The notes under the pieces: generated by a model
Told to the model about the DNA's origin: nothing
Databases searched by the model: none
Seen by the model: only the letters and a program-made list of their open reading frames with translations
In this document: positions 1 to 64,000 of the stretch, one piece after another
Position numbering within the stretch: position 1 is the stretch's first letter
Layout: each line of letters begins with the position of its first letter
Assembly: GCA_035623825.1 (NCBI GenBank)
Contig: DASPSR010000048.1
Coordinates: 1-64,000, forward strand
Source of the DNA: Nitrospirota bacterium
Lineage (GTDB): Bacteria > Nitrospirota > UBA9217
Length of the DNA: 64,000 nt
Direction: 5' to 3'
Program-made: the position numbers and the translations under genes

Positions 1-1946
1 TCACTTAGCGCCTTCGTCATACTTTCCGGTTCATGCGTCGCCGCAGCCCTCGCCTCTTTCCACCTGCGCCTCAGCTTCTTCACATTCTCGCCTTTCGCCT
101 CGCGTGCCTTCAGTCGCTTATCAATCACATCGAGACGTGCCAAGGCATCGCGTATGCCTTTATTCAGATTGCGGTACTTCACCGGGTCGGACTTCGGTAT
201 CGAAAAATCCCCGCTCGTTTTCCAAATATCGCCAAATTTCATCCAAGCGGCGAAGTTTTCGATCTTTCCGCCTTCCATGAGCGTGAGCTTCGACGTGGCC
301 TTGATGTCCCTGACATGAAGCCCGTTCTTATCCGCGACGACCTTCTGGCTTCCCGTGAACTGGTCTGCACCTTGGGTATCGAAGTATCTCCACGTGACAC
401 GCGCAATCTGCGTCTCTGAATCATGACAGCTACCGCATGACCGTGACTTTCCGAGCGGATGCGCAACCTGCTCCACCTGAATCCATGCGAGGTAGTTGTT
501 GTTCCCGCCAGGGACGCTGAAGGTCCCGAGCTGAGCGTATGCATCATGCGTCTCACCCTTCGGCCAGCGGAAGGTGAGCCCCGGTTTGGGTGGGATGGTT
601 TTTTTGATGCCGCCGACGCTGTTCGGCCAGATCTTGGTCGGCATCCATCGGCCGTTTTGATCTTTAATCAATATCGGCGGCTCCTGCACGCCATAATATA
701 ATGAATACTTCTTGAAGGGGTTTGGCTTGGACTCTATCATCCCAGGGCCCCAGGATGTCATCTCGTAGCCGCCCAGGACATTGACATGGCATGCCTCGCA
801 GGCTACGTTCTTGTGCACACTTGCGGTCAGGGCCTGCTCGACTTCGATGTGGCAGTCCTGGCACGTGGCCTTTCGCTCGATATGGCCCATGCCGCCCGGG
901 CCGGTCTGGTGGCAGTCAACGCATTCCAGTTTGAGTCTCACATGCGCATCCTCAGGCAAACCCGCGGGCTCGGAGAAATCCTTCCCGAGATAGCTGTCGC
1001 CGCGCCGGCGTTCCATGGTGCCCGCATGGCACACGAAGGTGCTCCTGCCTCCGCCGGAGCAGTTCGAAGAAGGAGGTGTCCGTGCGAAAGCATGGCTTCC
1101 TCGCTCCCTCGTTGGTGCATAGTGGCAGTCAAGACAGCCCGCATGGCAGATATTGCACGCCTTCTGTTTGGCTATTGCCTGCTCATGCGTGAGCGGAAGG
1201 TCGATCTGCTCAACGATCTTTTTCGTGTTCTCGAAGGAGAACCTATCGCCTTCCGCCCTGCCGACCGGCTGGGTGTCTGCAAATGAAGGCCCTCAGTTAT
1301 TCGGGCCGTGGATATCGTCCCAGACACGCATGGAACGCTGACGGAAGTTGGATCCCATCATGCTCGTGGAAAACTGCTTCACCTCTTCCGGATGGCAGGC
1401 TGACTTGCCACATGTTCTTTGAGCGATATGAGGGTCATAGCCGAGCGTGACCGGACTTCGGTCGTGGTACAGGATGGTGCCGACATCGTAGTCGAGAGAG
1501 CCATCGGCAAGTCTCGGGAGCATGTTCCGCTGCCGGTCATCGCCGGACGGAAGAAGCTTTTTCACATGATCTTTCCTCGGCATGACATCGAAGTTGTTAT
1601 CAAGCACGATAAGTCTCAGCACCCCTTTGTGGGCGTTGACGGGATCGTCGGACAGGCCGTTTCCGAGGTGGCAGTCGCGGCACTCGGTGTTCGGGTGGCG
1701 CGATTCCCTCTGTACCTGCTCGCGCGTCATCACGAACTGGGGATACCCCAATTTTGTCATTCGCTCTTTATCGGCATGGCATGCCGCGCACCTGTCGCTC
1801 GACTGGTAGCCGATGTAGAAGTAGACGAACAGAAGCACCAGGATGATCTGGGCCAGAAGGATGACCATCCCGAGCTTGTTGCCGAACCATCGCCAGAGCT
1901 TGCCGATTGCCATACGAGGGATAGGATACCACAGGGGAGAAGCCAA
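1..1946 (-). CDS. Membrane-anchored multiheme c-type cytochrome, probable selenoprotein (in-frame TGA at 1293-1295); 3' end runs off the window
   Basis: ORF 1293..1946 has an N-terminal TM helix and the motifs CAACH, CRDCH and CGKSACH. My manual translation continues in the same frame past TGA, without a stop, to position 1: HGPNN-U-GPSFADT...CNICHAGCLDCH...CSGGGRSTFVCH...CVDCH...CQDCH...CEACH...CGSCH. That gives 8 canonical CXXCH plus 2 atypical motifs. The start may be ATG 1913. Confidence 0.85.
1248..1292 (-). promoter_or_regulatory. Putative bacterial SECIS element of the multiheme cytochrome
   Basis: Sequence directly 3' of UGA is GGGCCUUC-AUUUGCAGACA-CCC-A-GCC-[GGUC]-GGC-A-GGG-CG-GAAGGC. 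Outer stem GCCUUC/GAAGGC, upper stem CCCAGCC/GGCAGGG, and a G-first GGUC apical loop 26 nt after UGA. Confidence 0.7.
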
Positions 1947-1978
1947 AACAAACGAAAATTAGATCTGACGGGTCCGTC

Positions 1979-3148
1979 TTAGGATGCCCGGAGTGCTTCC
2001 ACGATGTTCATCCGGGCAGCGCGGACCGCGGGGAGCACGCCGCCGATGAAGCCCATTATCACGGAGAAGAGGATGGATCTGTACACGATCTCGCAGCTGA
2101 GCGTGAAGGAGAAAGCGAGTTCGGAGAAGGTTTGCCAGTTTACCGTCGAAATGGTGATAAACTGCATGAATGAGGCGAAGAAGAGCCCAATACATCCGCC
2201 GACGAGCCCCAGGAACATCGCCTCCATCAGAAAAGCCATGAGGATGCTTCTCCGAGAGAAGCCGAGCGCGCGGAGCATGCCGATTTCGCTGGTCCGGTTC
2301 GCAACCGCAGCGTACATCGTGATCATGGCGCCTATCATGGCTCCAAGAGAAAAAATGACCGTCAGGGTCATTCCGAGGATGCGCAGGAACTTCGCCATCA
2401 CCTCGGACTGGTCGGCGTAATATCTGGTCTCGCGTTTTGCTTCGACAGTGAGGCGAGGATCGCTTTCTACGCGGTCCTTGAACTTCTGGAACTCCGATGA
2501 ATCGCGGAGCTTGAACAGGACCGAAGAGAATACGGGCCTGCGAAAGGACTGCATGAGCTGGTCTGCATCACCCCAGATCTCGGAACTGTAACCGGTGTTC
2601 CCCGCGTCGAAGATCCCCACCACGGTCCAGTCGCGCATGCCGAAGCGGATTCGCTCTCCAATGCCCGCACCCCTGAAGCGTTTGGCAACGCTCTGTCCGG
2701 CAGCGATCTCTGACGAGCCAGGCTTGGGCATGCGCCCTGCCGCGAGACGCACCTGCGGGCGGAGCGACAGCGAGAAGGCCCCAATCCCCCGGATCACCAC
2801 ATTAGAAGGTTTGTCCGTCCGGCGCTTCGGCAAGTCGATGAGTACAACCATCTCCTTGGCAAGCAAGGGCTCGCCATTCTGCGCCAGCGCCACTTCCGGC
2901 TGCGTTTCTATGATGGCTGCTTGGGGACGGTCCACGCCGCTCTGCACTTCTGACTGCGAGCCTTTCCTGATGACGATCACATTGTCCGGGGATCCGGTCT
3001 CAACGAGCGTTTTTCGAAGACCTTCAGCAAGCATCAACACTGCTGCGAAAACAAATACGACAAGCGCCATGCCTGATGCAGTGAGCACCGTTGTGAGCCG
3101 TCTCGCCCAAAGGTTCCGGTAGCTGTATGAGATCGGGATGTTCTTCAT
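1979..3148 (-). CDS. ABC transporter permease, MacB/FtsX family
   Basis: MacB periplasmic core plus FtsX TM domain (RTSEIGMLRALGF...PAVRAARMNIVEALR). Start taken at MKNIP, overlapping the upstream stop (ATGA). Confidence 0.9.
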   Translation of the reverse strand: MKNIPISYSYRNLWARRLTTVLTASGMALVVFVFAAVLMLAEGLRKTLVETGSPDNVIVIRKGSQSEVQSGVDRPQAAIIETQPEVALAQNGEPLLAKEMVVLIDLPKRRTDKPSNVVIRGIGAFSLSLRPQVRLAAGRMPKPGSSEIAAGQSVAKRFRGAGIGERIRFGMRDWTVVGIFDAGNTGYSSEIWGDADQLMQSFRRPVFSSVLFKLRDSSEFQKFKDRVESDPRLTVEAKRETRYYADQSEVMAKFLRILGMTLTVIFSLGAMIGAMITMYAAVANRTSEIGMLRALGFSRRSILMAFLMEAMFLGLVGGCIGLFFASFMQFITISTVNWQTFSELAFSFTLSCEIVYRSILFSVIMGFIGGVLPAVRAARMNIVEALRAS

Positions 3149-4302
3149 CCGATCCTCCTCAGGCCGTCGGCTATCTTGACCTTCACCGCACGCCACGTCG
3201 GGAACACCGCAGCAACGGAACCAACGAGGAGCGCCGCAGCGATGTCCAGGTAAAGCGTTTTATGCTCCACGTTGAACACCGGAATATAGGTCCCCATAGC
3301 GTTGCTGAACCACGCTGCTGCAGGATAGGTGAGCGCGATTCCTATTGCGCAACCAATCGTGGCGATCACCAAGGACTCACCGAATACGAGCCCAGCAATA
3401 TGCCAGGCGCCAAACCCGAGCGTCTTCATGATGGCATACTCGCCGATCCGTTCCCTCGCTGTCATGGCCATGGTGTTGGCCATCACGGCCATGATGATGA
3501 CGATCACAACGAATGACACGATCTGGATCACAACGACGATGGCCTCGCTCATGGTCACGAAGCTCAGCTGAAAGGCTTTCTCGGTCTCGGTGAGCGTCTC
3601 GGCAAGCGAGTTCTTGAATAGAGTGTCGATGGCGACGGCTACCTCTGCCGCTTGGTCAGGGTTCTTCACGCCTATCATGTAGAACCCGACCATGTCCGCC
3701 CTGTGCGGCGCGGTCTTCTTAAGCGTCTCATTGACAGAGTCCCAGTGGAAAAACAACTGGGTCTCGTCGGTGGTCTTCCGCGCACCGTGGTAAATACCGC
3801 GAAGGACGAATTCCCACGTTCCCGGAAAGATCGAGCCCTTCAAGACGATATTGTCGCCAATCTTCCATCCGAACTTTTCGGCCACCTTGCGCCCGGCGAC
3901 GCATGCCTTCCGGTCCCGGATGAAATCCCTCTTCTGGCCTGCGGCAAGGATAAATTCCGGATAGAGGTCGAGATAGGTTTCTGCGTCTACACTAAAGTTC
4001 GGAATGAAATTCTTCTCATCGATATAGATGCCGCCGAACCAGTTGCCGTAGGACACGGTCGTCACGCCCGGTACTTGGCGAATTTTGTCCTTGTAGGACA
4101 GGGGCAGAGAAAATATGAGTGAGACGGCATTCCTCGTGATGAGCCGTGTGGCTGATGAGGCCTCGACCCCGGAGTACCAGGCGCTTATCACGGTCCGCAG
4201 CAGACCAAAGGCAAGGATGGCGATGGTGATGCCGAGTACAGTGAGCCCGGTGCGGAGCTTGTGGCGGAATGCGTTCTTAAACAGAAGCTTCAGTATGTGC
4301 AT
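3145..4302 (-). CDS. ABC transporter permease, MacB/FtsX family
   Basis: KNAFRHKLRT N-terminus and RERIGEYAIMKTLGF FtsX motif. Confidence 0.9.
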   Translation of the reverse strand: MHILKLLFKNAFRHKLRTGLTVLGITIAILAFGLLRTVISAWYSGVEASSATRLITRNAVSLIFSLPLSYKDKIRQVPGVTTVSYGNWFGGIYIDEKNFIPNFSVDAETYLDLYPEFILAAGQKRDFIRDRKACVAGRKVAEKFGWKIGDNIVLKGSIFPGTWEFVLRGIYHGARKTTDETQLFFHWDSVNETLKKTAPHRADMVGFYMIGVKNPDQAAEVAVAIDTLFKNSLAETLTETEKAFQLSFVTMSEAIVVVIQIVSFVVIVIIMAVMANTMAMTARERIGEYAIMKTLGFGAWHIAGLVFGESLVIATIGCAIGIALTYPAAAWFSNAMGTYIPVFNVEHKTLYLDIAAALLVGSVAAVFPTWRAVKVKIADGLRRIG

Positions 4303-4981
4303 TCAACACACCTTTTTCAAGATGCCTGATGATGCGCGCCTTCTCCGCCGCCCGCGGGTCATGGGTGACCATGATGATGGTCTTGCCGAACTCCCGGTTC
4401 AGACGCCCCATCAACCCGAGCACATCCTCGGCCGAGACGCGGTCGAGGTCTCCTGTTGGTTCGTCAGCCACGAGGATCGTCGGGTCGGTCACAAGCGCGC
4501 GGGCGATCGCCACCCGCTGCTGCTGGCCGCCGGAGAGCTCGGAAGGATAGTGGTCCCGGCGGTCGCTCAGGTTCACGACATTGAGCGCCACCGCCACGTG
4601 TTCCTGCCGCTCCGCGCGTGATAGGCCGGTGAGCAGGAGCGGGAGCTCGACGTTCTCAAAGGCCGTAAGCACCGGCATGAGGTTGTAGAACTGGAAGATG
4701 AACCCCACGTTCACCGCGCGCCATCTGGCAAGTTCTGTCTCGTTGAGCGCTGTGATGTCAATGCCTCCGATAGTGATGGTGCCGCTGTCCGCCTTGTCGA
4801 TCCCGGCGACAAGGTTCAAGAGGGTGCTCTTGCCCGACCCCGACGGTCCCATGAGCGCGAGAAACTCTCCGCCCGCGATATCGAGGGAGATGTCCTGCAG
4901 TACCGGGATCACCTGGTTGCCCCTGACGTAGGATTTATTGATATGCCGGATGACGACCATCGGCGGGTTGCTGTTATTCAT
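4277..4981 (-). CDS. ABC transporter ATP-binding protein (LolD/MacB-type)
   Basis: Walker A GPSGSGKS, signature LSGGQQQRV, ADEPTGDLD, VTHD. Confidence 0.95.
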   Translation of the reverse strand: MNNSNPPMVVIRHINKSYVRGNQVIPVLQDISLDIAGGEFLALMGPSGSGKSTLLNLVAGIDKADSGTITIGGIDITALNETELARWRAVNVGFIFQFYNLMPVLTAFENVELPLLLTGLSRAERQEHVAVALNVVNLSDRRDHYPSELSGGQQQRVAIARALVTDPTILVADEPTGDLDRVSAEDVLGLMGRLNREFGKTIIMVTHDPRAAEKARIIRHLEKGVLNAHTEASV

Positions 4982-5182
4982 GGCATGGATCCGGACGATT
5001 CGAGCAAAAAGCTCGTTATGTTGACCATGGGGGATAATGAGCCAAGGGGCAACAGGCTGTTAATCACCTGCCTGTCATGCTGAGCGATACGAATATGCAT
5101 TTCAGCGACCATAGAATACTCCCTTTACCTGGCACGCTTCTCGCCTCTTCGCGACTTCACAGCAATTTCTCTCCACGGAGGA

Positions 5183-6397
5183 TCATCCTTCCTTGATTGA
5201 TATCTTCGCTCCGCTCTTCAGCTTCTTCGGCGGAGTCATCACAACCTTGTCACCGGCTTTTACGCCGTCCAGTACTTCAAGCATGTCGCCGATCTTGGCT
5301 CCCGTATGGACCGTGACCTGCTTGACGTGGCTCCTAACGACAAGGAAGGTCGACAGAGATCCCTCGTGCGTAACGACAGCAGCCGAAGGCAAAGCGGTCC
5401 TCGGCCGTTCTTCTTCCTGCGTGACCGGGCGTTCGAGGAAGGCGACCTTGGCGCTCATCTCTGGGAGGATGCGAGGGTCCTTTTCCAGGAAGCGGACCTT
5501 GACCATCACAGAAGCCTTCGATCGGTCCGCCGTGGGAACGATCATGTGCACGACGCCGCGGAACCGCTGGTCTGGTAGCGCATCAAGTTGTACTTCGCAG
5601 GGCTGTCCGACCTTAACCTTTTCCAGATTTGCCTCGGACACGTCAGCCTCGACCTGCAACGAAGACATGTCGGCGATGGTCACTACGGATGCCTTTGCAT
5701 TCACGGCGGCCCCGAAAGGCGTCATGATATCACCCACGTCGGCATCCTTGGTCAGGACCACAGCGTCGAAGGGCGCCCGGATCAATGTGTACTCCACCGC
5801 GACCTTAGCTGCCTTGAGCGCGGCCTGTGCCGAATTGATGGCAGATTCCGCACCTAAAACTGCCGCCTGTGCCCGTTTGTAACGCGCGTCAGCCGTGTCG
5901 TAGTCCATCTGAGCGATGAAGCCCTTGGCAAGGAGGTCCTTACTGCGGTTATAATTGAGTGTCGCATCGTCGAGCTCAGTCCGTGCCTGCACCAGGGCCG
6001 ATCGCGCGTTCTCGAGGTTCGCCGCTGCCTGCTCACTGGCAGCCGCGACGTCGCGGTCTTCAAGTCGGGCGATCACCTCGTTCTTCTTCACCCTGCTCCC
6101 CTCCTCGACCCCGAGCCACTCCAGACGGCCCGTCGCCTTTGACGATACTGCAGCTTTTCGCTGTGCCACGACGTAACCGCTCGCGTTCAGCAAGGTGAAG
6201 TCCTGGGAAGGGTACACGAGGGATACAGTGGCGACCTCTACCTCGACCACCGGGTTGAGAACGAAAGAGTAAACAGCCGCTGCAAGCACGGCAATGAGCG
6301 AGACTATAATCCAGCGTCGGAATTTCCGGGTCCTGTGGCCGCGGGATATCATTCTCGGCTTGTCAATCTTTAATTTTGAGAGGTCTTCATTCGCCAT
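5183..6397 (-). CDS. Efflux periplasmic adaptor / membrane fusion protein (MacA-like)
   Basis: N-terminal TM helix, lipoyl halves (VEEGSRVKKNEVIARL; IRAPFDAVV) flanking a coiled hairpin, clustered with the ABC genes. Confidence 0.9.
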   Translation of the reverse strand: MANEDLSKLKIDKPRMISRGHRTRKFRRWIIVSLIAVLAAAVYSFVLNPVVEVEVATVSLVYPSQDFTLLNASGYVVAQRKAAVSSKATGRLEWLGVEEGSRVKKNEVIARLEDRDVAAASEQAAANLENARSALVQARTELDDATLNYNRSKDLLAKGFIAQMDYDTADARYKRAQAAVLGAESAINSAQAALKAAKVAVEYTLIRAPFDAVVLTKDADVGDIMTPFGAAVNAKASVVTIADMSSLQVEADVSEANLEKVKVGQPCEVQLDALPDQRFRGVVHMIVPTADRSKASVMVKVRFLEKDPRILPEMSAKVAFLERPVTQEEERPRTALPSAAVVTHEGSLSTFLVVRSHVKQVTVHTGAKIGDMLEVLDGVKAGDKVVMTPPKKLKSGAKISIKEG

Positions 6398-6468
6398 TCT
6401 TCACGTTTCTCGAATCTGCATGCAGAATTCGGCACAAGAGCCGATTCAGAGGTCTTCCCTTGGTTATT

Positions 6469-6497
6469 AAGGTAACAGATTGAGCTCCATCTTGCAA
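6469..6497 (-). promoter_or_regulatory. Putative sigma70 promoter of the MFP-ABC(-cytochrome) operon
   Basis: TTGCAA-17 bp-TACCTT on the minus strand, with a TG extension. Confidence 0.4.
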
Positions 6498-6655
6498 GGT
6501 CCGCAATTGCGTTTGCTTCGCATCGATGGGTAGAATTCGCGGCAGGATGAAGGCACGTTAATGTTGAATAGGACAATTTTGGAAAAGATTCACCACAAGG
6601 CTTTGCGGTCCCAGCACTTTACCACCGTCATTGTCTCATGAGGATGATGGAACCA

Positions 6656-8029
6656 TTAAAACAACCGATCCATCGCCTCTTCAACGGAGCGCACGCCCAT
6701 AAGCTCCATATTCTTGAGAGCAATGGATTTTTCTATCTTCTCCACGTTTGCCGCGGGCATGATACAGCGGGTAAAGCCCAGTTTCGCCGCGTCCTTTAGC
6801 CTCGCCTCAGCTTGGCTGATTGCCCGGACCTCCCCGGCGAGCCCCACCTCCCCCATTACCACTGTATCGGGAGGAATAGGTTTTTCCCGGAAACTTGATG
6901 CCACCGCGGCTACAACGCCGAGATCTATGGCAGGCTCATCAATCTTGAGTCCGCCCACGATATTCACGAACACGTCCATGCCGAGGAGGTGCATACCTAC
7001 ACGCTTTTCGAGCACCGCGAGGAGCAGTGATACACGGTTATAGTCCACCCCGATGCAGGTCCGGCGCGGCATGGTGAGCTTTGACGGCGCCACAAGCGCT
7101 TGAAGCTCGGCATGGATAGGCCGCGTGCCTTCGAGAGAGGAGACCACAACGGAGCCCGTGGCGTCCTTCGGCCTCTCGGCCAGAAAGATCTCGGAGGGGT
7201 TCGCTACCTCGGCGAGGCCGCTTTCCTTCATCTCGAACACGCCAATTTCGTTCGTCGAGCCGAAGCGGTTCTTTACCGCTCGCAGGATACGGAAAGCATG
7301 GCCACGATCGCCCTCGAAATAGAGCACGGTGTCGACGATATGCTCGAGCACACGAGGGCCTGCGATAGCGCCGTCCTTTGTTACGTGTCCGATGAGAAAG
7401 GTCGGGATACCCGTGCGCTTGGCATGAAGCATGAGCCTGCCCGAGACCTCGCGAACTTGGCCCACGCTGCCTGGAGCAGACGGAAGCTCCGATGTAAAGA
7501 CCGTCTGGACAGAATCGACGACGATCACCTGGGGTTGGAGTCCGTCTGCGGCGTGCACGATTTCTTCCAGCTGCGTCTCGGCGAGCACATAGAGGTTGTC
7601 GGCCCTGACGCCGAGGCGCTCTGCGCGCATCTTGATCTGAGCCGGCGACTCTTCGCCCGTAACATAGAGCGCTTTTCCTCTGAGCTCCGACACCTGCCTC
7701 AGCATCTGGAGTACGAGAGTGGACTTGCCGATGCCCGGGTCTCCGCCGATCAGGACCACGGAGCCTGCGACAATGCCGCCTCCAAGCACGCGGTCCAGCT
7801 CGTTGATCTTTGTGGCGAACCGATCCTCGTCCCTGGCCTGGATCTCGTTCAAGGCTAGCGGTTCAGAAGCGCCGCGATGTTTCGATATCCCGATGTCTTT
7901 GGGTTTCTCGACCCGTTCCTCGACCATAGTGTTCCACTGGCCGCAATCCGGGCACTTGCCCATCCACCTCGGCGATTGCACACCGCAGGACTGGCAGACA
8001 AAGACAGTCTTGGTTTTCGATGATTTCAC
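6656..8029 (-). CDS. radA: DNA repair protein RadA/Sms
   Basis: C4 zinc finger, GGDPGIGKST, KNRFG motif, Lon-like C-terminal domain. Confidence 0.97.
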   Translation of the reverse strand: MKSSKTKTVFVCQSCGVQSPRWMGKCPDCGQWNTMVEERVEKPKDIGISKHRGASEPLALNEIQARDEDRFATKINELDRVLGGGIVAGSVVLIGGDPGIGKSTLVLQMLRQVSELRGKALYVTGEESPAQIKMRAERLGVRADNLYVLAETQLEEIVHAADGLQPQVIVVDSVQTVFTSELPSAPGSVGQVREVSGRLMLHAKRTGIPTFLIGHVTKDGAIAGPRVLEHIVDTVLYFEGDRGHAFRILRAVKNRFGSTNEIGVFEMKESGLAEVANPSEIFLAERPKDATGSVVVSSLEGTRPIHAELQALVAPSKLTMPRRTCIGVDYNRVSLLLAVLEKRVGMHLLGMDVFVNIVGGLKIDEPAIDLGVVAAVASSFREKPIPPDTVVMGEVGLAGEVRAISQAEARLKDAAKLGFTRCIMPAANVEKIEKSIALKNMELMGVRSVEEAMDRLF

Positions 8030-8038
8030 GATGGAATT

Positions 8039-8067
8039 ATTCTATTGTTTCAGCTCTGGAATGTCAA
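8039..8067 (-). promoter_or_regulatory. sigma70 promoter of radA
   Basis: TTGACA-17 bp-TAGAAT, ending 9 nt before the GTG start. Confidence 0.7.
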
Positions 8068-8414
8068 ACGCAATTTCACAGGATAGTGCCCATCATGGAG
8101 ACACCGCAAGCATCTCTGTCGCTGAGAGGATCTCCGGTGAAACTGCGAGGCAGGTGGGACAGCTTACGTTTCAGTCGTCATTGCATGAGGATCCGGCGCA
8201 TGAGCAGATTAAGCCATTCATTTGCAATCTATAAGAGAGGTGAACGACTGTCTAATTGAATGTGGTAAGAACGCCTCTCGGGAAGCCGTGACGCCAGCGC
8301 CTTATGTCACGGCACAGGGATCCAGCGCGTAGCGGCGCAACTTGATAAACAAGCGACAGCTCAGTTTTCGGTATTTCTGCTTCACTTCCTGCAAAAATAA
8401 CCTGATCGGCACGC

Positions 8415-9245
8415 TCACAGCCTGGGCATAGGTTCGGCCAGCAGTCCGCCGATGGTGAACTGATAGAAACCGTCGGCGTCCCTGTTCTTCAGGAGGGAGA
8501 AAATGCCGGCCTGCTCGCGCGCAAGCCGTTCCGACGGTTTCACCTTCACCAGAAGGTTGACCGTCCCGCGCTCGCGCAGCACGAGATCTCCAGTGGCGCG
8601 GATCTTGAGATCTTTGCCTTCAAGCTCGAGCTTCCTGAAGGTCAGTCGATCCCCTTTCAGCTCGGTCTCCATCCATCCCTGTTCAAAATCCAGGTCGGGC
8701 ACGGGAAACCCCTTGATCTTCAATCCCCGAGAGGCAAGGCTTTTGACCCACATCCTGCCCTTGCCGGCGTCTCCGGTCATCTCGAAATTTCCGCCGAGCC
8801 TTCCCGAGAGGCGGATCCCGGAATCTCTTAGTAGAGGATAGGAGCTGATGTCCAGTCCATTTGCGTCGACCAGGAGATACTGCCTTCCAGGCGCCTGCTG
8901 GGCCTTCACGGACAGTTCGCCACCGTATGCTGCCGCTCTCAAATTTACCGAAAGCGCGCCCCGGAGAAGGCCGAACAAAGACACGGTGGTGTGTACAGCG
9001 GGGCATTCGAAGAGGACCTTGCCGTTCTTGTCGAACACAACCACGTCGGCGAGCACGAACCGGTTGAAGAACCTCGGAGAGATGCGGGAGACGGTCAGTT
9101 CCAGGGGGGTACGCAGCCGGACCTCAGACTCCAGCTTTGACTTGACCCGGTCGAAGGGGAAAAGCACAAGGAGAAAGGCCAGAAACGCCGCTGCGAAGTA
9201 TACGGCGAACAGCAGCCTTCGTATAAGGGTTTTTCTGTCAGGCAT
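8415..9245 (-). CDS. gspN: Type II secretion system protein N
   Basis: N-terminal TM helix ending in FPF, beta-rich body, last gene of the gsp operon. Confidence 0.8.
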   Translation of the reverse strand: MPDRKTLIRRLLFAVYFAAAFLAFLLVLFPFDRVKSKLESEVRLRTPLELTVSRISPRFFNRFVLADVVVFDKNGKVLFECPAVHTTVSLFGLLRGALSVNLRAAAYGGELSVKAQQAPGRQYLLVDANGLDISSYPLLRDSGIRLSGRLGGNFEMTGDAGKGRMWVKSLASRGLKIKGFPVPDLDFEQGWMETELKGDRLTFRKLELEGKDLKIRATGDLVLRERGTVNLLVKVKPSERLAREQAGIFSLLKNRDADGFYQFTIGGLLAEPMPRL

Positions 9246-9447
9246 GGCTTGTGAAAATTCGTTGCAATTGAACTAACGGTCAATTGGCCTCGGATCCCCC
9301 GATGGTTCCGAAGCCAGGCATTTTAACAAATGAATTTGCTCCACTATTTCAGCTGGTTTACCCGTCACCTGTGAGCATGCCGATTTTGAGCTTCACTTGC
9401 TGCGGGATACTTCCTTGTCCGTCTACGATTACATTCGCCCACGCATG

Positions 9448-9948
9448 CTATTCCGCGCTCGAGACAAGGATCGTCGAGTTCAAGAGATTGGGGTTGTCAA
9501 ACCGGGGTTTGAAGTACAATTTCCTGATGCGGAGCGTGTCCTTTTCAAGCAGGTACACAAAATTCACGACGTCGTAGAGCGTCACGTTGTCCAGCTTGAT
9601 CTCCACGATGCTTTCCTTGAAGTTCTCTGTCTGGACGCCGGCCTGCGGTTTGAGCGACACAATCTTGCTGCTGAGGTTCGCCCGCTTGGTGGTGTTCTCG
9701 ATTTCCGTGAGCAGCGGTCCGCGCTTTGCTGCTGCGGCTTGAGCTTCTTGGAGCTGCCGCTGGATCTCGAGGTACTGTTCACGCAGAACGCGTATCTCCG
9801 CGAGGTCCCGTTCCTTCTTCGGAATGAGGTCCCGCTTCCGGGACAGATCTGACGTCACGGGAGCGAGGGCGAACACATAGAGCAGGATACATGCTGCAGC
9901 CGCACCGCCGATGATCAGCGCTTTTTTATCTTTCTCTTCAAGTTTCAT
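9448..9948 (-). CDS. gspM: Type II secretion system protein M
   Basis: N-terminal TM helix, coiled coil and ferredoxin-like C-terminus; follows gspL. Confidence 0.8.
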   Translation of the reverse strand: MKLEEKDKKALIIGGAAAACILLYVFALAPVTSDLSRKRDLIPKKERDLAEIRVLREQYLEIQRQLQEAQAAAAKRGPLLTEIENTTKRANLSSKIVSLKPQAGVQTENFKESIVEIKLDNVTLYDVVNFVYLLEKDTLRIRKLYFKPRFDNPNLLNSTILVSSAE

Positions 9949-9949
9949 A

Positions 9950-11299
9950 TCACATCACATGCTTCATCTTGATATCCATTCGGAATTTCACCTTGTTGTC
10001 CATTCCCATCCTCGTGTCAAGGACCACGACTTCAGAAAACAGGTCCGACTTCTGCAGTTCGGCTTTGATCTTGTCCACGGAATCGAACGAGCCCGCGTCA
10101 CCCTGAAGCTTCAGTCGGTCTCCTTCGAGGTTGAATTCCTGGAAACTCACTCGTACCTCTTTTGGAATACCGTCCGTCACCGTCCTCATCACGTCAAGGG
10201 CGGAGCCCTTCGTGCCAAGCACGCCGAATTTTTTCCTCGCCTCAGCGAGGCTGCTGCGCAACTGCCGCACCGGATCGGCCGTTGCCTTGGCGTCAGGGAA
10301 GGTCTGCCGGTAGATCTCCCGGATCTCGCGGTCCAGCCTCCCGTAGGCTGTCTGCACCGTGTAAATCTTCACGCCGAGGTTGACGGCTATGAGCATTATC
10401 GCTACGGCTCCGGCAATGACCAGTGTGCGTTTCCTCCGGCGCGTCCCCTCATCCGCCAGGTGATACGTAAATTCCCCTTTGCGGAAATTTATATCCTCGG
10501 ATAGTGCAAGCCCCAGGCTCACCGGATCAGCAGCCTTCCTGCCCCTGAGCTCCGGCGCGACCTGCTCGACGGCGATACCCATCTCCGTGAGCGCGGCCTG
10601 AACATCGCCGTCTGTGCACAGGAGGAGAGCCTTTTCCACCCGCTCCTTCTGCTCCGTCTCGATCGACAGAAGCGTATGCTGCAGCCCCCCCGTGACACCG
10701 GAGTCTGAGAAGCTCCGGATGCTTTTCACAGCCTCGCCGCGCATCACGCAGAGGTCTCTGCCGCAGACGAGGAGATTGCTGCCCACTGTCCGTATCATGC
10801 TCGATACAGCATACAGGCCGACGTAGGACGGGACGATGACCTGCGGGTCGATGCCGGCGGAGGCAAGCAACTCAAGATGACGTTTCAGCATATCTTTCGG
10901 GAGCATGATGCCGAGCACCGGCGTCTCCTGTTTCTGTTCGACGTCTTTCTCGGTCTCGTCCCTGCCCAGAACGACGTGGTCCATCACCACGTTGTCGATG
11001 GGGAAAGGAACGCTGTCTTCAACCTCGAAAGGTAGTGCCTTTTCCACGCGCTTGCGGTCCGCAAAGGGGAAGTGCACGATGCGCTGGCTGAAATGGCAGC
11101 CGGGGATGGAAGAGATGATCCTCGCACCAACCCAGTCGCGGGATCTTTCCTTAAGGATTTCGATCAGCTCCCCGTCCGTGGAGAACTGCTGACTGAAAGA
11201 ATCCAGCAGCTCGGCCTGGCGGAACGCCTTCTGCACAACTGCAGCAGCAACAAGTCTTTTTTCTATCCTGAGACCGACGACCTTCACAACTCTCTCCAA
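9950..11299 (-). CDS. gspL: Type II secretion system protein L
   Basis: Actin-like cytoplasmic domain (ALPFEVEDSVPF), INFRKGEF motif, TM helix, PilN-like periplasmic domain. Confidence 0.85.
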   Translation of the reverse strand: MERVVKVVGLRIEKRLVAAAVVQKAFRQAELLDSFSQQFSTDGELIEILKERSRDWVGARIISSIPGCHFSQRIVHFPFADRKRVEKALPFEVEDSVPFPIDNVVMDHVVLGRDETEKDVEQKQETPVLGIMLPKDMLKRHLELLASAGIDPQVIVPSYVGLYAVSSMIRTVGSNLLVCGRDLCVMRGEAVKSIRSFSDSGVTGGLQHTLLSIETEQKERVEKALLLCTDGDVQAALTEMGIAVEQVAPELRGRKAADPVSLGLALSEDINFRKGEFTYHLADEGTRRRKRTLVIAGAVAIMLIAVNLGVKIYTVQTAYGRLDREIREIYRQTFPDAKATADPVRQLRSSLAEARKKFGVLGTKGSALDVMRTVTDGIPKEVRVSFQEFNLEGDRLKLQGDAGSFDSVDKIKAELQKSDLFSEVVVLDTRMGMDNKVKFRMDIKMKHVM

Positions 11300-12126
11300 T
11301 ACAGAGGACTGCTCTTTGTCAGATCAATAATGGCCTCAACCTGCTTGGTATAGCCACCGACCGTGGCAGAGGCATAGACCTTGTAGATGTTGCTCGTCAC
11401 GTCCAGGTAACTCGCCACAAGAGGGTCCATCCCCGGCATATTGACAATGTCCGAGGTCGATGCGTACGGGGTGCTCTCTCTCCTGCTTATGATCAGGCCC
11501 GCAACGCTGTCGTCCTTGCCGAGACCCTTGCACAGGCTCTGGAGCACCTCGATCGGAGCAGTGTTGATATTGATTTTCCGCGTCGTCCCCTGCGTCTGAG
11601 TTACCGTCAAAAAATCCTTTACCTTATCATACTCTTCATCGCTCATGTACTGATGGAGTCCGGACAGCAGACCCACCTTGCTTATTGTACTTGCTGCATC
11701 TGTCATCCTGTCGAGAACGGCAAGGTCTACACTCCTGTTCTCGAAGAGTGCCTGCACTATGTTATACGTGACCTTGTTCGTTTTTACATCGGCGGCGTAA
11801 ATTTTGCCCAGTTCATCCACCCACCGGAGCCTCAGTTCGGTGTCTCCGCTGCTCACAATCGGCACAACGCTCCACTCGCCTTGGGGAATGGCGTCCCGCA
11901 GATCCTTGGACTTGGCAAATACATATATGCCCGAACGCGCCAGAAAGTAGGCTCGCTGACCGTCGCGGAAATTCACAGCAGCATGCAGGCTCACCCGCGT
12001 TCCGTACGCGAACTCGAAGATCAGCGCGACCAGGAGCGCCGTTACCAGAAGCACGAGCAGGAGCGCAACGCCGCGGTTACCGAAACCTCCATGGTTCTTC
12101 ATTTCAGGAACCCGCCAGCCTCTCAT
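11284..12126 (-). CDS. gspK: Type II secretion minor pseudopilin K
   Basis: RG-VALLLVL prepilin site and KININTAPIEVLQSL motif. Confidence 0.85.
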   Translation of the reverse strand: MRGWRVPEMKNHGGFGNRGVALLLVLLVTALLVALIFEFAYGTRVSLHAAVNFRDGQRAYFLARSGIYVFAKSKDLRDAIPQGEWSVVPIVSSGDTELRLRWVDELGKIYAADVKTNKVTYNIVQALFENRSVDLAVLDRMTDAASTISKVGLLSGLHQYMSDEEYDKVKDFLTVTQTQGTTRKININTAPIEVLQSLCKGLGKDDSVAGLIISRRESTPYASTSDIVNMPGMDPLVASYLDVTSNIYKVYASATVGGYTKQVEAIIDLTKSSPLYWREL

Positions 12127-12826
12127 GCAGTACCTGCGTTACGAATACGCTGCCGCTGTCAAGGGTGAGCGAAATCTCCACTGCCTGTGGCAGATTCGAT
12201 TGACTGCACCCGGCTTTCCTGTCCCATGTATCGACCCAGTTCGTGCCGTCGTAATACCGCAACTGTAACTCAGAGACCTTGTCAGTAATCTCGTATTCCA
12301 CACCGCCCTCAAGCGGGGGAACATCGCTGCTCAGTTCCCGTTTTTCCCTTCGGACCAGCATATAACCGCTGCCATCCGACTTCTCTTCAAAACTGTATCC
12401 TACTTCCCAAAGGTCCGTCTCTTTCGAGTCCGGTTTACGCCAGTTAGTAAGAGTTGTTAATGAGACGCTGTCGTGCCTGAACTTGCCGTCCCCCGTTTCC
12501 ACCTCCTCACCCTTGCCGTAGAAAAAGGTGCCGATCAAGCCCGTGCCGCAGTAGGCGTTGGCTATATCATCCGACATTCTCGACATGAGCGTGCGGGCCA
12601 GGTCTGTCTCGTCACGGACCGCCTCGGCGCGTTCAGCGTTTGCCGATGAGGTGGAGAAGACCGTATAAACCACCGTCACGACCACGGCAAGAATCGCTAT
12701 TGCCAGAAGAACTTCGATGAGGGTAAAACCCTCCGATTGGCGCTTTTGGCTTGCGGTCTCCGAATGTCGTTGAGGCTGCATTCCCCAATTGGCAAGCCAC
12801 ATGACGCAATGTTTGCTTCTACTCAT
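12104..12826 (-). CDS. gspJ: Type II secretion minor pseudopilin J
   Basis: EG-FTLIEVLLAI prepilin motif and LPQAVEISL C-terminal motif. Confidence 0.85.
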   Translation of the reverse strand: MSRSKHCVMWLANWGMQPQRHSETASQKRQSEGFTLIEVLLAIAILAVVVTVVYTVFSTSSANAERAEAVRDETDLARTLMSRMSDDIANAYCGTGLIGTFFYGKGEEVETGDGKFRHDSVSLTTLTNWRKPDSKETDLWEVGYSFEEKSDGSGYMLVRREKRELSSDVPPLEGGVEYEITDKVSELQLRYYDGTNWVDTWDRKAGCSQSNLPQAVEISLTLDSGSVFVTQVLHERLAGS

Positions 12827-13208
12827 AACTCAGGAGCTCCACCATCTCCTCCCGCTCGCCCTCCTTCCAGAGCACAGCAACGCGCACTTCGGCAAGGGAT
12901 TTGATGGCTGTTGGAGCAATGGTCAGTTTCCAGGTGTAATCCTTGAAATCGTCTTCCGGGAATTCCCCTTCATCCTCTTTCACAACGAGCGGAGTGGCCA
13001 GAAGTGTCTGGGTCATTAATCGCCTTGCCAGAAGCGTGGCCGTGGTGATCCTCTCGGACACTATTACATCCTCGACGCTCCTGTTGTACAATCCCTGCAG
13101 GGAGACGAAGACGAAGGCCAGAATGGCAACGGCTACCATCACTTCGAGGAGTGTGAATCCGCTGTCACTTCGCAGGACCCTAAACCCTCGACCCTGTCCT
13201 CTGGTCAT
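12819..13208 (-). CDS. gspI: Type II secretion minor pseudopilin I
   Basis: SG-FTLLEVMVAVAI motif; size and operon position. Confidence 0.85.
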   Translation of the reverse strand: MTRGQGRGFRVLRSDSGFTLLEVMVAVAILAFVFVSLQGLYNRSVEDVIVSERITTATLLARRLMTQTLLATPLVVKEDEGEFPEDDFKDYTWKLTIAPTAIKSLAEVRVAVLWKEGEREEMVELLSYE

Positions 13209-13741
13209 TTCTCCTCCACATCCCCTTCCCGCAGTTCGGTATCGCCCGTAAGCGGTCGGACGATAAGCGTAAATTGTTTCCCTTCACCATCGCGAAGATG
13301 GATAAATGTTTTTTCGACCCATCCGTCCGGCGTGAAGAGAATGAACGGATCGTCGGGATGGCTGACGGCGTGCACGTCACGAAACGTGGTCTGGCCCGAC
13401 AGGCTTCCCTCGGCTCCAATCGTGGTCTGCACGCGTTTGAACTCAGCGGCCTTTTCCGGTGATACCGTCAACGCCTCGACCCAGTAATGGCCGCCTTCGA
13501 CGTCGAATACAAGCCGGTAGACCTCTTTCCTCGCCTCTGCCTCATCCCGGAGGAAGCGTATCGAGCCCGTGAGGTGCCGTGCGCTCCGCTTCAGGTCTGC
13601 TTCGCCGATCTCACCCAACCGCGGCGCGATGAGCGCGATCATGATACCGAGCACCACGATCACGACGGCAAGCTCGATGAGGGTGAAGCCACGGTGATTT
13701 CGCCCTATGATGTGACCCGTGCCTCTGGCGCCGCGTTCCAT
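13205..13741 (-). CDS. gspH: Type II secretion minor pseudopilin H
   Basis: RG-FTLIELAVV and FTPDG motifs; follows gspG. Confidence 0.8.
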   Translation of the reverse strand: MERGARGTGHIIGRNHRGFTLIELAVVIVVLGIMIALIAPRLGEIGEADLKRSARHLTGSIRFLRDEAEARKEVYRLVFDVEGGHYWVEALTVSPEKAAEFKRVQTTIGAEGSLSGQTTFRDVHAVSHPDDPFILFTPDGWVEKTFIHLRDGEGKQFTLIVRPLTGDTELREGDVEEK

Positions 13742-13744
13742 TGC

Positions 13745-14197
13745 CTATTGTATTTTCCAGCTCTCGATGTCAGCATTGTTGCCTTCACCGCCGGGCTGTC
13801 CATCAGCACCGTACGAGACGATCTCGTATTCCCTGCCCTCGCCGCCGGGAGATACGTACATGTAATCATTGCCCCAGGGATCCTTGGGTATGCGAGCCGG
13901 CTTCAAGTAACCGCCCTCACGCCATTTGGTGGAGACACGTCCTGTTTCCGGCTTCTTGATCAACGCGTCCAGTCCCTGATCCGTTGAGGGATAATAGCCA
14001 TTATCGAGCTTAAACGCATCCAGTGCGCTCTCTAACGCCCGAATCTGGACCTTTGCCGCTTCGACCCTTGCCCTTTCTTCCTGCCCCAATATACGCGGCA
14101 GAACCAGTCCCGCGAGAAGACCGAGAATGATGACGACAACCATGATCTCGATAAGGGTAAATCCCTTTACTCGCTTGTCCGATATCTGACTCTTCAT
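13745..14197 (-). CDS. gspG: Type II secretion major pseudopilin G
   Basis: GFTLIEIMVV, YPSTDQGLDAL, PKDPWG, SYGADG. Confidence 0.95.
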   Translation of the reverse strand: MKSQISDKRVKGFTLIEIMVVVIILGLLAGLVLPRILGQEERARVEAAKVQIRALESALDAFKLDNGYYPSTDQGLDALIKKPETGRVSTKWREGGYLKPARIPKDPWGNDYMYVSPGGEGREYEIVSYGADGQPGGEGNNADIESWKIQ

Positions 14198-14274
14198 AAT
14201 CTATCTCCTTCTGCTCTTTCCTGCTTGAATCGAACGTGAACGGTACGCCATGGAATGCTGATCCCATCCCTCCT

Positions 14275-15492
14275 TCAACTCAAGCCTGAACTCATCTCGA
14301 GTATCGGCAGGAGAATGGCGACTACGATAAAGCCGATGATAAGGCCCATCACAAGGATGATCACCGGCTCCATAAGCGACATGAGCGCCGTAATGCGCGT
14401 TTCAACTGAGCGGTCAAAGGTGTCGGATATTTTGAGCAGCATCTTCTCGAGCTCGCCGCTCCGTTCTCCCACAGCCACCATCTGCACTACCACCGGCGGG
14501 AACAGGCCGCTCCTGCGGAGCGGGTCGGCAATGGATTCACCCTCGCGCACGTTCTCCCGCGCCCTCTGCACCGCATTCGCAAGCACCGTGTTCCCGACAA
14601 TGCTCTTCACGATATCGAGCGCCGTGAGTGTCGGGACACCGCTTTCAAGGAGCGTCCCCAGTGTCCTCGTGAACCTCGCCACGGCGATCATCCTGATGAG
14701 CGTCCCGAACACGGGCAGACGTAAAAGTCGTGCGTCGAGGATCTCCTTACCCGCGGGCGTTGCGAAGTAACGTTTGAGGTAGTACGCTGTGCCTCCCAGT
14801 ACCAGCAGGATCAGCCACCAGAACGACGAAAGGAACTTCACCACCCATAGGAGCACAAGGGTTATGAGCGGGAGCTGCTGCTTCATGTCCTCGAACATGC
14901 CGACAACACGGGGCATCACGAAGGTAAACAGAAAGAAGAGTACGCCGACGCCGATTACGGTCATGAGCGCAGGATAAGCGAGTGCGGCCGCGAACCTGCC
15001 GCGGAACCGCACCTGCTCGTCCAGAAAGTCCGAAAGACGGTTGAGTGTGATCTCGAGCGTGCCGCTTACCTCGCCGGCTGATACCATATTGATGTAGAGC
15101 TCTGAAAAGACCTTCGGGTTCGCTTTCAGCGCATCAGCAAGCGACGATCCTTCACGCACAGCATCGCGCACGGACGAGAGCGTGGCTTGCAGTCTTGCAT
15201 TTTCCTCCTGTTCCACGAGCACGGTGAGCGCATCCATAAGTGGCAGTCCGGATGAAATGAGCGTTGCGAGCTGGCGCGTCGCGTTTGCGAGATCTCCCAG
15301 CCGCACCCTGCCCGCGCCGAATTTGAACTCCCGCGACATCCCGGCACGGACCGCTCCGCCCTCGTGTATATCGAGGATCACGATTCCGTCTTTTTTGAGC
15401 TTTGCCCGGACCGACTTCAGGCTCTCCCCATCCTGCATGCCGGAGACTTTCTTGCCGCGGGCAGTGATGCCTTTGTATTCGTAGACAGGCAT
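14275..15492 (-). CDS. gspF: Type II secretion inner-membrane platform protein F
   Basis: TRQLATLISSGLPL, AGEVSGTL, VGERSGEL, EP motifs. Confidence 0.95.
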   Translation of the reverse strand: MPVYEYKGITARGKKVSGMQDGESLKSVRAKLKKDGIVILDIHEGGAVRAGMSREFKFGAGRVRLGDLANATRQLATLISSGLPLMDALTVLVEQEENARLQATLSSVRDAVREGSSLADALKANPKVFSELYINMVSAGEVSGTLEITLNRLSDFLDEQVRFRGRFAAALAYPALMTVIGVGVLFFLFTFVMPRVVGMFEDMKQQLPLITLVLLWVVKFLSSFWWLILLVLGGTAYYLKRYFATPAGKEILDARLLRLPVFGTLIRMIAVARFTRTLGTLLESGVPTLTALDIVKSIVGNTVLANAVQRARENVREGESIADPLRRSGLFPPVVVQMVAVGERSGELEKMLLKISDTFDRSVETRITALMSLMEPVIILVMGLIIGFIVVAILLPILEMSSGLS

Positions 15493-15562
15493 AGTGTAAT
15501 GTGGATCCCGAATCCCAAACTACAGGGTAGAGAAAGAACGGCAAAAAGGCTGGTGCTTCTTC

Positions 15563-17248
15563 TTACACTTCCTTCTGCGTCACGCGCACGACCTCGTCTG
15601 CGGATGTAATGCCCTGAAGCATCTTGCCCGCGCCGTCCTGACGGAGCGTACGCATGCCCTTCTCCATTGCCGCTGCCTTGATCGTCGTCGCGTCAGTGTT
15701 CTTCATGATGAGCTGCCGTATCTCATCGTCCACCAAGAGCAGTTCGTAGATCGCCGTACGGCCGAGGTACCCGGTGTGGAAACATGCATCGCATCCCTTC
15801 GCGCGGTACACCGTCGCCCCCTCGGCCTCCGTCTTTATCTCAAGCTCCGCTACCTCTGAGGGTGTGATCTGATACGGTTCACGACACTGCGTGCAGAGCA
15901 CACGCACAAGCCGTTGTGCAAGGATGGCCATGACCGACGAGGAGATCAGGAACGGTTCGATCTTCATATCCAAAAGTCTGGTCACGGCGCCGGCAGAGTC
16001 GTTCGTGTGGAGCGTGGAGAAGACAAGATGGCCGGTGAGCGCCGCCTGGATCGCGATCTCGGCTGTCTCGGAGTCCCTGATCTCGCCAACGAGGATCACG
16101 TCCGGGTCCTGTCGGAGCACGGACCGGAGTCCGGCGGCGAAGGTCAGTTGGATCTTGGGATTCACCTGTATCTGGCCGATTCCTTTGAGCTGGTACTCGA
16201 TGGGATCCTCGATGGTTATGATGTTCTTGTCGGGCGAATTGATCTTTGACAGCGCCCCGTAGAGCGTCGTGGTCTTGCCGCTGCCAGTGGGACCGGTCAC
16301 GAGGATGATCCCATGCGGCCGGGAGATGAGCTCATTGAACCGGTCGAGTTTATCGCCGGAGAACCCGATCTGGTCGAGCGGCAACAGGGCGCTCTCGCGG
16401 TAAAGGAGCCGGAGGACGATGCGCTCGCCGAAGGCCGTGGGTACGATCGAGACGCGGATGTCCACGTCTTTGCCTCCGATCTTGATCCGAATACCTCCAT
16501 CCTGAGGGAGCCGTTTCTCAGCGATGTTCAGCCCGGACATGATCTTGACGCGTGACGCTATGCTCGCCTGGAACCTTTTCTGGATCGTCAGGATGTTGTA
16601 AAGGATGCCGTCGATGCGGAACCGAGCAACGACCTCCTTCTCGAAGGGCTCGATGTGGATATCGCTCGCGCGCTCGCGAATGGCCTGCGACAGGAGCGAG
16701 TTCACGAGCCGGATGATGGGCGCGTCGTCCGTGGCTTCAAGAAGGTCCGTCGGTTCCTCAAGCTCGGCGGCGAGGAACGAGAGGTCGTCGTCCTCCATCT
16801 CCTGTACCGTATCCTCTGCCTTGTTCAGGCCTTCGCTATGAAGGCGATTCACCGTATCGAGGATCAAGTCCGATGGAGCGAGGGAGAGAGAGATAGCTGC
16901 GCCAAAGAGAATCCCGAGGTCGTCAACCGTCGAGAGCGCGAGCGGCTCGGCCGTCACAGCGATGATCGTCCCGTTCTCCCGCCGGAGCGGGAGGACAACA
17001 GCCTTTTTTGCGTAGGTGAGAGGAAGCTTAAGTGCGACGTCGCGGTCTATCTCGCCGATGTGCGGGAGGAAGGGCAGGCCGAGCTGCAAGCCGAGCGCTT
17101 TGAGCACGTCGGCCTCGGTTACAAAATTCAGCCGGACGAGGAGCGTGCCGATCCTGCCGCCCCGTTTCTTCTGGAGATCGAGCGCCTTCTTGAGCCGCTC
17201 GGCGGAAAGCCCTGATTCAACGAGTATTTCGCCGAGCAGGCGTCTCAC
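15563..17248 (-). CDS. gspE: Type II secretion ATPase E with N-terminal MshEN domain
   Basis: ASDIHIEP, GPTGSGKTT, RQDPDVILVGEIRD, zinc motif. True start is GTG 17248, overlapping the gspD stop (GTGA). Confidence 0.95.
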   Translation of the reverse strand: MRRLLGEILVESGLSAERLKKALDLQKKRGGRIGTLLVRLNFVTEADVLKALGLQLGLPFLPHIGEIDRDVALKLPLTYAKKAVVLPLRRENGTIIAVTAEPLALSTVDDLGILFGAAISLSLAPSDLILDTVNRLHSEGLNKAEDTVQEMEDDDLSFLAAELEEPTDLLEATDDAPIIRLVNSLLSQAIRERASDIHIEPFEKEVVARFRIDGILYNILTIQKRFQASIASRVKIMSGLNIAEKRLPQDGGIRIKIGGKDVDIRVSIVPTAFGERIVLRLLYRESALLPLDQIGFSGDKLDRFNELISRPHGIILVTGPTGSGKTTTLYGALSKINSPDKNIITIEDPIEYQLKGIGQIQVNPKIQLTFAAGLRSVLRQDPDVILVGEIRDSETAEIAIQAALTGHLVFSTLHTNDSAGAVTRLLDMKIEPFLISSSVMAILAQRLVRVLCTQCREPYQITPSEVAELEIKTEAEGATVYRAKGCDACFHTGYLGRTAIYELLLVDDEIRQLIMKNTDATTIKAAAMEKGMRTLRQDGAGKMLQGITSADEVVRVTQKEV

Positions 17249-19221
17249 CGCACATCCTCCGCCGGGGCGGTCTGTGCCGTGCCGGTGGGCGCAGACTGTA
17301 CAGGCGCTATGACTCCTGTTTTCTCCCCGGCGCCGGTTTCTTGGGCAGGTTTGGCCTGAGACTCGGCTGGTCCTGTCGGAGCGGGCCCCGGTTTCTTTGA
17401 TTCGATGAGACCGCCCATGTCCTTCTTTTCTATGTCGTACTTCTGCCGGAACTCCTCGATGGCATCTCCCTTTTTTCGCGTGATATCTAGAGCATCCAAT
17501 TCGCTTTTGATGATGTACGGTGTGATGAAGATCATGAGGTTGACCTTTTCGACCTTGCTGGACTTGTACTTGAATAGCCAACCGAGGACCGGGATGTCGC
17601 CGAGGAGCGGAACCTTATTGGTGGTAGACGTCACATTATCCCGGATGAGTCCGCCGATTACGACTGTCTGTCTATCCTTGACCACGACCGTCGTGCTTGC
17701 CGACCGCTTGGTTATGCTAGGTCCTACAATGTTCGGGTTCAGCCCGGGGGTCGTGGTGAGATCCGATATCTCCTGGTAGATATCAAGACGCACGGTGTCA
17801 TCGGAGGAGATCTGCGGGGTAAGCTTCAGGGTGATTCCCACATCCTTGCGGTCGATCTGCGAGATGACCTGGCCTCCCGTCGCGGCGGTCTGGCTCTGGC
17901 TGAGAACGAACGGGATGTTCTCGCCGACCATGATCTCTGCCTTCTGGTTGTCCGTCGTCAGAATATTAGGGGTGGAAAGCACGTTCACATCCGCATTGGA
18001 CTGAAGTGCGGTCAGGAGCGCGCCGATATTCAGGTACGTGACTCCGTTCCATGTAAAAGTTCCCTTGACGGCGCCTACGGCAAGTCCGTTGGGGAGCGAC
18101 GCCAGGCCTGCAGGCCCAGTCGCCGCGGTTCCGATGTTGCCAAAATTCGTACCACCGATAACGTTATACTGGTTGCTAGTCTGAACGTTATTGAAATTGG
18201 CGGCCTGAAACTCGAACCCGAGCTGACGCTGCACGGTCATCCCCATCTCGAGGATCGCAGCCTCCACGTAGACCTGCCTCCGCCTGATATCGAGCTTCTG
18301 GATGACATCCTTGACGGTCTCGTAATCGCCGGGCGACGCGACGATGATGAGAGAATTTGTTGCCTTGTCCGCGGTGATGGTGACCGTCCCTTCGAGGATG
18401 GTCGCCGGGCCTGCCGGCTGGGCGCCCGAGGGGGCTGGACCCGGCAGTCTGGCGACGAGTGCCGATATCACCTTGGCGAAATCCTCGGCGTTCGCGTTCT
18501 TGAGGTAGTAGACATTGATCTTCCCCTTGCCTTCAGGCGCCGGGACGTCGAGCAACCGCAGCAGAGATTCGATTTTTTTGATATTGCTCACCGAGTCGGT
18601 GATGATGACGGAATTTGTGGCCGGATATGCGATGACGTTGCCGTCCTTGCTGACGAGGGGAGTTAGCGTGCGCACGACGTCATTGGGGCTCATATGCGAC
18701 AGGCGGATGAGTTTGGTCACAAACCCCTCGCCCCTGAAATCATCATCCCTGAACACCTTAAGCCCGCTCTGCCGCGCACTCGCGGTGGGAATGATTCGGA
18801 TGATCTTGCCGTCCTCCACTGCGGTGAAGCCCTTGATCTCCAGTGCGGACAGGAACACCTGGTACGCTTCGTCCGGCGATATACGCGTGGGGGTCATGAG
18901 TGTCACCTTTCCGGTCACACGCTCGTCGAGGATGAAGTTCTTGCGCAACAGCTCGCTCATCACCTTGACGAGGGCGGTGATGTCGATGTTCGTGAAGTTC
19001 AGGGTCACATAATCTCCCCCGGATCTTATCTTCTGAACATCAATCGGCGGTTCGGAAGGTGAAGGCGGAGCCGTAGAAGGCAAAGGTGGAGCGGCAGGTG
19101 GCAATGGCGGGGCGGCAGGTGGCAATGGCGGGGCGGCAGGAGGAAGCGGGGGCTTCTCCTGGGCTATCGCAACACTGACAAGAACAAGCCCTGCAATAAG
19201 CAGGGCCGCCATTTTATGCAC
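17245..19221 (-). CDS. gspD: Type II secretion secretin D
   Basis: VTLNF N0 domain, N domains, secretin motif KVPLLGDIPVLGWLF. Confidence 0.95.
   Translation of the reverse strand: MHKMAALLIAGLVLVSVAIAQEKPPLPPAAPPLPPAAPPLPPAAPPLPSTAPPSPSEPPIDVQKIRSGGDYVTLNFTNIDITALVKVMSELLRKNFILDERVTGKVTLMTPTRISPDEAYQVFLSALEIKGFTAVEDGKIIRIIPTASARQSGLKVFRDDDFRGEGFVTKLIRLSHMSPNDVVRTLTPLVSKDGNVIAYPATNSVIITDSVSNIKKIESLLRLLDVPAPEGKGKINVYYLKNANAEDFAKVISALVARLPGPAPSGAQPAGPATILEGTVTITADKATNSLIIVASPGDYETVKDVIQKLDIRRRQVYVEAAILEMGMTVQRQLGFEFQAANFNNVQTSNQYNVIGGTNFGNIGTAATGPAGLASLPNGLAVGAVKGTFTWNGVTYLNIGALLTALQSNADVNVLSTPNILTTDNQKAEIMVGENIPFVLSQSQTAATGGQVISQIDRKDVGITLKLTPQISSDDTVRLDIYQEISDLTTTPGLNPNIVGPSITKRSASTTVVVKDRQTVVIGGLIRDNVTSTTNKVPLLGDIPVLGWLFKYKSSKVEKVNLMIFITPYIIKSELDALDITRKKGDAIEEFRQKYDIEKKDMGGLIESKKPGPAPTGPAESQAKPAQETGAGEKTGVIAPVQSAPTGTAQTAPAEDVR
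19069..19152 (-). repeat. 21-bp coding tandem repeat (PPLPPAA x3, then PPLPSTA) in the GspD N-terminus
   Basis: Near-identical 21-nt units (ggcggggcggcaggtggcaat on the + strand). Confidence 0.85.
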
Positions 19222-19365
19222 TCTGAGCCTCCAGATTATGAATCACCAAAATTCAAATGACAAACAGACTGCGACGAAAAACTGCATGAAACCTTCGTTC
19301 AGGATTTGACTGCTATTTTGCATTTTGGTTATTGATTGTCCGTAGCGCTTGCCTTCGAGGTCCAA

Positions 19366-20214
19366 TCACCGTATCTCATAGTTCAAGCTCTGCCGCTGGC
19401 CGCCCCGGATGAGGTCGATGGTGATGTTCCGCTCCTCTTTCAGGCTCTGGTACATCTGGAAGAACTTGGCTGGGTCATCCACGTCCTGTGAGTTGATCTT
19501 TTGGATTACGTCTCCGTTCTGGAGCCCAATCTGTTCGTAGAGACTGCCAGGCACGATCTCGCTGATGCGGAAGCCGATGGTTTTTCCTTGCTCCATATAA
19601 GGAAGCGCTCGCGCTTGGGTCAAAAGTTGATTGATGTTCTCGGTGCTTGCCGTCACCTCCCGCTGGTCGACCGCAAATTTGCCTTCGGCAAGCTTCCTTA
19701 CGCCGGCTGCGTTCACAGCCGGTCTCGCTACGTTGACGATCTTCGTGTCATCGACAACTTGAATCTCGGTCGTGCTGCCGTCCGCCCTTTTGAGGGTTAC
19801 CTTGTCCCGCTGGACCTTGACAATCTGGGACCCATCGGGCAACTTCTGGTCGATGCGGTAGAATGCCTGCCCGCTCGCATCCTCGAGCACCGCTCCCGAG
19901 AAAATGTCTCCTTCGATAGTGCCAATCAGGCGATAGACGGACACAGGTGCCGGACTGCCTGACTGCCCACTGCTGGACGGCTTCTTGCCCTCGCCGAACA
20001 GTCCGCGTTCAAGAATAGACGAATAATCGCTCAGCTCACGCCGCGGCTCAACGGTGACCCGGTCTCGCTCAATCGGCATGGTAAAGCGGGGAGCCGCGTC
20101 CAGGCTGCGCCCTATCATCGCATCCACCGTGTCGGCGAGGAAATACGCAGAAACAGTCAGAAGACCGACGAGGGCCAGGGTATATAACGTCTTATTTTCT
20201 TTCATGTTATGCAT
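19366..20214 (-). CDS. gspC: Type II secretion protein C with PDZ domain
   Basis: TM helix, HR domain (RLIGTIEG), PDZ (GFRISEIVPGSLYEQIGLQNGDVI). Start moved to ATG 20214 because the listed TTG 20274 is the -35 box. Confidence 0.9.
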   Translation of the reverse strand: MHNMKENKTLYTLALVGLLTVSAYFLADTVDAMIGRSLDAAPRFTMPIERDRVTVEPRRELSDYSSILERGLFGEGKKPSSSGQSGSPAPVSVYRLIGTIEGDIFSGAVLEDASGQAFYRIDQKLPDGSQIVKVQRDKVTLKRADGSTTEIQVVDDTKIVNVARPAVNAAGVRKLAEGKFAVDQREVTASTENINQLLTQARALPYMEQGKTIGFRISEIVPGSLYEQIGLQNGDVIQKINSQDVDDPAKFFQMYQSLKEERNITIDLIRGGQRQSLNYEIR

Positions 20215-20245
20215 CGAATTTCCTGCTCGTCCCCTTGTGTGAAAA

Positions 20246-20274
20246 ATTATACTCTTAACGATTTCAGTTGTCAA
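20246..20274 (-). promoter_or_regulatory. Consensus sigma70 promoter of the gsp operon
   Basis: Perfect TTGACA-17 bp-TATAAT on the minus strand. Confidence 0.85.
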
Positions 20275-20364
20275 TTGTCAACTGCATGACATCAAAACGA
20301 TTTTTAAACTATCATGACGTCAAAAAGTCGAGAACGAGAGGGCCGCAATCGTTTATGCGCGCGC

Positions 20365-21048
20365 TTACGGTCCGAAAAAACGCCGGTAAAAGTTCATTGC
20401 CCTTACGCGATAAGGATGATATATCCTGTTCGATTCTGCGTTCATGCTGTTCACGTCAATTCCTTTTTCGTCCTTCAGCCATTTGAAAACGATCGACGGC
20501 GTAACCTCGACATGGAACTGAAGGGCATACACTCGATTGGAGTACCGGAAGGCTTGGTTCGGATAAATGTCCGACGACGCCATACGCACGGCTCCCGCCG
20601 GCAGGTCGAAAGTATCCCCGTGCCACTGGAACACCCATGCGGCATGCCTGCCGCCATGAGCGATCTGCGACATGCAGGGGTCCTGCATCCCTTCCTCCGT
20701 CAACGCCACTTCGTACCAGCCGATCTCCTTCTTACCGCCCGGATAGACCCGTGCTCCGAGAGTATGCGCCACCATCTGTGCGCCGAGACAAACGCCGAGT
20801 ACGTGTTTGTTCGCCTTGATCGCACTCTCGATAAGAGATGCCTCATCCTTCAGAAAGGGGTACTGTTCCATCTCATAGACCGCCATAGGCCCACCCATGA
20901 TCACCAGATGTGTAAAGGTACTCAAATGCGGTGCGGCCTCGCCCCTTTCCAGATGGACTAAGGAATAGGGCAGTTTCTCTGCGCGGAGATGCTCTTCAAT
21001 CGTCCCCGGGCCCTCGCCGTCGATGTTCTTTACGATAAGTACGTTCAT
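20365..21048 (-). CDS. Class I glutamine amidotransferase-like protein
   Basis: MGGPM, LGVCLGAQ nucleophile elbow, QWHGD, LQFHVE. Confidence 0.9.
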   Translation of the reverse strand: MNVLIVKNIDGEGPGTIEEHLRAEKLPYSLVHLERGEAAPHLSTFTHLVIMGGPMAVYEMEQYPFLKDEASLIESAIKANKHVLGVCLGAQMVAHTLGARVYPGGKKEIGWYEVALTEEGMQDPCMSQIAHGGRHAAWVFQWHGDTFDLPAGAVRMASSDIYPNQAFRYSNRVYALQFHVEVTPSIVFKWLKDEKGIDVNSMNAESNRIYHPYRVRAMNFYRRFFGP

Positions 21049-21165
21049 ACGATTATGTTATAAAGCCCATAGAATCACAAATAGGCAGAAAAGCACCTGC
21101 TGATGGATCAAGGGCGTACGACGCTTAACGTTGCGTCTCCCTGCCCCAGTGACATGACAACGTAT

Positions 21166-21339
21166 TTACTTGGCATCTTTCCTCGTGAAGAACACAAATG
21201 CCATTTTCGGCCGCCGGGACGACTCGGTGGTGACAAAATGAACGCTCTCGAACAAATACCCATGCGCGGTCCAGTCGTTCAGGATCTTTTCGATCTCTTC
21301 ATCGGTCACCGTGCTCGTCTCTACGACCTTGTATTCCAT
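21166..21339 (-). CDS. Small DUF4177-like protein (57 aa)
   Basis: MEYKVVE...IEKILNDWTAHGY...FVFFTR pattern; ATG lies 6 nt after a TATAAT box. Confidence 0.75.
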   Translation of the reverse strand: MEYKVVETSTVTDEEIEKILNDWTAHGYLFESVHFVTTESSRRPKMAFVFFTRKDAK

Positions 21340-21345
21340 GCTGGT

Positions 21346-21374
21346 ATTATAATTGAGTTTAATTTTTTTTTCAA
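21346..21374 (-). promoter_or_regulatory. sigma70 promoter, leaderless, of the DUF4177-like gene
   Basis: TTGAAA-17-TATAAT-6 nt-ATG. Confidence 0.7.
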
Positions 21375-21407
21375 TCCGCAAAACGCCATCGGTCGTCCAA
21401 CTTGCTG

Positions 21408-21436
21408 TTGCTATTTGATTCCATTCTTACTATAAT
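21408..21436 (+). promoter_or_regulatory. sigma70 promoter, leaderless, of namZ
   Basis: TTGCTA-17-TATAAT-6 nt-ATG(21443). Confidence 0.7.
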
Positions 21437-21442
21437 CTCCGC

Positions 21443-22630
21443 ATGGCAGTGAATGCCCGAGGCACTTTCACCGGACTCGACCTGATTGAAAAGCACTGGC
21501 CCAAAGACCTGCGAGGCGCCCGCGCAGGACTCGTAGTGCACCCAGCATCGGTCAACCGCAGGCTTGTGCATGCTGTCTCACTTTGCATCAAATCGAAAAA
21601 GTTCGGGCTTACTGCGCTATTCGGTCCGCAGCATGGGATCATGGGCCAGACTCAGGACAACATGATCGAGTGGGAAGGGTTCCGCGATTCCGCGACAGGT
21701 CTGCCCGTTTACAGCCTCTACGGCAAGACACGCAATCCCCACCCCGGCATGCTCGAGAAGGTCGACGTACTCATCATTGACCTGCAGGATGTCGGCAGCC
21801 GTTACTACACATTCATTTGGACGCTGGGACTCTGCATGCCGACCTGCCAGGAGGCAGGGAAATCCGTTGTGGTACTCGATCGTCCGAACCCCATCGGTGG
21901 CCACATGACCGAGGGGCCCGTGCTCCATCCTGAGTATGCCTCATTCGTAGGCCTCAGGCCGCTGCCCGTGCGTCATGGAATGACAATTGGCGAAATCGGC
22001 GGGTACCTGAGGGATACTTTTAATCCCGGGCTTGACTATCGCGTCATCCACATGCAAGGATGGAAGCGTCGGATGTGGTTCGATGAAGCAGGGCTGCCAT
22101 GGGTCCTTCCGTCACCTAACATGCCAACCCTGGACACAGCCCTGGTCTATCCCGGTACGTGCCTGCTCGAAGGCACAAATATTTCAGAAGGTCGGGGGAC
22201 GACAAGGCCCTTTGAAATTTTCGGCGCGCCCTTTGTTGATGCCGAAACGATTGTGAAAGTGCTGAAGGGATATAAGCTGCCGGGTGTCGTGTTCCGGCCG
22301 CTGTCGTTCCAGCCCACATTCCAGAAACACTCGAATACGCTCTGCGGCGGTGCGCAGATCCATGTTACGGACAGAGAGAGATTCAAGCCTTTCAAGACGG
22401 GCGTCGCAATTTTGAAGGCCATCCACAACACCTATCCACGCGACTTCGCATGGAAACAACCTCCCTACGAATACGAGGAGGTCAAACTTCCAATCGATAT
22501 CCTTGTTGGCTCGGACCGGCTGCGGAAGGACATCGAGTCCTGGGTCGAGCTCGATTCCATGGAGAAATGGTGGCAGGAAGAGACGAAGGCGTTTGAGAAC
22601 ACAAGGAGAAGATTTTTGCTCTACAAGTAG
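21443..22630 (+). CDS. namZ: Exo-beta-N-acetylmuramidase NamZ family (DUF1343/YbbC)
   Basis: LFGPQHG, DLQDVGSRYYT, LDRPNP, RHGMTIGE, PSPNMP, SEGRGTTRPFE. Confidence 0.85.
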   Translation: MAVNARGTFTGLDLIEKHWPKDLRGARAGLVVHPASVNRRLVHAVSLCIKSKKFGLTALFGPQHGIMGQTQDNMIEWEGFRDSATGLPVYSLYGKTRNPHPGMLEKVDVLIIDLQDVGSRYYTFIWTLGLCMPTCQEAGKSVVVLDRPNPIGGHMTEGPVLHPEYASFVGLRPLPVRHGMTIGEIGGYLRDTFNPGLDYRVIHMQGWKRRMWFDEAGLPWVLPSPNMPTLDTALVYPGTCLLEGTNISEGRGTTRPFEIFGAPFVDAETIVKVLKGYKLPGVVFRPLSFQPTFQKHSNTLCGGAQIHVTDRERFKPFKTGVAILKAIHNTYPRDFAWKQPPYEYEEVKLPIDILVGSDRLRKDIESWVELDSMEKWWQEETKAFENTRRRFLLYK

Positions 22631-22659
22631 CGCGAGCGGACTGCTAATAACAATCGCCT

Positions 22660-24627
22660 ATGGTAAAGTACAATATAGCCATATTCCTCCCCTCCGCCGG
22701 TCTCGGCGAGCGGCTCAGGCCGATCACGAACCACCTCCCCAAGCCCTTGCTCCCGATCCTGGGAAAACCTATTATCGAGGGGATCCTCGAGAAGCTCACT
22801 GCCGTCTGTACGGGCAGAATCGGCGTCAACTTGCACTACAAACCTGAAATGATCCGTGACTGGATTGAGAGGTCTCCGTATGCGGATCGGGTCACCTACT
22901 TTCCCGAAGACCCCATCCTCGGCACCGGCGGCGCCCTCAAGAATGCGGAGGAATTTCTTGCGAACGGCCACTTCGTCGTGCACAACTCGGATATTCTTTT
23001 GGACATCGATTTCGCACGACTTGTCGAAACCCATCTCTCCTCGGGAAACATCGCCTCTCTTGTCACGCACAAACATCCAAAACTCAGCAACGTCGTTGTC
23101 GACGAGAGCGGGTATGTCCTGGATGTGGAGAACCCCGGCGATTCCAGACCGAACCCGGACAGGATTGCGAGAAAGGTCGCCTATACCGGCATTGCCCTTT
23201 ACTCACCGGAAATCCTGAAATTCCTGCCGCCGGGCGTATCGCATGCGACCGTCGCCTGGATGGGTGCGGCGAAAGCCGGACAAAAAGTCCAAGCGCTCGA
23301 TTTCACCGGCAGTTACTGGCTTGACATCGGCAATCCGGCAACCTATGCATCAGGAATCCTCGATTCGCTGGGGAAAAACGGTGAAACAGTCTTTTTGTCT
23401 CCGACGGCGAAATGCGGCAGCATCGAAATAAACGGCTATGTGGTAGTGGAGGGGAAAGCGAACATCCATGACGGCACAAGGCTCAGGAACTGCATCGTCA
23501 TGCCCGGCGCCCAGGTATCAGGCGAGCACGAGAATAGGATCCTCGGTCCGGATTATACCATCGACCTCGATGAAGCCGAGATGCAGCCCGGTTTCCACGC
23601 AATAGAACAGAAACGGGTTACTCTGTCCGATCCATTGTTTGCGTGCCACTTCGACATGAACGGGCAGCCTGTTACCCCTGATAAGAACGATCAGGCCGAG
23701 GCAATACTGATTGGCCTCGGCGGTTCGGATCGGCGTTACTTCCGCGTGCGGAATGACGGCAGGACCGCCGTGCTCCTGGAATGCAAACCTGACGACCAGG
23801 ACTACGAACGCCATCTCGTCTATACCCGATTTTTCGCGGCCCATTCCGTGCCGGTTCCCGGACTCATCGCAACAGACATCGCACGCAAGAAGGCCCTGTT
23901 CCATGATCTGGGGGATACAAGCCTCTACTCATACCTGAAGATCCCGCACAGCGGCGCGCACGTTTACGATGTCTACTGCAGCGTGCTCGACATCCTGGTC
24001 AAATTCCATACCCGGGTAACCGAACATGTTCATGAATGTCCCCTCCTCCAAGCGCGGATATTCGATTACGATTATCTCCTGTGGGAGACAGGATACTTCC
24101 TCGAGAGATTCGTCGTCGGCTTGAAGAAGCTCCCGCTGGACCACAAGCAGGCCTTGGAGGAAGAATTCCATCGGCTCGCGATGACGGTGGACGCCTATCC
24201 CAAAAGTGTAATCCACCGTGATTTTCAATGCCAGAATATCATGATCACCAAGGGAGGCATCCCGCACGTCATAGACTACCAGGGAGCGCGCATGGCCCCC
24301 GTCGCATACGATATCGCCTCAGTCCTTTGGGACCCTTACCATCGGCTCGACAACGGCGTTCGTGAGAGGTTAATAGAATACTACATCAGCGAAATGAAAA
24401 GGCATTTAGCCGGGTTCAACGAATCGCTGTTTAAAGAGGGTCTCGTCCCCTGCCGTCTCCAGCGCCACATGCAGGCTCTTGGAGCTTACGGATTTCTGTC
24501 CGTCGTCAAAGGGAAGAAATATTTTCTGAAACACATCCCCGAAGCGCTTAGACTACTGAAGGAAGATGCTGCCGCTGTGAAAAAGGAATTCCCGGAACTG
24601 CACAAGCTGATGAACAGGTTAGAATGA
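22660..24627 (+). CDS. Fusion of MurU-like nucleotidyltransferase (N-terminal) and AmgK-like sugar kinase (C-terminal)
   Basis: N-terminal half: AGLGERLRPITNHLPKPL and ILGTGG. C-terminal half: GGSDRRYFR, DLGD, HRDFQCQNIM, IDYQGA, LQRHMQALGAYGFL. Confidence 0.8.
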   Translation: MVKYNIAIFLPSAGLGERLRPITNHLPKPLLPILGKPIIEGILEKLTAVCTGRIGVNLHYKPEMIRDWIERSPYADRVTYFPEDPILGTGGALKNAEEFLANGHFVVHNSDILLDIDFARLVETHLSSGNIASLVTHKHPKLSNVVVDESGYVLDVENPGDSRPNPDRIARKVAYTGIALYSPEILKFLPPGVSHATVAWMGAAKAGQKVQALDFTGSYWLDIGNPATYASGILDSLGKNGETVFLSPTAKCGSIEINGYVVVEGKANIHDGTRLRNCIVMPGAQVSGEHENRILGPDYTIDLDEAEMQPGFHAIEQKRVTLSDPLFACHFDMNGQPVTPDKNDQAEAILIGLGGSDRRYFRVRNDGRTAVLLECKPDDQDYERHLVYTRFFAAHSVPVPGLIATDIARKKALFHDLGDTSLYSYLKIPHSGAHVYDVYCSVLDILVKFHTRVTEHVHECPLLQARIFDYDYLLWETGYFLERFVVGLKKLPLDHKQALEEEFHRLAMTVDAYPKSVIHRDFQCQNIMITKGGIPHVIDYQGARMAPVAYDIASVLWDPYHRLDNGVRERLIEYYISEMKRHLAGFNESLFKEGLVPCRLQRHMQALGAYGFLSVVKGKKYFLKHIPEALRLLKEDAAAVKKEFPELHKLMNRLE

Positions 24628-24826
24628 TTTACAGCCCAGGAGCGTTTGCCCGCAGCAAACTGAACGAAGGAGAAGATTTCGCATGGGGATTGCGGGCTCA
24701 TTTTTGATCGGATCAAGAAATCCTCAGACGTTTTGAGAGCACGAGAGAAAATAACGGGCAAGATAAGAAGAGTTGGATCTGATCATGAACAAATTCGAAG
24801 ATGTGAATTAACTCGTGGGGGTTTAT

Positions 24827-24955
24827 ATGGATCGGCGATCGGGCCAGGATCGGAGAAAGTCAATCAGTCCCAGTTACAAAGGTCGAGAGCGGAGAAGCGG
24901 GAAAGAGAGAAGGTCTGAGAGTGACCGCAGAAAATCCAATTTCTATGGCGTTTGA
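24827..24955 (+). CDS. Small 42-aa (D/E)RR-repeat peptide, not in the ORF track
   Basis: MDRRSGQDRRKSISPSYKGRERRSGKERRSESDRRKSNFYGV; GGGGG SD-like run 5 nt upstream; five (D/E)RR units. Confidence 0.65.
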   Translation: MDRRSGQDRRKSISPSYKGRERRSGKERRSESDRRKSNFYGV

Positions 24956-25101
24956 AAACGCTATCGGGGTCTGACCGTTCTTATGCGAATCGCAAAAAAA
25001 AGCAACGAATTCGAATGCACGTGGTAGCAAAGCAACTAAAGAAGCCGCTGTCGATCATGCTGGCAACGCCTGAAACACTCACAGAGGACATTTTTTAAAA
25101 C

Positions 25102-25635
25102 TTAATCCCCCTCGAACTCCGTCAACGCAAAGACCTTATACCCCTTTTCGAGCAATTTCTTTTTCCCTCCCACATCGGGCAAGTCCACGATGAAGGCAAT
25201 CTCGACCACTTTTGCGCCCAGCTTTTCGACGAGAGCCGCAGCGGCCAAGGCCGTACCACCGGTAGCCAGAAGATCATCAACGAGGATCACACGTTCGCCC
25301 TTCTTCAGCGCATCCTTATGGATCTCGATACTGTCCGTGCCGTACTCGAGAGCGTATTCCTGGGATTCGACATCAGCCGGAAGCTTTCCCTTCTTCCGAA
25401 TGGGAATGAAACCTTTCCCGAGCGTGTAAGCCAATGCTGATCCGATAATAAAGCCGCGCGATTCGATCCCCACGATCGTGTCGAAATCAAAGTCTCCATG
25501 AATATACCGCTGGGTCAGGCTGTCGATGACCAGCCGAAACCCGACAGGGTCCTTGATGAGCGTTGTAATGTCGCGGAACATGATCCCCTTCTTTGGATAA
25601 TCCGGTATGGTCCTTATTCTTGATTTGATCGTCAT
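25102..25635 (-). CDS. apt: Adenine phosphoribosyltransferase
   Basis: IPDYPKKGIMFRDIT, LEYG, PRPP motif VDDLLATGGT; AGGAGG RBS. Confidence 0.97.
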   Translation of the reverse strand: MTIKSRIRTIPDYPKKGIMFRDITTLIKDPVGFRLVIDSLTQRYIHGDFDFDTIVGIESRGFIIGSALAYTLGKGFIPIRKKGKLPADVESQEYALEYGTDSIEIHKDALKKGERVILVDDLLATGGTALAAAALVEKLGAKVVEIAFIVDLPDVGGKKKLLEKGYKVFALTEFEGD

Positions 25636-25739
25636 CGATCCTCCTTCTTTGTCCCCGCACACGCGCGCAGACCATGGAGAATTTGAGTTTCGGATCGTAA
25701 ATGATTTCCTGCCGTTCTTTGCATCTGTGCGTGATATGG

Positions 25740-26321
25740 TCAGCAGGATTCATCCTCGACGCCAACAGCCTCGTTATATTGCTCCACGCCGATCCGGTAC
25801 AGATCCTCGCCGTACACATCGTTTACCACCACGGCTGGAAAGTCCTCAACCTCGAGTTTCATGATGGCCTCGGTCCCGAGATCGGGATAGGCGATGACAT
25901 CGGCCTTCCTGATCGTTTTTGAAATAAGCGCGCCCGCCCCGCCGATTGCCGCGAAATACACAGCCTTGTGCTTTTTGATTGCATCCTTCACCTCTTGACC
26001 GCGCGGCCCTTTACCGATCATGCCCTTAAGCCCGAGTTCGATGAGATAGGGAGTGTACTTATCTAAACGATAGCTCGTGGTCGGTCCCGCTGACCCGATG
26101 GGCTTACCCGGAGGGGCGGGGGTGGGCCCGGTATAGTAGAGTATCTGCCCTTTGACATCGAACGGCAGGGGCTCACCCTTTTTATGGCCTTCCACCATGT
26201 ATTTGTGCGCCATATCCCTCGCAGTGTAAATCACGCCGCTAATAACCACGCGGTCACCGGCCTTGAGCTTTTCGATAATGTCATCCGTCAGCGGAGGTTG
26301 TATCTTAACGGGGTCATCCAC
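25740..26321 (-). CDS. Fe-S fumarate hydratase (class I), beta subunit
   Basis: TARDMAH, GPTTSYR, MIGKG motifs. Confidence 0.92.
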   Translation of the reverse strand: MDDPVKIQPPLTDDIIEKLKAGDRVVISGVIYTARDMAHKYMVEGHKKGEPLPFDVKGQILYYTGPTPAPPGKPIGSAGPTTSYRLDKYTPYLIELGLKGMIGKGPRGQEVKDAIKKHKAVYFAAIGGAGALISKTIRKADVIAYPDLGTEAIMKLEVEDFPAVVVNDVYGEDLYRIGVEQYNEAVGVEDESC

Positions 26322-26420
26322 GCTTTACCTCCAGTGGCACAGCGCACAGAACGGGGCATGAGGTGTGCACCCAGCCTCCTTGCGTCTTACACCAAAGACT
26401 CCCTGCTCAAAGCCCCCGCT

Positions 26421-27260
26421 CTACAAAACTATCGTCTTATGCCTCGCAGCGTGGCAGTTGATGTTCACCGCTACGGGAAGACTTGCAATGTGGCACGGGA
26501 AGCTCTCAACGTGCACGGCCATGGCCGTCACTTTGCCTCCGAGCCCTTCGGGGCCGATGCCTGTCTTGTTCACGGCCTTGAGCAGCGTCTCTTCGAAAGA
26601 TGCGAGTTCCAGCCTTGGGTTCGGACTGCCGACGGGCCGAAGGAGCGCCTTCTTCGCGATGACCGCGGCCTTCTCGAAATCGCCGCCGATGCCTACGCCG
26701 ATCACGACCGGCGGACACGGATTCGCCCCCGCCTTTCGCACGCACTCGAGCACGAAGTTCTTGATGCCCTCGACGCCCTCGGTCGGCCGGAGCATCCGTA
26801 TCACGCTCATATTCTCGCTTCCCGCACCTTTTGGCATGAACGATATCTTGAGTTTGTCGCCGGGCACGAGTTCGGTATAGATGATGGCCGGTGTATTGTC
26901 GCCGGTGTTCTTCCTCGTGATTGGGTCCACTACGGACTTCCTGAGGTAGCCTTCTCGATACCCCTTGCGAACCCCTTCGTTGATGGCATCGACGATAAAG
27001 CCGTTCTTGATCCGGAGGTCCTGGCCGATCTCCACAAAAAAGATGGCAATGCCCGTGTCCTGGCAGAGCGGGATGCGGTCTTCTCTCGCGATACGGGCAT
27101 TCTCCTTCAGAAGCTCGATGATCTCTTTCGCCCCCGGAGCGGTCTCGGTTTCTATTGCGCGATCGAATGCCATGAGCACATCGTCGCTCAGGTTGTAAGC
27201 GGCATCGATGCAGATCTGGGCAATACTGTCTCTGATTTCTTCTATATGAATTTCGCGCAT
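26421..27260 (-). CDS. Fe-S fumarate hydratase (class I), alpha subunit
   Basis: PLCQDTG, KGAGSEN, NPCPP, CHIAS, NCHAAR. Confidence 0.92.
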
Positions 27261-28165
27261 CCCGCCCTCACCGCATCAACAGACTTCATGAATGCCGCGT
27301 TCTCGTCAGCGTTCAGCGTGATCTCAATCACCTGCTCCACCCCCTTTGCGCCGACTTTCACCGGTACGCCTGCAAACATGCCTTTCACCCCGTATTCCCC
27401 CTCGAGGTAGGTGGAACAGGGGAGGATCTTCTTCTTGTCCAGAAGCACGCACTCGACCATCTCGAGCGTAGCTGCCGAGGGCGCATAATAGGCGCTCCCC
27501 GTCTTGAGCAGCGCCACGATCTCAGCGCCACCGTTCCGCGTACGCTGCACAAGCCGGTTGATCTGGTCCTCGTGCATGAGCTCCGTGATCGGGATCCCTG
27601 CTACCGTCGAATAGCGCGGAAGCGGGACCATGGTATCGCCATGTCCACCAAGCACGAAGGCATGCGTATTTTCCACGGACACGCCGAGCTCAAGGGCGAT
27701 GAAAGTCCGGAACCGGGCGGAGTCCAGCACTCCACCCATGCCGATGACTCGCTCCCTGGGGAAGCCGCTCGCCCTCATGGCCACAAAGGCCATGACGTCC
27801 ATAGGATTCGTCACCACGATCATGATGGCATTCGAGGAACGGAGTGAAGTCTCCTGGGCGACCTTTCTCACGATGTCTCCGTTCGCCGCGAGCAGGTCGT
27901 CACGGCTCATACCCGGCTTCCTCGCCAGCCCTGCCGTAATCACTATTATATCAGAATCGCCCGTCTCATCATACCCGTTCGAGCCGGTGACTTTCGAGTC
28001 GTACCCGAGCACCGGACCCGCCTCCAGAAGATCAAGCCCCTTCCCTTGCGGCACGCCTTCCACGACGTCCATGAGCACCACATCAGCGAGCCCTGTCTCC
28101 GCGATCCTCTGCGCAAGGGTCGATCCCACGTGTCCCGCCCCAGCAATCGTCACTTTTTTCCGCAC
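27242..28165 (-). CDS. mdh: Malate dehydrogenase (LDH-like)
   Basis: [31 protein letters not shown] start at 28165 after GGAGG. Confidence 0.95.
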
Positions 28166-28243
28166 GCGAACACCTCCGAAAAGCGGGCAGAGGACAAAGA
28201 GCAGAGTGTAAAAATGTACGCCATGCTCCATGCGCCCGGCACG

Positions 28244-29533
28244 TCACAGTTTCGTAATTTTTATCTTGCTTATCTTCCTGCCGTCGAGCTCGAGGACCTC
28301 GAACTTAAGATTCTTATATTTGAGCTGCTCTCCCACTTTGGGCATCCTGCCGAAAAGTCCGAACACGATCCCGCCGAGAGTGTTGAAGTCCTTGGACTGC
28401 AGGTTGGTTTCGAGCAGTTCGTTCACCTCGTCTATCGCTGACTGACCCGACACTACGAAGTTTTTTTCGTCGACGATCTGCACTTCCTTCTCTGCGGTCT
28501 CGAGCTCATCGTGGATACTGCCTACTATTTCCTCGATCAGGTCTTCAAGAGTGACAAGTCCCGCCGTACCGCCGAATTCGTCGATGACGATGGCAAGTTG
28601 AAACCTCTCCTGCTGCATTTCGGAAAGGAGTTCGCTCACGCGTTTGTTCTCGGGGATGAAGTACGCCGGCCTGATGAACCGTTGGATATCGTCCTCGCGC
28701 TTTACCTCGCCGGCCGACATGGCAACAAGAATGTCTTTGATGTAGAGGATGCCGATGACCGTATCGATGGTGTTTTCGATCACCGGGTAGCGCGAGTAAC
28801 CGAATTCGGACACAAGGCTCAACACTTCCTTGAGCGTGGCATACGACGGCACACTGACGATCTCTGTACGCGGCCGCATGGCTTCCGAAGCCAAAGTATC
28901 GCCGAACTCGAATACCTTATGGAGCAGTTCCTTTTCCTCCTCCTTGAGCGAACCGCCCTCTTCCCCGAGGTTGATCATAGCCTTGATGTCCTCTTCCGTG
29001 ACCACCGCGGTGCAGGACATGCCCTGCGGCCCGGGCCCGGCAAAGGAGTCGGCGACCATCGCCAGCAGGCGCGCCACCGGCGAGACAATCCTCATGACGA
29101 AGAGCATAGGATAAGCAACGATGAGCGCAAGACGATCGGGATTCCGAGCAGCCAGTCCCTTCGGCGCGAGCTTGGACACCAGGACGACAATCATACTGGT
29201 GGCGATCGCAGAAGCCGACACGGCCAAAGTAGTCCCGGCGAAAAGATGCATGGCGATAACCGTACCCAGGGCTGCGGCAAGGACAATGAAGAAATTCTCC
29301 GCAAGCAAGAGTGTGCTGTGCAGGCGATTTCTTTCCTCAAGAAGTCGGACGACAGCGGTCGCGCGCGCATTTCCTGTTTCAGACAGCTGTCTGATGTGCG
29401 CTTTGTTCGCAAACACAATGGCTGTCTCCGAAGCCGCAAAAAAGGCAGCGAGAAGAACGCTGGCACCAGCCAGTGCGGCAAGCAGCCAGTGATAGGCTAA
29501 AAATTCAAAGAAAGCACCCATGGAATTGACCAT
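28244..29533 (-). CDS. CNNM/HlyC-CorC family membrane protein (DUF21-CBS-CorC)
   Basis: AFFAASETA, CBS pair (YSRYPV; IDEFGGTAGLVTLEDLIEEIVG), CorC C-terminal domain. Confidence 0.92.
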   Translation of the reverse strand: MVNSMGAFFEFLAYHWLLAALAGASVLLAAFFAASETAIVFANKAHIRQLSETGNARATAVVRLLEERNRLHSTLLLAENFFIVLAAALGTVIAMHLFAGTTLAVSASAIATSMIVVLVSKLAPKGLAARNPDRLALIVAYPMLFVMRIVSPVARLLAMVADSFAGPGPQGMSCTAVVTEEDIKAMINLGEEGGSLKEEEKELLHKVFEFGDTLASEAMRPRTEIVSVPSYATLKEVLSLVSEFGYSRYPVIENTIDTVIGILYIKDILVAMSAGEVKREDDIQRFIRPAYFIPENKRVSELLSEMQQERFQLAIVIDEFGGTAGLVTLEDLIEEIVGSIHDELETAEKEVQIVDEKNFVVSGQSAIDEVNELLETNLQSKDFNTLGGIVFGLFGRMPKVGEQLKYKNLKFEVLELDGRKISKIKITKL

Positions 29534-29840
29534 CCTGCATGGCCCAGGAGAAGGTGTCGTCTTCGGTTTCTCGTCTCAATGCTTCCCCCAGATGCCTGAA
29601 GTATTATTTTTCCCCTCGATCTGAACACCCCATCGAAGGTAGTTTCGCCGTTCTTAGTTTTCCGGGCCGCTGTTTTGTTCAGCATGCTCCATACGCCCGG
29701 CCTGCTTCTTGATAGGCTCGGCACCGCTCGGTGCGGCCTGTGGCCGTCATCCGCCGCTGAGCATTCGTCCGACAGCGACTACAAGTATCATTATACACGC
29801 AAATTAACATTAATCGCACTCTGAGAAATACTTGTTAAAT

Positions 29841-29866
29841 ATAAAAGGCCCCCTCAGAGGGGGGCC
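29841..29866 (-). terminator. Rho-independent terminator of the small lipoprotein gene
   Basis: Minus strand reads GGCCCCC-CTCTGA-GGGGGCC-TTTTAT. Confidence 0.75.
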
Positions 29867-29902
29867 GTGCTTGCCGCAATACCTGTAACGCGAACATGAC
29901 AC

Positions 29903-30100
29903 TTACTTTTTAGCAGGCTTTTCCGGAGCCGGAGCTGGCATAGGCGCCGGAGCTGGAGCCGGCGCAGGCGCCGGGGCTGGAGGGACAACAACAGGCTGCT
30001 GCTCAGCCGGTTTTGGTGCCTCAGCCTTTTTCTCGCATCCAACGAGAGCAAACGTAAAAACGAATACCAGGGCCAATATGAAAGCAATGTATTTTTTCAT
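29903..30100 (-). CDS. Small Pro/Ala-rich lipoprotein (65 aa)
   Basis: Signal peptide with lipobox LVG-C, (PA)n tract, AAGGAGGTG RBS, own terminator. Confidence 0.85.
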   Translation of the reverse strand: MKKYIAFILALVFVFTFALVGCEKKAEAPKPAEQQPVVVPPAPAPAPAPAPAPMPAPAPEKPAKK

Positions 30101-30192
30101 CGACCGTCACCTCCTTTCGCGTAGGGAATAACAGAGAATAACCATACGGATGGAATCGTATATTTATTAAAGAAGGAATACTTGCACCACTT

Positions 30193-30420
30193 TTAAAGAA
30201 TCCTCGTTGCAATGGATCGAGTAACGGTAAGTTCCTTTACCTTCTGGCCGAGCTGTTCTTCCATGACCTGCTGCTGCTCTTCACTGAGACGGAGACGGAA
30301 GACCCTGAGTTTATTCAATGACCGCTTCGTGAGATAGATTTCGCGAAGCTCAAAACCGATCTGCTTCTTGATATCTGCAGTCTGCTGCGGAGTGAGCGTT
30401 AGTTTAACGTTCTCATCCAT
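30193..30420 (-). CDS. Small hypothetical protein with an internal duplication (75 aa)
   Basis: GGAGG RBS and own promoter; two similar ~28-aa modules. Confidence 0.7.
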   Translation of the reverse strand: MDENVKLTLTPQQTADIKKQIGFELREIYLTKRSLNKLRVFRLRLSEEQQQVMEEQLGQKVKELTVTRSIATRIL

Positions 30421-30444
30421 TGAACGGACCCTCCATAAATTTTT

Positions 30445-30473
30445 ATTATAGGCCCTTTCTTATGGAAATTCAA
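30445..30473 (-). promoter_or_regulatory. sigma70 promoter of the 75-aa gene
   Basis: TTGAAT-17-TATAAT. Confidence 0.7.
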
Positions 30474-30502
30474 GATATTTCTACAAAGAGAAATCAGAGA
30501 AA

Positions 30503-30748
30503 TCATTGTTCCGTTCTGATTACTATGACTTTTTCCACCCAGGGGAATTCTCCGGTTAATTTCTCCTCCAGGCCCTGAACCAGGGCTATCCGAGTTACAT
30601 GTCAGCGCCAGCAGAATCCGGTAGGTGCAATCTTGACGGTTCCTCCGTCAACTCCCGCGAACTGGATATCGCCGCCCCGGCCTTGGTATTGCCGCGACAG
30701 GATACCAACCATCGCTTTAATCTGTTCGATATCGTTTTCTTTACTCAA
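30503..30748 (-). CDS. NifU/Nfu C-terminal-domain selenoprotein with CxxU motif (81 aa), not in the ORF track
   Basis: GAGGAGG RBS, 5 nt, then TTG. Translation: MSKENDIEQIKAMVGILSRQYQGRGGDIQFAGVDGGTVKIAPTGFCWR-U(TGA 30602-30604)-HVTRIALVQGLEEKLTGEFPWVEKVIVIRTEQ. This matches the Nfu pattern GGD...G.CxxC...GIE..L....P.V..V on both sides of the TGA. Confidence 0.85.
30565..30601 (-). promoter_or_regulatory. Putative SECIS element of the Nfu-like gene
   Basis: After UGA: CAUGUAAC-UCGG-AUA-GCCCUG-[GUU]-CAGGGC-CUGG. Perfect 6-bp upper stem, G-first loop about 21 nt after UGA. Confidence 0.7.
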
Positions 30749-30805
30749 ACGATCCTCCTCGAGATTGTACGACGTTGAGAGTGAAACGCTCAGATTGAAT
30801 TGTCT

Positions 30806-32494
30806 TCACTCTTCCATTACCAGTTTCTTCGCCATTCTCTCGACCGCCTCTTCAATCTTCACCTTTTCCACCAGTCCGGTCTTCCGCTCTTTCAATTCAA
30901 CAAACCCTTCTTTAAGGTTCTTCTCACCGATAATTATGCGGTGCGGGATGCCGATGAGATCGGCGTCTTTGAACTTTACTCCTGCCCGTTCATCACGATC
31001 GTCCATCAGGACCTCGAACCCTTTTTCCTCCAGTGACGTGTACATATCCTCGGCAATGTCCATGGACTTAACGTCCTTGATGTTTACTGGCACGATCAGA
31101 ATCTGATATGGAGCGATCGACCGGGGCCAGATGATTCCATTCTCGTCGTTCCCTTGTTCGATGGCCGCGGCCGCTATCCTGGCGGGCCCGATTCCGTAAC
31201 TTCCCATGATAATCGGCTTTTCCAGGCCGTTCTCGTCGAGATAGTTCGCCCTGAGCGGAACCGAATACTTGGTCCCCAGTTTGAAGATGTTCCCGATCTC
31301 GATCACCCGTTCGATGCGGATCGGCTTTCCGCACTGAACGCAGGAGTCGCCAGCAGCGGCAGTGTGAATGTCAGTGAACTCCGCCTCAAAGTCCCTTCCC
31401 GGCTGCACGCCCTTGACGTGGTATCCCTCTTTGTTTGAGCCGGCGACGTACAGTCCTTGTGTAAGCGATGAATCAGCGATCTTTCTGATCTTGTGAACCA
31501 TAGGGCCGATAAAACCAGCCGGTACGCCAAGGATATCCTTCACTTCTTCCTTTTGCGCAGGCCGGTGCGACCCGATGATCTTCGCAAGCTTCTTTTCGTG
31601 CAGGGTCTGGTCCCCGCGCACCAGAGCGAGAACCGGCCCCTTTTCGCCCATCATGAGGATGGATTTTATGAGGAGGTCAGGCGTCAGTTTCAGGAAGCGG
31701 GAGACCTCTTCGATCGTCCGCTTTTCCGGTGTGGCGACTTCCTCATACTTCCAAATGGGGAATTTCGGTGTCTTCGGCACGGACACTGCAAGCTCCACGT
31801 TCGCCGCATATCCGCAGGCGTCGCAGAGCGCAACCTCGTCCTCGCCAGCCGGCGAAGGCGCCATATACTCGTGCGCCATTGAGCCTCCCATCATGCCCGT
31901 GTCGCTCTGGACCACATAGAACTTGATGCCGCACCGGCTGTAGATCTTGTTATACGCCTCGAGGTGGAGCTGATAGGACCTGTCGAGCCCTCCTTCGTCG
32001 CGGTCAAAGCTGTAGGAATCCTCCATGATGAATTCGCGAGTCCGCAGCACACCACTCTTGGGCCGCGCCTCATCCCTGAGCTTTGTCTGGATCTGGTACC
32101 AAATCTGCGGCAGGTCTCTGTATGAGCGGATATCGTGGGCAGCAAGCCACGTCATAGTCTCCTCATGCGTCATGGCCAGACACATATCGCGGCCGCTGCG
32201 GTCTTTCATGCGGAACATCTCGTCTCCAATGGCGTCCCAACGCCCGGTCTGCTGCCAGACCTCTGCCGGGTTCAGGACGGGCATGGCCACTTCCTGGCCG
32301 CCAATGGCGTTCATCTCTTCCCGGATTATCTGATTGATCTTCGCCATCACGCGTTGACCGAGCGGCAGATAAATGTAGAGGCCCGCTGCGAGCTGACGAA
32401 CATAGCCGGCGCGCACCATGAGCTTGTGCGAAACTGCCTCGGCATCAGCGGGCGCTTCCTTCAGCGTCGGGATGAAAAGATGGGAATAACGCAT
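30806..32494 (-). CDS. proS: Proline--tRNA ligase (bacterial type, with INS editing domain)
   Basis: SHKLMVRAG, THEE, RDEARP, IEIGNIFKLGTKYS, MGSYGIG. Confidence 0.97.
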   Translation of the reverse strand: MRYSHLFIPTLKEAPADAEAVSHKLMVRAGYVRQLAAGLYIYLPLGQRVMAKINQIIREEMNAIGGQEVAMPVLNPAEVWQQTGRWDAIGDEMFRMKDRSGRDMCLAMTHEETMTWLAAHDIRSYRDLPQIWYQIQTKLRDEARPKSGVLRTREFIMEDSYSFDRDEGGLDRSYQLHLEAYNKIYSRCGIKFYVVQSDTGMMGGSMAHEYMAPSPAGEDEVALCDACGYAANVELAVSVPKTPKFPIWKYEEVATPEKRTIEEVSRFLKLTPDLLIKSILMMGEKGPVLALVRGDQTLHEKKLAKIIGSHRPAQKEEVKDILGVPAGFIGPMVHKIRKIADSSLTQGLYVAGSNKEGYHVKGVQPGRDFEAEFTDIHTAAAGDSCVQCGKPIRIERVIEIGNIFKLGTKYSVPLRANYLDENGLEKPIIMGSYGIGPARIAAAAIEQGNDENGIIWPRSIAPYQILIVPVNIKDVKSMDIAEDMYTSLEEKGFEVLMDDRDERAGVKFKDADLIGIPHRIIIGEKNLKEGFVELKERKTGLVEKVKIEEAVERMAKKLVMEE

Positions 32495-32563
32495 TAAAAA
32501 CCTCCGATGAATTCAGAACGCAGGGACGGACAGTCTCTCAGGTCTGATTTTCCCTGCATGGCA

Positions 32564-33649
32564 CTATTTCCCGTCTTCGGATGACTGCTTCCTTACCATT
32601 TCTTCCACTTCGTTCACCAGCGCATCAGCGAGTTCGGCTTCGGTCAGTTTCTTGACGATACCACCGTGCTTGAACAGCAGGCCGACGCCTCTGCCGCCGG
32701 CGATGCCGGCATCGGCCTCACGCGCCTCTCCAGGGCCGTTCACCACGCAGCCCATGACCGCGACCGTGAGCGGCTCCTTGATGTGAGCCAGTCTCTTCTC
32801 AACTTCCTGGGCCAGACCGATGATGTCGATCTCTGTCCTGCCGCAGGTGGGACAGGAGATGATGGTCACGCCGCGCTGGCGGATCCTGAGCGCCTTCAGG
32901 ATTTCATAGGCGACCCGTACTTCCTCAACGGGGTCGGCGGTGAGCGAGACGCGCATGGTATCTCCGATGCCCTCGGCGAGCAGGAGGCCTAGGCCTACGC
33001 TCGACTTGATCGTACCGGAAAATATGGTTCCCGCTTCAGAGATGCCGATGTGGAGCGGATAGTCGGATTTTTCCGAGAACAGCCGATAAGATGCGACCGT
33101 CGTGAGAACATCCGAGGCTTTGAGCGAAACTTTGAGGTCTGTGAAATTCAAATCTTCCAGAATGTGGATGTGCCCGAAGGCGCTCTCGACGAGCGCCTCG
33201 GCCGTAGGATGCTGGTACTTTTCGAGCAGAGGCTTTTCGAGAGAGCCCGCGTTGACGCCGATGCGAATCGGAATGCTACGATCTTTGCATGCACGGACGA
33301 CCTCGGCAACTTTTCTCTTTCCCCCGATGTTACCGGGATTGATCCGAAGGCCATCCACACCCTGTTTCACTGCCTCGAGCGCGAGACGGTAATCGAAATG
33401 GATATCTGCAATGAGAGGAACCCGCGTCCCCCTTCTGATTTCACCCAGCATTTTCGCCGCGTCCATATCAGGCACAGCGAGCCTCACCACCTCGCACCCC
33501 GCCTGTTCAAGATGGCCGATCTGGTCGAGCGTCTTCACGACATCGCGGGTGTCTGTATTGCACATGGACTGGATTACGATGGGCGCTCCACCGCCGATTT
33601 TCACTGTGCCGATGGTAATCTGCCTGGTTGTTTTACGGATAATACTCAT
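32564..33649 (-). CDS. ispG: HMBPP synthase IspG
   Basis: QSMCNT, ADIHF, RINPGN, SCPTCGR, MGCVVNGPGE. Confidence 0.97.
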   Translation of the reverse strand: MSIIRKTTRQITIGTVKIGGGAPIVIQSMCNTDTRDVVKTLDQIGHLEQAGCEVVRLAVPDMDAAKMLGEIRRGTRVPLIADIHFDYRLALEAVKQGVDGLRINPGNIGGKRKVAEVVRACKDRSIPIRIGVNAGSLEKPLLEKYQHPTAEALVESAFGHIHILEDLNFTDLKVSLKASDVLTTVASYRLFSEKSDYPLHIGISEAGTIFSGTIKSSVGLGLLLAEGIGDTMRVSLTADPVEEVRVAYEILKALRIRQRGVTIISCPTCGRTEIDIIGLAQEVEKRLAHIKEPLTVAVMGCVVNGPGEAREADAGIAGGRGVGLLFKHGGIVKKLTEAELADALVNEVEEMVRKQSSEDGK

Positions 33650-33666
33650 ATGATTTGAATTGCCGG

Positions 33667-33743
33667 CATTGCGAGCACACGGAAGGAGCGCGACAACGTC
33701 GCACTGAAAAAAGGTTGCTTCGCCGCTTAAGCTTTTCGCAATG
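33667..33743. repeat. Degenerate REP/RPE-like palindromic element
   Basis: Terminal inverted repeat CATTGCGA...TCGCAATG with internal TTGCTTCG, resembling widespread GTCATTGCGAG...CTCGCAATGAC intergenic repeats. Confidence 0.45.
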
Positions 33744-33768
33744 AACTAACCGGTACGTTTTGGTCGCA

Positions 33769-35052
33769 TTACTTACTAAAAAACATCCTCATGATATCGT
33801 TATAGGAAACCACGGCAATAAGTGTGATCAACACCGCAGCCCCGATACTTTGGGCTATTTCCATGGTCCTGCGGCTAAGGGGCTTCCTCCGCACCGCCTC
33901 GATCACAAGGAACAGGATCAGTCCGCCGTCCAGTACCGGTATCGGCAGCAGGTTCAGGATGCCAAGCGAGATGCTGATCATGGCGAGCAGCGACAGGAAG
34001 GTCGATAGGCCGGCGGCAGCAGCTTGCCCCGACATCTGGGCTATCATCACCGGCCCGCCGAGCGTTTTGATCGAAAGGTTGAATGTCAACAGCTTTCTCA
34101 GGGTGATGACTGTCAAATCGATGGCCTCGATGGTTTTGTCGAAACCCATTCGAATGGACTTGAAGAACCCGTATTTCTTGAACACCAGGTTGATAACAGG
34201 CTCAACGCCGATCACGAACCTTCCTCCGTCCTCGACCGGAGTCACGGACTTCTCCATGCGCACGCCACCGCGCTCAATGGTAAGCGTGAGCGTCTTCCCC
34301 CCGCTCTCTTTCACCAAGCTGGAGAACTGGTTCCAGTGGTAGATGGTTTTGCCGTCCACAGCGATGATCTTATCGTGTATTTTAAAACCAGCCTGCTCCG
34401 CCGGAAGTCCTGGACGCAGCCTGCCGATCTCAGCCGGCATGTCCGGGACCAGACCGGAGGTGCCGATCTTGAGCTCTGCGGCCGTGGCAGGCCTGAGCGT
34501 GAGCGTCTTCTTCTCGCCTTGACGATCGACCGTGACTGTCACATCCGTATCGGGATTCACGGCGATAAGGGACAATGCTTTCACCCAGTCGTTGATGTGT
34601 CTTCCGTTGATCTCCTCGATCACGTCACCCGCCATGAATCCCGCTTGCTCCGCCGGAGATCCCTTCTCGACATATCCCACCGTGGCGGGGCCCTCGGAAT
34701 AGGTTCCGATCATGAAAACGAAGGGCATCACGACAAAGGCAAGCACGATGTTCGTGAGCGGCCCCGTTGCCGCGATCTTCGCACGCTGCCACACGGTCTT
34801 GGACTGGAACTCATCAGGCGATCCCGTGGGCTCTTCGTCCGGATTCTCCCCTGCCATCTTCACGTAGCCCCCGAGCGGAAGCGCGGAGATGACATATTCC
34901 GTATCTCCCTTCTTGTACCCGATGAGCTTGGGCCCCATGCCGAGAGAAAACTTCTCGATGCGTACGCCAGCCCGCTTTGCCATAATAAAGTGACCGAACT
35001 CGTGCACGAACACGAGGATTCCGATCACGATGAGAAAATAAATCAGCGTCAT
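33769..35052 (-). CDS. rseP: RIP metalloprotease RseP
   Basis: HEFGH, two PDZ domains, NLLPIPVLDGG. ATG 35052 follows GGAGGAG. Confidence 0.96.
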   Translation of the reverse strand: MTLIYFLIVIGILVFVHEFGHFIMAKRAGVRIEKFSLGMGPKLIGYKKGDTEYVISALPLGGYVKMAGENPDEEPTGSPDEFQSKTVWQRAKIAATGPLTNIVLAFVVMPFVFMIGTYSEGPATVGYVEKGSPAEQAGFMAGDVIEEINGRHINDWVKALSLIAVNPDTDVTVTVDRQGEKKTLTLRPATAAELKIGTSGLVPDMPAEIGRLRPGLPAEQAGFKIHDKIIAVDGKTIYHWNQFSSLVKESGGKTLTLTIERGGVRMEKSVTPVEDGGRFVIGVEPVINLVFKKYGFFKSIRMGFDKTIEAIDLTVITLRKLLTFNLSIKTLGGPVMIAQMSGQAAAAGLSTFLSLLAMISISLGILNLLPIPVLDGGLILFLVIEAVRRKPLSRRTMEIAQSIGAAVLITLIAVVSYNDIMRMFFSK

Positions 35053-35175
35053 TACTCCTCCGGATGACCCATTGAGAATGCCGATCTGGTCGGGTCGATC
35101 CCTCCATTGCACTGCGAAACGAGAAAATCAATAGTATGGTACGAGATAGCGATTTGGCCTACGCCCGCACCGGCT

Positions 35176-36408
35176 TTAGCCCTTAATTGTGCTTTTCCCG
35201 TTTTTATCCTTTGCCTTCTCGAATGCCACCACACGCCTTTTCCCTTGCCCCATCCCCCCGGAACCTATCACCTTCTCAGCTTTCTGCCGCGCCCAGAGAT
35301 CTGCCTTGAGGGCGTCCTCAACGGTCTTGATCGGGTACGGAGTATGAGCATCCATGGTCGTTTTAATAACGCGAGCGACGTCGGCGTACGAGATCTTCTC
35401 GTCAAGAAAGAACTTGACCGCCACCTCGTTCGAGGCCGAGAGCACGGCGGGCATACTGCCTCCCGCTTCGAGGGACTTGTACGCGTAGGCCAAACAAGGA
35501 AACCTGTCAGTGTCCGGTTCCTCGAAGGTAAGCGTGCCTACGGAGGCGAGATCGAGCGCCGGCGACACGCCTTCGAGCCGTTCTGGGTATGAAAGTGCAT
35601 ACGCGATCGGGCCCTTCATGTCCGGCATGCCGAGCTGCGCAACAATCGCGCCGTCTTGATATTCGACCATGGAATGGATGATACTCTGCGGATGAACAAG
35701 CACCCTGATCCTTGCAGGCGTCATATCGAAGAGCCACCGCGCCTCAATCACTTCAAGTCCCTTGTTCATGAGCGTGGCGGAATCGATCGTGATCTTCCTG
35801 CCCATGTTCCAATTCGGGTGCTTGAGCGCTTGCGCCAGCGTCACTCTTGCCAGATCCCTTTTCGAATGGCTCCTGAAGGGGCCGCCGGAGGCGGTCAGGA
35901 TCACCCTTCTGATATCTCTATCCGCCCCCGCGTGCAGGCACTGAAAAATGGCGCTGTGCTCGCTGTCAACGGGGAGAATCTTGACGCCCCGCCTGCGACA
36001 CTCCGCCATCACGAGTTCACCCGCAGTGACAAGCACCTCCTTATTGGCGAGTGCGATGTCCTTGCCGGCACTAATCGCCGCCATAGTAGGCACGAGTCCG
36101 GCCGTCCCCACGATGGCCGAGACGGTGATCCGTGCTTCTTCCGCGGCCGCTACCTGGATCATCCCCTCGACACCCGAGAGGATCCTAACGTCGAGGCCTG
36201 CGCACCGCCGCTTGAGCTTTTCGGCTGAAGAGGGGCTTACGACGGAGACCATCTGGGGTTCGAACTGCAGTACCTGTTTCTCCAGGAGATCAATGTTGTT
36301 TCCGGCCGCAAGCGCAACTACCCGAAACCGGTCGGGAAATTTCTCGACCACCGAAAGCGTGGATTGCCCGATCGATCCCGTGGACCCCAATATCGCTATA
36401 TTCTTCAA
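35176..36408 (-). CDS. dxr: 1-deoxy-D-xylulose-5-phosphate reductoisomerase
   Basis: LGSTGSIG, LANKE, PVDSEHSA, TASGGPF. Confidence 0.97.
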   Translation of the reverse strand: MKNIAILGSTGSIGQSTLSVVEKFPDRFRVVALAAGNNIDLLEKQVLQFEPQMVSVVSPSSAEKLKRRCAGLDVRILSGVEGMIQVAAAEEARITVSAIVGTAGLVPTMAAISAGKDIALANKEVLVTAGELVMAECRRRGVKILPVDSEHSAIFQCLHAGADRDIRRVILTASGGPFRSHSKRDLARVTLAQALKHPNWNMGRKITIDSATLMNKGLEVIEARWLFDMTPARIRVLVHPQSIIHSMVEYQDGAIVAQLGMPDMKGPIAYALSYPERLEGVSPALDLASVGTLTFEEPDTDRFPCLAYAYKSLEAGGSMPAVLSASNEVAVKFFLDEKISYADVARVIKTTMDAHTPYPIKTVEDALKADLWARQKAEKVIGSGGMGQGKRRVVAFEKAKDKNGKSTIKG

Positions 36409-36508
36409 CCCAGCTTAGCTCCACATACCCCGCAACCAGGGTGACAGGGTATCACTGCCCTGTGCAGATCTCGAACGTTCAAGACATCCGTGCTATTCGT
36501 TCGTGCTC

Positions 36509-37315
36509 TTATCTTATCCTGAGATAATAATACAGCACCGGCGCCGCAAACATCATGCTGTCCATACGGTCGAGTATGCCTCCGTGTCCGGGGATGATGC
36601 CTCCTGAATCCTTGACGCCTGCTGCGCGCTTGAACAGGGATTCCGTAAGGTCTCCAAGCGTGCCGACCACCGCAAGGAGAAGTCCCAGCATAATCGTTTC
36701 AACGGCCCCCGGACCCCCGGGAGGCATGAACCAGAGGCGGCACAGGAGCGCCATGCCTGCTGATGCCGCGAGCGCTCCGACAAGGCCCTCTATGCTCTTC
36801 TTTGGGCTGATCTTCTCGTACAGTCGGTGCCTGCCGAAAGGGATGCCGATGGCATACGCGCCGATATCGGATGCCCAGATGACAAAGTAGAGAAACAGGA
36901 TCCAGCGCCGACCCTCGGCTCCCGTTATGATCCACACCTGGAACGCAAACAGCAAGGATACGTAGAACACCCCCAGAAAGGTCGACGCGATGTCCTCGAT
37001 TGCGCCATCCGCCGATCTGCGCGAAAAAAGCCGGATCAGCATGATGAGGAGCATGCACCCGGTAACGAAGAGAACCTTTCCTTCGCCTGTGAGAACGGGG
37101 CGATAGAATTCGAGCACGATCAGCGCGCCCAGCACGCTCCCGAGAACGGCGTTGGGATTGATGCCGCGGGCCCGTGCCATTCTGTAGAACTCAAATTGGC
37201 CCACGGCGACGGCGATCACCACCAGCGCCGTGAAATACACCAAAGAAAGCCTCCAGGTCACCAGGTAGAATATGGGGAGGAACAGGAGACTTGAGATCAC
37301 TCTCTTATAGAGCAT
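36509..37315 (-). CDS. cdsA: Phosphatidate cytidylyltransferase
   Basis: SPKKSIEG and KRAAGVKDSGGIIPGHGGILDRMDS. Confidence 0.95.
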   Translation of the reverse strand: MLYKRVISSLLFLPIFYLVTWRLSLVYFTALVVIAVAVGQFEFYRMARARGINPNAVLGSVLGALIVLEFYRPVLTGEGKVLFVTGCMLLIMLIRLFSRRSADGAIEDIASTFLGVFYVSLLFAFQVWIITGAEGRRWILFLYFVIWASDIGAYAIGIPFGRHRLYEKISPKKSIEGLVGALAASAGMALLCRLWFMPPGGPGAVETIMLGLLLAVVGTLGDLTESLFKRAAGVKDSGGIIPGHGGILDRMDSMMFAAPVLYYYLRIR

Positions 37316-37381
37316 TATTGTTTCTCCGTATAGTCTTCGTCACCTACCGCGGAAATCACAAAAAGAACTTCTCTTTTGTCA

Positions 37382-38158
37382 TTATTTCCGTACGAGCTGT
37401 TCTTGAGTGAGTCCGAACCTTCGCTGGCGCCCCTGGTAGTCAAGGATCGCAGTCAAGAGGTCCTTTTCATCGAAGTCGGGCCACAGGGTATCGGTAAAAT
37501 AGAGCTCGGCGTACGCCGCCTGCCACAAGAGGAAGTTGCTGATTCGTTTCTCGCCGCTCGTGCGAATGATGAGATCCGGATCCGGTAAGCCGGCGGTGTC
37601 GAGATGAGAGGAAAAAACCTCTTCGGTAAGACCGTCCGCCGAGACGTTCTCGGAACGAATCCGCTTGACCGCTTCAAGGATCTCCCCCCTGCCGCCGTAA
37701 GACAGGGCAAGGTTAAGTACCATGCCCGCGTTGCCGGCAGTCTCGGAAACGGCCTTCTCGATCCATTCCTGCGCCGATGCTGGAAGGCGCTCGGTCCTGC
37801 CGATCGCACGGAATCTAATGTCGTTCGCTTTCATAGTCGCTATTTCGGCCTTGAGAAAGGTCCCGAGCATGTTCATGAGAAAACCGACCTCTTGCTTGGG
37901 CCTACGCCAGTTTTCGTCAGAGAATGCGTAGAGGGTCAGGACCGATATCCCCAGTCGCCTGCACTGTTCCGTCACCCGGCGAACGGTATCCACACCCTTC
38001 TTGTGCCCAGCGACCCTCGGCAATCCCCTGCGTAGCGCCCATCTGCCGTTGCCGTCCATGATGATTGCTACGTGCTTCGGCAGGCTGTTCATGTCGACTC
38101 TTGCGCTCAGTTCTTCAAGCGCCGGAACTTTACTCTTCATGCCCTTTTGATTCTCCAT
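37382..38158 (-). CDS. uppS: Undecaprenyl diphosphate synthase
   Basis: IIMDGNGRWA and RTSGEKRISNFLLWQ. Confidence 0.97.
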   Translation of the reverse strand: MENQKGMKSKVPALEELSARVDMNSLPKHVAIIMDGNGRWALRRGLPRVAGHKKGVDTVRRVTEQCRRLGISVLTLYAFSDENWRRPKQEVGFLMNMLGTFLKAEIATMKANDIRFRAIGRTERLPASAQEWIEKAVSETAGNAGMVLNLALSYGGRGEILEAVKRIRSENVSADGLTEEVFSSHLDTAGLPDPDLIIRTSGEKRISNFLLWQAAYAELYFTDTLWPDFDEKDLLTAILDYQGRQRRFGLTQEQLVRK

Positions 38159-38197
38159 TCCGCAGCGGCACGGCCTTAGGCCGCTACCGCACTGTTG

Positions 38198-40090
38198 TCA
38201 CTTCATCGAAAAGGTCATCACCTGCTCGCGGTCTTTGGTGAAGAGCCCCCCTTTTGTCTTTACGAGGGCAACTATCTGCGCTTCAGTCGCCTTCTTGATC
38301 AGTTGAATATCGAGTACAGGGCCTGGCAGGTCCTTGACGCCCCACACCTGATCGAGCCTCGCGCCGGTCCACCTCAGTCCATAAAGATCAGCACTCGAAT
38401 AATCGCCGAAATATGAGCCTAGCATGCCCGCGGTGTTCTTCGACACGAGGATCTCGTCCCTGCCGTCACCGTTGATGTCTAGGGCTAGGATCCTGCCCCT
38501 CAGTTGCACTTTCTGACTCTTTTCTAATTCCACCGCGGACTTTGAGAGAACCGCTGATATCCCCGTTACCGGTTTGTACACGAACGTTTTTATCACATCG
38601 AACTTCTCCTCGCTCCTCCACAGGGGGTTGCCCTTGGAATAGACAATGAGACGGTCCTCGTCATCAAAGGCCACAAGAAACGGGTCCTGTTCCCCGAATT
38701 CGGCAAACGTAAACCCATACAGCCCCAGTCCTTTGGGAAGCGGCAACTCCGGGCCGGCTACATACTGCCCGCCGGACCATATATACTGTTTAGGCGTTCC
38801 GGCAAAAAACGTCTTCGGATCGTAATCCTGGCCGATCAGGATCGTGCCACGGCCGGGATACGTTATCACGCGAAGGAAGCCAGGAATAGTCGCAACGCGG
38901 CGGAAGGCGCCGTCCTGAAACTTTACGACGTGCGAGAAGACCTTTCCCTTGAACATGGCGGTCACAAACAGTTCAGGCCTGCCATCGCCGTCTATGTCTC
39001 CAGCGTCGAGGTTGATATACTGGATATTGTCTGCTGGGTTCGATGTAAACGTTTGCTCATTCCATTCCATGTCAACCTGTTGATATGCGGCGGGAGTATT
39101 CTCAGTCCAGACCTCGCGCCACCCCGTGGGCTCAAAGCGGTAGATATGGAGCCGAACAGCGTCGAGGAACGCATATTCGAGCTTGCCGTCTCCTTCAAAA
39201 TCGCCGGTCACAAAATACCTTGCAATGAATGGCAGTTCTGGCGTAGTGCTCTTTTCTTCCTTGACAGGAACGAAGAACGGTTTGATCTCGACGATCGCCT
39301 GCTTGCCTGCCTTGAGGTCGAGCATGGCGACGATTGTGTCGAGCTGGCTGGCATCTTCGGTATAGAAGATCCTGGCAGTCACCATAAGCTTGCCTTCGGA
39401 GGAAGGGTAGATCCCAAGCGATATCACGGCATCGAGGCCGAACACGGTTCCCATTTCTTTGACCAATGCGCTGTCGCGCTGCTTTCTGTCCTTGATGAAT
39501 GCTGCTACCTTCCCGGTCTCGAGAACCGAGAACCTGCCCAATTCGTTGAGCCGCTCCGCGAGCCCCTGGATGACCTCGGGATGATCGGCTCTGAGCGGCA
39601 GGAGCGCGATATTGATCCTCCTCGGCGTGATCCTCGCCTTGTCTCCCGGTTGCGGATCCTTGAGCCTTTTCTTGATCGATGCGGTCGAGGAGTCGTCACC
39701 GACGCTGGTCACCTCAATAGTACCAACCTCCTCTTCCACACGGCCGATAACCGCGCCGGTCACGGGGTGCAGAATCTCTTTGCCGTCCCTCCAGAGCGTC
39801 AGCACCATTCCGGGCATGAGCCCGTCCTTTTTGCCAAGGGAGAGCGTAAGACGGTCATCCTGCACGGCCTTGACTTCGCCTTGGACCTTGGGAAAGTACG
39901 ACGAGATCTCAACCGCGAGCTCTTCCACGGAAGTGAGTTCCTCAACACCGAGTGGCTTCCCAGCAGCAATCGCGGTCGCACCGAGCGACAGCATGGACAA
40001 GAGAAGAATGAATAATCTTATCAAGCTGATGCCAACCTCTTTCCTCTCACTGCCATTTTGAAATTTCCAGATTGCAACCATAGATTCCAA
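38198..40090 (-). CDS. Exported FG-GAP/VCBS-repeat protein
   Basis: Signal-peptide-like N-terminus (start uncertain); repeats GDFEGDGKLE, GDIDGDGRPEL, LDINGDGRDEI. Confidence 0.75.
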   Translation of the reverse strand: MESMVAIWKFQNGSERKEVGISLIRLFILLLSMLSLGATAIAAGKPLGVEELTSVEELAVEISSYFPKVQGEVKAVQDDRLTLSLGKKDGLMPGMVLTLWRDGKEILHPVTGAVIGRVEEEVGTIEVTSVGDDSSTASIKKRLKDPQPGDKARITPRRINIALLPLRADHPEVIQGLAERLNELGRFSVLETGKVAAFIKDRKQRDSALVKEMGTVFGLDAVISLGIYPSSEGKLMVTARIFYTEDASQLDTIVAMLDLKAGKQAIVEIKPFFVPVKEEKSTTPELPFIARYFVTGDFEGDGKLEYAFLDAVRLHIYRFEPTGWREVWTENTPAAYQQVDMEWNEQTFTSNPADNIQYINLDAGDIDGDGRPELFVTAMFKGKVFSHVVKFQDGAFRRVATIPGFLRVITYPGRGTILIGQDYDPKTFFAGTPKQYIWSGGQYVAGPELPLPKGLGLYGFTFAEFGEQDPFLVAFDDEDRLIVYSKGNPLWRSEEKFDVIKTFVYKPVTGISAVLSKSAVELEKSQKVQLRGRILALDINGDGRDEILVSKNTAGMLGSYFGDYSSADLYGLRWTGARLDQVWGVKDLPGPVLDIQLIKKATEAQIVALVKTKGGLFTKDREQVMTFSMK

Positions 40091-40094
40091 TGAA

Positions 40095-42284
40095 CTATTC
40101 GATTCTTACCGTTATTGCCGTTTCCCAGGATGCGCCCGGCCCTAGCGATAACCGCCAGATGGGCATTACCAGAGAGCTTTGATACACCCGTTCGAACCCG
40201 GATTCAGACTGCGAGACCGTTTCGACGGGTGCACGCCAGAGCACCGCCGGCTGGCTGAAGACGAGAGTGAGTCTCAGCCTCAGCCAGTCATCGACAAGAT
40301 CAACCCGGTTCACGTTGTTCGTCTCTCCGCTCGATGCAAGGTTCCGCTTGTCCAGGGTATGACCCGGGATGTCATAGTACCGGTCGTCGGAGTTCCCTGC
40401 GAGGAGGGAAAAATTGAATTCGGTCCCGAAGGACGTGTTCAACTCATCGTTGCTCAGGTTTGTGATCGAGTACTTGACGACAAATTCCGAGGCACCGGTA
40501 CGGAGGGACAAGTCCTTCCTGAGCCGCACGCTGAGACCAGCCACATTCCCTTCCCGCTCCATTAGAAGTGTCGCACTTCCGTTCGATTTCTTTGTCTTAA
40601 TTCTGTAAGCGCCGAGCACGAAATCACCAGCCTCGTAGTACTCGGATTTCATGAAGCTCGGCAGGTCTACACCCGAACCCAGAAAGTGGTCCAGCAGGGA
40701 GCCACGGGTGTACCAATCATAGAGAAGATGATACTGCAGGCCCTCCTCTTTCACGGACACTCGTTCGTGAATGGTCTTCGCACCGCCGTGTTGAGAACCG
40801 ACTGACCTGTCCTTTACCATCTGGAGAATTTTTTCGTGGTAGCCTTCTTTCCGGCGCGTTAGCGTGTTTGTAAGGTTAAAGGAGCCCGGTTTCCAATCCA
40901 GTTCTGTCAGCCTTCCACCTTCGGCAGGATCGACGAACAGGTTCAGCAACTCGGAGTTTATCATAACCTCATCGTTTCCATCCCTGTCGAAATCCCCTCT
41001 TTCGACCTCGAGCCATGAGACCGGGATATTTTTCCCGTGTTTTCCCTCCCCGTTGCCACTTGCGCCTTGCGACATCTTGTCCGCCAGATATTCTGCCCGG
41101 ATCAGCTGCTCATAGACCGCGGAGCGCAGGTGCGGCAAATACAGCCCACCAAAGACCCCATGCCAGTACGAGTCGTTGCACTGCGACTGATAGAGGTGGT
41201 CGATCATGCGCCCTGTCTCGGCATTCATCCGGGGGCCCCGCGTATCAAGTCCGTTGAGGACATCATGCACTTTGCCACTCACCATCATCATGCGCTTGTG
41301 CATGTGGTTGCTCTCGGAGTACTTGGCAAAAAAGTTTCTCCAGAACCCCCCCTTGACGAATGGCCGCAAGCTAGCGAACTCCGGCGAATTCTTCACCGTG
41401 GCCAGAGCATCATCATACTCCTTCATAGCGCGAGTCGGGAGTGACCATTCGCCCATTTCCATATAGGAGGCTGTGGGAAGATAAATCCTGCCGCGTGCCG
41501 GTTCTTTCGCAATATACTCCGAGAATGTGGTGGGTTCAAGCCACTCTGTGTTCTGTTCGATCAGGGTAAAGAATCGCTCGAGCCAGCCTTCTTCATACAC
41601 GGTGTGGTATGTCTCGGGCCAGACGCCGAACTTCTCCCCGTCGTCCGCCATGACCGCAAGCCGATTCCGCTCAGTCGAGCGGAGGCCGGACAGGAAGGCT
41701 ATCGTTTCCTCGGGCGGATGGAACGGGATCAGATACCGGAGCTTCTCGCTTCCCGGAAAGATCCGCACGACACCGTCCTGCTCTTCGGTGAGGTAGTATC
41801 CGTCCAGGTCGTCATCGCGAAGACCAGCCATTTTGAAATGGAAATCATCAACCACCACATGGCCAATGCCCGCCGCGGCAATGGACTTCGGCAGATGCGG
41901 TTCCCAAACCCGCTCGGCGAGCCACATGCCCTTTGCTTCATGGCCCAGCGTATGGCGGATATAGTCTGATAGCGCGCGGACCTGGCCGATCTTGTCGTCG
42001 TCGGGCAGGACCGCAAGGATCGGCTCGTAGAACCCGCCCGAGAGGACCTCGACCCTGCCCTCGGCCGCGAGCTTCTTTAGCATGTCGATGAACTCAGGAT
42101 GGTGTTTCTCAAAATAATGATAGAGGATGCCGGTGTAGTGCAGTGTTATCTTGATTGACCGGTGCTGCTCCAAGGCCTTGAGAAACGGCAAGTAAGCCTT
42201 CTGATACGCCTCTTCCGCAACAAAATCAAAATTCCCTACGGGCTGATGGTTATGGATCGCGAAGATAAACTGTACTTTGGGCAT
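40095..42284 (-). CDS. GH57 alpha-amylase / 4-alpha-glucanotransferase (DUF1925/DUF1926)
   Basis: HNHQPVGNF, WLAERVW, DDGEKFG, QCNDSYWHGVFGGLY, TVSQSESG. Start at MPKVQF. Confidence 0.93.
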   Translation of the reverse strand: MPKVQFIFAIHNHQPVGNFDFVAEEAYQKAYLPFLKALEQHRSIKITLHYTGILYHYFEKHHPEFIDMLKKLAAEGRVEVLSGGFYEPILAVLPDDDKIGQVRALSDYIRHTLGHEAKGMWLAERVWEPHLPKSIAAAGIGHVVVDDFHFKMAGLRDDDLDGYYLTEEQDGVVRIFPGSEKLRYLIPFHPPEETIAFLSGLRSTERNRLAVMADDGEKFGVWPETYHTVYEEGWLERFFTLIEQNTEWLEPTTFSEYIAKEPARGRIYLPTASYMEMGEWSLPTRAMKEYDDALATVKNSPEFASLRPFVKGGFWRNFFAKYSESNHMHKRMMMVSGKVHDVLNGLDTRGPRMNAETGRMIDHLYQSQCNDSYWHGVFGGLYLPHLRSAVYEQLIRAEYLADKMSQGASGNGEGKHGKNIPVSWLEVERGDFDRDGNDEVMINSELLNLFVDPAEGGRLTELDWKPGSFNLTNTLTRRKEGYHEKILQMVKDRSVGSQHGGAKTIHERVSVKEEGLQYHLLYDWYTRGSLLDHFLGSGVDLPSFMKSEYYEAGDFVLGAYRIKTKKSNGSATLLMEREGNVAGLSVRLRKDLSLRTGASEFVVKYSITNLSNDELNTSFGTEFNFSLLAGNSDDRYYDIPGHTLDKRNLASSGETNNVNRVDLVDDWLRLRLTLVFSQPAVLWRAPVETVSQSESGFERVYQSSLVMPIWRLSLGPGASWETAITVRIE

Positions 42285-42827
42285 CTGTCTGTTTTGAATC
42301 CCGTGATTCCGGATCTTCTTGATGATAATACAGACTGAAATATTAGCCTCATAGGGACGAAAAGTCAATCAAAAACAGGGGCGTAGGGTATTCGATGCCA
42401 CAAGGGATCCCTATATTCCGTGCAGGAACAGGATGTTAACCATGCGGCAGTAATTGTTTCCTTCTGCGGTACATGCTCAGTACAGCGCAATACGACCTGA
42501 CCGGCCCCCACAACCGGATGTCTCCGGCGGGGGGCCCCGATCAGCTGCAGCATTTGTGAGATCTTCATAGGAGAGGCGCATATCGATCTTCGCGGCATGG
42601 AATGCCGGGCATCCACAGGGGCGAATGAAGAAGCCCGCACCCATGCCTTTATCGTTCGTGGGGTCGCGAATCAATGCAAGGCTGCTACGAGAAAAAGAAT
42701 GCGAGCGCTCCGCAGCGCCTGCCACTCGTGGCACGTACCGGAAGCGGGGGGGCGGACGTGAAATTATCGTTAAAACCGGGCACTGGCTAAAGGCTCCATG
42801 CCCCACGCCCTCTGTTCTGCACGCACA

Positions 42828-43559
42828 TTATTCTTTTCTTTCGACCAGTTTTCCAGCGAGGTAGAAAAACATGACCGTGTACACAGAAAGAACAAGCACT
42901 GACACCGTGGGCGGATTGCCGCCCATGGCGAGCGTGCGGAGCAACAGGCTTGCGTGCGTGAGCGGATAGACTAAGATCATGCTCATGAATGGTTCGGGAA
43001 GTTTATCAGGCGAAAAGAATGTGCCTGCCAGAAACGACATGGGGACGATGAAGAAGCTGTTAAAGTTCGCCATATCCTCGTGCGAATGTGCAATCATGGC
43101 CGCCGCGACGCCCATGGCACCGAAACAGAACGCGGTGAGTGCAAGTACAACGAAAAACCCCGCGGAGAGATGCATATGTACGCCCGAGACGAGACCGACG
43201 AGCATCAGCATGAGTGCCGAGAAAACCCCGCGGATCAGACCGATGAACGCCCTGCCCAGGGCAATATCCCAGTGACTGACGGGTGAAACCAGCACCTCTT
43301 CTATCGTCTTCGTATACAATTTGCTGATGTTGAGTGACGTTGAAACCGGACCGAAACTGTTGTTCATTGCAGAAAGAGCAAGGATGCCGGGGAGAACGAA
43401 CTCGAGGTAGGTTCCGCCTCCCACGTTCATCCCTCTGCCGAGCCCCCAGCCGAAGGTTACCAGATAGAGGACCGGCATAACCATGCTCGAGGCCAGGAAT
43501 CGCCACGGTTTCTTGCTGATGAGCATCATCTCTTTCCAGATTATGGGGTAGAAGTTCAT
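42828..43559 (-). CDS. ABC-2 type transporter permease
   Basis: Six TM segments, YLEFVLPGIL, FLAGTFFS, PLTHA. Confidence 0.9.
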   Translation of the reverse strand: MNFYPIIWKEMMLISKKPWRFLASSMVMPVLYLVTFGWGLGRGMNVGGGTYLEFVLPGILALSAMNNSFGPVSTSLNISKLYTKTIEEVLVSPVSHWDIALGRAFIGLIRGVFSALMLMLVGLVSGVHMHLSAGFFVVLALTAFCFGAMGVAAAMIAHSHEDMANFNSFFIVPMSFLAGTFFSPDKLPEPFMSMILVYPLTHASLLLRTLAMGGNPPTVSVLVLSVYTVMFFYLAGKLVERKE

Positions 43560-43733
43560 ACAATCGTTCACTGATCCACGGAGAGATACGAACGCTCTGA
43601 TAGTCATTCCCAGAAGTTCCGATGACCGGTCATGGCGAGGTTGCCCGTTTGACCACTGCTCCGCTGCTCGTGCCCTAAATCGTTGCCGTGGAATTACGGC
43701 ACGGACTTCGTTATCGTCGAGCGGTTTCGCTTT

Positions 43734-44573
43734 TCACGCCTCAATCCGCTCGCCGGTAAGGCTGATGAACACGTCTTCAAGCGTAACATCCCGTACGATG
43801 ATGTCCGAGCACATGCTACGGCCAGCATCAATCGCTTCCTCACGGGTCTGGAAGAACTTGCGCGGAAAATCATGCCTCCCGATACACTCGAGCGAGAATG
43901 CGCCAACTCCTGCTTTGAGCACAGCGGGTCTGTTGAGCGCTATGATCTTGCCGGCGCGCATGATGGCGACACGGTCGCAGAGCGCGTCTGCTTCTTCGAT
44001 ATAGTGTGTGGTCATCAGAATAGTGACCCCGCCGCGCTTGAGCGATTCGATGAGTCCCCAGATCATCCGGCGCGCCTGTGGATCAAGGCCCACGGTGGGT
44101 TCGTCCATGAAGATGACCGCAGGACGGTGCATGAGCCCGCGCGCGATGAGCAGCCTCCTGCGCATCCCGCCGGACAGGTGATCAACGGGCATATCCTTCT
44201 TGTCCCAAAGGCCCACGAAGCGCAAAAGCTCCTCAATCCGGGCCTGCCGATCGGCAGGCAGCATTCTGTGGAGCCTGCCATGGTACTCGAGGTTCTCCGC
44301 GCACGTGAGATCGATGTCGAGGTTCAGCATCTGCGGCACCACACCGATGGAACGTTTGACTCCGAGCGGGTCAGCGGTCACATCGAATCCTGCGACCGAA
44401 GCCGCGCCCGATGTCGGTGACAGCAGTGTGGTCAGCATGCGGATCGTCGTGGTCTTTCCCGCTCCGTTCGGGCCGAGAAGCCCGAAGACCTCACCCCTGA
44501 AAACGGTGAAACTGATGGACTGCACTGCGCCGAGCGTCCCGAAATATTTCGTGAGGTTATTCGTCTCGATCAT
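43734..44573 (-). CDS. ABC transporter ATP-binding protein (NodI/DrrA-like)
   Basis: GPNGAGKTT, LSGGMRRR, DEPTVGLDP, TTHYIEEA. Confidence 0.93.
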   Translation of the reverse strand: MIETNNLTKYFGTLGAVQSISFTVFRGEVFGLLGPNGAGKTTTIRMLTTLLSPTSGAASVAGFDVTADPLGVKRSIGVVPQMLNLDIDLTCAENLEYHGRLHRMLPADRQARIEELLRFVGLWDKKDMPVDHLSGGMRRRLLIARGLMHRPAVIFMDEPTVGLDPQARRMIWGLIESLKRGGVTILMTTHYIEEADALCDRVAIMRAGKIIALNRPAVLKAGVGAFSLECIGRHDFPRKFFQTREEAIDAGRSMCSDIIVRDVTLEDVFISLTGERIEA

Positions 44574-44674
44574 GGGTGAGTGGTCTGTCCCCGGATTAAC
44601 ACTGACGTGCATGATTGGTGAGCCTGCTCATAGTTCAGTTCTGAGGAGCAGCGATCAAAGGGTTTGCCTCAGTC

Positions 44675-46054
44675 CTAGAGTTCGATCGCAAGCGCCTTGA
44701 TCTTCCGGTGCAGATTGCTGCGTTCCACGCCGATGGCATCGGCTGTCCTGCTGACATTACCATCGTTCTCTCTCAGCTTCCGCGATATGAATTCCCGTTC
44801 AAAGGCAGCTCGGGCATCCCGGAGCATGGCGTGGTTCCGCCCCGCTCGACCTTCGCCGAATAGGGCTGGCGCCGGTTTTTCCTGCAGCCACGAACTTATC
44901 GGCGGAGGCACATCCTGGACCCTAATCGCCGGGCCAGGTGCCATAATGACCAGTCGCTCGATTATGTTCCGCAGCTCACGCACGTTACCCGGCCACCGAT
45001 ACCGGACAAAGAGGTCAAGGGCGTCATCATCGATGGTCTTTGTCTTCTGGCCGTATTCAGTCGAGAACTCATGCAGAAAGTGGCGCACAAGCCGCGGAAT
45101 GTCGTCGGTCCGCTCGCGCAGCGGCGGCACCGTGAGGGGGATCACGTTCAGGCGATAGTAGAGGTCCTCGCGAAAAGCTCCTTTTCTGATCTCGTCGGGA
45201 AGGTCCTTGTTCGATGCGGCAATGACCCGCACGTCGGCCTTGAGCGTTTTCAATCCGCCCACGCGCTGGAACTCCTGTCCCTCAAGCACGCGGAGCACTT
45301 TGGCCTGCGTCGCCAAACTCATGTCTGCGACCTCATCGAGAAATATCGTCCCGGCCTGGGCAAGCTCGAACTTGCCGCGTTTCATGCCCGTTGCTCCGGT
45401 GAAGGAGCCCTTTTCATGGCCGAAGAGCTCGCTTTCGATGAGTTCCTGCGGTATCGCGGCGCAGTTCACCTCTACGAAGGGGCCGGATGACCTCCTGCTC
45501 CCGCGGTGAATTGCGCGTGCAACAAGCTCCTTGCCACTGCCACTCTCGCCATGGACGAGTACCCATCCGTTTGTGGGCCCCGCGATCGCGATTTGCTCTT
45601 TGAGCGTTTTAATCTTCTCACTCTCACCCAGAAGCTCGTGGCGGCGGTCAATGCTCAGCCTGAGCGACTTGTTCTCCTCGCGCAAGCGGAACTCTTCAAG
45701 CCCGTGCTTGACAATCAGGGCCAGGTGCTGCAGCTCCGGCGGCTTCACGATGAAATCGTAAGCGCCCATCTTCGTGGTCTTGACCGCCGTCTCTATCGTT
45801 CCATGGCCGGTGACCATAATGACCGGCATGTCCGGCCTGATCTCCTTGAAGAGGCGTAGCGTCTCTATGCCGTCCATCGCGGGCATGGCGATGTCGAGCA
45901 GCGCCAGCGACGGCTGCACCTCGTGGAGGAGATCGACGCCCTCCCTGCCTGATACCGCTGACACGACATCATAGCCTTCGTCTTTCATCGCCCCTGCAAG
46001 GCTGTTCCGAACGCTCTCTTCGTCGTCAACGATGAGTATGATTTCATTAGTCAT
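44675..46054 (-). CDS. sigma54-dependent response regulator (NtrX/NtrC family)
   Basis: Receiver domain (VDDE...LLDIAMP), GESGSGKE, GSFTGA, FREDLYYRL, Fis-type HTH. Confidence 0.93.
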   Translation of the reverse strand: MTNEIILIVDDEESVRNSLAGAMKDEGYDVVSAVSGREGVDLLHEVQPSLALLDIAMPAMDGIETLRLFKEIRPDMPVIMVTGHGTIETAVKTTKMGAYDFIVKPPELQHLALIVKHGLEEFRLREENKSLRLSIDRRHELLGESEKIKTLKEQIAIAGPTNGWVLVHGESGSGKELVARAIHRGSRRSSGPFVEVNCAAIPQELIESELFGHEKGSFTGATGMKRGKFELAQAGTIFLDEVADMSLATQAKVLRVLEGQEFQRVGGLKTLKADVRVIAASNKDLPDEIRKGAFREDLYYRLNVIPLTVPPLRERTDDIPRLVRHFLHEFSTEYGQKTKTIDDDALDLFVRYRWPGNVRELRNIIERLVIMAPGPAIRVQDVPPPISSWLQEKPAPALFGEGRAGRNHAMLRDARAAFEREFISRKLRENDGNVSRTADAIGVERSNLHRKIKALAIEL

Positions 46055-46169
46055 AGGACTCGTGAAGTTCAAATTTCAGGTCAACGTTTCAAAATGGATC
46101 AATGGTTTGTTCTTCCGACACAGACCGACTTGAACTTGATATTGCTTACGGACTGTAACCTTTGGGGTT

Positions 46170-47288
46170 CTATTTCAGTCCTTCCTTCAATTTCTGCACC
46201 ACGGCGTCGATCTCTGCCTCTGTCGTCCTTCTACCAAAGCTGAAGCGTATTGCGCCTCGAGCGAGCACAGGGTCCACGCCCATGGCGGCAAGGACATGCG
46301 ACGGCTCGACCAGTTCACCATGACACGCAGCTCCGGGAGACACTGCCACGCCAGGAAGGGCCTCCATGACCGTAACGGCGTCGAATCCTTCGAAGCTTAT
46401 GTTCCATGTGTTCGGTAGTTTCTTCTCGGGATGGCCGTTGAGATGAACGCTGAGCCCTGACCGCCTGAGCCCCTCATATAACCTGCGGCCGAGCCGCATT
46501 TGGCGAGGCCCTTCGGTCTCAAGAATCGGCGCTGCGACCTCACACGCCACGCCCAGTCCGACAATATACGCCGCGTTCTCCGTGCCCGGTCGCAAGCCCC
46601 GCTCATGGCCAGCACCGTGCATCAAGGGCTCGATCTTTCGACCGCCCTTGATAAACAGCGCTCCGATGCCTTTCGGTGCATAGAACTTGTGCCCGGCTAT
46701 GGTCAGGAAATCAACGTCAAGCTCATGCATCTGCACGCGCACCTTGCCGACAGTCTGGGCAGCATCGGTGTGAAACAGCGCCCCGCGGGATGACGCTATG
46801 CGCGCGAGCTCTGCAATCGGCTGGATGGTGCCGACCTCGTTGTTCGAGTGCATAATCGTAACGAGCACGGTCTTCGGCGTCATGGCTGTGGCGAGATCGT
46901 CGGGATCGACCATCCCGTTCTGGTCCACCGGCAGATACGTGACAGCATATCCCTGTCTCTCAAGATAGCGGCATGGTTCAAGCACCGCGGGGTGTTCGAT
47001 CCGGGAAGTTATGATATGGCTTCCCTTGGGTGATGCGGCAGCAACGCCCTTGATCACCATGTTGTTTGATTCCGTTGCCCCGCTCGTGAAAACGACTTCC
47101 GAGGCCTCACATCCGAGCAGGCCCGCGACCCGCAACCGCGACTGCTCAATGCCTGTCCTGCAGGCGATACCGAAGCTATGGCTGCTCGATGGGTTGCCGT
47201 ATTTATCTTTAAGGTAAGGCAGCATCTCATCGAGCACCCGGGGATCAACCGGGGTACTTGCGTTGTAATCGAGATATATATGCTCCAT
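46170..47288 (-). CDS. PLP-dependent cysteine desulfurase / selenocysteine-lyase-like enzyme (group I)
   Basis: YLDYNASTP, HTDAAQ, AGHKFY (PLP lysine), catalytic SPGAACH. Confidence 0.9.
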   Translation of the reverse strand: MEHIYLDYNASTPVDPRVLDEMLPYLKDKYGNPSSSHSFGIACRTGIEQSRLRVAGLLGCEASEVVFTSGATESNNMVIKGVAAASPKGSHIITSRIEHPAVLEPCRYLERQGYAVTYLPVDQNGMVDPDDLATAMTPKTVLVTIMHSNNEVGTIQPIAELARIASSRGALFHTDAAQTVGKVRVQMHELDVDFLTIAGHKFYAPKGIGALFIKGGRKIEPLMHGAGHERGLRPGTENAAYIVGLGVACEVAAPILETEGPRQMRLGRRLYEGLRRSGLSVHLNGHPEKKLPNTWNISFEGFDAVTVMEALPGVAVSPGAACHGELVEPSHVLAAMGVDPVLARGAIRFSFGRRTTEAEIDAVVQKLKEGLK

Positions 47289-47374
47289 ACGTGTCACAAT
47301 CGGTCCGGGGAATTCAACTCTTCCGGTTACCGACACTTTTCGAAGAGTTTCGCCTCGAACGTTGATCTTTGGAT

Positions 47375-48307
47375 TTATTTCGTTGTAGCCTTTTCAAACA
47401 TCCCCGTCGTCAGATACCGCTCGCCGACATCAGGGAATACGGTAACGACCCTCTTATGCTTCCCGAGGCGTTCTGCGATCTGGAGCGCAGCCCAGCACGC
47501 TGCCCCGGATGAGATGCCTACGAGCAGTCCTTCCTCCTGCGCGAGCCGTCTTGCGGTCTCGGCTGCCTCGTCGTTCGTGACCTTAATGACCTCGTTGTAG
47601 ACCTCGGTATTCAAGATTGCCGGCACGAAACCCGCGCCTATCCCTTGAATGGCGTGACGGCCTGGCTGGCCTCCCGAAAGCACCGGCGATGATGCCGGCT
47701 CAACTGCACACACGAGTATGTTCTTATATTTCTTTCGCAGCACCTCGCCCACGCCCGTGATCGTGCCGCCAGTGCCGACGCCGGCAACGAAGGCATCGAT
47801 CTTTTTCATGCCCATGGCCGCTATGATCTCCTTCGCCGTGGTCCTGCGGTGGACCCGTGGGTTCGCAGGATTGCCGAACTGGTCGGGTTTGAAGTATTCT
47901 TTGCCCGATGCGAGGATCTCGTCGGCTCTTTCGATGGCGCCCTTCATTCCCTTGTCAGCAGGCGTAAGCACCAACTCGGCGCCATAGGCCTCAAGCAGCC
48001 TGCGGCGCTCGACACTCATGGACTCGGGCATGGTAAGAATGACGGCGTAGCCCTTTACTGCGGCGACCATGGCGAGACCGATGCCGGTATTGCCACTTGT
48101 GGGCTCCACGATCTTCATCCCCTTTTTGAGCTTCCCCTTCTTTTCTGCGTCCTCAATCATGGCCAGGGCGGGGCGGTCCTTCACGCTCCCGCCGGGATTG
48201 AACCCCTCCAGCTTTGCCCAGATCTCGGCACCGACAGCGCTCATGCGGGAAAGCCTCACCATCGGCGTGTTCCCGATCAGTTCGACGACGCTTTTCACTT
48301 TTGACAT
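47375..48307 (-). CDS. cysK: Cysteine synthase A
   Basis: [29 protein letters not shown]. Confidence 0.95.
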
Positions 48308-48360
48308 CGAGCCCTCCCTCGTCTCTCGTTCCGCCTTCCCCGCTGCAACTCACTTCTCTC

Positions 48361-49443
48361 TCATGGTTTCATCGGATGAACCGTCCCTGCAGGAACGGCA
48401 TTGTGTATTGCCTGAACAATATCCTCAACGGAGAGGAGAGCTCCGCCCGGCCTGCCAAAGAACGAGACCACAGCTTTTCCGTTCACCGCGAGCCTCACGT
48501 CCTCGACCATCTGCCCCATGTTCATCTCGACCACGAGGAACCGCTCTATGGTCTCCGCAGCCTTCGCGATAGCCTTATCGGGGAAGGGGAAGAGCGTGAT
48601 CGGCCTGATCAGGCCGGCCTTGATCCCTTCCTGCCGCGCGAGATTCAAGGCAGTCTTGGCGATGCGGGCCGAAGTGCCGAAGGCGACCACCACAATCTCC
48701 GCATCGTCCGTCAGCACGGTCTCATACATGACATCGTGCTCTGCCATGCGTTCGTACTTGGCCTTCAGTTTATAGTTATGCCGCTCAAGCATGCCGTCCT
48801 CACCTGGCAGCATGAAGAGCGATCTGATGACCCTGCCAGGCCTGCCCTTCGCTCCCGTCAGAGCCCACGGTTTGTCCACCCGCTTCGGCTTGATGTCCGG
48901 AAGTTCTACCGGCTCCATCATCTGGCCGAGCACGCCATCGCCAAGGATCATGACGGGGTTGCGGTACTCATCAGCCTTATCAAAAGCGCGGACCGTGAGA
49001 TCCACGACCTCTTGAAGACTTGACGGCGCGTAAACGAGCAGTTTGTAGTCCCCGTGGCCACCGCCCTTCACGGCCTGGAAGTAATCGGCCTGGGACGGCG
49101 AAATGTTGCCCAGACCCGGCCCGCCGCGCTGCATGTTCACGATGACCGCGGGAAGCTCTGATGCCGCCATAAACGAAAGGGCCTCCTGCATGAGACTGAT
49201 CCCGGGGCTCGATGACGAAGTCATGGCGCGCTCACCAACAGCCGCAGCGCCGTAGACCATGTTGATCGCCGCGATCTCGCTCTCGGCCTGGACAAAGGTA
49301 CCGCCCACTTCAGGCAGCCGGCGCGACAGGTATTCCGGAATCTCGTTCTGCGGCGTTATGGGGTAGCCGAAATAGCGCCTGCAACCTGCACGTACTGCTG
49401 CTTCGGCCAATGCTTCATTTCCAGTTATGAGAACTCTTGGCAT
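48361..49443 (-). CDS. vorB: 2-oxoacid:ferredoxin oxidoreductase alpha-type subunit (VorB-like)
   Basis: GYPITPQ, QAESE, SSSPGISL, QRGGPGLG. Confidence 0.85.
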   Translation of the reverse strand: MPRVLITGNEALAEAAVRAGCRRYFGYPITPQNEIPEYLSRRLPEVGGTFVQAESEIAAINMVYGAAAVGERAMTSSSSPGISLMQEALSFMAASELPAVIVNMQRGGPGLGNISPSQADYFQAVKGGGHGDYKLLVYAPSSLQEVVDLTVRAFDKADEYRNPVMILGDGVLGQMMEPVELPDIKPKRVDKPWALTGAKGRPGRVIRSLFMLPGEDGMLERHNYKLKAKYERMAEHDVMYETVLTDDAEIVVVAFGTSARIAKTALNLARQEGIKAGLIRPITLFPFPDKAIAKAAETIERFLVVEMNMGQMVEDVRLAVNGKAVVSFFGRPGGALLSVEDIVQAIHNAVPAGTVHPMKP

Positions 49444-49611
49444 GGAATCGCCACCTCGATCTTCTTCGTTTTCTAGGCAGGCTGTTTATCACAGCCACGT
49501 CGGGCCCGCAGCTTGCGCTGAATGTCAAGAAATTCCAAATCACGCATATGAAACCGTTTCGTCGTTGGCATGCACTGTGTTCAAACCTGCAGGGATATTC
49601 GCATTGCCATC

Positions 49612-49818
49612 CTACTTCCAGACTTCTATCGCCACATCAGGGCACATCTCCGCACAGAGTGCGCAGCCAGTGCACATGCCCTCCTCGCCACAGAACTCCA
49701 CGACATAGTATCCACTCTTGTTGAAGCTCTCCCCTTTTTTCAAGAGCTTCTTTGCGCACGCCGTCGTGCAAAGCTCGCATCCCTTGCAGAATTCCCTGGT
49801 TATAACAACCTTTGCCAC
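49612..49818 (-). CDS. 2x[4Fe-4S] ferredoxin (oxidoreductase delta subunit)
   Basis: CKGCELCTTAC and CTGCALCAEMCP. Confidence 0.9.
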   Translation of the reverse strand: MAKVVITREFCKGCELCTTACAKKLLKKGESFNKSGYYVVEFCGEEGMCTGCALCAEMCPDVAIEVWK

Positions 49819-51518
49819 TAGGTGCCCCCCCTCTCGATCATCTCTTCAGCGTGCCTGATGGTCGCCTCGGTCATTGACTTGCCGCCGAGCATACGTGCGA
49901 TCTCGTCGACGCGCTCTTTCGTATCGAGCAACCTGACCTCGGCGGTTGTACGGTCCTTCTTCACGAACTTGTAAACGCCGTAGTGGCTCGTCGCCATGCT
50001 CGCGATCTGCGGCAGGTGGGTAATGCAGAAAACCTGGCGCTTCACCGCCACGCGTTTCAGTTTTTTCCCAACCTCTTCCGCTATTCCGCCTCCGATGCCT
50101 GCGTCAACTTCGTCGAAGACGAGCGTTGGGATATCGTCACCCTCCACGAGAACGGCTTTGAGCGCCAGCATGATGCGCGATAGTTCGCCGCCCGAAGCGA
50201 TCTTCGCCAGGGGCTTCGGCTCCTCGCCCGGGTTCGGGGAGATGAGGAATTCCACGTGGTCTACACCCCACGTTCCGAGCTTATGGCCGTCAAGCGTGTC
50301 CTCCCCCGGCTCCTGCGTGACTCTCACGGTAAAGGTCGTTCTCTTCATGCCGAGGTGCGACAGCTCGGCCTCGATCCTCTTTTCAAGTTCCCGCGCAGCC
50401 GAAGCCCGCTTCTTCGTCAATTCCCGCGCCGCCGATGTAAGATCGGACTTGACTGCTTGGATCTCTTTTTTCAGCCGCTCGATCTCCTCAGCGCTTCGTT
50501 CCATGCGTTCGAGTTCGCCCGCGGCCTTGCTGCCGAATTCGATGATTTCCTCGATGGTGCTTCCGTATTTCCGTTTGAGTTTCTGTATCAGCTCGAGCCT
50601 GTCGCCAATCCGTTCGAGCCGCTCAGGATCGAACTCCACAGTGTCGGCATAGGCCGAAACCTCGCGGGCCGTCTCCTCAATCTGTGCCCTGCCTGCTTCG
50701 CAGAGCTCGAGCACCGGCACCAGCCGGCTGTCGATGGCCGCGATCTCGCGGAGGCTGGTCATGGCCTTCTTGAGCCCCGACAGGACCGAGTAGTCCGACG
50801 CATAAAGCGCCTCGTCTGCTGCACGGGAAAGACCGGCGATCTTCTCCGCATTTGCCAAGAGTTTCTGCTCGCCCGCTAGATCAACGTCCTCGCCCGCCCT
50901 GAGCATCGAGGCCTCGATCTCGTTCGTCTGGAACCGAAGCAAGTCCTCTCGCTGCGCACGGTCGCGCTCTCCCCCTTCGAGGTCAGCCAGCTCCTTCCGT
51001 AAACCCTGCAGCCGTCGATAATCGTCCGACAGGGCGCTGCGGAGTTCGGACATCCCGCCGAATGAATCGAGAAGCTCCATCTGGTGCTCTTGTGATAGGA
51101 GCGACTGGTGCTCGTGCTGCCCATGGATGTCAGCGAGACTCGCGCCGAGCGCCGAGAGCGTCGCCAAATTCGCCAGGCTCCCGTTGATATATACCTTGTT
51201 CTTGCCTGATGATGAGAGCACCCGGCGCACAATCAGGTCTTCACCGGAGTTCATCGCAATCCCTTGCTCGGACAGGAACGCTGCGGCTTCCGCGGTGCCT
51301 CGGCCGTTCAGCTCAAAGGCAGCTTCCACCACAGCCTCCTGGCAGCCGGTGCGGATAAGGTCAACGCTTGCACGCTCTCCTAAAGCGAGGCTGAGCGCGT
51401 CGACAACAATGGATTTGCCTGCTCCAGTCTCGCCGGTGAACACGTTCAGCCCCGGCGCAAACTCCACATGGAGATGGTCGATGATGGCGAAATTTTTTAT
51501 GTCCAGTTCTTTCAGCAT
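49818..51518 (-). CDS. recN: DNA repair protein RecN
   Basis: TGETGAGKS, IHGQH, ASGGELSR, FDEVD, ITHLPQIA. Start at MLKEL. Confidence 0.96.
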   Translation of the reverse strand: MLKELDIKNFAIIDHLHVEFAPGLNVFTGETGAGKSIVVDALSLALGERASVDLIRTGCQEAVVEAAFELNGRGTAEAAAFLSEQGIAMNSGEDLIVRRVLSSSGKNKVYINGSLANLATLSALGASLADIHGQHEHQSLLSQEHQMELLDSFGGMSELRSALSDDYRRLQGLRKELADLEGGERDRAQREDLLRFQTNEIEASMLRAGEDVDLAGEQKLLANAEKIAGLSRAADEALYASDYSVLSGLKKAMTSLREIAAIDSRLVPVLELCEAGRAQIEETAREVSAYADTVEFDPERLERIGDRLELIQKLKRKYGSTIEEIIEFGSKAAGELERMERSAEEIERLKKEIQAVKSDLTSAARELTKKRASAARELEKRIEAELSHLGMKRTTFTVRVTQEPGEDTLDGHKLGTWGVDHVEFLISPNPGEEPKPLAKIASGGELSRIMLALKAVLVEGDDIPTLVFDEVDAGIGGGIAEEVGKKLKRVAVKRQVFCITHLPQIASMATSHYGVYKFVKKDRTTAEVRLLDTKERVDEIARMLGGKSMTEATIRHAEEMIERGGT

Positions 51519-51588
51519 GGCAATCTCATGGTACGGCCGCCGGGGTCCAAAAACGTTCGATTCCCGATCACTGGGCACAGCCCCAGAT

Positions 51589-52152
51589 TTATTGCTTTTT
51601 AATCGCTTCCGCTTTCCTGAGCGCAAACAGCCCTTGGGTTGAGCGGCCGTTCCCTCCGGCCTTCCGGTAGTACTCTGCTGCGTCCTCAATCCTACCCCTG
51701 CGCTCGGAAGCCCTTCCGGCCCAGTAGTATGCCGTACCAACCCACATGCCAGAGGAGGGATAGCGTTCAGGAATCCTCAGAAATTCGGCCGCTGCTTCAG
51801 CATCATTGCCCATGAGAAAGTAGCAAAATGCGATCCAGTACTGCGTCGACGGCCGTTCGGCATCTTTCTGGCTCTCGAGTGCCGAACGGTACGCAGGGAG
51901 CGCGTTCTTATACTCGCCAAGTCGGAAGTAACTATCACCGATCCGGGTGTAAACATCGCCCAGGGGAACCTGTTCGGGATGAGAGGCAAGGACCAGCCGA
52001 TACAAAGGAATTGCGTCTCTATAACGCCCCGCGGCGAAAAGCTTGTTTGCGTCACGGTACTCCCGTACGGGGGACCGCATATCGGACGCATAAGACGGGC
52101 CATACGGCAGAAGCAGTATAATGAAGACCGAAACCCAGAGGCTTTTCCCCAA
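51589..52152 (-). CDS. Exported TPR-repeat protein (CpoB/BamD-like)
   Basis: Signal peptide followed by several TPR helix pairs. Confidence 0.75.
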   Translation of the reverse strand: MGKSLWVSVFIILLLPYGPSYASDMRSPVREYRDANKLFAAGRYRDAIPLYRLVLASHPEQVPLGDVYTRIGDSYFRLGEYKNALPAYRSALESQKDAERPSTQYWIAFCYFLMGNDAEAAAEFLRIPERYPSSGMWVGTAYYWAGRASERRGRIEDAAEYYRKAGGNGRSTQGLFALRKAEAIKKQ

Positions 52153-52314
52153 ATCACGCTCCTGTGGACAGGAAGTGTAGCAAATTTACCACAAACCGCG
52201 GGAATGATTCAAGGATTATCTTTGAGGGGTAATTGGGATTTCACCCGATCAACAACGTATTCAATGTACACGAGCTGTTCGACGCTGCCCAAGGGGGCAA
52301 GCCATTCATCCATG

Positions 52315-52344
52315 GAAAGAAAGAACCCTCACAAGCGGTTCTTT
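52315..52344 (-). terminator. Possible terminator hairpin downstream of sppA
   Basis: Minus strand: AAAGAACC-9 nt-GGTTCTTT followed by CTTT. Confidence 0.35.
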
Positions 52345-52424
52345 GTTCCGCCCGGACCCTGTCCTTCCTTCTACTGCCGCCTCCTTACAATCCCGTGTAC
52401 GACGTTCTTGCCCCCCCGGCAGTT

Positions 52425-53366
52425 CTACGGCCACCATAGATAGGAGAACCGAATCCCTGGTCCGCCTAGGTCGCTCAAGTTGATGTTGATCAAATTCATT
52501 GAATAGATATTGGACCGGTATTCGCCCGGCCTCAGATAGGTAACTATTTTGGCACGCTCAAGGTTCGCCAGCGTCCTCGCCTGCGTAAAGGCATCTTCGA
52601 GGTAGCCGATATCGTCAATGAGACCTTCGTCCCTTGCCTCCTTGCTCGTGTAAATACGGCCATCGGCAAGATGGCGCACACGCTCGGGATCCATCTTCCG
52701 CTCAGCGGCCACCACACTTACGAACTTTCCGTAGAGATCGTCGATCATTGATTGGAATATCTTCTTCTCTTCGGCGGAAATGGGGCGGAACGGTGAACCC
52801 ATGCCCTTGTGCTCACCGGAGGATATTTCGAGCGTTTGCACCCCGATCTTCTGCATTAGACCGGTGGCGTCTATGCGGAGCATGATAACCCCGATGCTCC
52901 CGGTTATGCTCGTGGGTTGCGCTGTTATCCTATCCGCTGCGAGCGCCGCGTAGTAGGCGCCGGACGTGCCCGTGTCGAGGAAGTGGGCGACGACCTTCGC
53001 CCCGGTTTCATTCTTAAACTTTTTAATCTCGTGGTAGAGCGTGTCCGAGGCTGTCACCCAGCCGCCGGGACTGTTGATCCTAAGCACGACGGCCTTGACG
53101 TTTGGGTCCCTGCGTGCGCGATCGAGCGCCTCCCTCACCTCGGCGAGCATGCCTGGCTCCTTACTGCCTCCGAAGGCCGACCTGCTTGTCTCGCTTGTGA
53201 TTACGCCTGTGATATCCATAAGCACGATTTTATCTTTACCCTCGCCCGAAAGCACTTTTTCCTCTAGTGGTTGAACCTCCGGCATCAGCGAGACTTTGAG
53301 GAAGGTACAGCCTGAGAGGGCGGGAAGCAGACTGGATAAGAGCACAGCAATGATAGTTTTTTTCAT
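52425..53366 (-). CDS. sppA: Signal peptide peptidase SppA (lipoprotein)
   Basis: Lipobox LSGC, RINSPGG, SGAYY, TGSIGV. Confidence 0.92.
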   Translation of the reverse strand: MKKTIIAVLLSSLLPALSGCTFLKVSLMPEVQPLEEKVLSGEGKDKIVLMDITGVITSETSRSAFGGSKEPGMLAEVREALDRARRDPNVKAVVLRINSPGGWVTASDTLYHEIKKFKNETGAKVVAHFLDTGTSGAYYAALAADRITAQPTSITGSIGVIMLRIDATGLMQKIGVQTLEISSGEHKGMGSPFRPISAEEKKIFQSMIDDLYGKFVSVVAAERKMDPERVRHLADGRIYTSKEARDEGLIDDIGYLEDAFTQARTLANLERAKIVTYLRPGEYRSNIYSMNLININLSDLGGPGIRFSYLWWP

Positions 53367-53456
53367 GACGACGCTCCTTCAAAGAATATAAAAGACTATA
53401 TTTGATACATTATGGCCGTACGCGACGCACACGAAAAAGTCCACATTCAACTCTCC

Positions 53457-54143
53457 TCAAGGGTTCATTCGCACTTCAGCCTTGCTGCGGAGTTCGGCGA
53501 GGTACTCATCCTCCTGCCGGCCGAGCTTTTCGTCGTACAGCAGGGCCATGACCTGCCTCTGGACGTCCAGGAACCGCTTTCCCGGGAACTCCGAGGGATG
53601 GGAATCATAATAGCTCTGTGCTTCGTCGCGGCTTACTCGAACGAAGAGCCCGATCTTTTTCTCAACGAAACGCTCCACCAAGAGCCGCTCTGTGAGCATG
53701 TGGTCCAACTGTTCCTTCGTGATGCCGAGACCGGCGAGAAAATCCGAGAACTCTTTATCAGATCCGAACCGTTTCCGGAGCTTTTCGATCTCTGCGCTTA
53801 CATCCTGTGCTGACACTTCCACAAACCGGAGTCTACGTGCCTCCTGGATGAACAGACTCCTGTTAATTAACCCCTCAAGGGTCTCGGTCCGGAGCCGGAC
53901 CATGTCAGGGCTGCCGCCGGAGAGCGCGGCATTGAAACGGACAGCCTGCTCAAGATCGCTCCAGGTGATCACATCATAATTTACGGCAGCGACGATGCGG
54001 TCGATGAGCTCACCCCGTACAACGCATGGGAACACGAGCAGGAGAGCGGCCACCGAAGTTATCAATACACTGCGCACCCATGCTGTGCGGGTAAGCGTGA
54101 GCCGAGGATTGATATTTTTCATGATGAGATCCGCAATATGCAT
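53457..54143 (-). CDS. SurA N-terminal-domain chaperone without a PPIase domain
   Basis: IDRIVAAVNYDVIT N-terminus and YLAELRSKAEV C-terminus. Confidence 0.75.
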   Translation of the reverse strand: MHIADLIMKNINPRLTLTRTAWVRSVLITSVAALLLVFPCVVRGELIDRIVAAVNYDVITWSDLEQAVRFNAALSGGSPDMVRLRTETLEGLINRSLFIQEARRLRFVEVSAQDVSAEIEKLRKRFGSDKEFSDFLAGLGITKEQLDHMLTERLLVERFVEKKIGLFVRVSRDEAQSYYDSHPSEFPGKRFLDVQRQVMALLYDEKLGRQEDEYLAELRSKAEVRMNP

Positions 54144-54151
54144 CTCTCCCT

Positions 54152-56083
54152 CTACCCCTCTTTCAGGTCCGTCATCTTGACGCCTTTGAGATAATCCACG
54201 ACCTTGTCCCGTTTGATGTCCTCGAGCCGCTTCACGATCTCCGAGATCCGGAGCGCGTTGCTCAGGATCATTTCGAGACGTGCCTTGAGATCTTCATCCG
54301 CATTCTCATAGCGCTCGATTAGCAGTTCCGCGTTGCCGATAATCGTAGTGAGCGGATTGTTGACCTCGTGCCGGACCGCGATCCCCACCTGTCCTATGGC
54401 GCCGAGGCGTTCGGCCTTGACAAGCAATTCGCGTAGGTTTTTCTGTTCCGTCACGTCTCTCGCCGATACCTGGTATCCCGCAGCTTGCCAACCCTTGAAC
54501 AGCTTCCTCGCGCTCACCTCGATGAACGCGCGGCTGCCATCCTTTTTCATGACCTCAAACTCGATCATCCGGCTTGCGCTCACTCCCTCTCCGGCGAGCG
54601 CCCGCTTGGCGGTCTCGGCGCCTTCGGGTGTTAGGAAGTCGAGCACGCTCTTGCCGACGAGTTCAACCTTTGAAAAACCGGAAAAGTTCTCGGTTGCCTT
54701 GTTCACCGCCGTGAGCCTTCCTTCCGCGTCGATGGTGAAGAGAATGTCCCGGGAGTTCTCGAACAGGTCCCAGTACTTTTCGCTCGATTCCTTCACTTCT
54801 GCATAAAACCGGAAGTTCTCGACGGCCATGCCGAGCTGCACTCCGATGGCATCGAGCATCTGGACATCCGCAGGTCTCAGCGCGAACGGCTTCTGCGGAT
54901 ACAGAAAAATGACTCCCAGCACGATGCCCCGCGATTTGATGGGGATAATGATGTGCGAATGCCCTTTATCACCTGCGAGACGAGAGTGGTGCGGGTCTTC
55001 GCAGCCCTGCTCCGTGTACAGCATCTCTCCAGTCTGCGCCACTCTGCCGCAGAGGCAATCTCCTATCTTGATCGTTTCCTCGCGCTGCACGAACTCCGGG
55101 GCAAGCCCATTCTGGGCCGTGAGGCGCATGATGTCAGAACCCGGCTCGCACAGGAAGATCCCTCCTTTCGGCTCAATATTAGACATGCTTTCCAGAATCT
55201 TCAGCAATGATTTATTGAGCACATCCCTGAGCGTTCCCGATTGGCTAAGGGTGAGGGCAACCGAATCGAGCGCCGCAAGCTCGCGCGTTCGGTCAAGCAA
55301 TTTCCGTTCAAGGTCAGCGTGTGACGCTTTAAGCTTCTGGGCCATTTCATTGAAGCGTTCTCCCAGCATGGCTATATCGTACTCGCCACGCAATTGGATC
55401 CGATAATCGAGATTGCCCCGGCTAATCTCCTCGGTTCCCGCCCACAGGTCGCTCAGAGGGGTGGACACCTGCCGGTGGATATATGCTCCGAACGCAAGGA
55501 GAAACCCCACGGACGTACACAGGATCAAAATGAACAGGATGTTGGTCCTGACCTCATTATCCCGTATACCCTTCATGATCATGCCCATCTCGGCAGCATG
55601 CTCATTCTGGTACTTTACAATGTCTTTCTCCAACCGCATGGACAGCCTGTCGAGCTTGGCCAAGAGAGTCTGCGCTAATGCGCGATCCTTCGTTGCCGGA
55701 GCCCGAAGGGAGAGGATGCGTTCGGCTTCGCTCTTCATATCCTGAAGATCTGCGGTCAGGGAAGCAATGATCGCTACTTCTTTATGGTTGAGATTTATAT
55801 CGGCTATGTCGCTCCTGGTCTCGCGTGCATGAGCAACCGCAGCTGCATAGGCCGCCCGGTAAGCCTCCTTGCCGGTCTCGACGAAGTTGTGCAGGGCAAG
55901 GGACATGTCGGAGATCTCCTTTTCAAAGTCCCATATCTTTTCGTACTCGAGGGAGCTCAGCGCGAGTCCCTTCGTCGTGCGGGAAAAAGCTCCGCTGATG
56001 ACCTGGAGCGACAGGATCGTGATTGACAGTATCAGCAGCATTCCCAGCCCAACCAGTACAATAAGCCTTCTGTGTATTTTCAT
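54152..56083 (-). CDS. Membrane sensor (TM-HAMP-GAF-PAS-HisKA) lacking the HATPase domain
   Basis: HAMP (FNEMAQKL), GAF (CLCGRVA), PAS, H-box RHEVNNPL; the protein ends about 70 aa later with no N/G boxes. Confidence 0.85.
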   Translation of the reverse strand: MKIHRRLIVLVGLGMLLILSITILSLQVISGAFSRTTKGLALSSLEYEKIWDFEKEISDMSLALHNFVETGKEAYRAAYAAAVAHARETRSDIADINLNHKEVAIIASLTADLQDMKSEAERILSLRAPATKDRALAQTLLAKLDRLSMRLEKDIVKYQNEHAAEMGMIMKGIRDNEVRTNILFILILCTSVGFLLAFGAYIHRQVSTPLSDLWAGTEEISRGNLDYRIQLRGEYDIAMLGERFNEMAQKLKASHADLERKLLDRTRELAALDSVALTLSQSGTLRDVLNKSLLKILESMSNIEPKGGIFLCEPGSDIMRLTAQNGLAPEFVQREETIKIGDCLCGRVAQTGEMLYTEQGCEDPHHSRLAGDKGHSHIIIPIKSRGIVLGVIFLYPQKPFALRPADVQMLDAIGVQLGMAVENFRFYAEVKESSEKYWDLFENSRDILFTIDAEGRLTAVNKATENFSGFSKVELVGKSVLDFLTPEGAETAKRALAGEGVSASRMIEFEVMKKDGSRAFIEVSARKLFKGWQAAGYQVSARDVTEQKNLRELLVKAERLGAIGQVGIAVRHEVNNPLTTIIGNAELLIERYENADEDLKARLEMILSNALRISEIVKRLEDIKRDKVVDYLKGVKMTDLKEG

Positions 56084-56232
56084 GGGCAACTTCTTTCTTC
56101 GCCTACCCGGGTTACAGCGACTGCAAAACCGTATAATTGACGCGCATTCCGGGAAGACTGCAGCGGCGTTCATTAAATGATACCACCGACTGGCCGTTCC
56201 GTCCAGAGACTCGGGCGAAATCACTCATATTT

Positions 56233-58974
56233 TCAAAATGTATGTCCGATATTGAAATGGAGCTCCCCCGGGCTCTCCCCTTGCCTGCGATCTATCTTCT
56301 GTCCATAGTCGACACGAAGCGGGCCGACTGGAGTCCCGTAGCGGATTCCCGCGCCGTAGGAGGCGCGGAGGTCAAGTTGAAATTCTGAGTCAATCCAGAC
56401 ATTGCCGGCGTCGGAGAACAGGACCAGACCGAACCCCTTGGTCACGTTCCAACGGTACTCCACATTGAACAGCAGCATGCCGTCGCCGCCGGTCGGGGTC
56501 CCATCGGGAGCAGTCGGCCCGACCGAATCCTGCGTATAACCCCGTATCGTCGTGCTGCCTCCGAGATAGAACCGTTCATGGATCGGCACCTCGCTCGTGT
56601 CGCGATATGGCCAAGCAATCCCTGCACGCGCTGATAATGCCAATACGGAGTCTGCTCCCACAGGGAAATACCAGCTGCTCTGAAGTGAAATCTTGGTGAA
56701 AGCGGCCTCCGAACCTAATGGCTTTAAAGCTTCCTTAATGACAATACCGTGCACCGCGCCGGTACGAGGATTGAAGATGTCGTCCCGCAGGTCCCAGACC
56801 AGCGATGGGCTGAGGCTGCTGACGCGCACGTAGCCCGTGTCCTCGGGCGAAAGGACGGCCCCCGGTTGGACGTTGTAGTTATCCACATCTTCGTATGCAT
56901 AGGTGAGCGATGCCTTGAGACGGCCCAGGTTCTTTTCCACGCCGTAGGACGCCGATTTTCTCCGGGTCTGGTAGTAGACCACCCGCGATTCCGAGGTGAT
57001 ATGTTCTTCATCAGAATAGACCAGTGCAAATTTCCCCTGCAGGTCATACCCGAAGGCCCAGGGCTGTATATAATTCAAGATCACCCGTGATAGTATCGAG
57101 CTCTTCTCCAGCCTGATGCCCGCGTAGTGTCCGATGTTCCAGAGGTTCCGGTACGATACTTCTATTGAGCCCCTTAAGTGGTCCAGGTCACCGTATCCCA
57201 GGCCGAGCTCCACGGAACCGGCAGGCCGCTCCTCAACAGCAAAGACCAGGTCCTTGACATACTCTTTTTCTTCCTCCGGATGGAGCGGTTCGAACCGCGC
57301 CAGGCTGAAATAGCCGTACTTGTAGATCCGCTGCTGGCTTTTAAGCATGGCCCCGTAGTCATAGGGGCCTCCCGGTTTAACGAGAAGTTCGCGCATGATC
57401 ACATAGTCCTTGGTATTCTCGTTCCCCCGGAGGATGATCCTGCCGATCCTCACCTGATAGTCTTCGGATATTCTATACTTGATATCAACAGTGAGGTCTC
57501 CCTGTATTTTCTCCACTTCCACCTTGGCGTAGAGATAGCCCTTGTTCGAATAGGCGGAGAGGATACGGTAGCGGTCCTCATCCACGAGCCGTTCGTTGTA
57601 TGGCGCACCGGGCTTGAGACTCACCGTGCCGAGAAGGGCAGCCGCGGTTAATACTTTATTCCCCTCGAAGGTGACGGTCCCAACCTTCGTCTGCGGCCCT
57701 TCGTCGATATCGATCACGACCGTGACCTCCCTGCCGTCAGCGCTCAGCGACACTTTTTTCGTGACGTTCGTAGACAGGTACCCGGAGTCGAGATACTGCT
57801 CATGGATATATTCCACGTCCTTGTTCAGGAGGTCTTCACGATAAGGGCCCGATGTGAACCAGCCGGATTCGCGGAGGGACATCTCCCCTTTGATCCGTTT
57901 CGTGGGGAAATAGGTGTTGCCGCGGATCTCGATCTTCTTGACCGTCTCCCGCAGACCCTCCTGGATTGAGAACTCGAGATCGAGCAAACCGGGGGACTCG
58001 GTTTTTTTCACATCCACCGCGACGTTCACGTATCCGTCCTCTAGATAAAGGTTCTTAATCCTGTCCACGCTGCTCTCGATGATGGCTTCGGATACGTCGT
58101 GCTCGGACCAGATGAGGAGGGCGTCTCCAAGTTTTCTTGAGCTGAACGCATGGTTTCCTGTGAAATTCACCTTCACGTTCGGGCCTTCAATCACCTCGAT
58201 GGTGACGTATGCATTCCTTTCCCGGTAGCTCACGTTCACCGGGCCGACCTTGGCTGCCGGGTAGCCAGCTTTGGCATATTTTTGACGGATGGCCTCGACA
58301 TCTCTGTCCAGGAGCAGGTCGGTTTTGAGGCGGTCTCCCGCTTTGCTCTTCATGGCTTTCAGCAGGTCTTTCTCCTTGAAGACCGTGTTCCCGACGAAAC
58401 CGATCTCCTTGATGATGGTCGGTGTTCCCTCCCGGATATCGATATGGAGAGCCACGCGATGGGGATCTTTAAGCGGCCTGACCTGAAAATTGACGGAGGA
58501 GCCGTAAAAGCCCTCGGACTGATAAAGCCCAATGATATTGGTTTTGTAATCAGCCAGTTTGCCTTCGCGCAGTTCCTTGCCTTGGATCCCGGTAAGGACG
58601 TCCATGATCCTGCTCTTGGACAGAGCATCATTACCGTCGATCACGATATTATCTACCACGGTGATTGGATACAGGGTGTACTCCAGCCTCACGCCATCTC
58701 CATCGGGAAACCCGTCGACGCGGATGTCCCTGAACAGGCCCTTAAGGTATATGTAACCGATGCCTTCCCTGATGGCTTCGGAGGAGAAAAGGTCGCCTGG
58801 TTTTACGTTGGTCAACGGAAGAACATGCTCGGGGTGAGGCCATGGGTTGCCGCGGTCGTCCTTGATCACGATGGCGGTGACAGGGCGGCCGGCAAAATCG
58901 GAAGGGGCGGAAAATGCAGTCGATGTCAATATCTGCAGACAAAGCAGCGCCACCATTGATTTTAAGAGTTGCAT
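56233..58974 (-). CDS. Omp85-family outer-membrane protein (BamA/TamA-like) with an extended POTRA array
   Basis: Repeated POTRA GN motifs, IRGY motif, TPVGPLRVDYG, terminal Phe. Confidence 0.9.
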   Translation of the reverse strand: MQLLKSMVALLCLQILTSTAFSAPSDFAGRPVTAIVIKDDRGNPWPHPEHVLPLTNVKPGDLFSSEAIREGIGYIYLKGLFRDIRVDGFPDGDGVRLEYTLYPITVVDNIVIDGNDALSKSRIMDVLTGIQGKELREGKLADYKTNIIGLYQSEGFYGSSVNFQVRPLKDPHRVALHIDIREGTPTIIKEIGFVGNTVFKEKDLLKAMKSKAGDRLKTDLLLDRDVEAIRQKYAKAGYPAAKVGPVNVSYRERNAYVTIEVIEGPNVKVNFTGNHAFSSRKLGDALLIWSEHDVSEAIIESSVDRIKNLYLEDGYVNVAVDVKKTESPGLLDLEFSIQEGLRETVKKIEIRGNTYFPTKRIKGEMSLRESGWFTSGPYREDLLNKDVEYIHEQYLDSGYLSTNVTKKVSLSADGREVTVVIDIDEGPQTKVGTVTFEGNKVLTAAALLGTVSLKPGAPYNERLVDEDRYRILSAYSNKGYLYAKVEVEKIQGDLTVDIKYRISEDYQVRIGRIILRGNENTKDYVIMRELLVKPGGPYDYGAMLKSQQRIYKYGYFSLARFEPLHPEEEKEYVKDLVFAVEERPAGSVELGLGYGDLDHLRGSIEVSYRNLWNIGHYAGIRLEKSSILSRVILNYIQPWAFGYDLQGKFALVYSDEEHITSESRVVYYQTRRKSASYGVEKNLGRLKASLTYAYEDVDNYNVQPGAVLSPEDTGYVRVSSLSPSLVWDLRDDIFNPRTGAVHGIVIKEALKPLGSEAAFTKISLQSSWYFPVGADSVLALSARAGIAWPYRDTSEVPIHERFYLGGSTTIRGYTQDSVGPTAPDGTPTGGDGMLLFNVEYRWNVTKGFGLVLFSDAGNVWIDSEFQLDLRASYGAGIRYGTPVGPLRVDYGQKIDRRQGESPGELHFNIGHTF

Positions 58975-59048
58975 GTCGATTTTTTATCACATCATAAGGA
59001 GAATGTAAAGGAAAGATAGGCTGCCCATGTGGTTTGCCGCCTGCCTTG

Positions 59049-59057
59049 TGCTATACT
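59049..59057 (+). promoter_or_regulatory. Extended -10 box, leaderless, of the aldo/keto reductase gene
   Basis: TG-c-TATACT-6 nt-ATG(59064). Confidence 0.55.
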
Positions 59058-59063
59058 TTTTCC

Positions 59064-59897
59064 ATGGCTATCCCAAAAAGGACACTCGGCAAAACCGGCA
59101 CTGACGTCTCGATCCTCGGCCTCGGCGGCGAAGGTGTCCTGAGGACCTACGGCCATGAGAAGGAGGCATATGAACTCATCAACCGCGCGCTGGATCTCGG
59201 AATCGATTACTTCGAATCAGCACGGGCGTACTCTGGGAGCGAATCGTATTACGGGAAGGCGTTGAAGGAGCGGCGAAAGGGAATATTTCTGACAAGCAAA
59301 TCGCACGCGCGGGACAGAAGAGGTGCGCTCGATCAACTGGCGAAAACCCTAAGGAACATGGGGACCGATCACCTGGACCTCTGGCAGGCGCACGACGTGA
59401 GGACAAAGGAGGATGTCGAGGAGATCTTCGGCACCGGCGGCGCCATCGAGGCATTTGTGCAGGCGAAGGAGAAGGGCATGACGAGATTCATCGGTGTGAC
59501 CGGCCATCATGACCCCTTGATCATCAGACAGTGCATTGATCTTTTTGACTTTGACACCGTGCTCCTTCCCGTCAATCCGGGGGAGCCGAAACACAAGAGC
59601 TTTCTTGAGCACGTGGTCCCTCTCGCCCGGCAGAAGGGCATGGGGATCGTCGGGATGAAGGTCTATTTCCGCGGCCTTGCGGAGCAGCTGCCCTGGTATA
59701 CGGGCATGGAGCCCTTCCTGCGCTTCGCTCTCTCCCAGCCCATTTCAAACATCGTTATCGGCTGCGATGACACCGTGCAGCTAGAAGAGAACGTGAAGTT
59801 CGCCGGTGCGTTCAAAACGATGACGGACGAGGAGCAGGGCAAGCTTATCCGCGACATCGCCCCCTTTGCAAGGCAGCTCATGTATTACAAGCCGTGA
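59064..59897 (+). CDS. Aldo/keto reductase
   Basis: RTLGKTG, YFESARAY, TDHLDLWQAH, RFIGVTGH, GMK. Confidence 0.9.
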   Translation: MAIPKRTLGKTGTDVSILGLGGEGVLRTYGHEKEAYELINRALDLGIDYFESARAYSGSESYYGKALKERRKGIFLTSKSHARDRRGALDQLAKTLRNMGTDHLDLWQAHDVRTKEDVEEIFGTGGAIEAFVQAKEKGMTRFIGVTGHHDPLIIRQCIDLFDFDTVLLPVNPGEPKHKSFLEHVVPLARQKGMGIVGMKVYFRGLAEQLPWYTGMEPFLRFALSQPISNIVIGCDDTVQLEENVKFAGAFKTMTDEEQGKLIRDIAPFARQLMYYKP

Positions 59898-59933
59898 TAT
59901 CCCAAGGCGACCGAGGGAAACGAGAACTTGTAT

Positions 59934-60833
59934 TCAGTGGCCATGCCGATCCTCGAGTTCGTCGATGGTCCGCGGCCAGTCCTCCTTCAATAACCGGGAC
60001 AACGCGCGATCGGCCAGGAATCTTCCACTGGTTTGACATCTCGCGCAGTAGTTGGCTTCGTTCGTCGCATACCGTATCCTCTGCACCGGGGTCCCGCATG
60101 TCGGACATGGTTGGCGAAAACGGCCATGGACCGCCATCCCTTTGCGAAAAGCGGTGACCTTTTCCGGGAATCCATCCCCCGTTTCGCGCCGCAGCCTGTC
60201 GATCCATTCAGTCAATGTTTCCCGCGCTGCACGATGCAGTCTCTCGATCTCACCTGGCGCGAGGCGCTGGGTCAGCACCACAGGCGACAGTCTCGCTCGG
60301 AACAGGATCTCGTCTGAATATGCATTGCCGATGCCGCTGAACAGATGGGGATCGGTCAAAGCACGTTTCACGGTGTGGTTCGTCCTCGTGAGCGCTGCGG
60401 CGAATGTTTCACGGCCGGCTCGAAGGACATCGATTCCGCCCTGGTCAAATGCGAGGAGATTTGCCTGACCGTGCACGATATGAAGCGAAGCCCGCTTCTT
60501 CGTTCCGGCTTCATTGAGCACCAGACTACCCCCCGTGAAGTCAAAGGACGCGAGGTCCCCCTTGCCGCGCAGAACGACGCCGGGCTCGCGCCAGTGCAGA
60601 CGTCCTGAGATCATCAGGTGAACGAGGAGCCAGAGATCGTCCTCAAGGCCGATGGCGATGCGCCTGCCGATGCGCCGGAGTTCAAGCACCTGCTTGCCCT
60701 CTACCGCCGAAACAGGGGGCTCCGCGGTACGGAGCAAAAAGGGATGCACAATGCGCAGCCCCTTGAGCAACCGGTTCATGATGCGCTTCTCGAGTGCTTC
60801 GATATAGACAACGATGTCTGGCAATTCCGGCAT
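59934..60833 (-). CDS. Fpg/Nei family DNA glycosylase
   Basis: MPELP N-terminus, HLMISG, GIGNAYSDE (H2TH), C4 zinc finger. Confidence 0.93.
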   Translation of the reverse strand: MPELPDIVVYIEALEKRIMNRLLKGLRIVHPFLLRTAEPPVSAVEGKQVLELRRIGRRIAIGLEDDLWLLVHLMISGRLHWREPGVVLRGKGDLASFDFTGGSLVLNEAGTKKRASLHIVHGQANLLAFDQGGIDVLRAGRETFAAALTRTNHTVKRALTDPHLFSGIGNAYSDEILFRARLSPVVLTQRLAPGEIERLHRAARETLTEWIDRLRRETGDGFPEKVTAFRKGMAVHGRFRQPCPTCGTPVQRIRYATNEANYCARCQTSGRFLADRALSRLLKEDWPRTIDELEDRHGH

Positions 60834-60999
60834 ATCAATCTCTCAATTGCAAGATGCGGAGAAATCTTCTCCGCTCATCAGTATACCAGTAAAAGCACGT
60901 GAGGGGCAACTCTGCCTTGGCCGACATTGTTCAGATTGCACCGCGAAGGGCAACATTACCGAAAGATAAGATGTGGGGATTTTTCTCTGCAATGGGGGG

Positions 61000-61027
61000 T
61001 TGACATTGTGATGCTCGGTGCTACCTT
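61000..61027 (+). promoter_or_regulatory. Putative sigma70 promoter of the 2-hydroxyacid dehydrogenase gene
   Basis: TTGACA-16-TACCTT with a TG extension. Confidence 0.45.
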
Positions 61028-61088
61028 TTAAACAGAGACTAAACACAATGGAACAGGGCCTAAGTATACCTGTAAGTGAGATGCAAAG

Positions 61089-62072
61089 ATGGATAGACAC
61101 CACCTTGTCGTGACCTACACCATTGGAGAGGCGAAGCGCGCGCTGCTCAAAGATATCTTTGACGAGGAGGTGAGGCTTACCTTTCTCGCCGACATGCCTT
61201 CCGGGCTGCGGGAACAGACGCTTGTCGAGGCAAGCGTGCTCTTGTCATGGAATCTGCCAAAGGAGCTGGGACCGGGCGAGTTCGGATTGCTTAAAAAAGT
61301 GCGCATGATTCAGCTCCTGTCCGCTGGCGTTGACCATGTGCCTTTTGTCCGACTGCCCCCGGGTATTGTCATCGCAAGCAATGCAGGGGCGTACGCGGAG
61401 CCCATGGCCGAGCATGTCCTCGCCATGACGCTGGCTCTGGCAAAAAACCTTTTTCGAGAACACCAAAATCTCGGACGGGGTGAGTTCAACCAGTCCAGAC
61501 TCAACCGTAGCCTGCGAGGCTGCGTCTGCGGGATCCTCGGGTTCGGAGGCATCGGCCGGGCCACGGCCCGTTTGATGCACGCCCTGGGAGCCCGGATCTA
61601 TGCGGTGAACACCAGCGGCAAGACCGACATCCCCCTGGAATTCATCGGCACGCTGAACGATCTTCAGCGGGTGCTCTCCGCGTCTGATGTAGTAGTCATT
61701 TCTCTGCCGCTTACAAAGACGACGCGCGGCCTGATCGGGAACCGCGAGCTCGGATGGATGAGACCAAATGCAATTCTTATAAATGTGGCGCGTGGCGACA
61801 TTATCGATGAAGGGGCGCTCTACGCCCATCTCACCACCCATCCTGATTTCAGGGCTGGAATAGACACCTGGTGGGTCGAGCCGTTCCGCTCCGATGAGTT
61901 CCGCACACATTATCCCTTTTTCACCCTGCCGAATGTCCTGGGTTCACCGCATAATTCAGCGATGGTCCCCGGCGTGACTGAAGAAGGCACTCGGCGGGCT
62001 GCCGATAATGTGAGGCGCTTTCTAAAAGGAGAACGCCTCGTCGGTGTGGTACGGCGGGAAGACTATGTATAG
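61089..62072 (+). CDS. D-isomer-specific 2-hydroxyacid dehydrogenase
   Basis: GFGGIG, INVARG, SPH motifs. Confidence 0.92.
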   Translation: MDRHHLVVTYTIGEAKRALLKDIFDEEVRLTFLADMPSGLREQTLVEASVLLSWNLPKELGPGEFGLLKKVRMIQLLSAGVDHVPFVRLPPGIVIASNAGAYAEPMAEHVLAMTLALAKNLFREHQNLGRGEFNQSRLNRSLRGCVCGILGFGGIGRATARLMHALGARIYAVNTSGKTDIPLEFIGTLNDLQRVLSASDVVVISLPLTKTTRGLIGNRELGWMRPNAILINVARGDIIDEGALYAHLTTHPDFRAGIDTWWVEPFRSDEFRTHYPFFTLPNVLGSPHNSAMVPGVTEEGTRRAADNVRRFLKGERLVGVVRREDYV

Positions 62073-62108
62073 GCCCCGCAAGAGGTCATTTCGCAGGGTT
62101 ATTCTCCT

Positions 62109-64000
62109 CTAAACTTTTCCTGAAGCCGGTGGAATTGTTCCGTTCCATGTCCACTCTCTAATCTCCGGCATATCTTGACCATACCTTCTTATGTACTCGC
62201 GGTGTTCGACGAGCTTATCGCGAATGGCCTGCTTGGTATAGGCGGCGATGCGCCCGAGTTTCGGCACGCGGTCAATCACGTCCGCCACCAAGTGGAAGCG
62301 GTCTAGGTCGTTGCGTACGACCATATCAAAGGGAGTGGTGGTCGTCCCCTCTTCTTTATACCCGCGGACGTGGAGATTTTTATGGTTCGTGCGCCTGTAG
62401 GTCAGACGATGGATCAGCCACGGGTAACCGTGATAGGCGAAGATGATCGGCTTATCGATCGTAAAGAGCGTGTCAAAATCCTTTGAGGATAGACCGTGGG
62501 GATGCTCTTCCCGAGGCTGCAGTGTCATCAGGTCAACAACGTTTACCACACGCATTTTCAGGTCAGGTGCATAGCGGCGGAGCAACTCGACAGCGGCAAG
62601 TGTTTCGACCGTAGGCACGTCCCCTGCGCATGCCATGACCACATCCGGCTCGCTCCCATCATCATTGCTCGCCCATTCCCAGATGCCTATCCCCGCGGAG
62701 CAGTGCTTGACGGCTGCCTCCATATCGAGCCACTGCGGTTGGGGCTGCTTGCCGGCCACGATCACATTTATATAGTTGCGGCTTCGAAGTCAGTGGTCCG
62801 TCACGGAGAGCAGCGAGTTTGCATCGGGCGGGAAGTAGACCCGGACTATATCAGCTTTTTTATTGACCACAATATCGATGAAACCCGGATCTTGGTGGCT
62901 GAATCCGTTGTGGTCCTGCCGCCAGACATGGGATGTCAACAGGTAATTGAGCGAGGCAATCGGCCTCCGCCAGGGAATTTCTCTGCTCGTTACCTTAAGC
63001 CATTTGGCGTGTTGATTGAACATTGAGTCGACGATGTGAATAAATGCTTCGTAACATGAGAAAAACCCATGCCTCCCCGTGAGGAGATATCCTTCAAGCC
63101 AGCCCTGGCAAGTATGCTCACTCAGAATCTCCATTACCCGGCCTGCGGGAGAGAGGTGCTCATCCTCGGGGATGGTCTCTGCCATCCATGCCCTATCCGT
63201 CACTTCAAATAGGGCATCGAGCCTATTTGAAGAGGTTTCATCAGCTCCCATCACCCGGAAATTTCTGTTGTTGAGCTTCATGATATCGCGTAAAAAAGAG
63301 CCCAGGATTCTGGTAGCCTCGGCCAAAACCCGGCCTGGCTGGGGCACGTCAACCTTATAATCCCGAAAGTCGGGCATCGTCAGTTCTTTCAGCAGGAGGC
63401 CACCGTTGGCATGGAGATTCGCGCTCATTCGGCGATTGCCCTGGGGAGCAAGGTCCGCAAGCTCCGGGAGCAGCTTCCCCCCCTCGTCAAAAAGTTCTTC
63501 CGGCTTATAGCTTTTCATCCACTCTTCGAGCAGTCTCATGTGTTCCGGCTTCGTTTCCATCTCGGCAAAAGGCACTTGGTGCGACCGCCAGAAGCCCTCT
63601 GTCTTCTTCCCATCTACTACCTTCGGCCCTGTCCAACCTTTGGGAGTTCGCAGGATGATCATGGGCCATTGGGGACGCGTCAAGATACCGCTCCCGCGGG
63701 CTTTTTTCTGGATCGACTGTATCTCGTCAATGGCCCTGTCCAGGGTTTCGGCCATGTTCCGGTGCATCGTCTCCGGGTCCGATCCCTCGACGAAGAAGGG
63801 CCGGTACCCGTAGCCGACGAACAGATCTTCCAATTCCTCATGGCTAATCCGCGCCAGGATAGTCGGATTCGCTATTTTGTAGCCGTTGAGGTGCAGGATG
63901 GGAAGCACGGCCCCGTCGTTTACCGGATTTAGAAATTTGTTCGAATGCCAAGCCGTGGCAAGGGGGCCGGTCTCAGCCTCGCCGTCACCGACTACGCAGG
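62109..64000 (-). CDS. xfp: Phosphoketolase (Xfp family), 5'-truncated by the window edge, with in-frame TGA at 62790-62792
   Basis: TPP motif GDGEAETG...[21 protein letters not shown]. The two listed ORFs share one frame, joined as [25 protein letters not shown]. Confidence 0.85.

Follow-up and report, generated by a model that had tools for sequence, protein, structure and literature searches.

Nfu proteins act late, as carriers from which client enzymes receive [4Fe-4S] clusters, and a single CxxC pair constitutes their whole active site; it ligates an Fe-S cluster that bridges two protomers, which is the only well-established role of the motif. Domains of this family have been solved for Arabidopsis CnfU (2z51), Staphylococcus epidermidis SE0630 (1xhj), mouse HIRIP5 (1veh), and the C-terminal part of human NFU1 (2m5o). 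On the selenium side, Table 1 of PMC13188914 counts a HesB-like (A-type Fe-S carrier-like) selenoprotein (TIGR01911) among those with experimental verification, and the predicted 2Fe-2S-binding selenoproteins that it also lists provide a further precedent; the same article refers to many uncharacterised selenoproteins with UxxC or CxxU motifs, probably of redox function. This table, which takes stock of 119 selenoprotein families of prokaryotes (2026), holds no PF01106 or NifU/Nfu entry, and neither 'NifU' nor 'Nfu' is mentioned in the main text of PMC13188914, of PMC13326102, or of PMC12013277; the supplementary tables of all three could list such proteins. Judged by title and abstract, no paper on a Sec-containing NifU or Nfu was found in the literature. 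A Sec-containing Nfu would be a form of a known family that we have not found described.

We consider it very probable that positions 30748-30503 on the minus strand of the window (the whole stretch of Nitrospirota DNA that was analysed, 64,000 nucleotides) are a real gene for an 81-residue selenoprotein of the Nfu type, that is, of the NifU C-terminal domain. The gene, here called U-Nfu, and its surroundings are laid out as follows:

30806..32494, minus strand: proS, prolyl-tRNA synthetase (Pfam tRNA-synt_2b, tRNA_edit, HGTP_anticodon), immediately upstream of U-Nfu
30754..30760, minus strand: ribosome-binding site GAGGAGG, 5 nt 5' of the TTG (30748-30746), letters read directly
30503..30748, minus strand: U-Nfu gene, TTG start, 81 codons including the proposed Sec at codon 49, TGA stop
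30611..30613, minus strand: codon of Cys46, the first residue of C-W-R-U, TGC in 15 of 15 orthologs
30602..30604, minus strand: in-frame TGA, proposed Sec49 codon, context GFCWR-U-HVTR, aligned with the second Nfu Cys
30506..30601, minus strand: coding part after the TGA, HVTRIALVQGLEEKLTGEFPWVEKVIVIRTEQ, helix 2 and last strand of the Nfu fold
30572..30586, minus strand: SECIS-like hairpin, 15 nt 3' of the TGA, with covariation and synonymous-site constraint
30505-30503, minus strand: TGA stop codon of U-Nfu, read from the sequence
30193..30420, minus strand: orf75, a conserved 75-residue gene immediately downstream, which occurs also where U-Nfu is absent

The original prediction had described an unannotated gene directly downstream of proS, with a strong GAGGAGG ribosome-binding site and a TTG start; both signals are present on the minus strand at the listed spacing, and proS is the immediate upstream gene. 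Both parts of the gene are, as it had stated, shorter than 60 residues (48 codons before the TGA and 32 after it), and the list of open reading frames shows the 48-residue N-terminal piece alone. In orthologs, GGAGG-like sites precede starts that lie 46-50 codons 5' of the TGA. The TGA of the source copy is covered without differences by contigs of three further public runs (X5, X6, X8), which may share the campaign of the source sample.

The proposed Pfam search of the read-through product, with C written for U, yields PF01106 (NifU) at 41.2 bits against a cut-off of 27, the match covering residues 22-75 and spanning the TGA; in a six-frame search of the genome with TGA read through, U-Nfu scores 33.5 bits against the same model. 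NCBIfam has no dedicated model for the protein and returns weak NifU/NfuA matches alone, far under their cut-offs. A profile of 15 orthologs matches the solved Nfu domains 2z51, 1xhj, 1veh, 2m5o, and 2jnv, setting 'GfcWrc' on 'GaCgsC', and in the PDB chains 2z51, 1xhj, and 1veh Cys46 aligns with the first Cys of the CxxC and U49 with the second. The AlphaFold2 model, computed with C replacing U (mean pLDDT 85.9), consists of H2-17, E22-29, E32-38, H42-62, and E68-71, which is the alpha-beta-beta-alpha-beta order of the Nfu fold; Foldseek places 2z51 and 2m5o at the top (each at TMq 0.77), followed by 1veh and 2jnv, with a probability of 1.00. In this model, the C46-W-R-U49-H motif sits at the N-terminal start of helix 2, the CxxC site of canonical Nfu. 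The first Cys of the canonical CxxC is present and its second position is taken by the TGA (Sec), which makes the protein a CxxU variant.

The in-frame TGA at the second-Cys position (GFCWR-U) had been predicted and is found there, at codon 49. In canonical Nfu homologs this column holds Cys, with G.CxxC in 61 of 63 full-length matches, and the commonest forms among these 61 are CAGCPMS and CGSCPMS; the remark that CWRU diverges from the usual CxGC is borne out by them. Neither the orthologs nor 1.84 billion representatives yielded a Cys form of the Sec clade: the best full-length Cys-type match among the latter reaches 43.5 bits, against up to 79.2 bits for N-terminal fragments of the Sec clade, which extend over about 60% of the profile (43 of 72 positions). 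In the tree, the 35 Sec rows form a single, distinct clade (SH-aLRT 99) on a stem of 1.35 substitutions per site, and the length of this branch suggests a change of function. When genome contigs were scanned with a single protein as query no relative was obtained, and with the ortholog alignment (A2) as query relatives were recovered. Three matches outside the Nitrospirota (Prevotella, Psychrobacter) proved spurious, their frames being full of stops.

The original prediction had offered a Sec-ligated Fe-S carrier or a redox/selenium-transfer protein; we favour an Fe-S carrier and rank a redox-active CxxU protein second. U-Nfu would be a specialised Nfu-type carrier in which two subunits each supply Cys46 and Sec49 to the bridging cluster, a tentative assignment to which we give slightly less than an even chance. 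The aromatic residue and Arg between C and U, and the invariant His, Thr, and Arg that follow U, speak against this role, since canonical Nfu usually has small residues and Pro instead; the long stem branch and the lack of isc, suf, and nif genes beside U-Nfu count against it too.

The same gene, with the same Sec insertion, could also encode a protein in which C-x-x-U is a redox centre, serving as an oxidoreductase or as a sulfur/selenium relay on the Nfu scaffold: Sec49 would attack a substrate such as a persulfide or perselenide on a cysteine desulfurase, a disulfide, or a peroxide, and the selenenylsulfide then formed with Cys46 would be recycled by a thiol system. We regard this course as rather unlikely, although several features fit it. 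The C-terminal domain of human NFU reportedly has thioredoxin-like persulfide-reductase activity. The position of the motif at the N-terminus of a helix, as modelled, is of this kind too, and the invariant His45, Thr47, and Arg48, together with Arg/Gln at x2, resemble a catalytic setting more than they do the small-residue CxGC-P; the long stem branch and the ordinary Nfu retained in the genome fit a new function, and most CxxU and UxxC selenoproteins are thought to be redox proteins, as PMC13188914 puts it. What weighs for cluster binding is that ligation is the one role firmly established for the motif in Nfu, that both ligand positions are kept, with U exactly on the second Cys, and that thioredoxin reductase, peroxidase, and desulfurase genes are all missing among the conserved neighbours of U-Nfu.

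Those neighbours differ between the two clades of U-Nfu. In clade 1 the order ispG-proS-U-Nfu-orf75 is conserved; in clade 2 a divergent nitroreductase and a SLOG/LOG-like gene stand on either side, with a radical SAM gene ahead. No isc, suf, nif, or sel genes lie near U-Nfu in either clade. IspG is an Fe-S enzyme, and the Fe-S enzymes nearby (IspG, radical SAM) were considered as a guide to function and judged too weak to count.

Both the carrier and the redox protein presuppose that the TGA is read through. Were it a true stop, the locus would encode a 48-residue peptide, two peptides, or a decaying Nfu pseudogene, and the Nfu likeness downstream would be a relic, all of which we hold to be highly improbable. 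Gene callers do end the database homologs exactly at ...C-W-R (13 of 13), and C-terminal pieces of some copies have been called as separate genes (P0029, P0030, P0097); moreover, U-Nfu is absent from many genomes of the same family, the copy in one of them (G031) is split across two frames, and selA, selB, and selC are not in the source assembly. Against a stop, however, stands the constancy of the TGA itself: exactly one in-frame TGA is found in 35 of 35 orthologs (E<=1e-11; 401 Nitrospirota genomes), at the same codon and across three GTDB families, the motif G[FY]CW[RQ]-TGA-H-x-T-R recurs in 16 of 16 close orthologs, and the TGA is kept in 29 of 32 loci of clade 2, a more distant clade from metagenomes that is 42-51% identical to the U-Nfu of the source genome. 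The frame downstream runs on without a stop to a similar end, and the part after the TGA is conserved in orthologs as had been anticipated, the residues kept being H-x-T-R-[IVM]-A-L-V...F-P-W-V. Pairwise differences by codon position 1/2/3 in this part are 0.263/0.119/0.437 in clade 1 and 0.248/0.137/0.455 in clade 2; the order 3>1>2, much the same as upstream of the TGA, is that of purifying selection, and the sequence after the TGA evolves, by this measure of substitutions, as coding sequence. The second half has neither a ribosome-binding site nor a start context in front of it, an Nfu fold cut in two would, going by the model, not be stable, and a conserved hairpin follows at SECIS distance.

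This hairpin is the perfect GCCCUG/CAGGGC stem with a G-first loop of the original prediction; its arms are 30586-30581 and 30577-30572, and the loop GUU is 30580-30578. Spacing and loop rules of bacterial SECIS elements served as the yardstick for it. A hairpin of 6-10 bp with a G/U loop, starting 15-18 nt past the TGA, is present in 42 of 42 distinct sequences and is the sole local structure common to them all: segments starting 12-15 nt after the TGA have a mean minimum free energy of -9.4 kcal/mol, the weakest of the 42 being -4.7, whereas everywhere else in the gene the weakest is -1.3 kcal/mol or higher. In the source copy, the folding energy of the 45 nt that follow the TGA is -13.3 kcal/mol; 2000 resamples of synonymous codons, based on the codon usage of the genome itself, gave -8.45 +/- 2.41, and 2.75% of them fold as low.

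The stem shows compensatory changes as well as synonymous-site constraint. Pairing extends to 96.9% of the 96 cells of its alignment, the closing pair is A-U in 8, G-C in 6, G-U in 1, and A-C in 1, and the covariation score is equalled in 1 of 500 shuffles. Leu+7 is CTG in 15 of 15 sequences and Ala+6 is GCC in 14 of 15, while the codons of the invariant Leu at +11 and +15 vary, with 4-5 different ones in use. Clade 2 has other residues here (M-D-L-V-R-[AS]-I), yet forms the hairpin at the same place, with A-U where clade 1 has C-G. The loops of most orthologs are GGUC(G/A) or GUC; the source copy has GUU (or GGUUC), and its closing pair is an A-C mismatch instead of the A-U or G-C of the orthologs. 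An Rfam scan of 30300-30900 (E<=10) returned no SECIS family, the chance matches being GlsR14, HOTTIP_2, and IRES_Bag1. The pattern at the locus goes beyond chance, because the NifU match crosses the TGA, the hairpin folds lower than the resamples do, and every ortholog examined has the TGA, the residues that follow it, and the hairpin in its turn.

Of the selABCD genes that the original prediction expected in the genome, selD was found, with a Sec of its own (GAG[U]ACK); selA and selB were not found in the source assembly, and neither was tRNA-Sec, the assembly being 89.65% complete and also without tRNA-Ile and tRNA-Phe. Close relatives do have them: of the 15 that carry the ortholog, 14 gave a selA match and 13 a selB match that exceeds the cut-off, and tRNA-Sec was found in 5 of 5 tested. 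In one such relative (G009, 96% complete) tRNA-Sec is present and no selA or selB was found. The contig with selA, selB, and tRNA-Sec of a genome from the same genus (G002) has two short flanking matches in the source assembly, which are internal to C44 and C48.

Decoding of the UGA as something other than Sec, through near-cognate Trp or Cys read-through or a reassigned code, is the least probable of the readings weighed here. In every copy the TGA is followed by C (CAY, His), which is a weak termination context, and the lack of a tRNA-Sec in the source assembly would also be in keeping with it. The genome, however, has three fdhA-type genes with a Sec-type TGA (R[ILV][U]H), which with selD makes four canonical ones, and TGA stands where textbooks place Sec in SelD and FdhA; as in U-Nfu, a hairpin follows a few codons past the UGA of these genes, with G and U in its apical loop (GGUCU after two of the fdhA-like UGAs, a GGUC-containing loop after that of selD), and the site in U-Nfu is a Cys column, Cys being the residue that Sec usually replaces. 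A reassigned genetic code is rejected, because TGA is the commonest stop of long open reading frames in the source genome (709 of 1561) and ends U-Nfu too.

In the selenoprotein we propose, translation would start at the TTG behind its strong ribosome-binding site and the ribosome would meet the UGA at codon 49. The hairpin of 6 bp with its G/U loop, which begins 15 nt past this codon, would act as a bacterial SECIS element and recruit SelB with Sec-tRNA(Sec); Sec would be inserted and 32 further codons translated up to the second TGA. Two such subunits may then dimerise around a bridging Fe-S cluster, each contributing Cys46 and Sec49, and pass it on; the softer, more nucleophilic selenolate could alter the lability of the cluster or its redox tolerance. 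U-Nfu would act beside the genome's ordinary Cys-type Nfu (104.6 bits), which lies elsewhere in the genome, and would not replace it. Insertion of Sec, dimerisation, and the binding and transfer of a cluster are steps that we infer for U-Nfu from its sequence. Taken as a whole (gene, Sec decoding, and carrier role), this best explanation has in our estimate an even chance of being right. It is possible, if somewhat doubtful, that it is also the first Nfu-type carrier with a selenolate-held bridging cluster (Cys2Sec2), one that exists without a Cys counterpart, as an obligate Sec form, in three anaerobic Nitrospirota families; in such a Cys2Sec2 Nfu, selenium would tune the cluster chemistry of a factor that naturally serves Fe-S assembly or repair. 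U-Nfu would add a further selenoprotein family, in which standard annotation cuts the gene to a 48-residue stub, and this matters for Nitrospirota MAGs from peat, soil, and groundwater, whose annotation misses or truncates the gene. At 9 kDa, it would offer a tractable system for the effects of selenium on Fe-S binding, lability, and oxygen tolerance, or for an Nfu scaffold turned redox catalyst.

Among described selenoproteins, the SelW-like, AhpD-like, DUF1858, and GrdA proteins of PMC13188914 are, like U-Nfu, small single-domain proteins with CxxU and a SECIS hairpin in the coding region; unlike U-Nfu, none of those in that article has a NifU domain. The HesB-like selenoprotein shares with U-Nfu the character of a small scaffold of Fe-S-biogenesis type with one Sec, and is in this respect its precedent (PMC13188914); as described there, it differs in its unrelated fold and family and in its motif, which is UxGP and not CxxU. 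The Nfu proteins (PF01106) have the same domain by HMM, profile, and predicted fold, many bacterial ones are equally small and stand-alone, and the first ligand Cys is common to both. Where canonical Nfu has G-A-C-x-G-C-P-x-[SA], however, U-Nfu has G-[FYH]-C-[WYH]-[RQS]-U-H-x-T-R, with Sec in place of the second Cys in every member found; it forms a separate clade on a long branch and coexists with an ordinary Nfu in the same genome.

U-Nfu, a candidate selenoprotein gene with an in-frame TGA (U) at codon 49 of a NifU/Nfu domain, runs from 30748 to 30503 on the minus strand, between proS and a 75-codon ORF (orf75):

32564-33649, ispG, upstream of proS
30806-32494 (-), proS, upstream of U-Nfu
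30760-30754 (-), ribosome-binding box GAGGAGG, five nt 5' of the TTG
30748-30746 (-), start codon TTG of U-Nfu
30604-30602 (-), in-frame TGA ending the first 48 codons
30586-30572 (-), hairpin GCCCUG-GUU-CAGGGC, 15 nt past the first TGA
30505-30503 (-), second TGA (stop), after 32 further sense codons
30193-30420 (-), orf75, 75 codons, downstream of U-Nfu

All the sequence elements named in the original prediction (GAGGAGG, TTG, in-frame TGA, hairpin) are present, on the minus strand. The ORF list represents the gene by its front piece only (48 residues, 30602..30748), and the TGA is identical in the U-Nfu contigs of three further runs.

Read through, with C substituted for U in the programs run on it, the product matches Pfam NifU (PF01106), as had been proposed, at 41.2 bits (curated cut-off 27) over residues 22-75, a span that includes residue 49. 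NCBIfam has no dedicated model, and its NifU/NfuA models match weakly, far under their cut-offs. A profile of 15 orthologs retrieves the solved Nfu domains 2z51, 1xhj, 1veh, 2m5o, and 2jnv, aligning 'GfcWrc' of U-Nfu on their 'GaCgsC', so that of the two Cys in the cluster-ligating CxxC, the first falls on Cys46 and the second on residue 49. The AlphaFold2 model of a 72-residue core, from the 15-ortholog alignment (mean pLDDT 85.9), proceeds through helix, two strands, long helix, and strand, with the C-x-x-U motif opening the long helix; its top Foldseek matches are the same Nfu structures (probability 1.00, TMq up to 0.77). Together, alignment and predicted model give the product an Nfu fold in which U takes the place of the second ligand Cys.

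The TGA is conserved. In a collection of 5.8 billion proteins, all 13 relatives are 46-55 residues long and end exactly at ...G-F-C-W-R, and a six-frame search of 61 genomes (the window's own and 60 relatives) yields 16 orthologs, all from the window's own GTDB family, each match with exactly one TGA and 15 of them aligning over query residues 1-81; G-[FY]-C-W-[RQ]-U-H-x-T-R is read in all 16. Among 401 sampled Nitrospirota genomes, the 35 matches at E<=1e-11 again contain exactly one TGA each and fall into the GTDB families f1 (23 of 63 genomes, plus the window's own), f13 (3 of 5), and f24 (8 of 14). A one-genome-per-species scan of named records gives 18 real loci, all with the TGA and all titled as Nitrospirota, Nitrospirae, Nitrospiria, or Nitrospiraceae MAGs; its three remaining matches are spurious, and a Cys-spelled version of the motif pattern finds no true gene there. 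HMMER, run exhaustively over 1.84 billion representatives, finds N-terminal fragments that score up to 79.2 bits and stop at profile position 43-44, C-terminal fragments that begin at position 46, and full-length proteins only from 43.5 bits down, G.CxxC being present in 61 of the 63 of these examined. No Cys-containing member of the U-Nfu clade was found in these protein and genome searches or in the metagenome scan described next.

The representative library also contains stubs ending ...G[YH]C[WYRH]R, with which a metagenome scan recovers 32 loci. In 29 of them the TGA sits at the corresponding position, and H-x-T-R-[MI]-D-L-V...P-W-V comes after it; of the other three, one (L136) lacks a TGA in the frame of the N-terminal half, one is truncated by the end of the locus, and one is an ordinary Cys Nfu. 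This second, more distant Sec-type group (clade 2; L113-L143 and genomes of f13 and f24) has the motif G[YH]C[WYH][RS]-U-H-x-T-R-[MI]-D-L-V. A tree of 99 Nfu domains in which U was coded as a gap unites the 35 Sec-type rows in a single group (SH-aLRT 99), whose stem measures 1.35 substitutions per site; built on only 74 alignment columns, it resolves the inner branches poorly.

Pairwise differences at the three codon positions past the TGA are 0.263/0.119/0.437 in clade 1, the window's own group, and 0.248/0.137/0.455 in clade 2; before it they are 0.262/0.235/0.483 and 0.226/0.145/0.547. Orthologs thus continue past the TGA as had been anticipated, with H-x-T-R kept in 16 of 16 and a coding-type substitution pattern, and the conserved second half of this conserved gene can be made only if the UGA is decoded. 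One ortholog, in genome G031 (L035 / L067), is split over two frames, and the orf75 and proS beside it likewise align in pieces; this record may contain frameshift errors rather than pseudogenes. A distant NifU-like match with one in-frame TGA (24% identity, E 4e-6) lies in another Nitrospirota family at G055:C26:59648-59836 (+).

The predicted hairpin forms in all 42 distinct U-Nfu sequences of both clades, with 6-10 paired bases and loops of GUU, GUG, GUC, GGUC, GGUCG, GGUCA, or GGUCAG. When 24-nt segments are slid along these sequences, mean folding energy reaches its minimum in those that start 12-15 nt past the TGA (-9.3 and -9.4 kcal/mol), and nowhere else does every sequence fold (weakest -4.8 and -4.7; elsewhere -1.3 or higher). 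A second minimum, over the 24 nt ending at the TGA (about 30605-30628 (-), mean -8.2 kcal/mol), is not universal, the weakest sequence having -0.3. In clade 1, RNAalifold finds the same six pairs, 96.9% of 96 cells being paired; as the closing pair, 8 sequences have A-U, 6 have G-C, 1 has G-U, and the window's own copy has A-C. The observed covariation score is reached by 1 of 500 column shuffles, which is supportive rather than a probability, since the control leaves relatedness in. Synonymous sites are frozen only within the stem (Ile+5 ATA 9/9, Ala+6 GCC 14/15, Leu+7 CTG 15/15, Gly+10 GGC 13/14); Leu+11 and Leu+15, no less invariant as residues, are spelled with four and five codons, and genome-wide CTG makes up 28% of Leu codons and ATA 17% of Ile codons. 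Clade 2 encodes other residues over the stem and still pairs at that site, with A-U in place of clade 1's C-G. For the window's copy, the 45 nt past the TGA fold at -13.3, matched by 2.75% of 2000 synonymous resamples. Rfam has no family matching the hairpin. By textbook rules on spacing and loop, it sits at the SECIS position, and its conservation pattern suggests that it behaves like a SECIS element.

The selABCD genes presupposed by the original prediction are seen in part. The window's own assembly, G000 (67 contigs, 89.65% complete), contains selD (375.7 bits, one in-frame TGA in GAG[U]ACK), one fdhA (1394 bits), and two fdhA-like genes, these three each with one TGA in R-[ILV]-[U]-H:

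G000:C48:65582-66493 (+), selD
G000:C39:37092-40241 (+), formate-dehydrogenase-type gene
G000:C22:13498-14232 (-), formate-dehydrogenase-type gene
G000:C60:4807-5547 (+), formate-dehydrogenase-type gene

These TGAs stand at the textbook Sec positions, and in selD and the two fdhA-like genes they are followed, at distances similar to that in U-Nfu, by hairpins with GGUC-containing loops. Among long ORFs, TGA is also the most frequent ordinary stop (709 of 1561). selA, selB, and tRNA-Sec were not found in this assembly; the tRNA set is visibly incomplete, ARAGORN reporting only 39 genes and none for Ile or Phe. EF-Tu-like matches lie at contig ends, and synteny comparison did not place a gap with the missing sel genes. 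Relatives of the window's family have selA in 33 of 36 cases, adjoined by selB in those inspected; the 15 with a U-Nfu ortholog have selA (E<=1e-40) in 14 and selB above cut-off in 13, neither being found in G009, and each of the five relatives tested, G009 among them, has a tRNA-Sec that scores over the Rfam cut-off. The lineage thus appears to use Sec, and the three missing genes probably lie in the unassembled tenth of G000.

In clade 1 the order ispG-proS-U-Nfu-orf75 is kept in nearly all loci; a CNNM/CorC transporter gene and mdh lie further downstream. Within the window's family orf75 occurs in 35 of 36 genomes, with or without U-Nfu, and outside it in 0 of 24, and the proS-orf75 spacing is 368-536 nt with U-Nfu and 89-355 nt without, so U-Nfu is an optional element inserted at one fixed position. 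orf75 itself (74-97% identity across relatives) has no Cys, no Pfam match, and by eye an internal two-fold repeat. Two U-Nfu-less spacers, L090 442-486 (G020, E 0.046) and L096 1370-1417 (G021, E 0.017), give weak tblastn matches to the last 15 U-Nfu residues and may hold a faint remnant of a lost gene. Clade 2 loci read radical SAM gene, divergently transcribed nitroreductase, U-Nfu, and SLOG/LOG-like gene; no isc, suf, nif, or sel gene adjoins U-Nfu in either clade.

Sec would be inserted at the UGA in a SelB-dependent manner. Our first choice for the product, held at somewhat short of an even chance, is a specialised Nfu-type carrier, in which Cys46 and Sec49 of two subunits would ligate a bridging Fe-S cluster; it is favored because both ligand positions are retained and because cluster ligation is, to our knowledge, the only established role of the Nfu CxxC motif. 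A further reason is that Fe-S-related selenoproteins have precedents: Table 1 of a 2026 review (PMC13188914) includes the HesB-like protein as well as predicted 2Fe-2S binders. The main rival, a redox-active CxxU center, is somewhat less likely; for it speak the redox function presumed in that review for most CxxU/UxxC selenoproteins, the residues around the U, and the long stem branch of the Sec-type group, which suggests a changed function. That the TGA is a true stop, or the gene a pseudogene, is highly improbable beside the conserved second half, and read-through with a residue other than Sec is barely conceivable.

Neither NifU/Nfu nor PF01106 is entered among the 119 prokaryotic selenoprotein families and subfamilies in Table 1 of the same review, 'NifU' and 'Nfu' are absent from the main texts of the BSepDB (PMC13326102) and deep-Sep (PMC12013277) papers, and full-text literature searches return nothing on Sec-containing NifU; we therefore regard U-Nfu as a previously undescribed Sec form within a known protein family and, as far as these searches reach, as a selenoprotein family absent from inventories to date. 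An ordinary Cys-type Nfu (CGSCP motif, 104.6 bits) is encoded elsewhere in the window's genome. Whereas canonical Nfu has small residues and Pro at the motif, U-Nfu has an aromatic-Arg spacer, and an invariant His-x-Thr-Arg follows the U.
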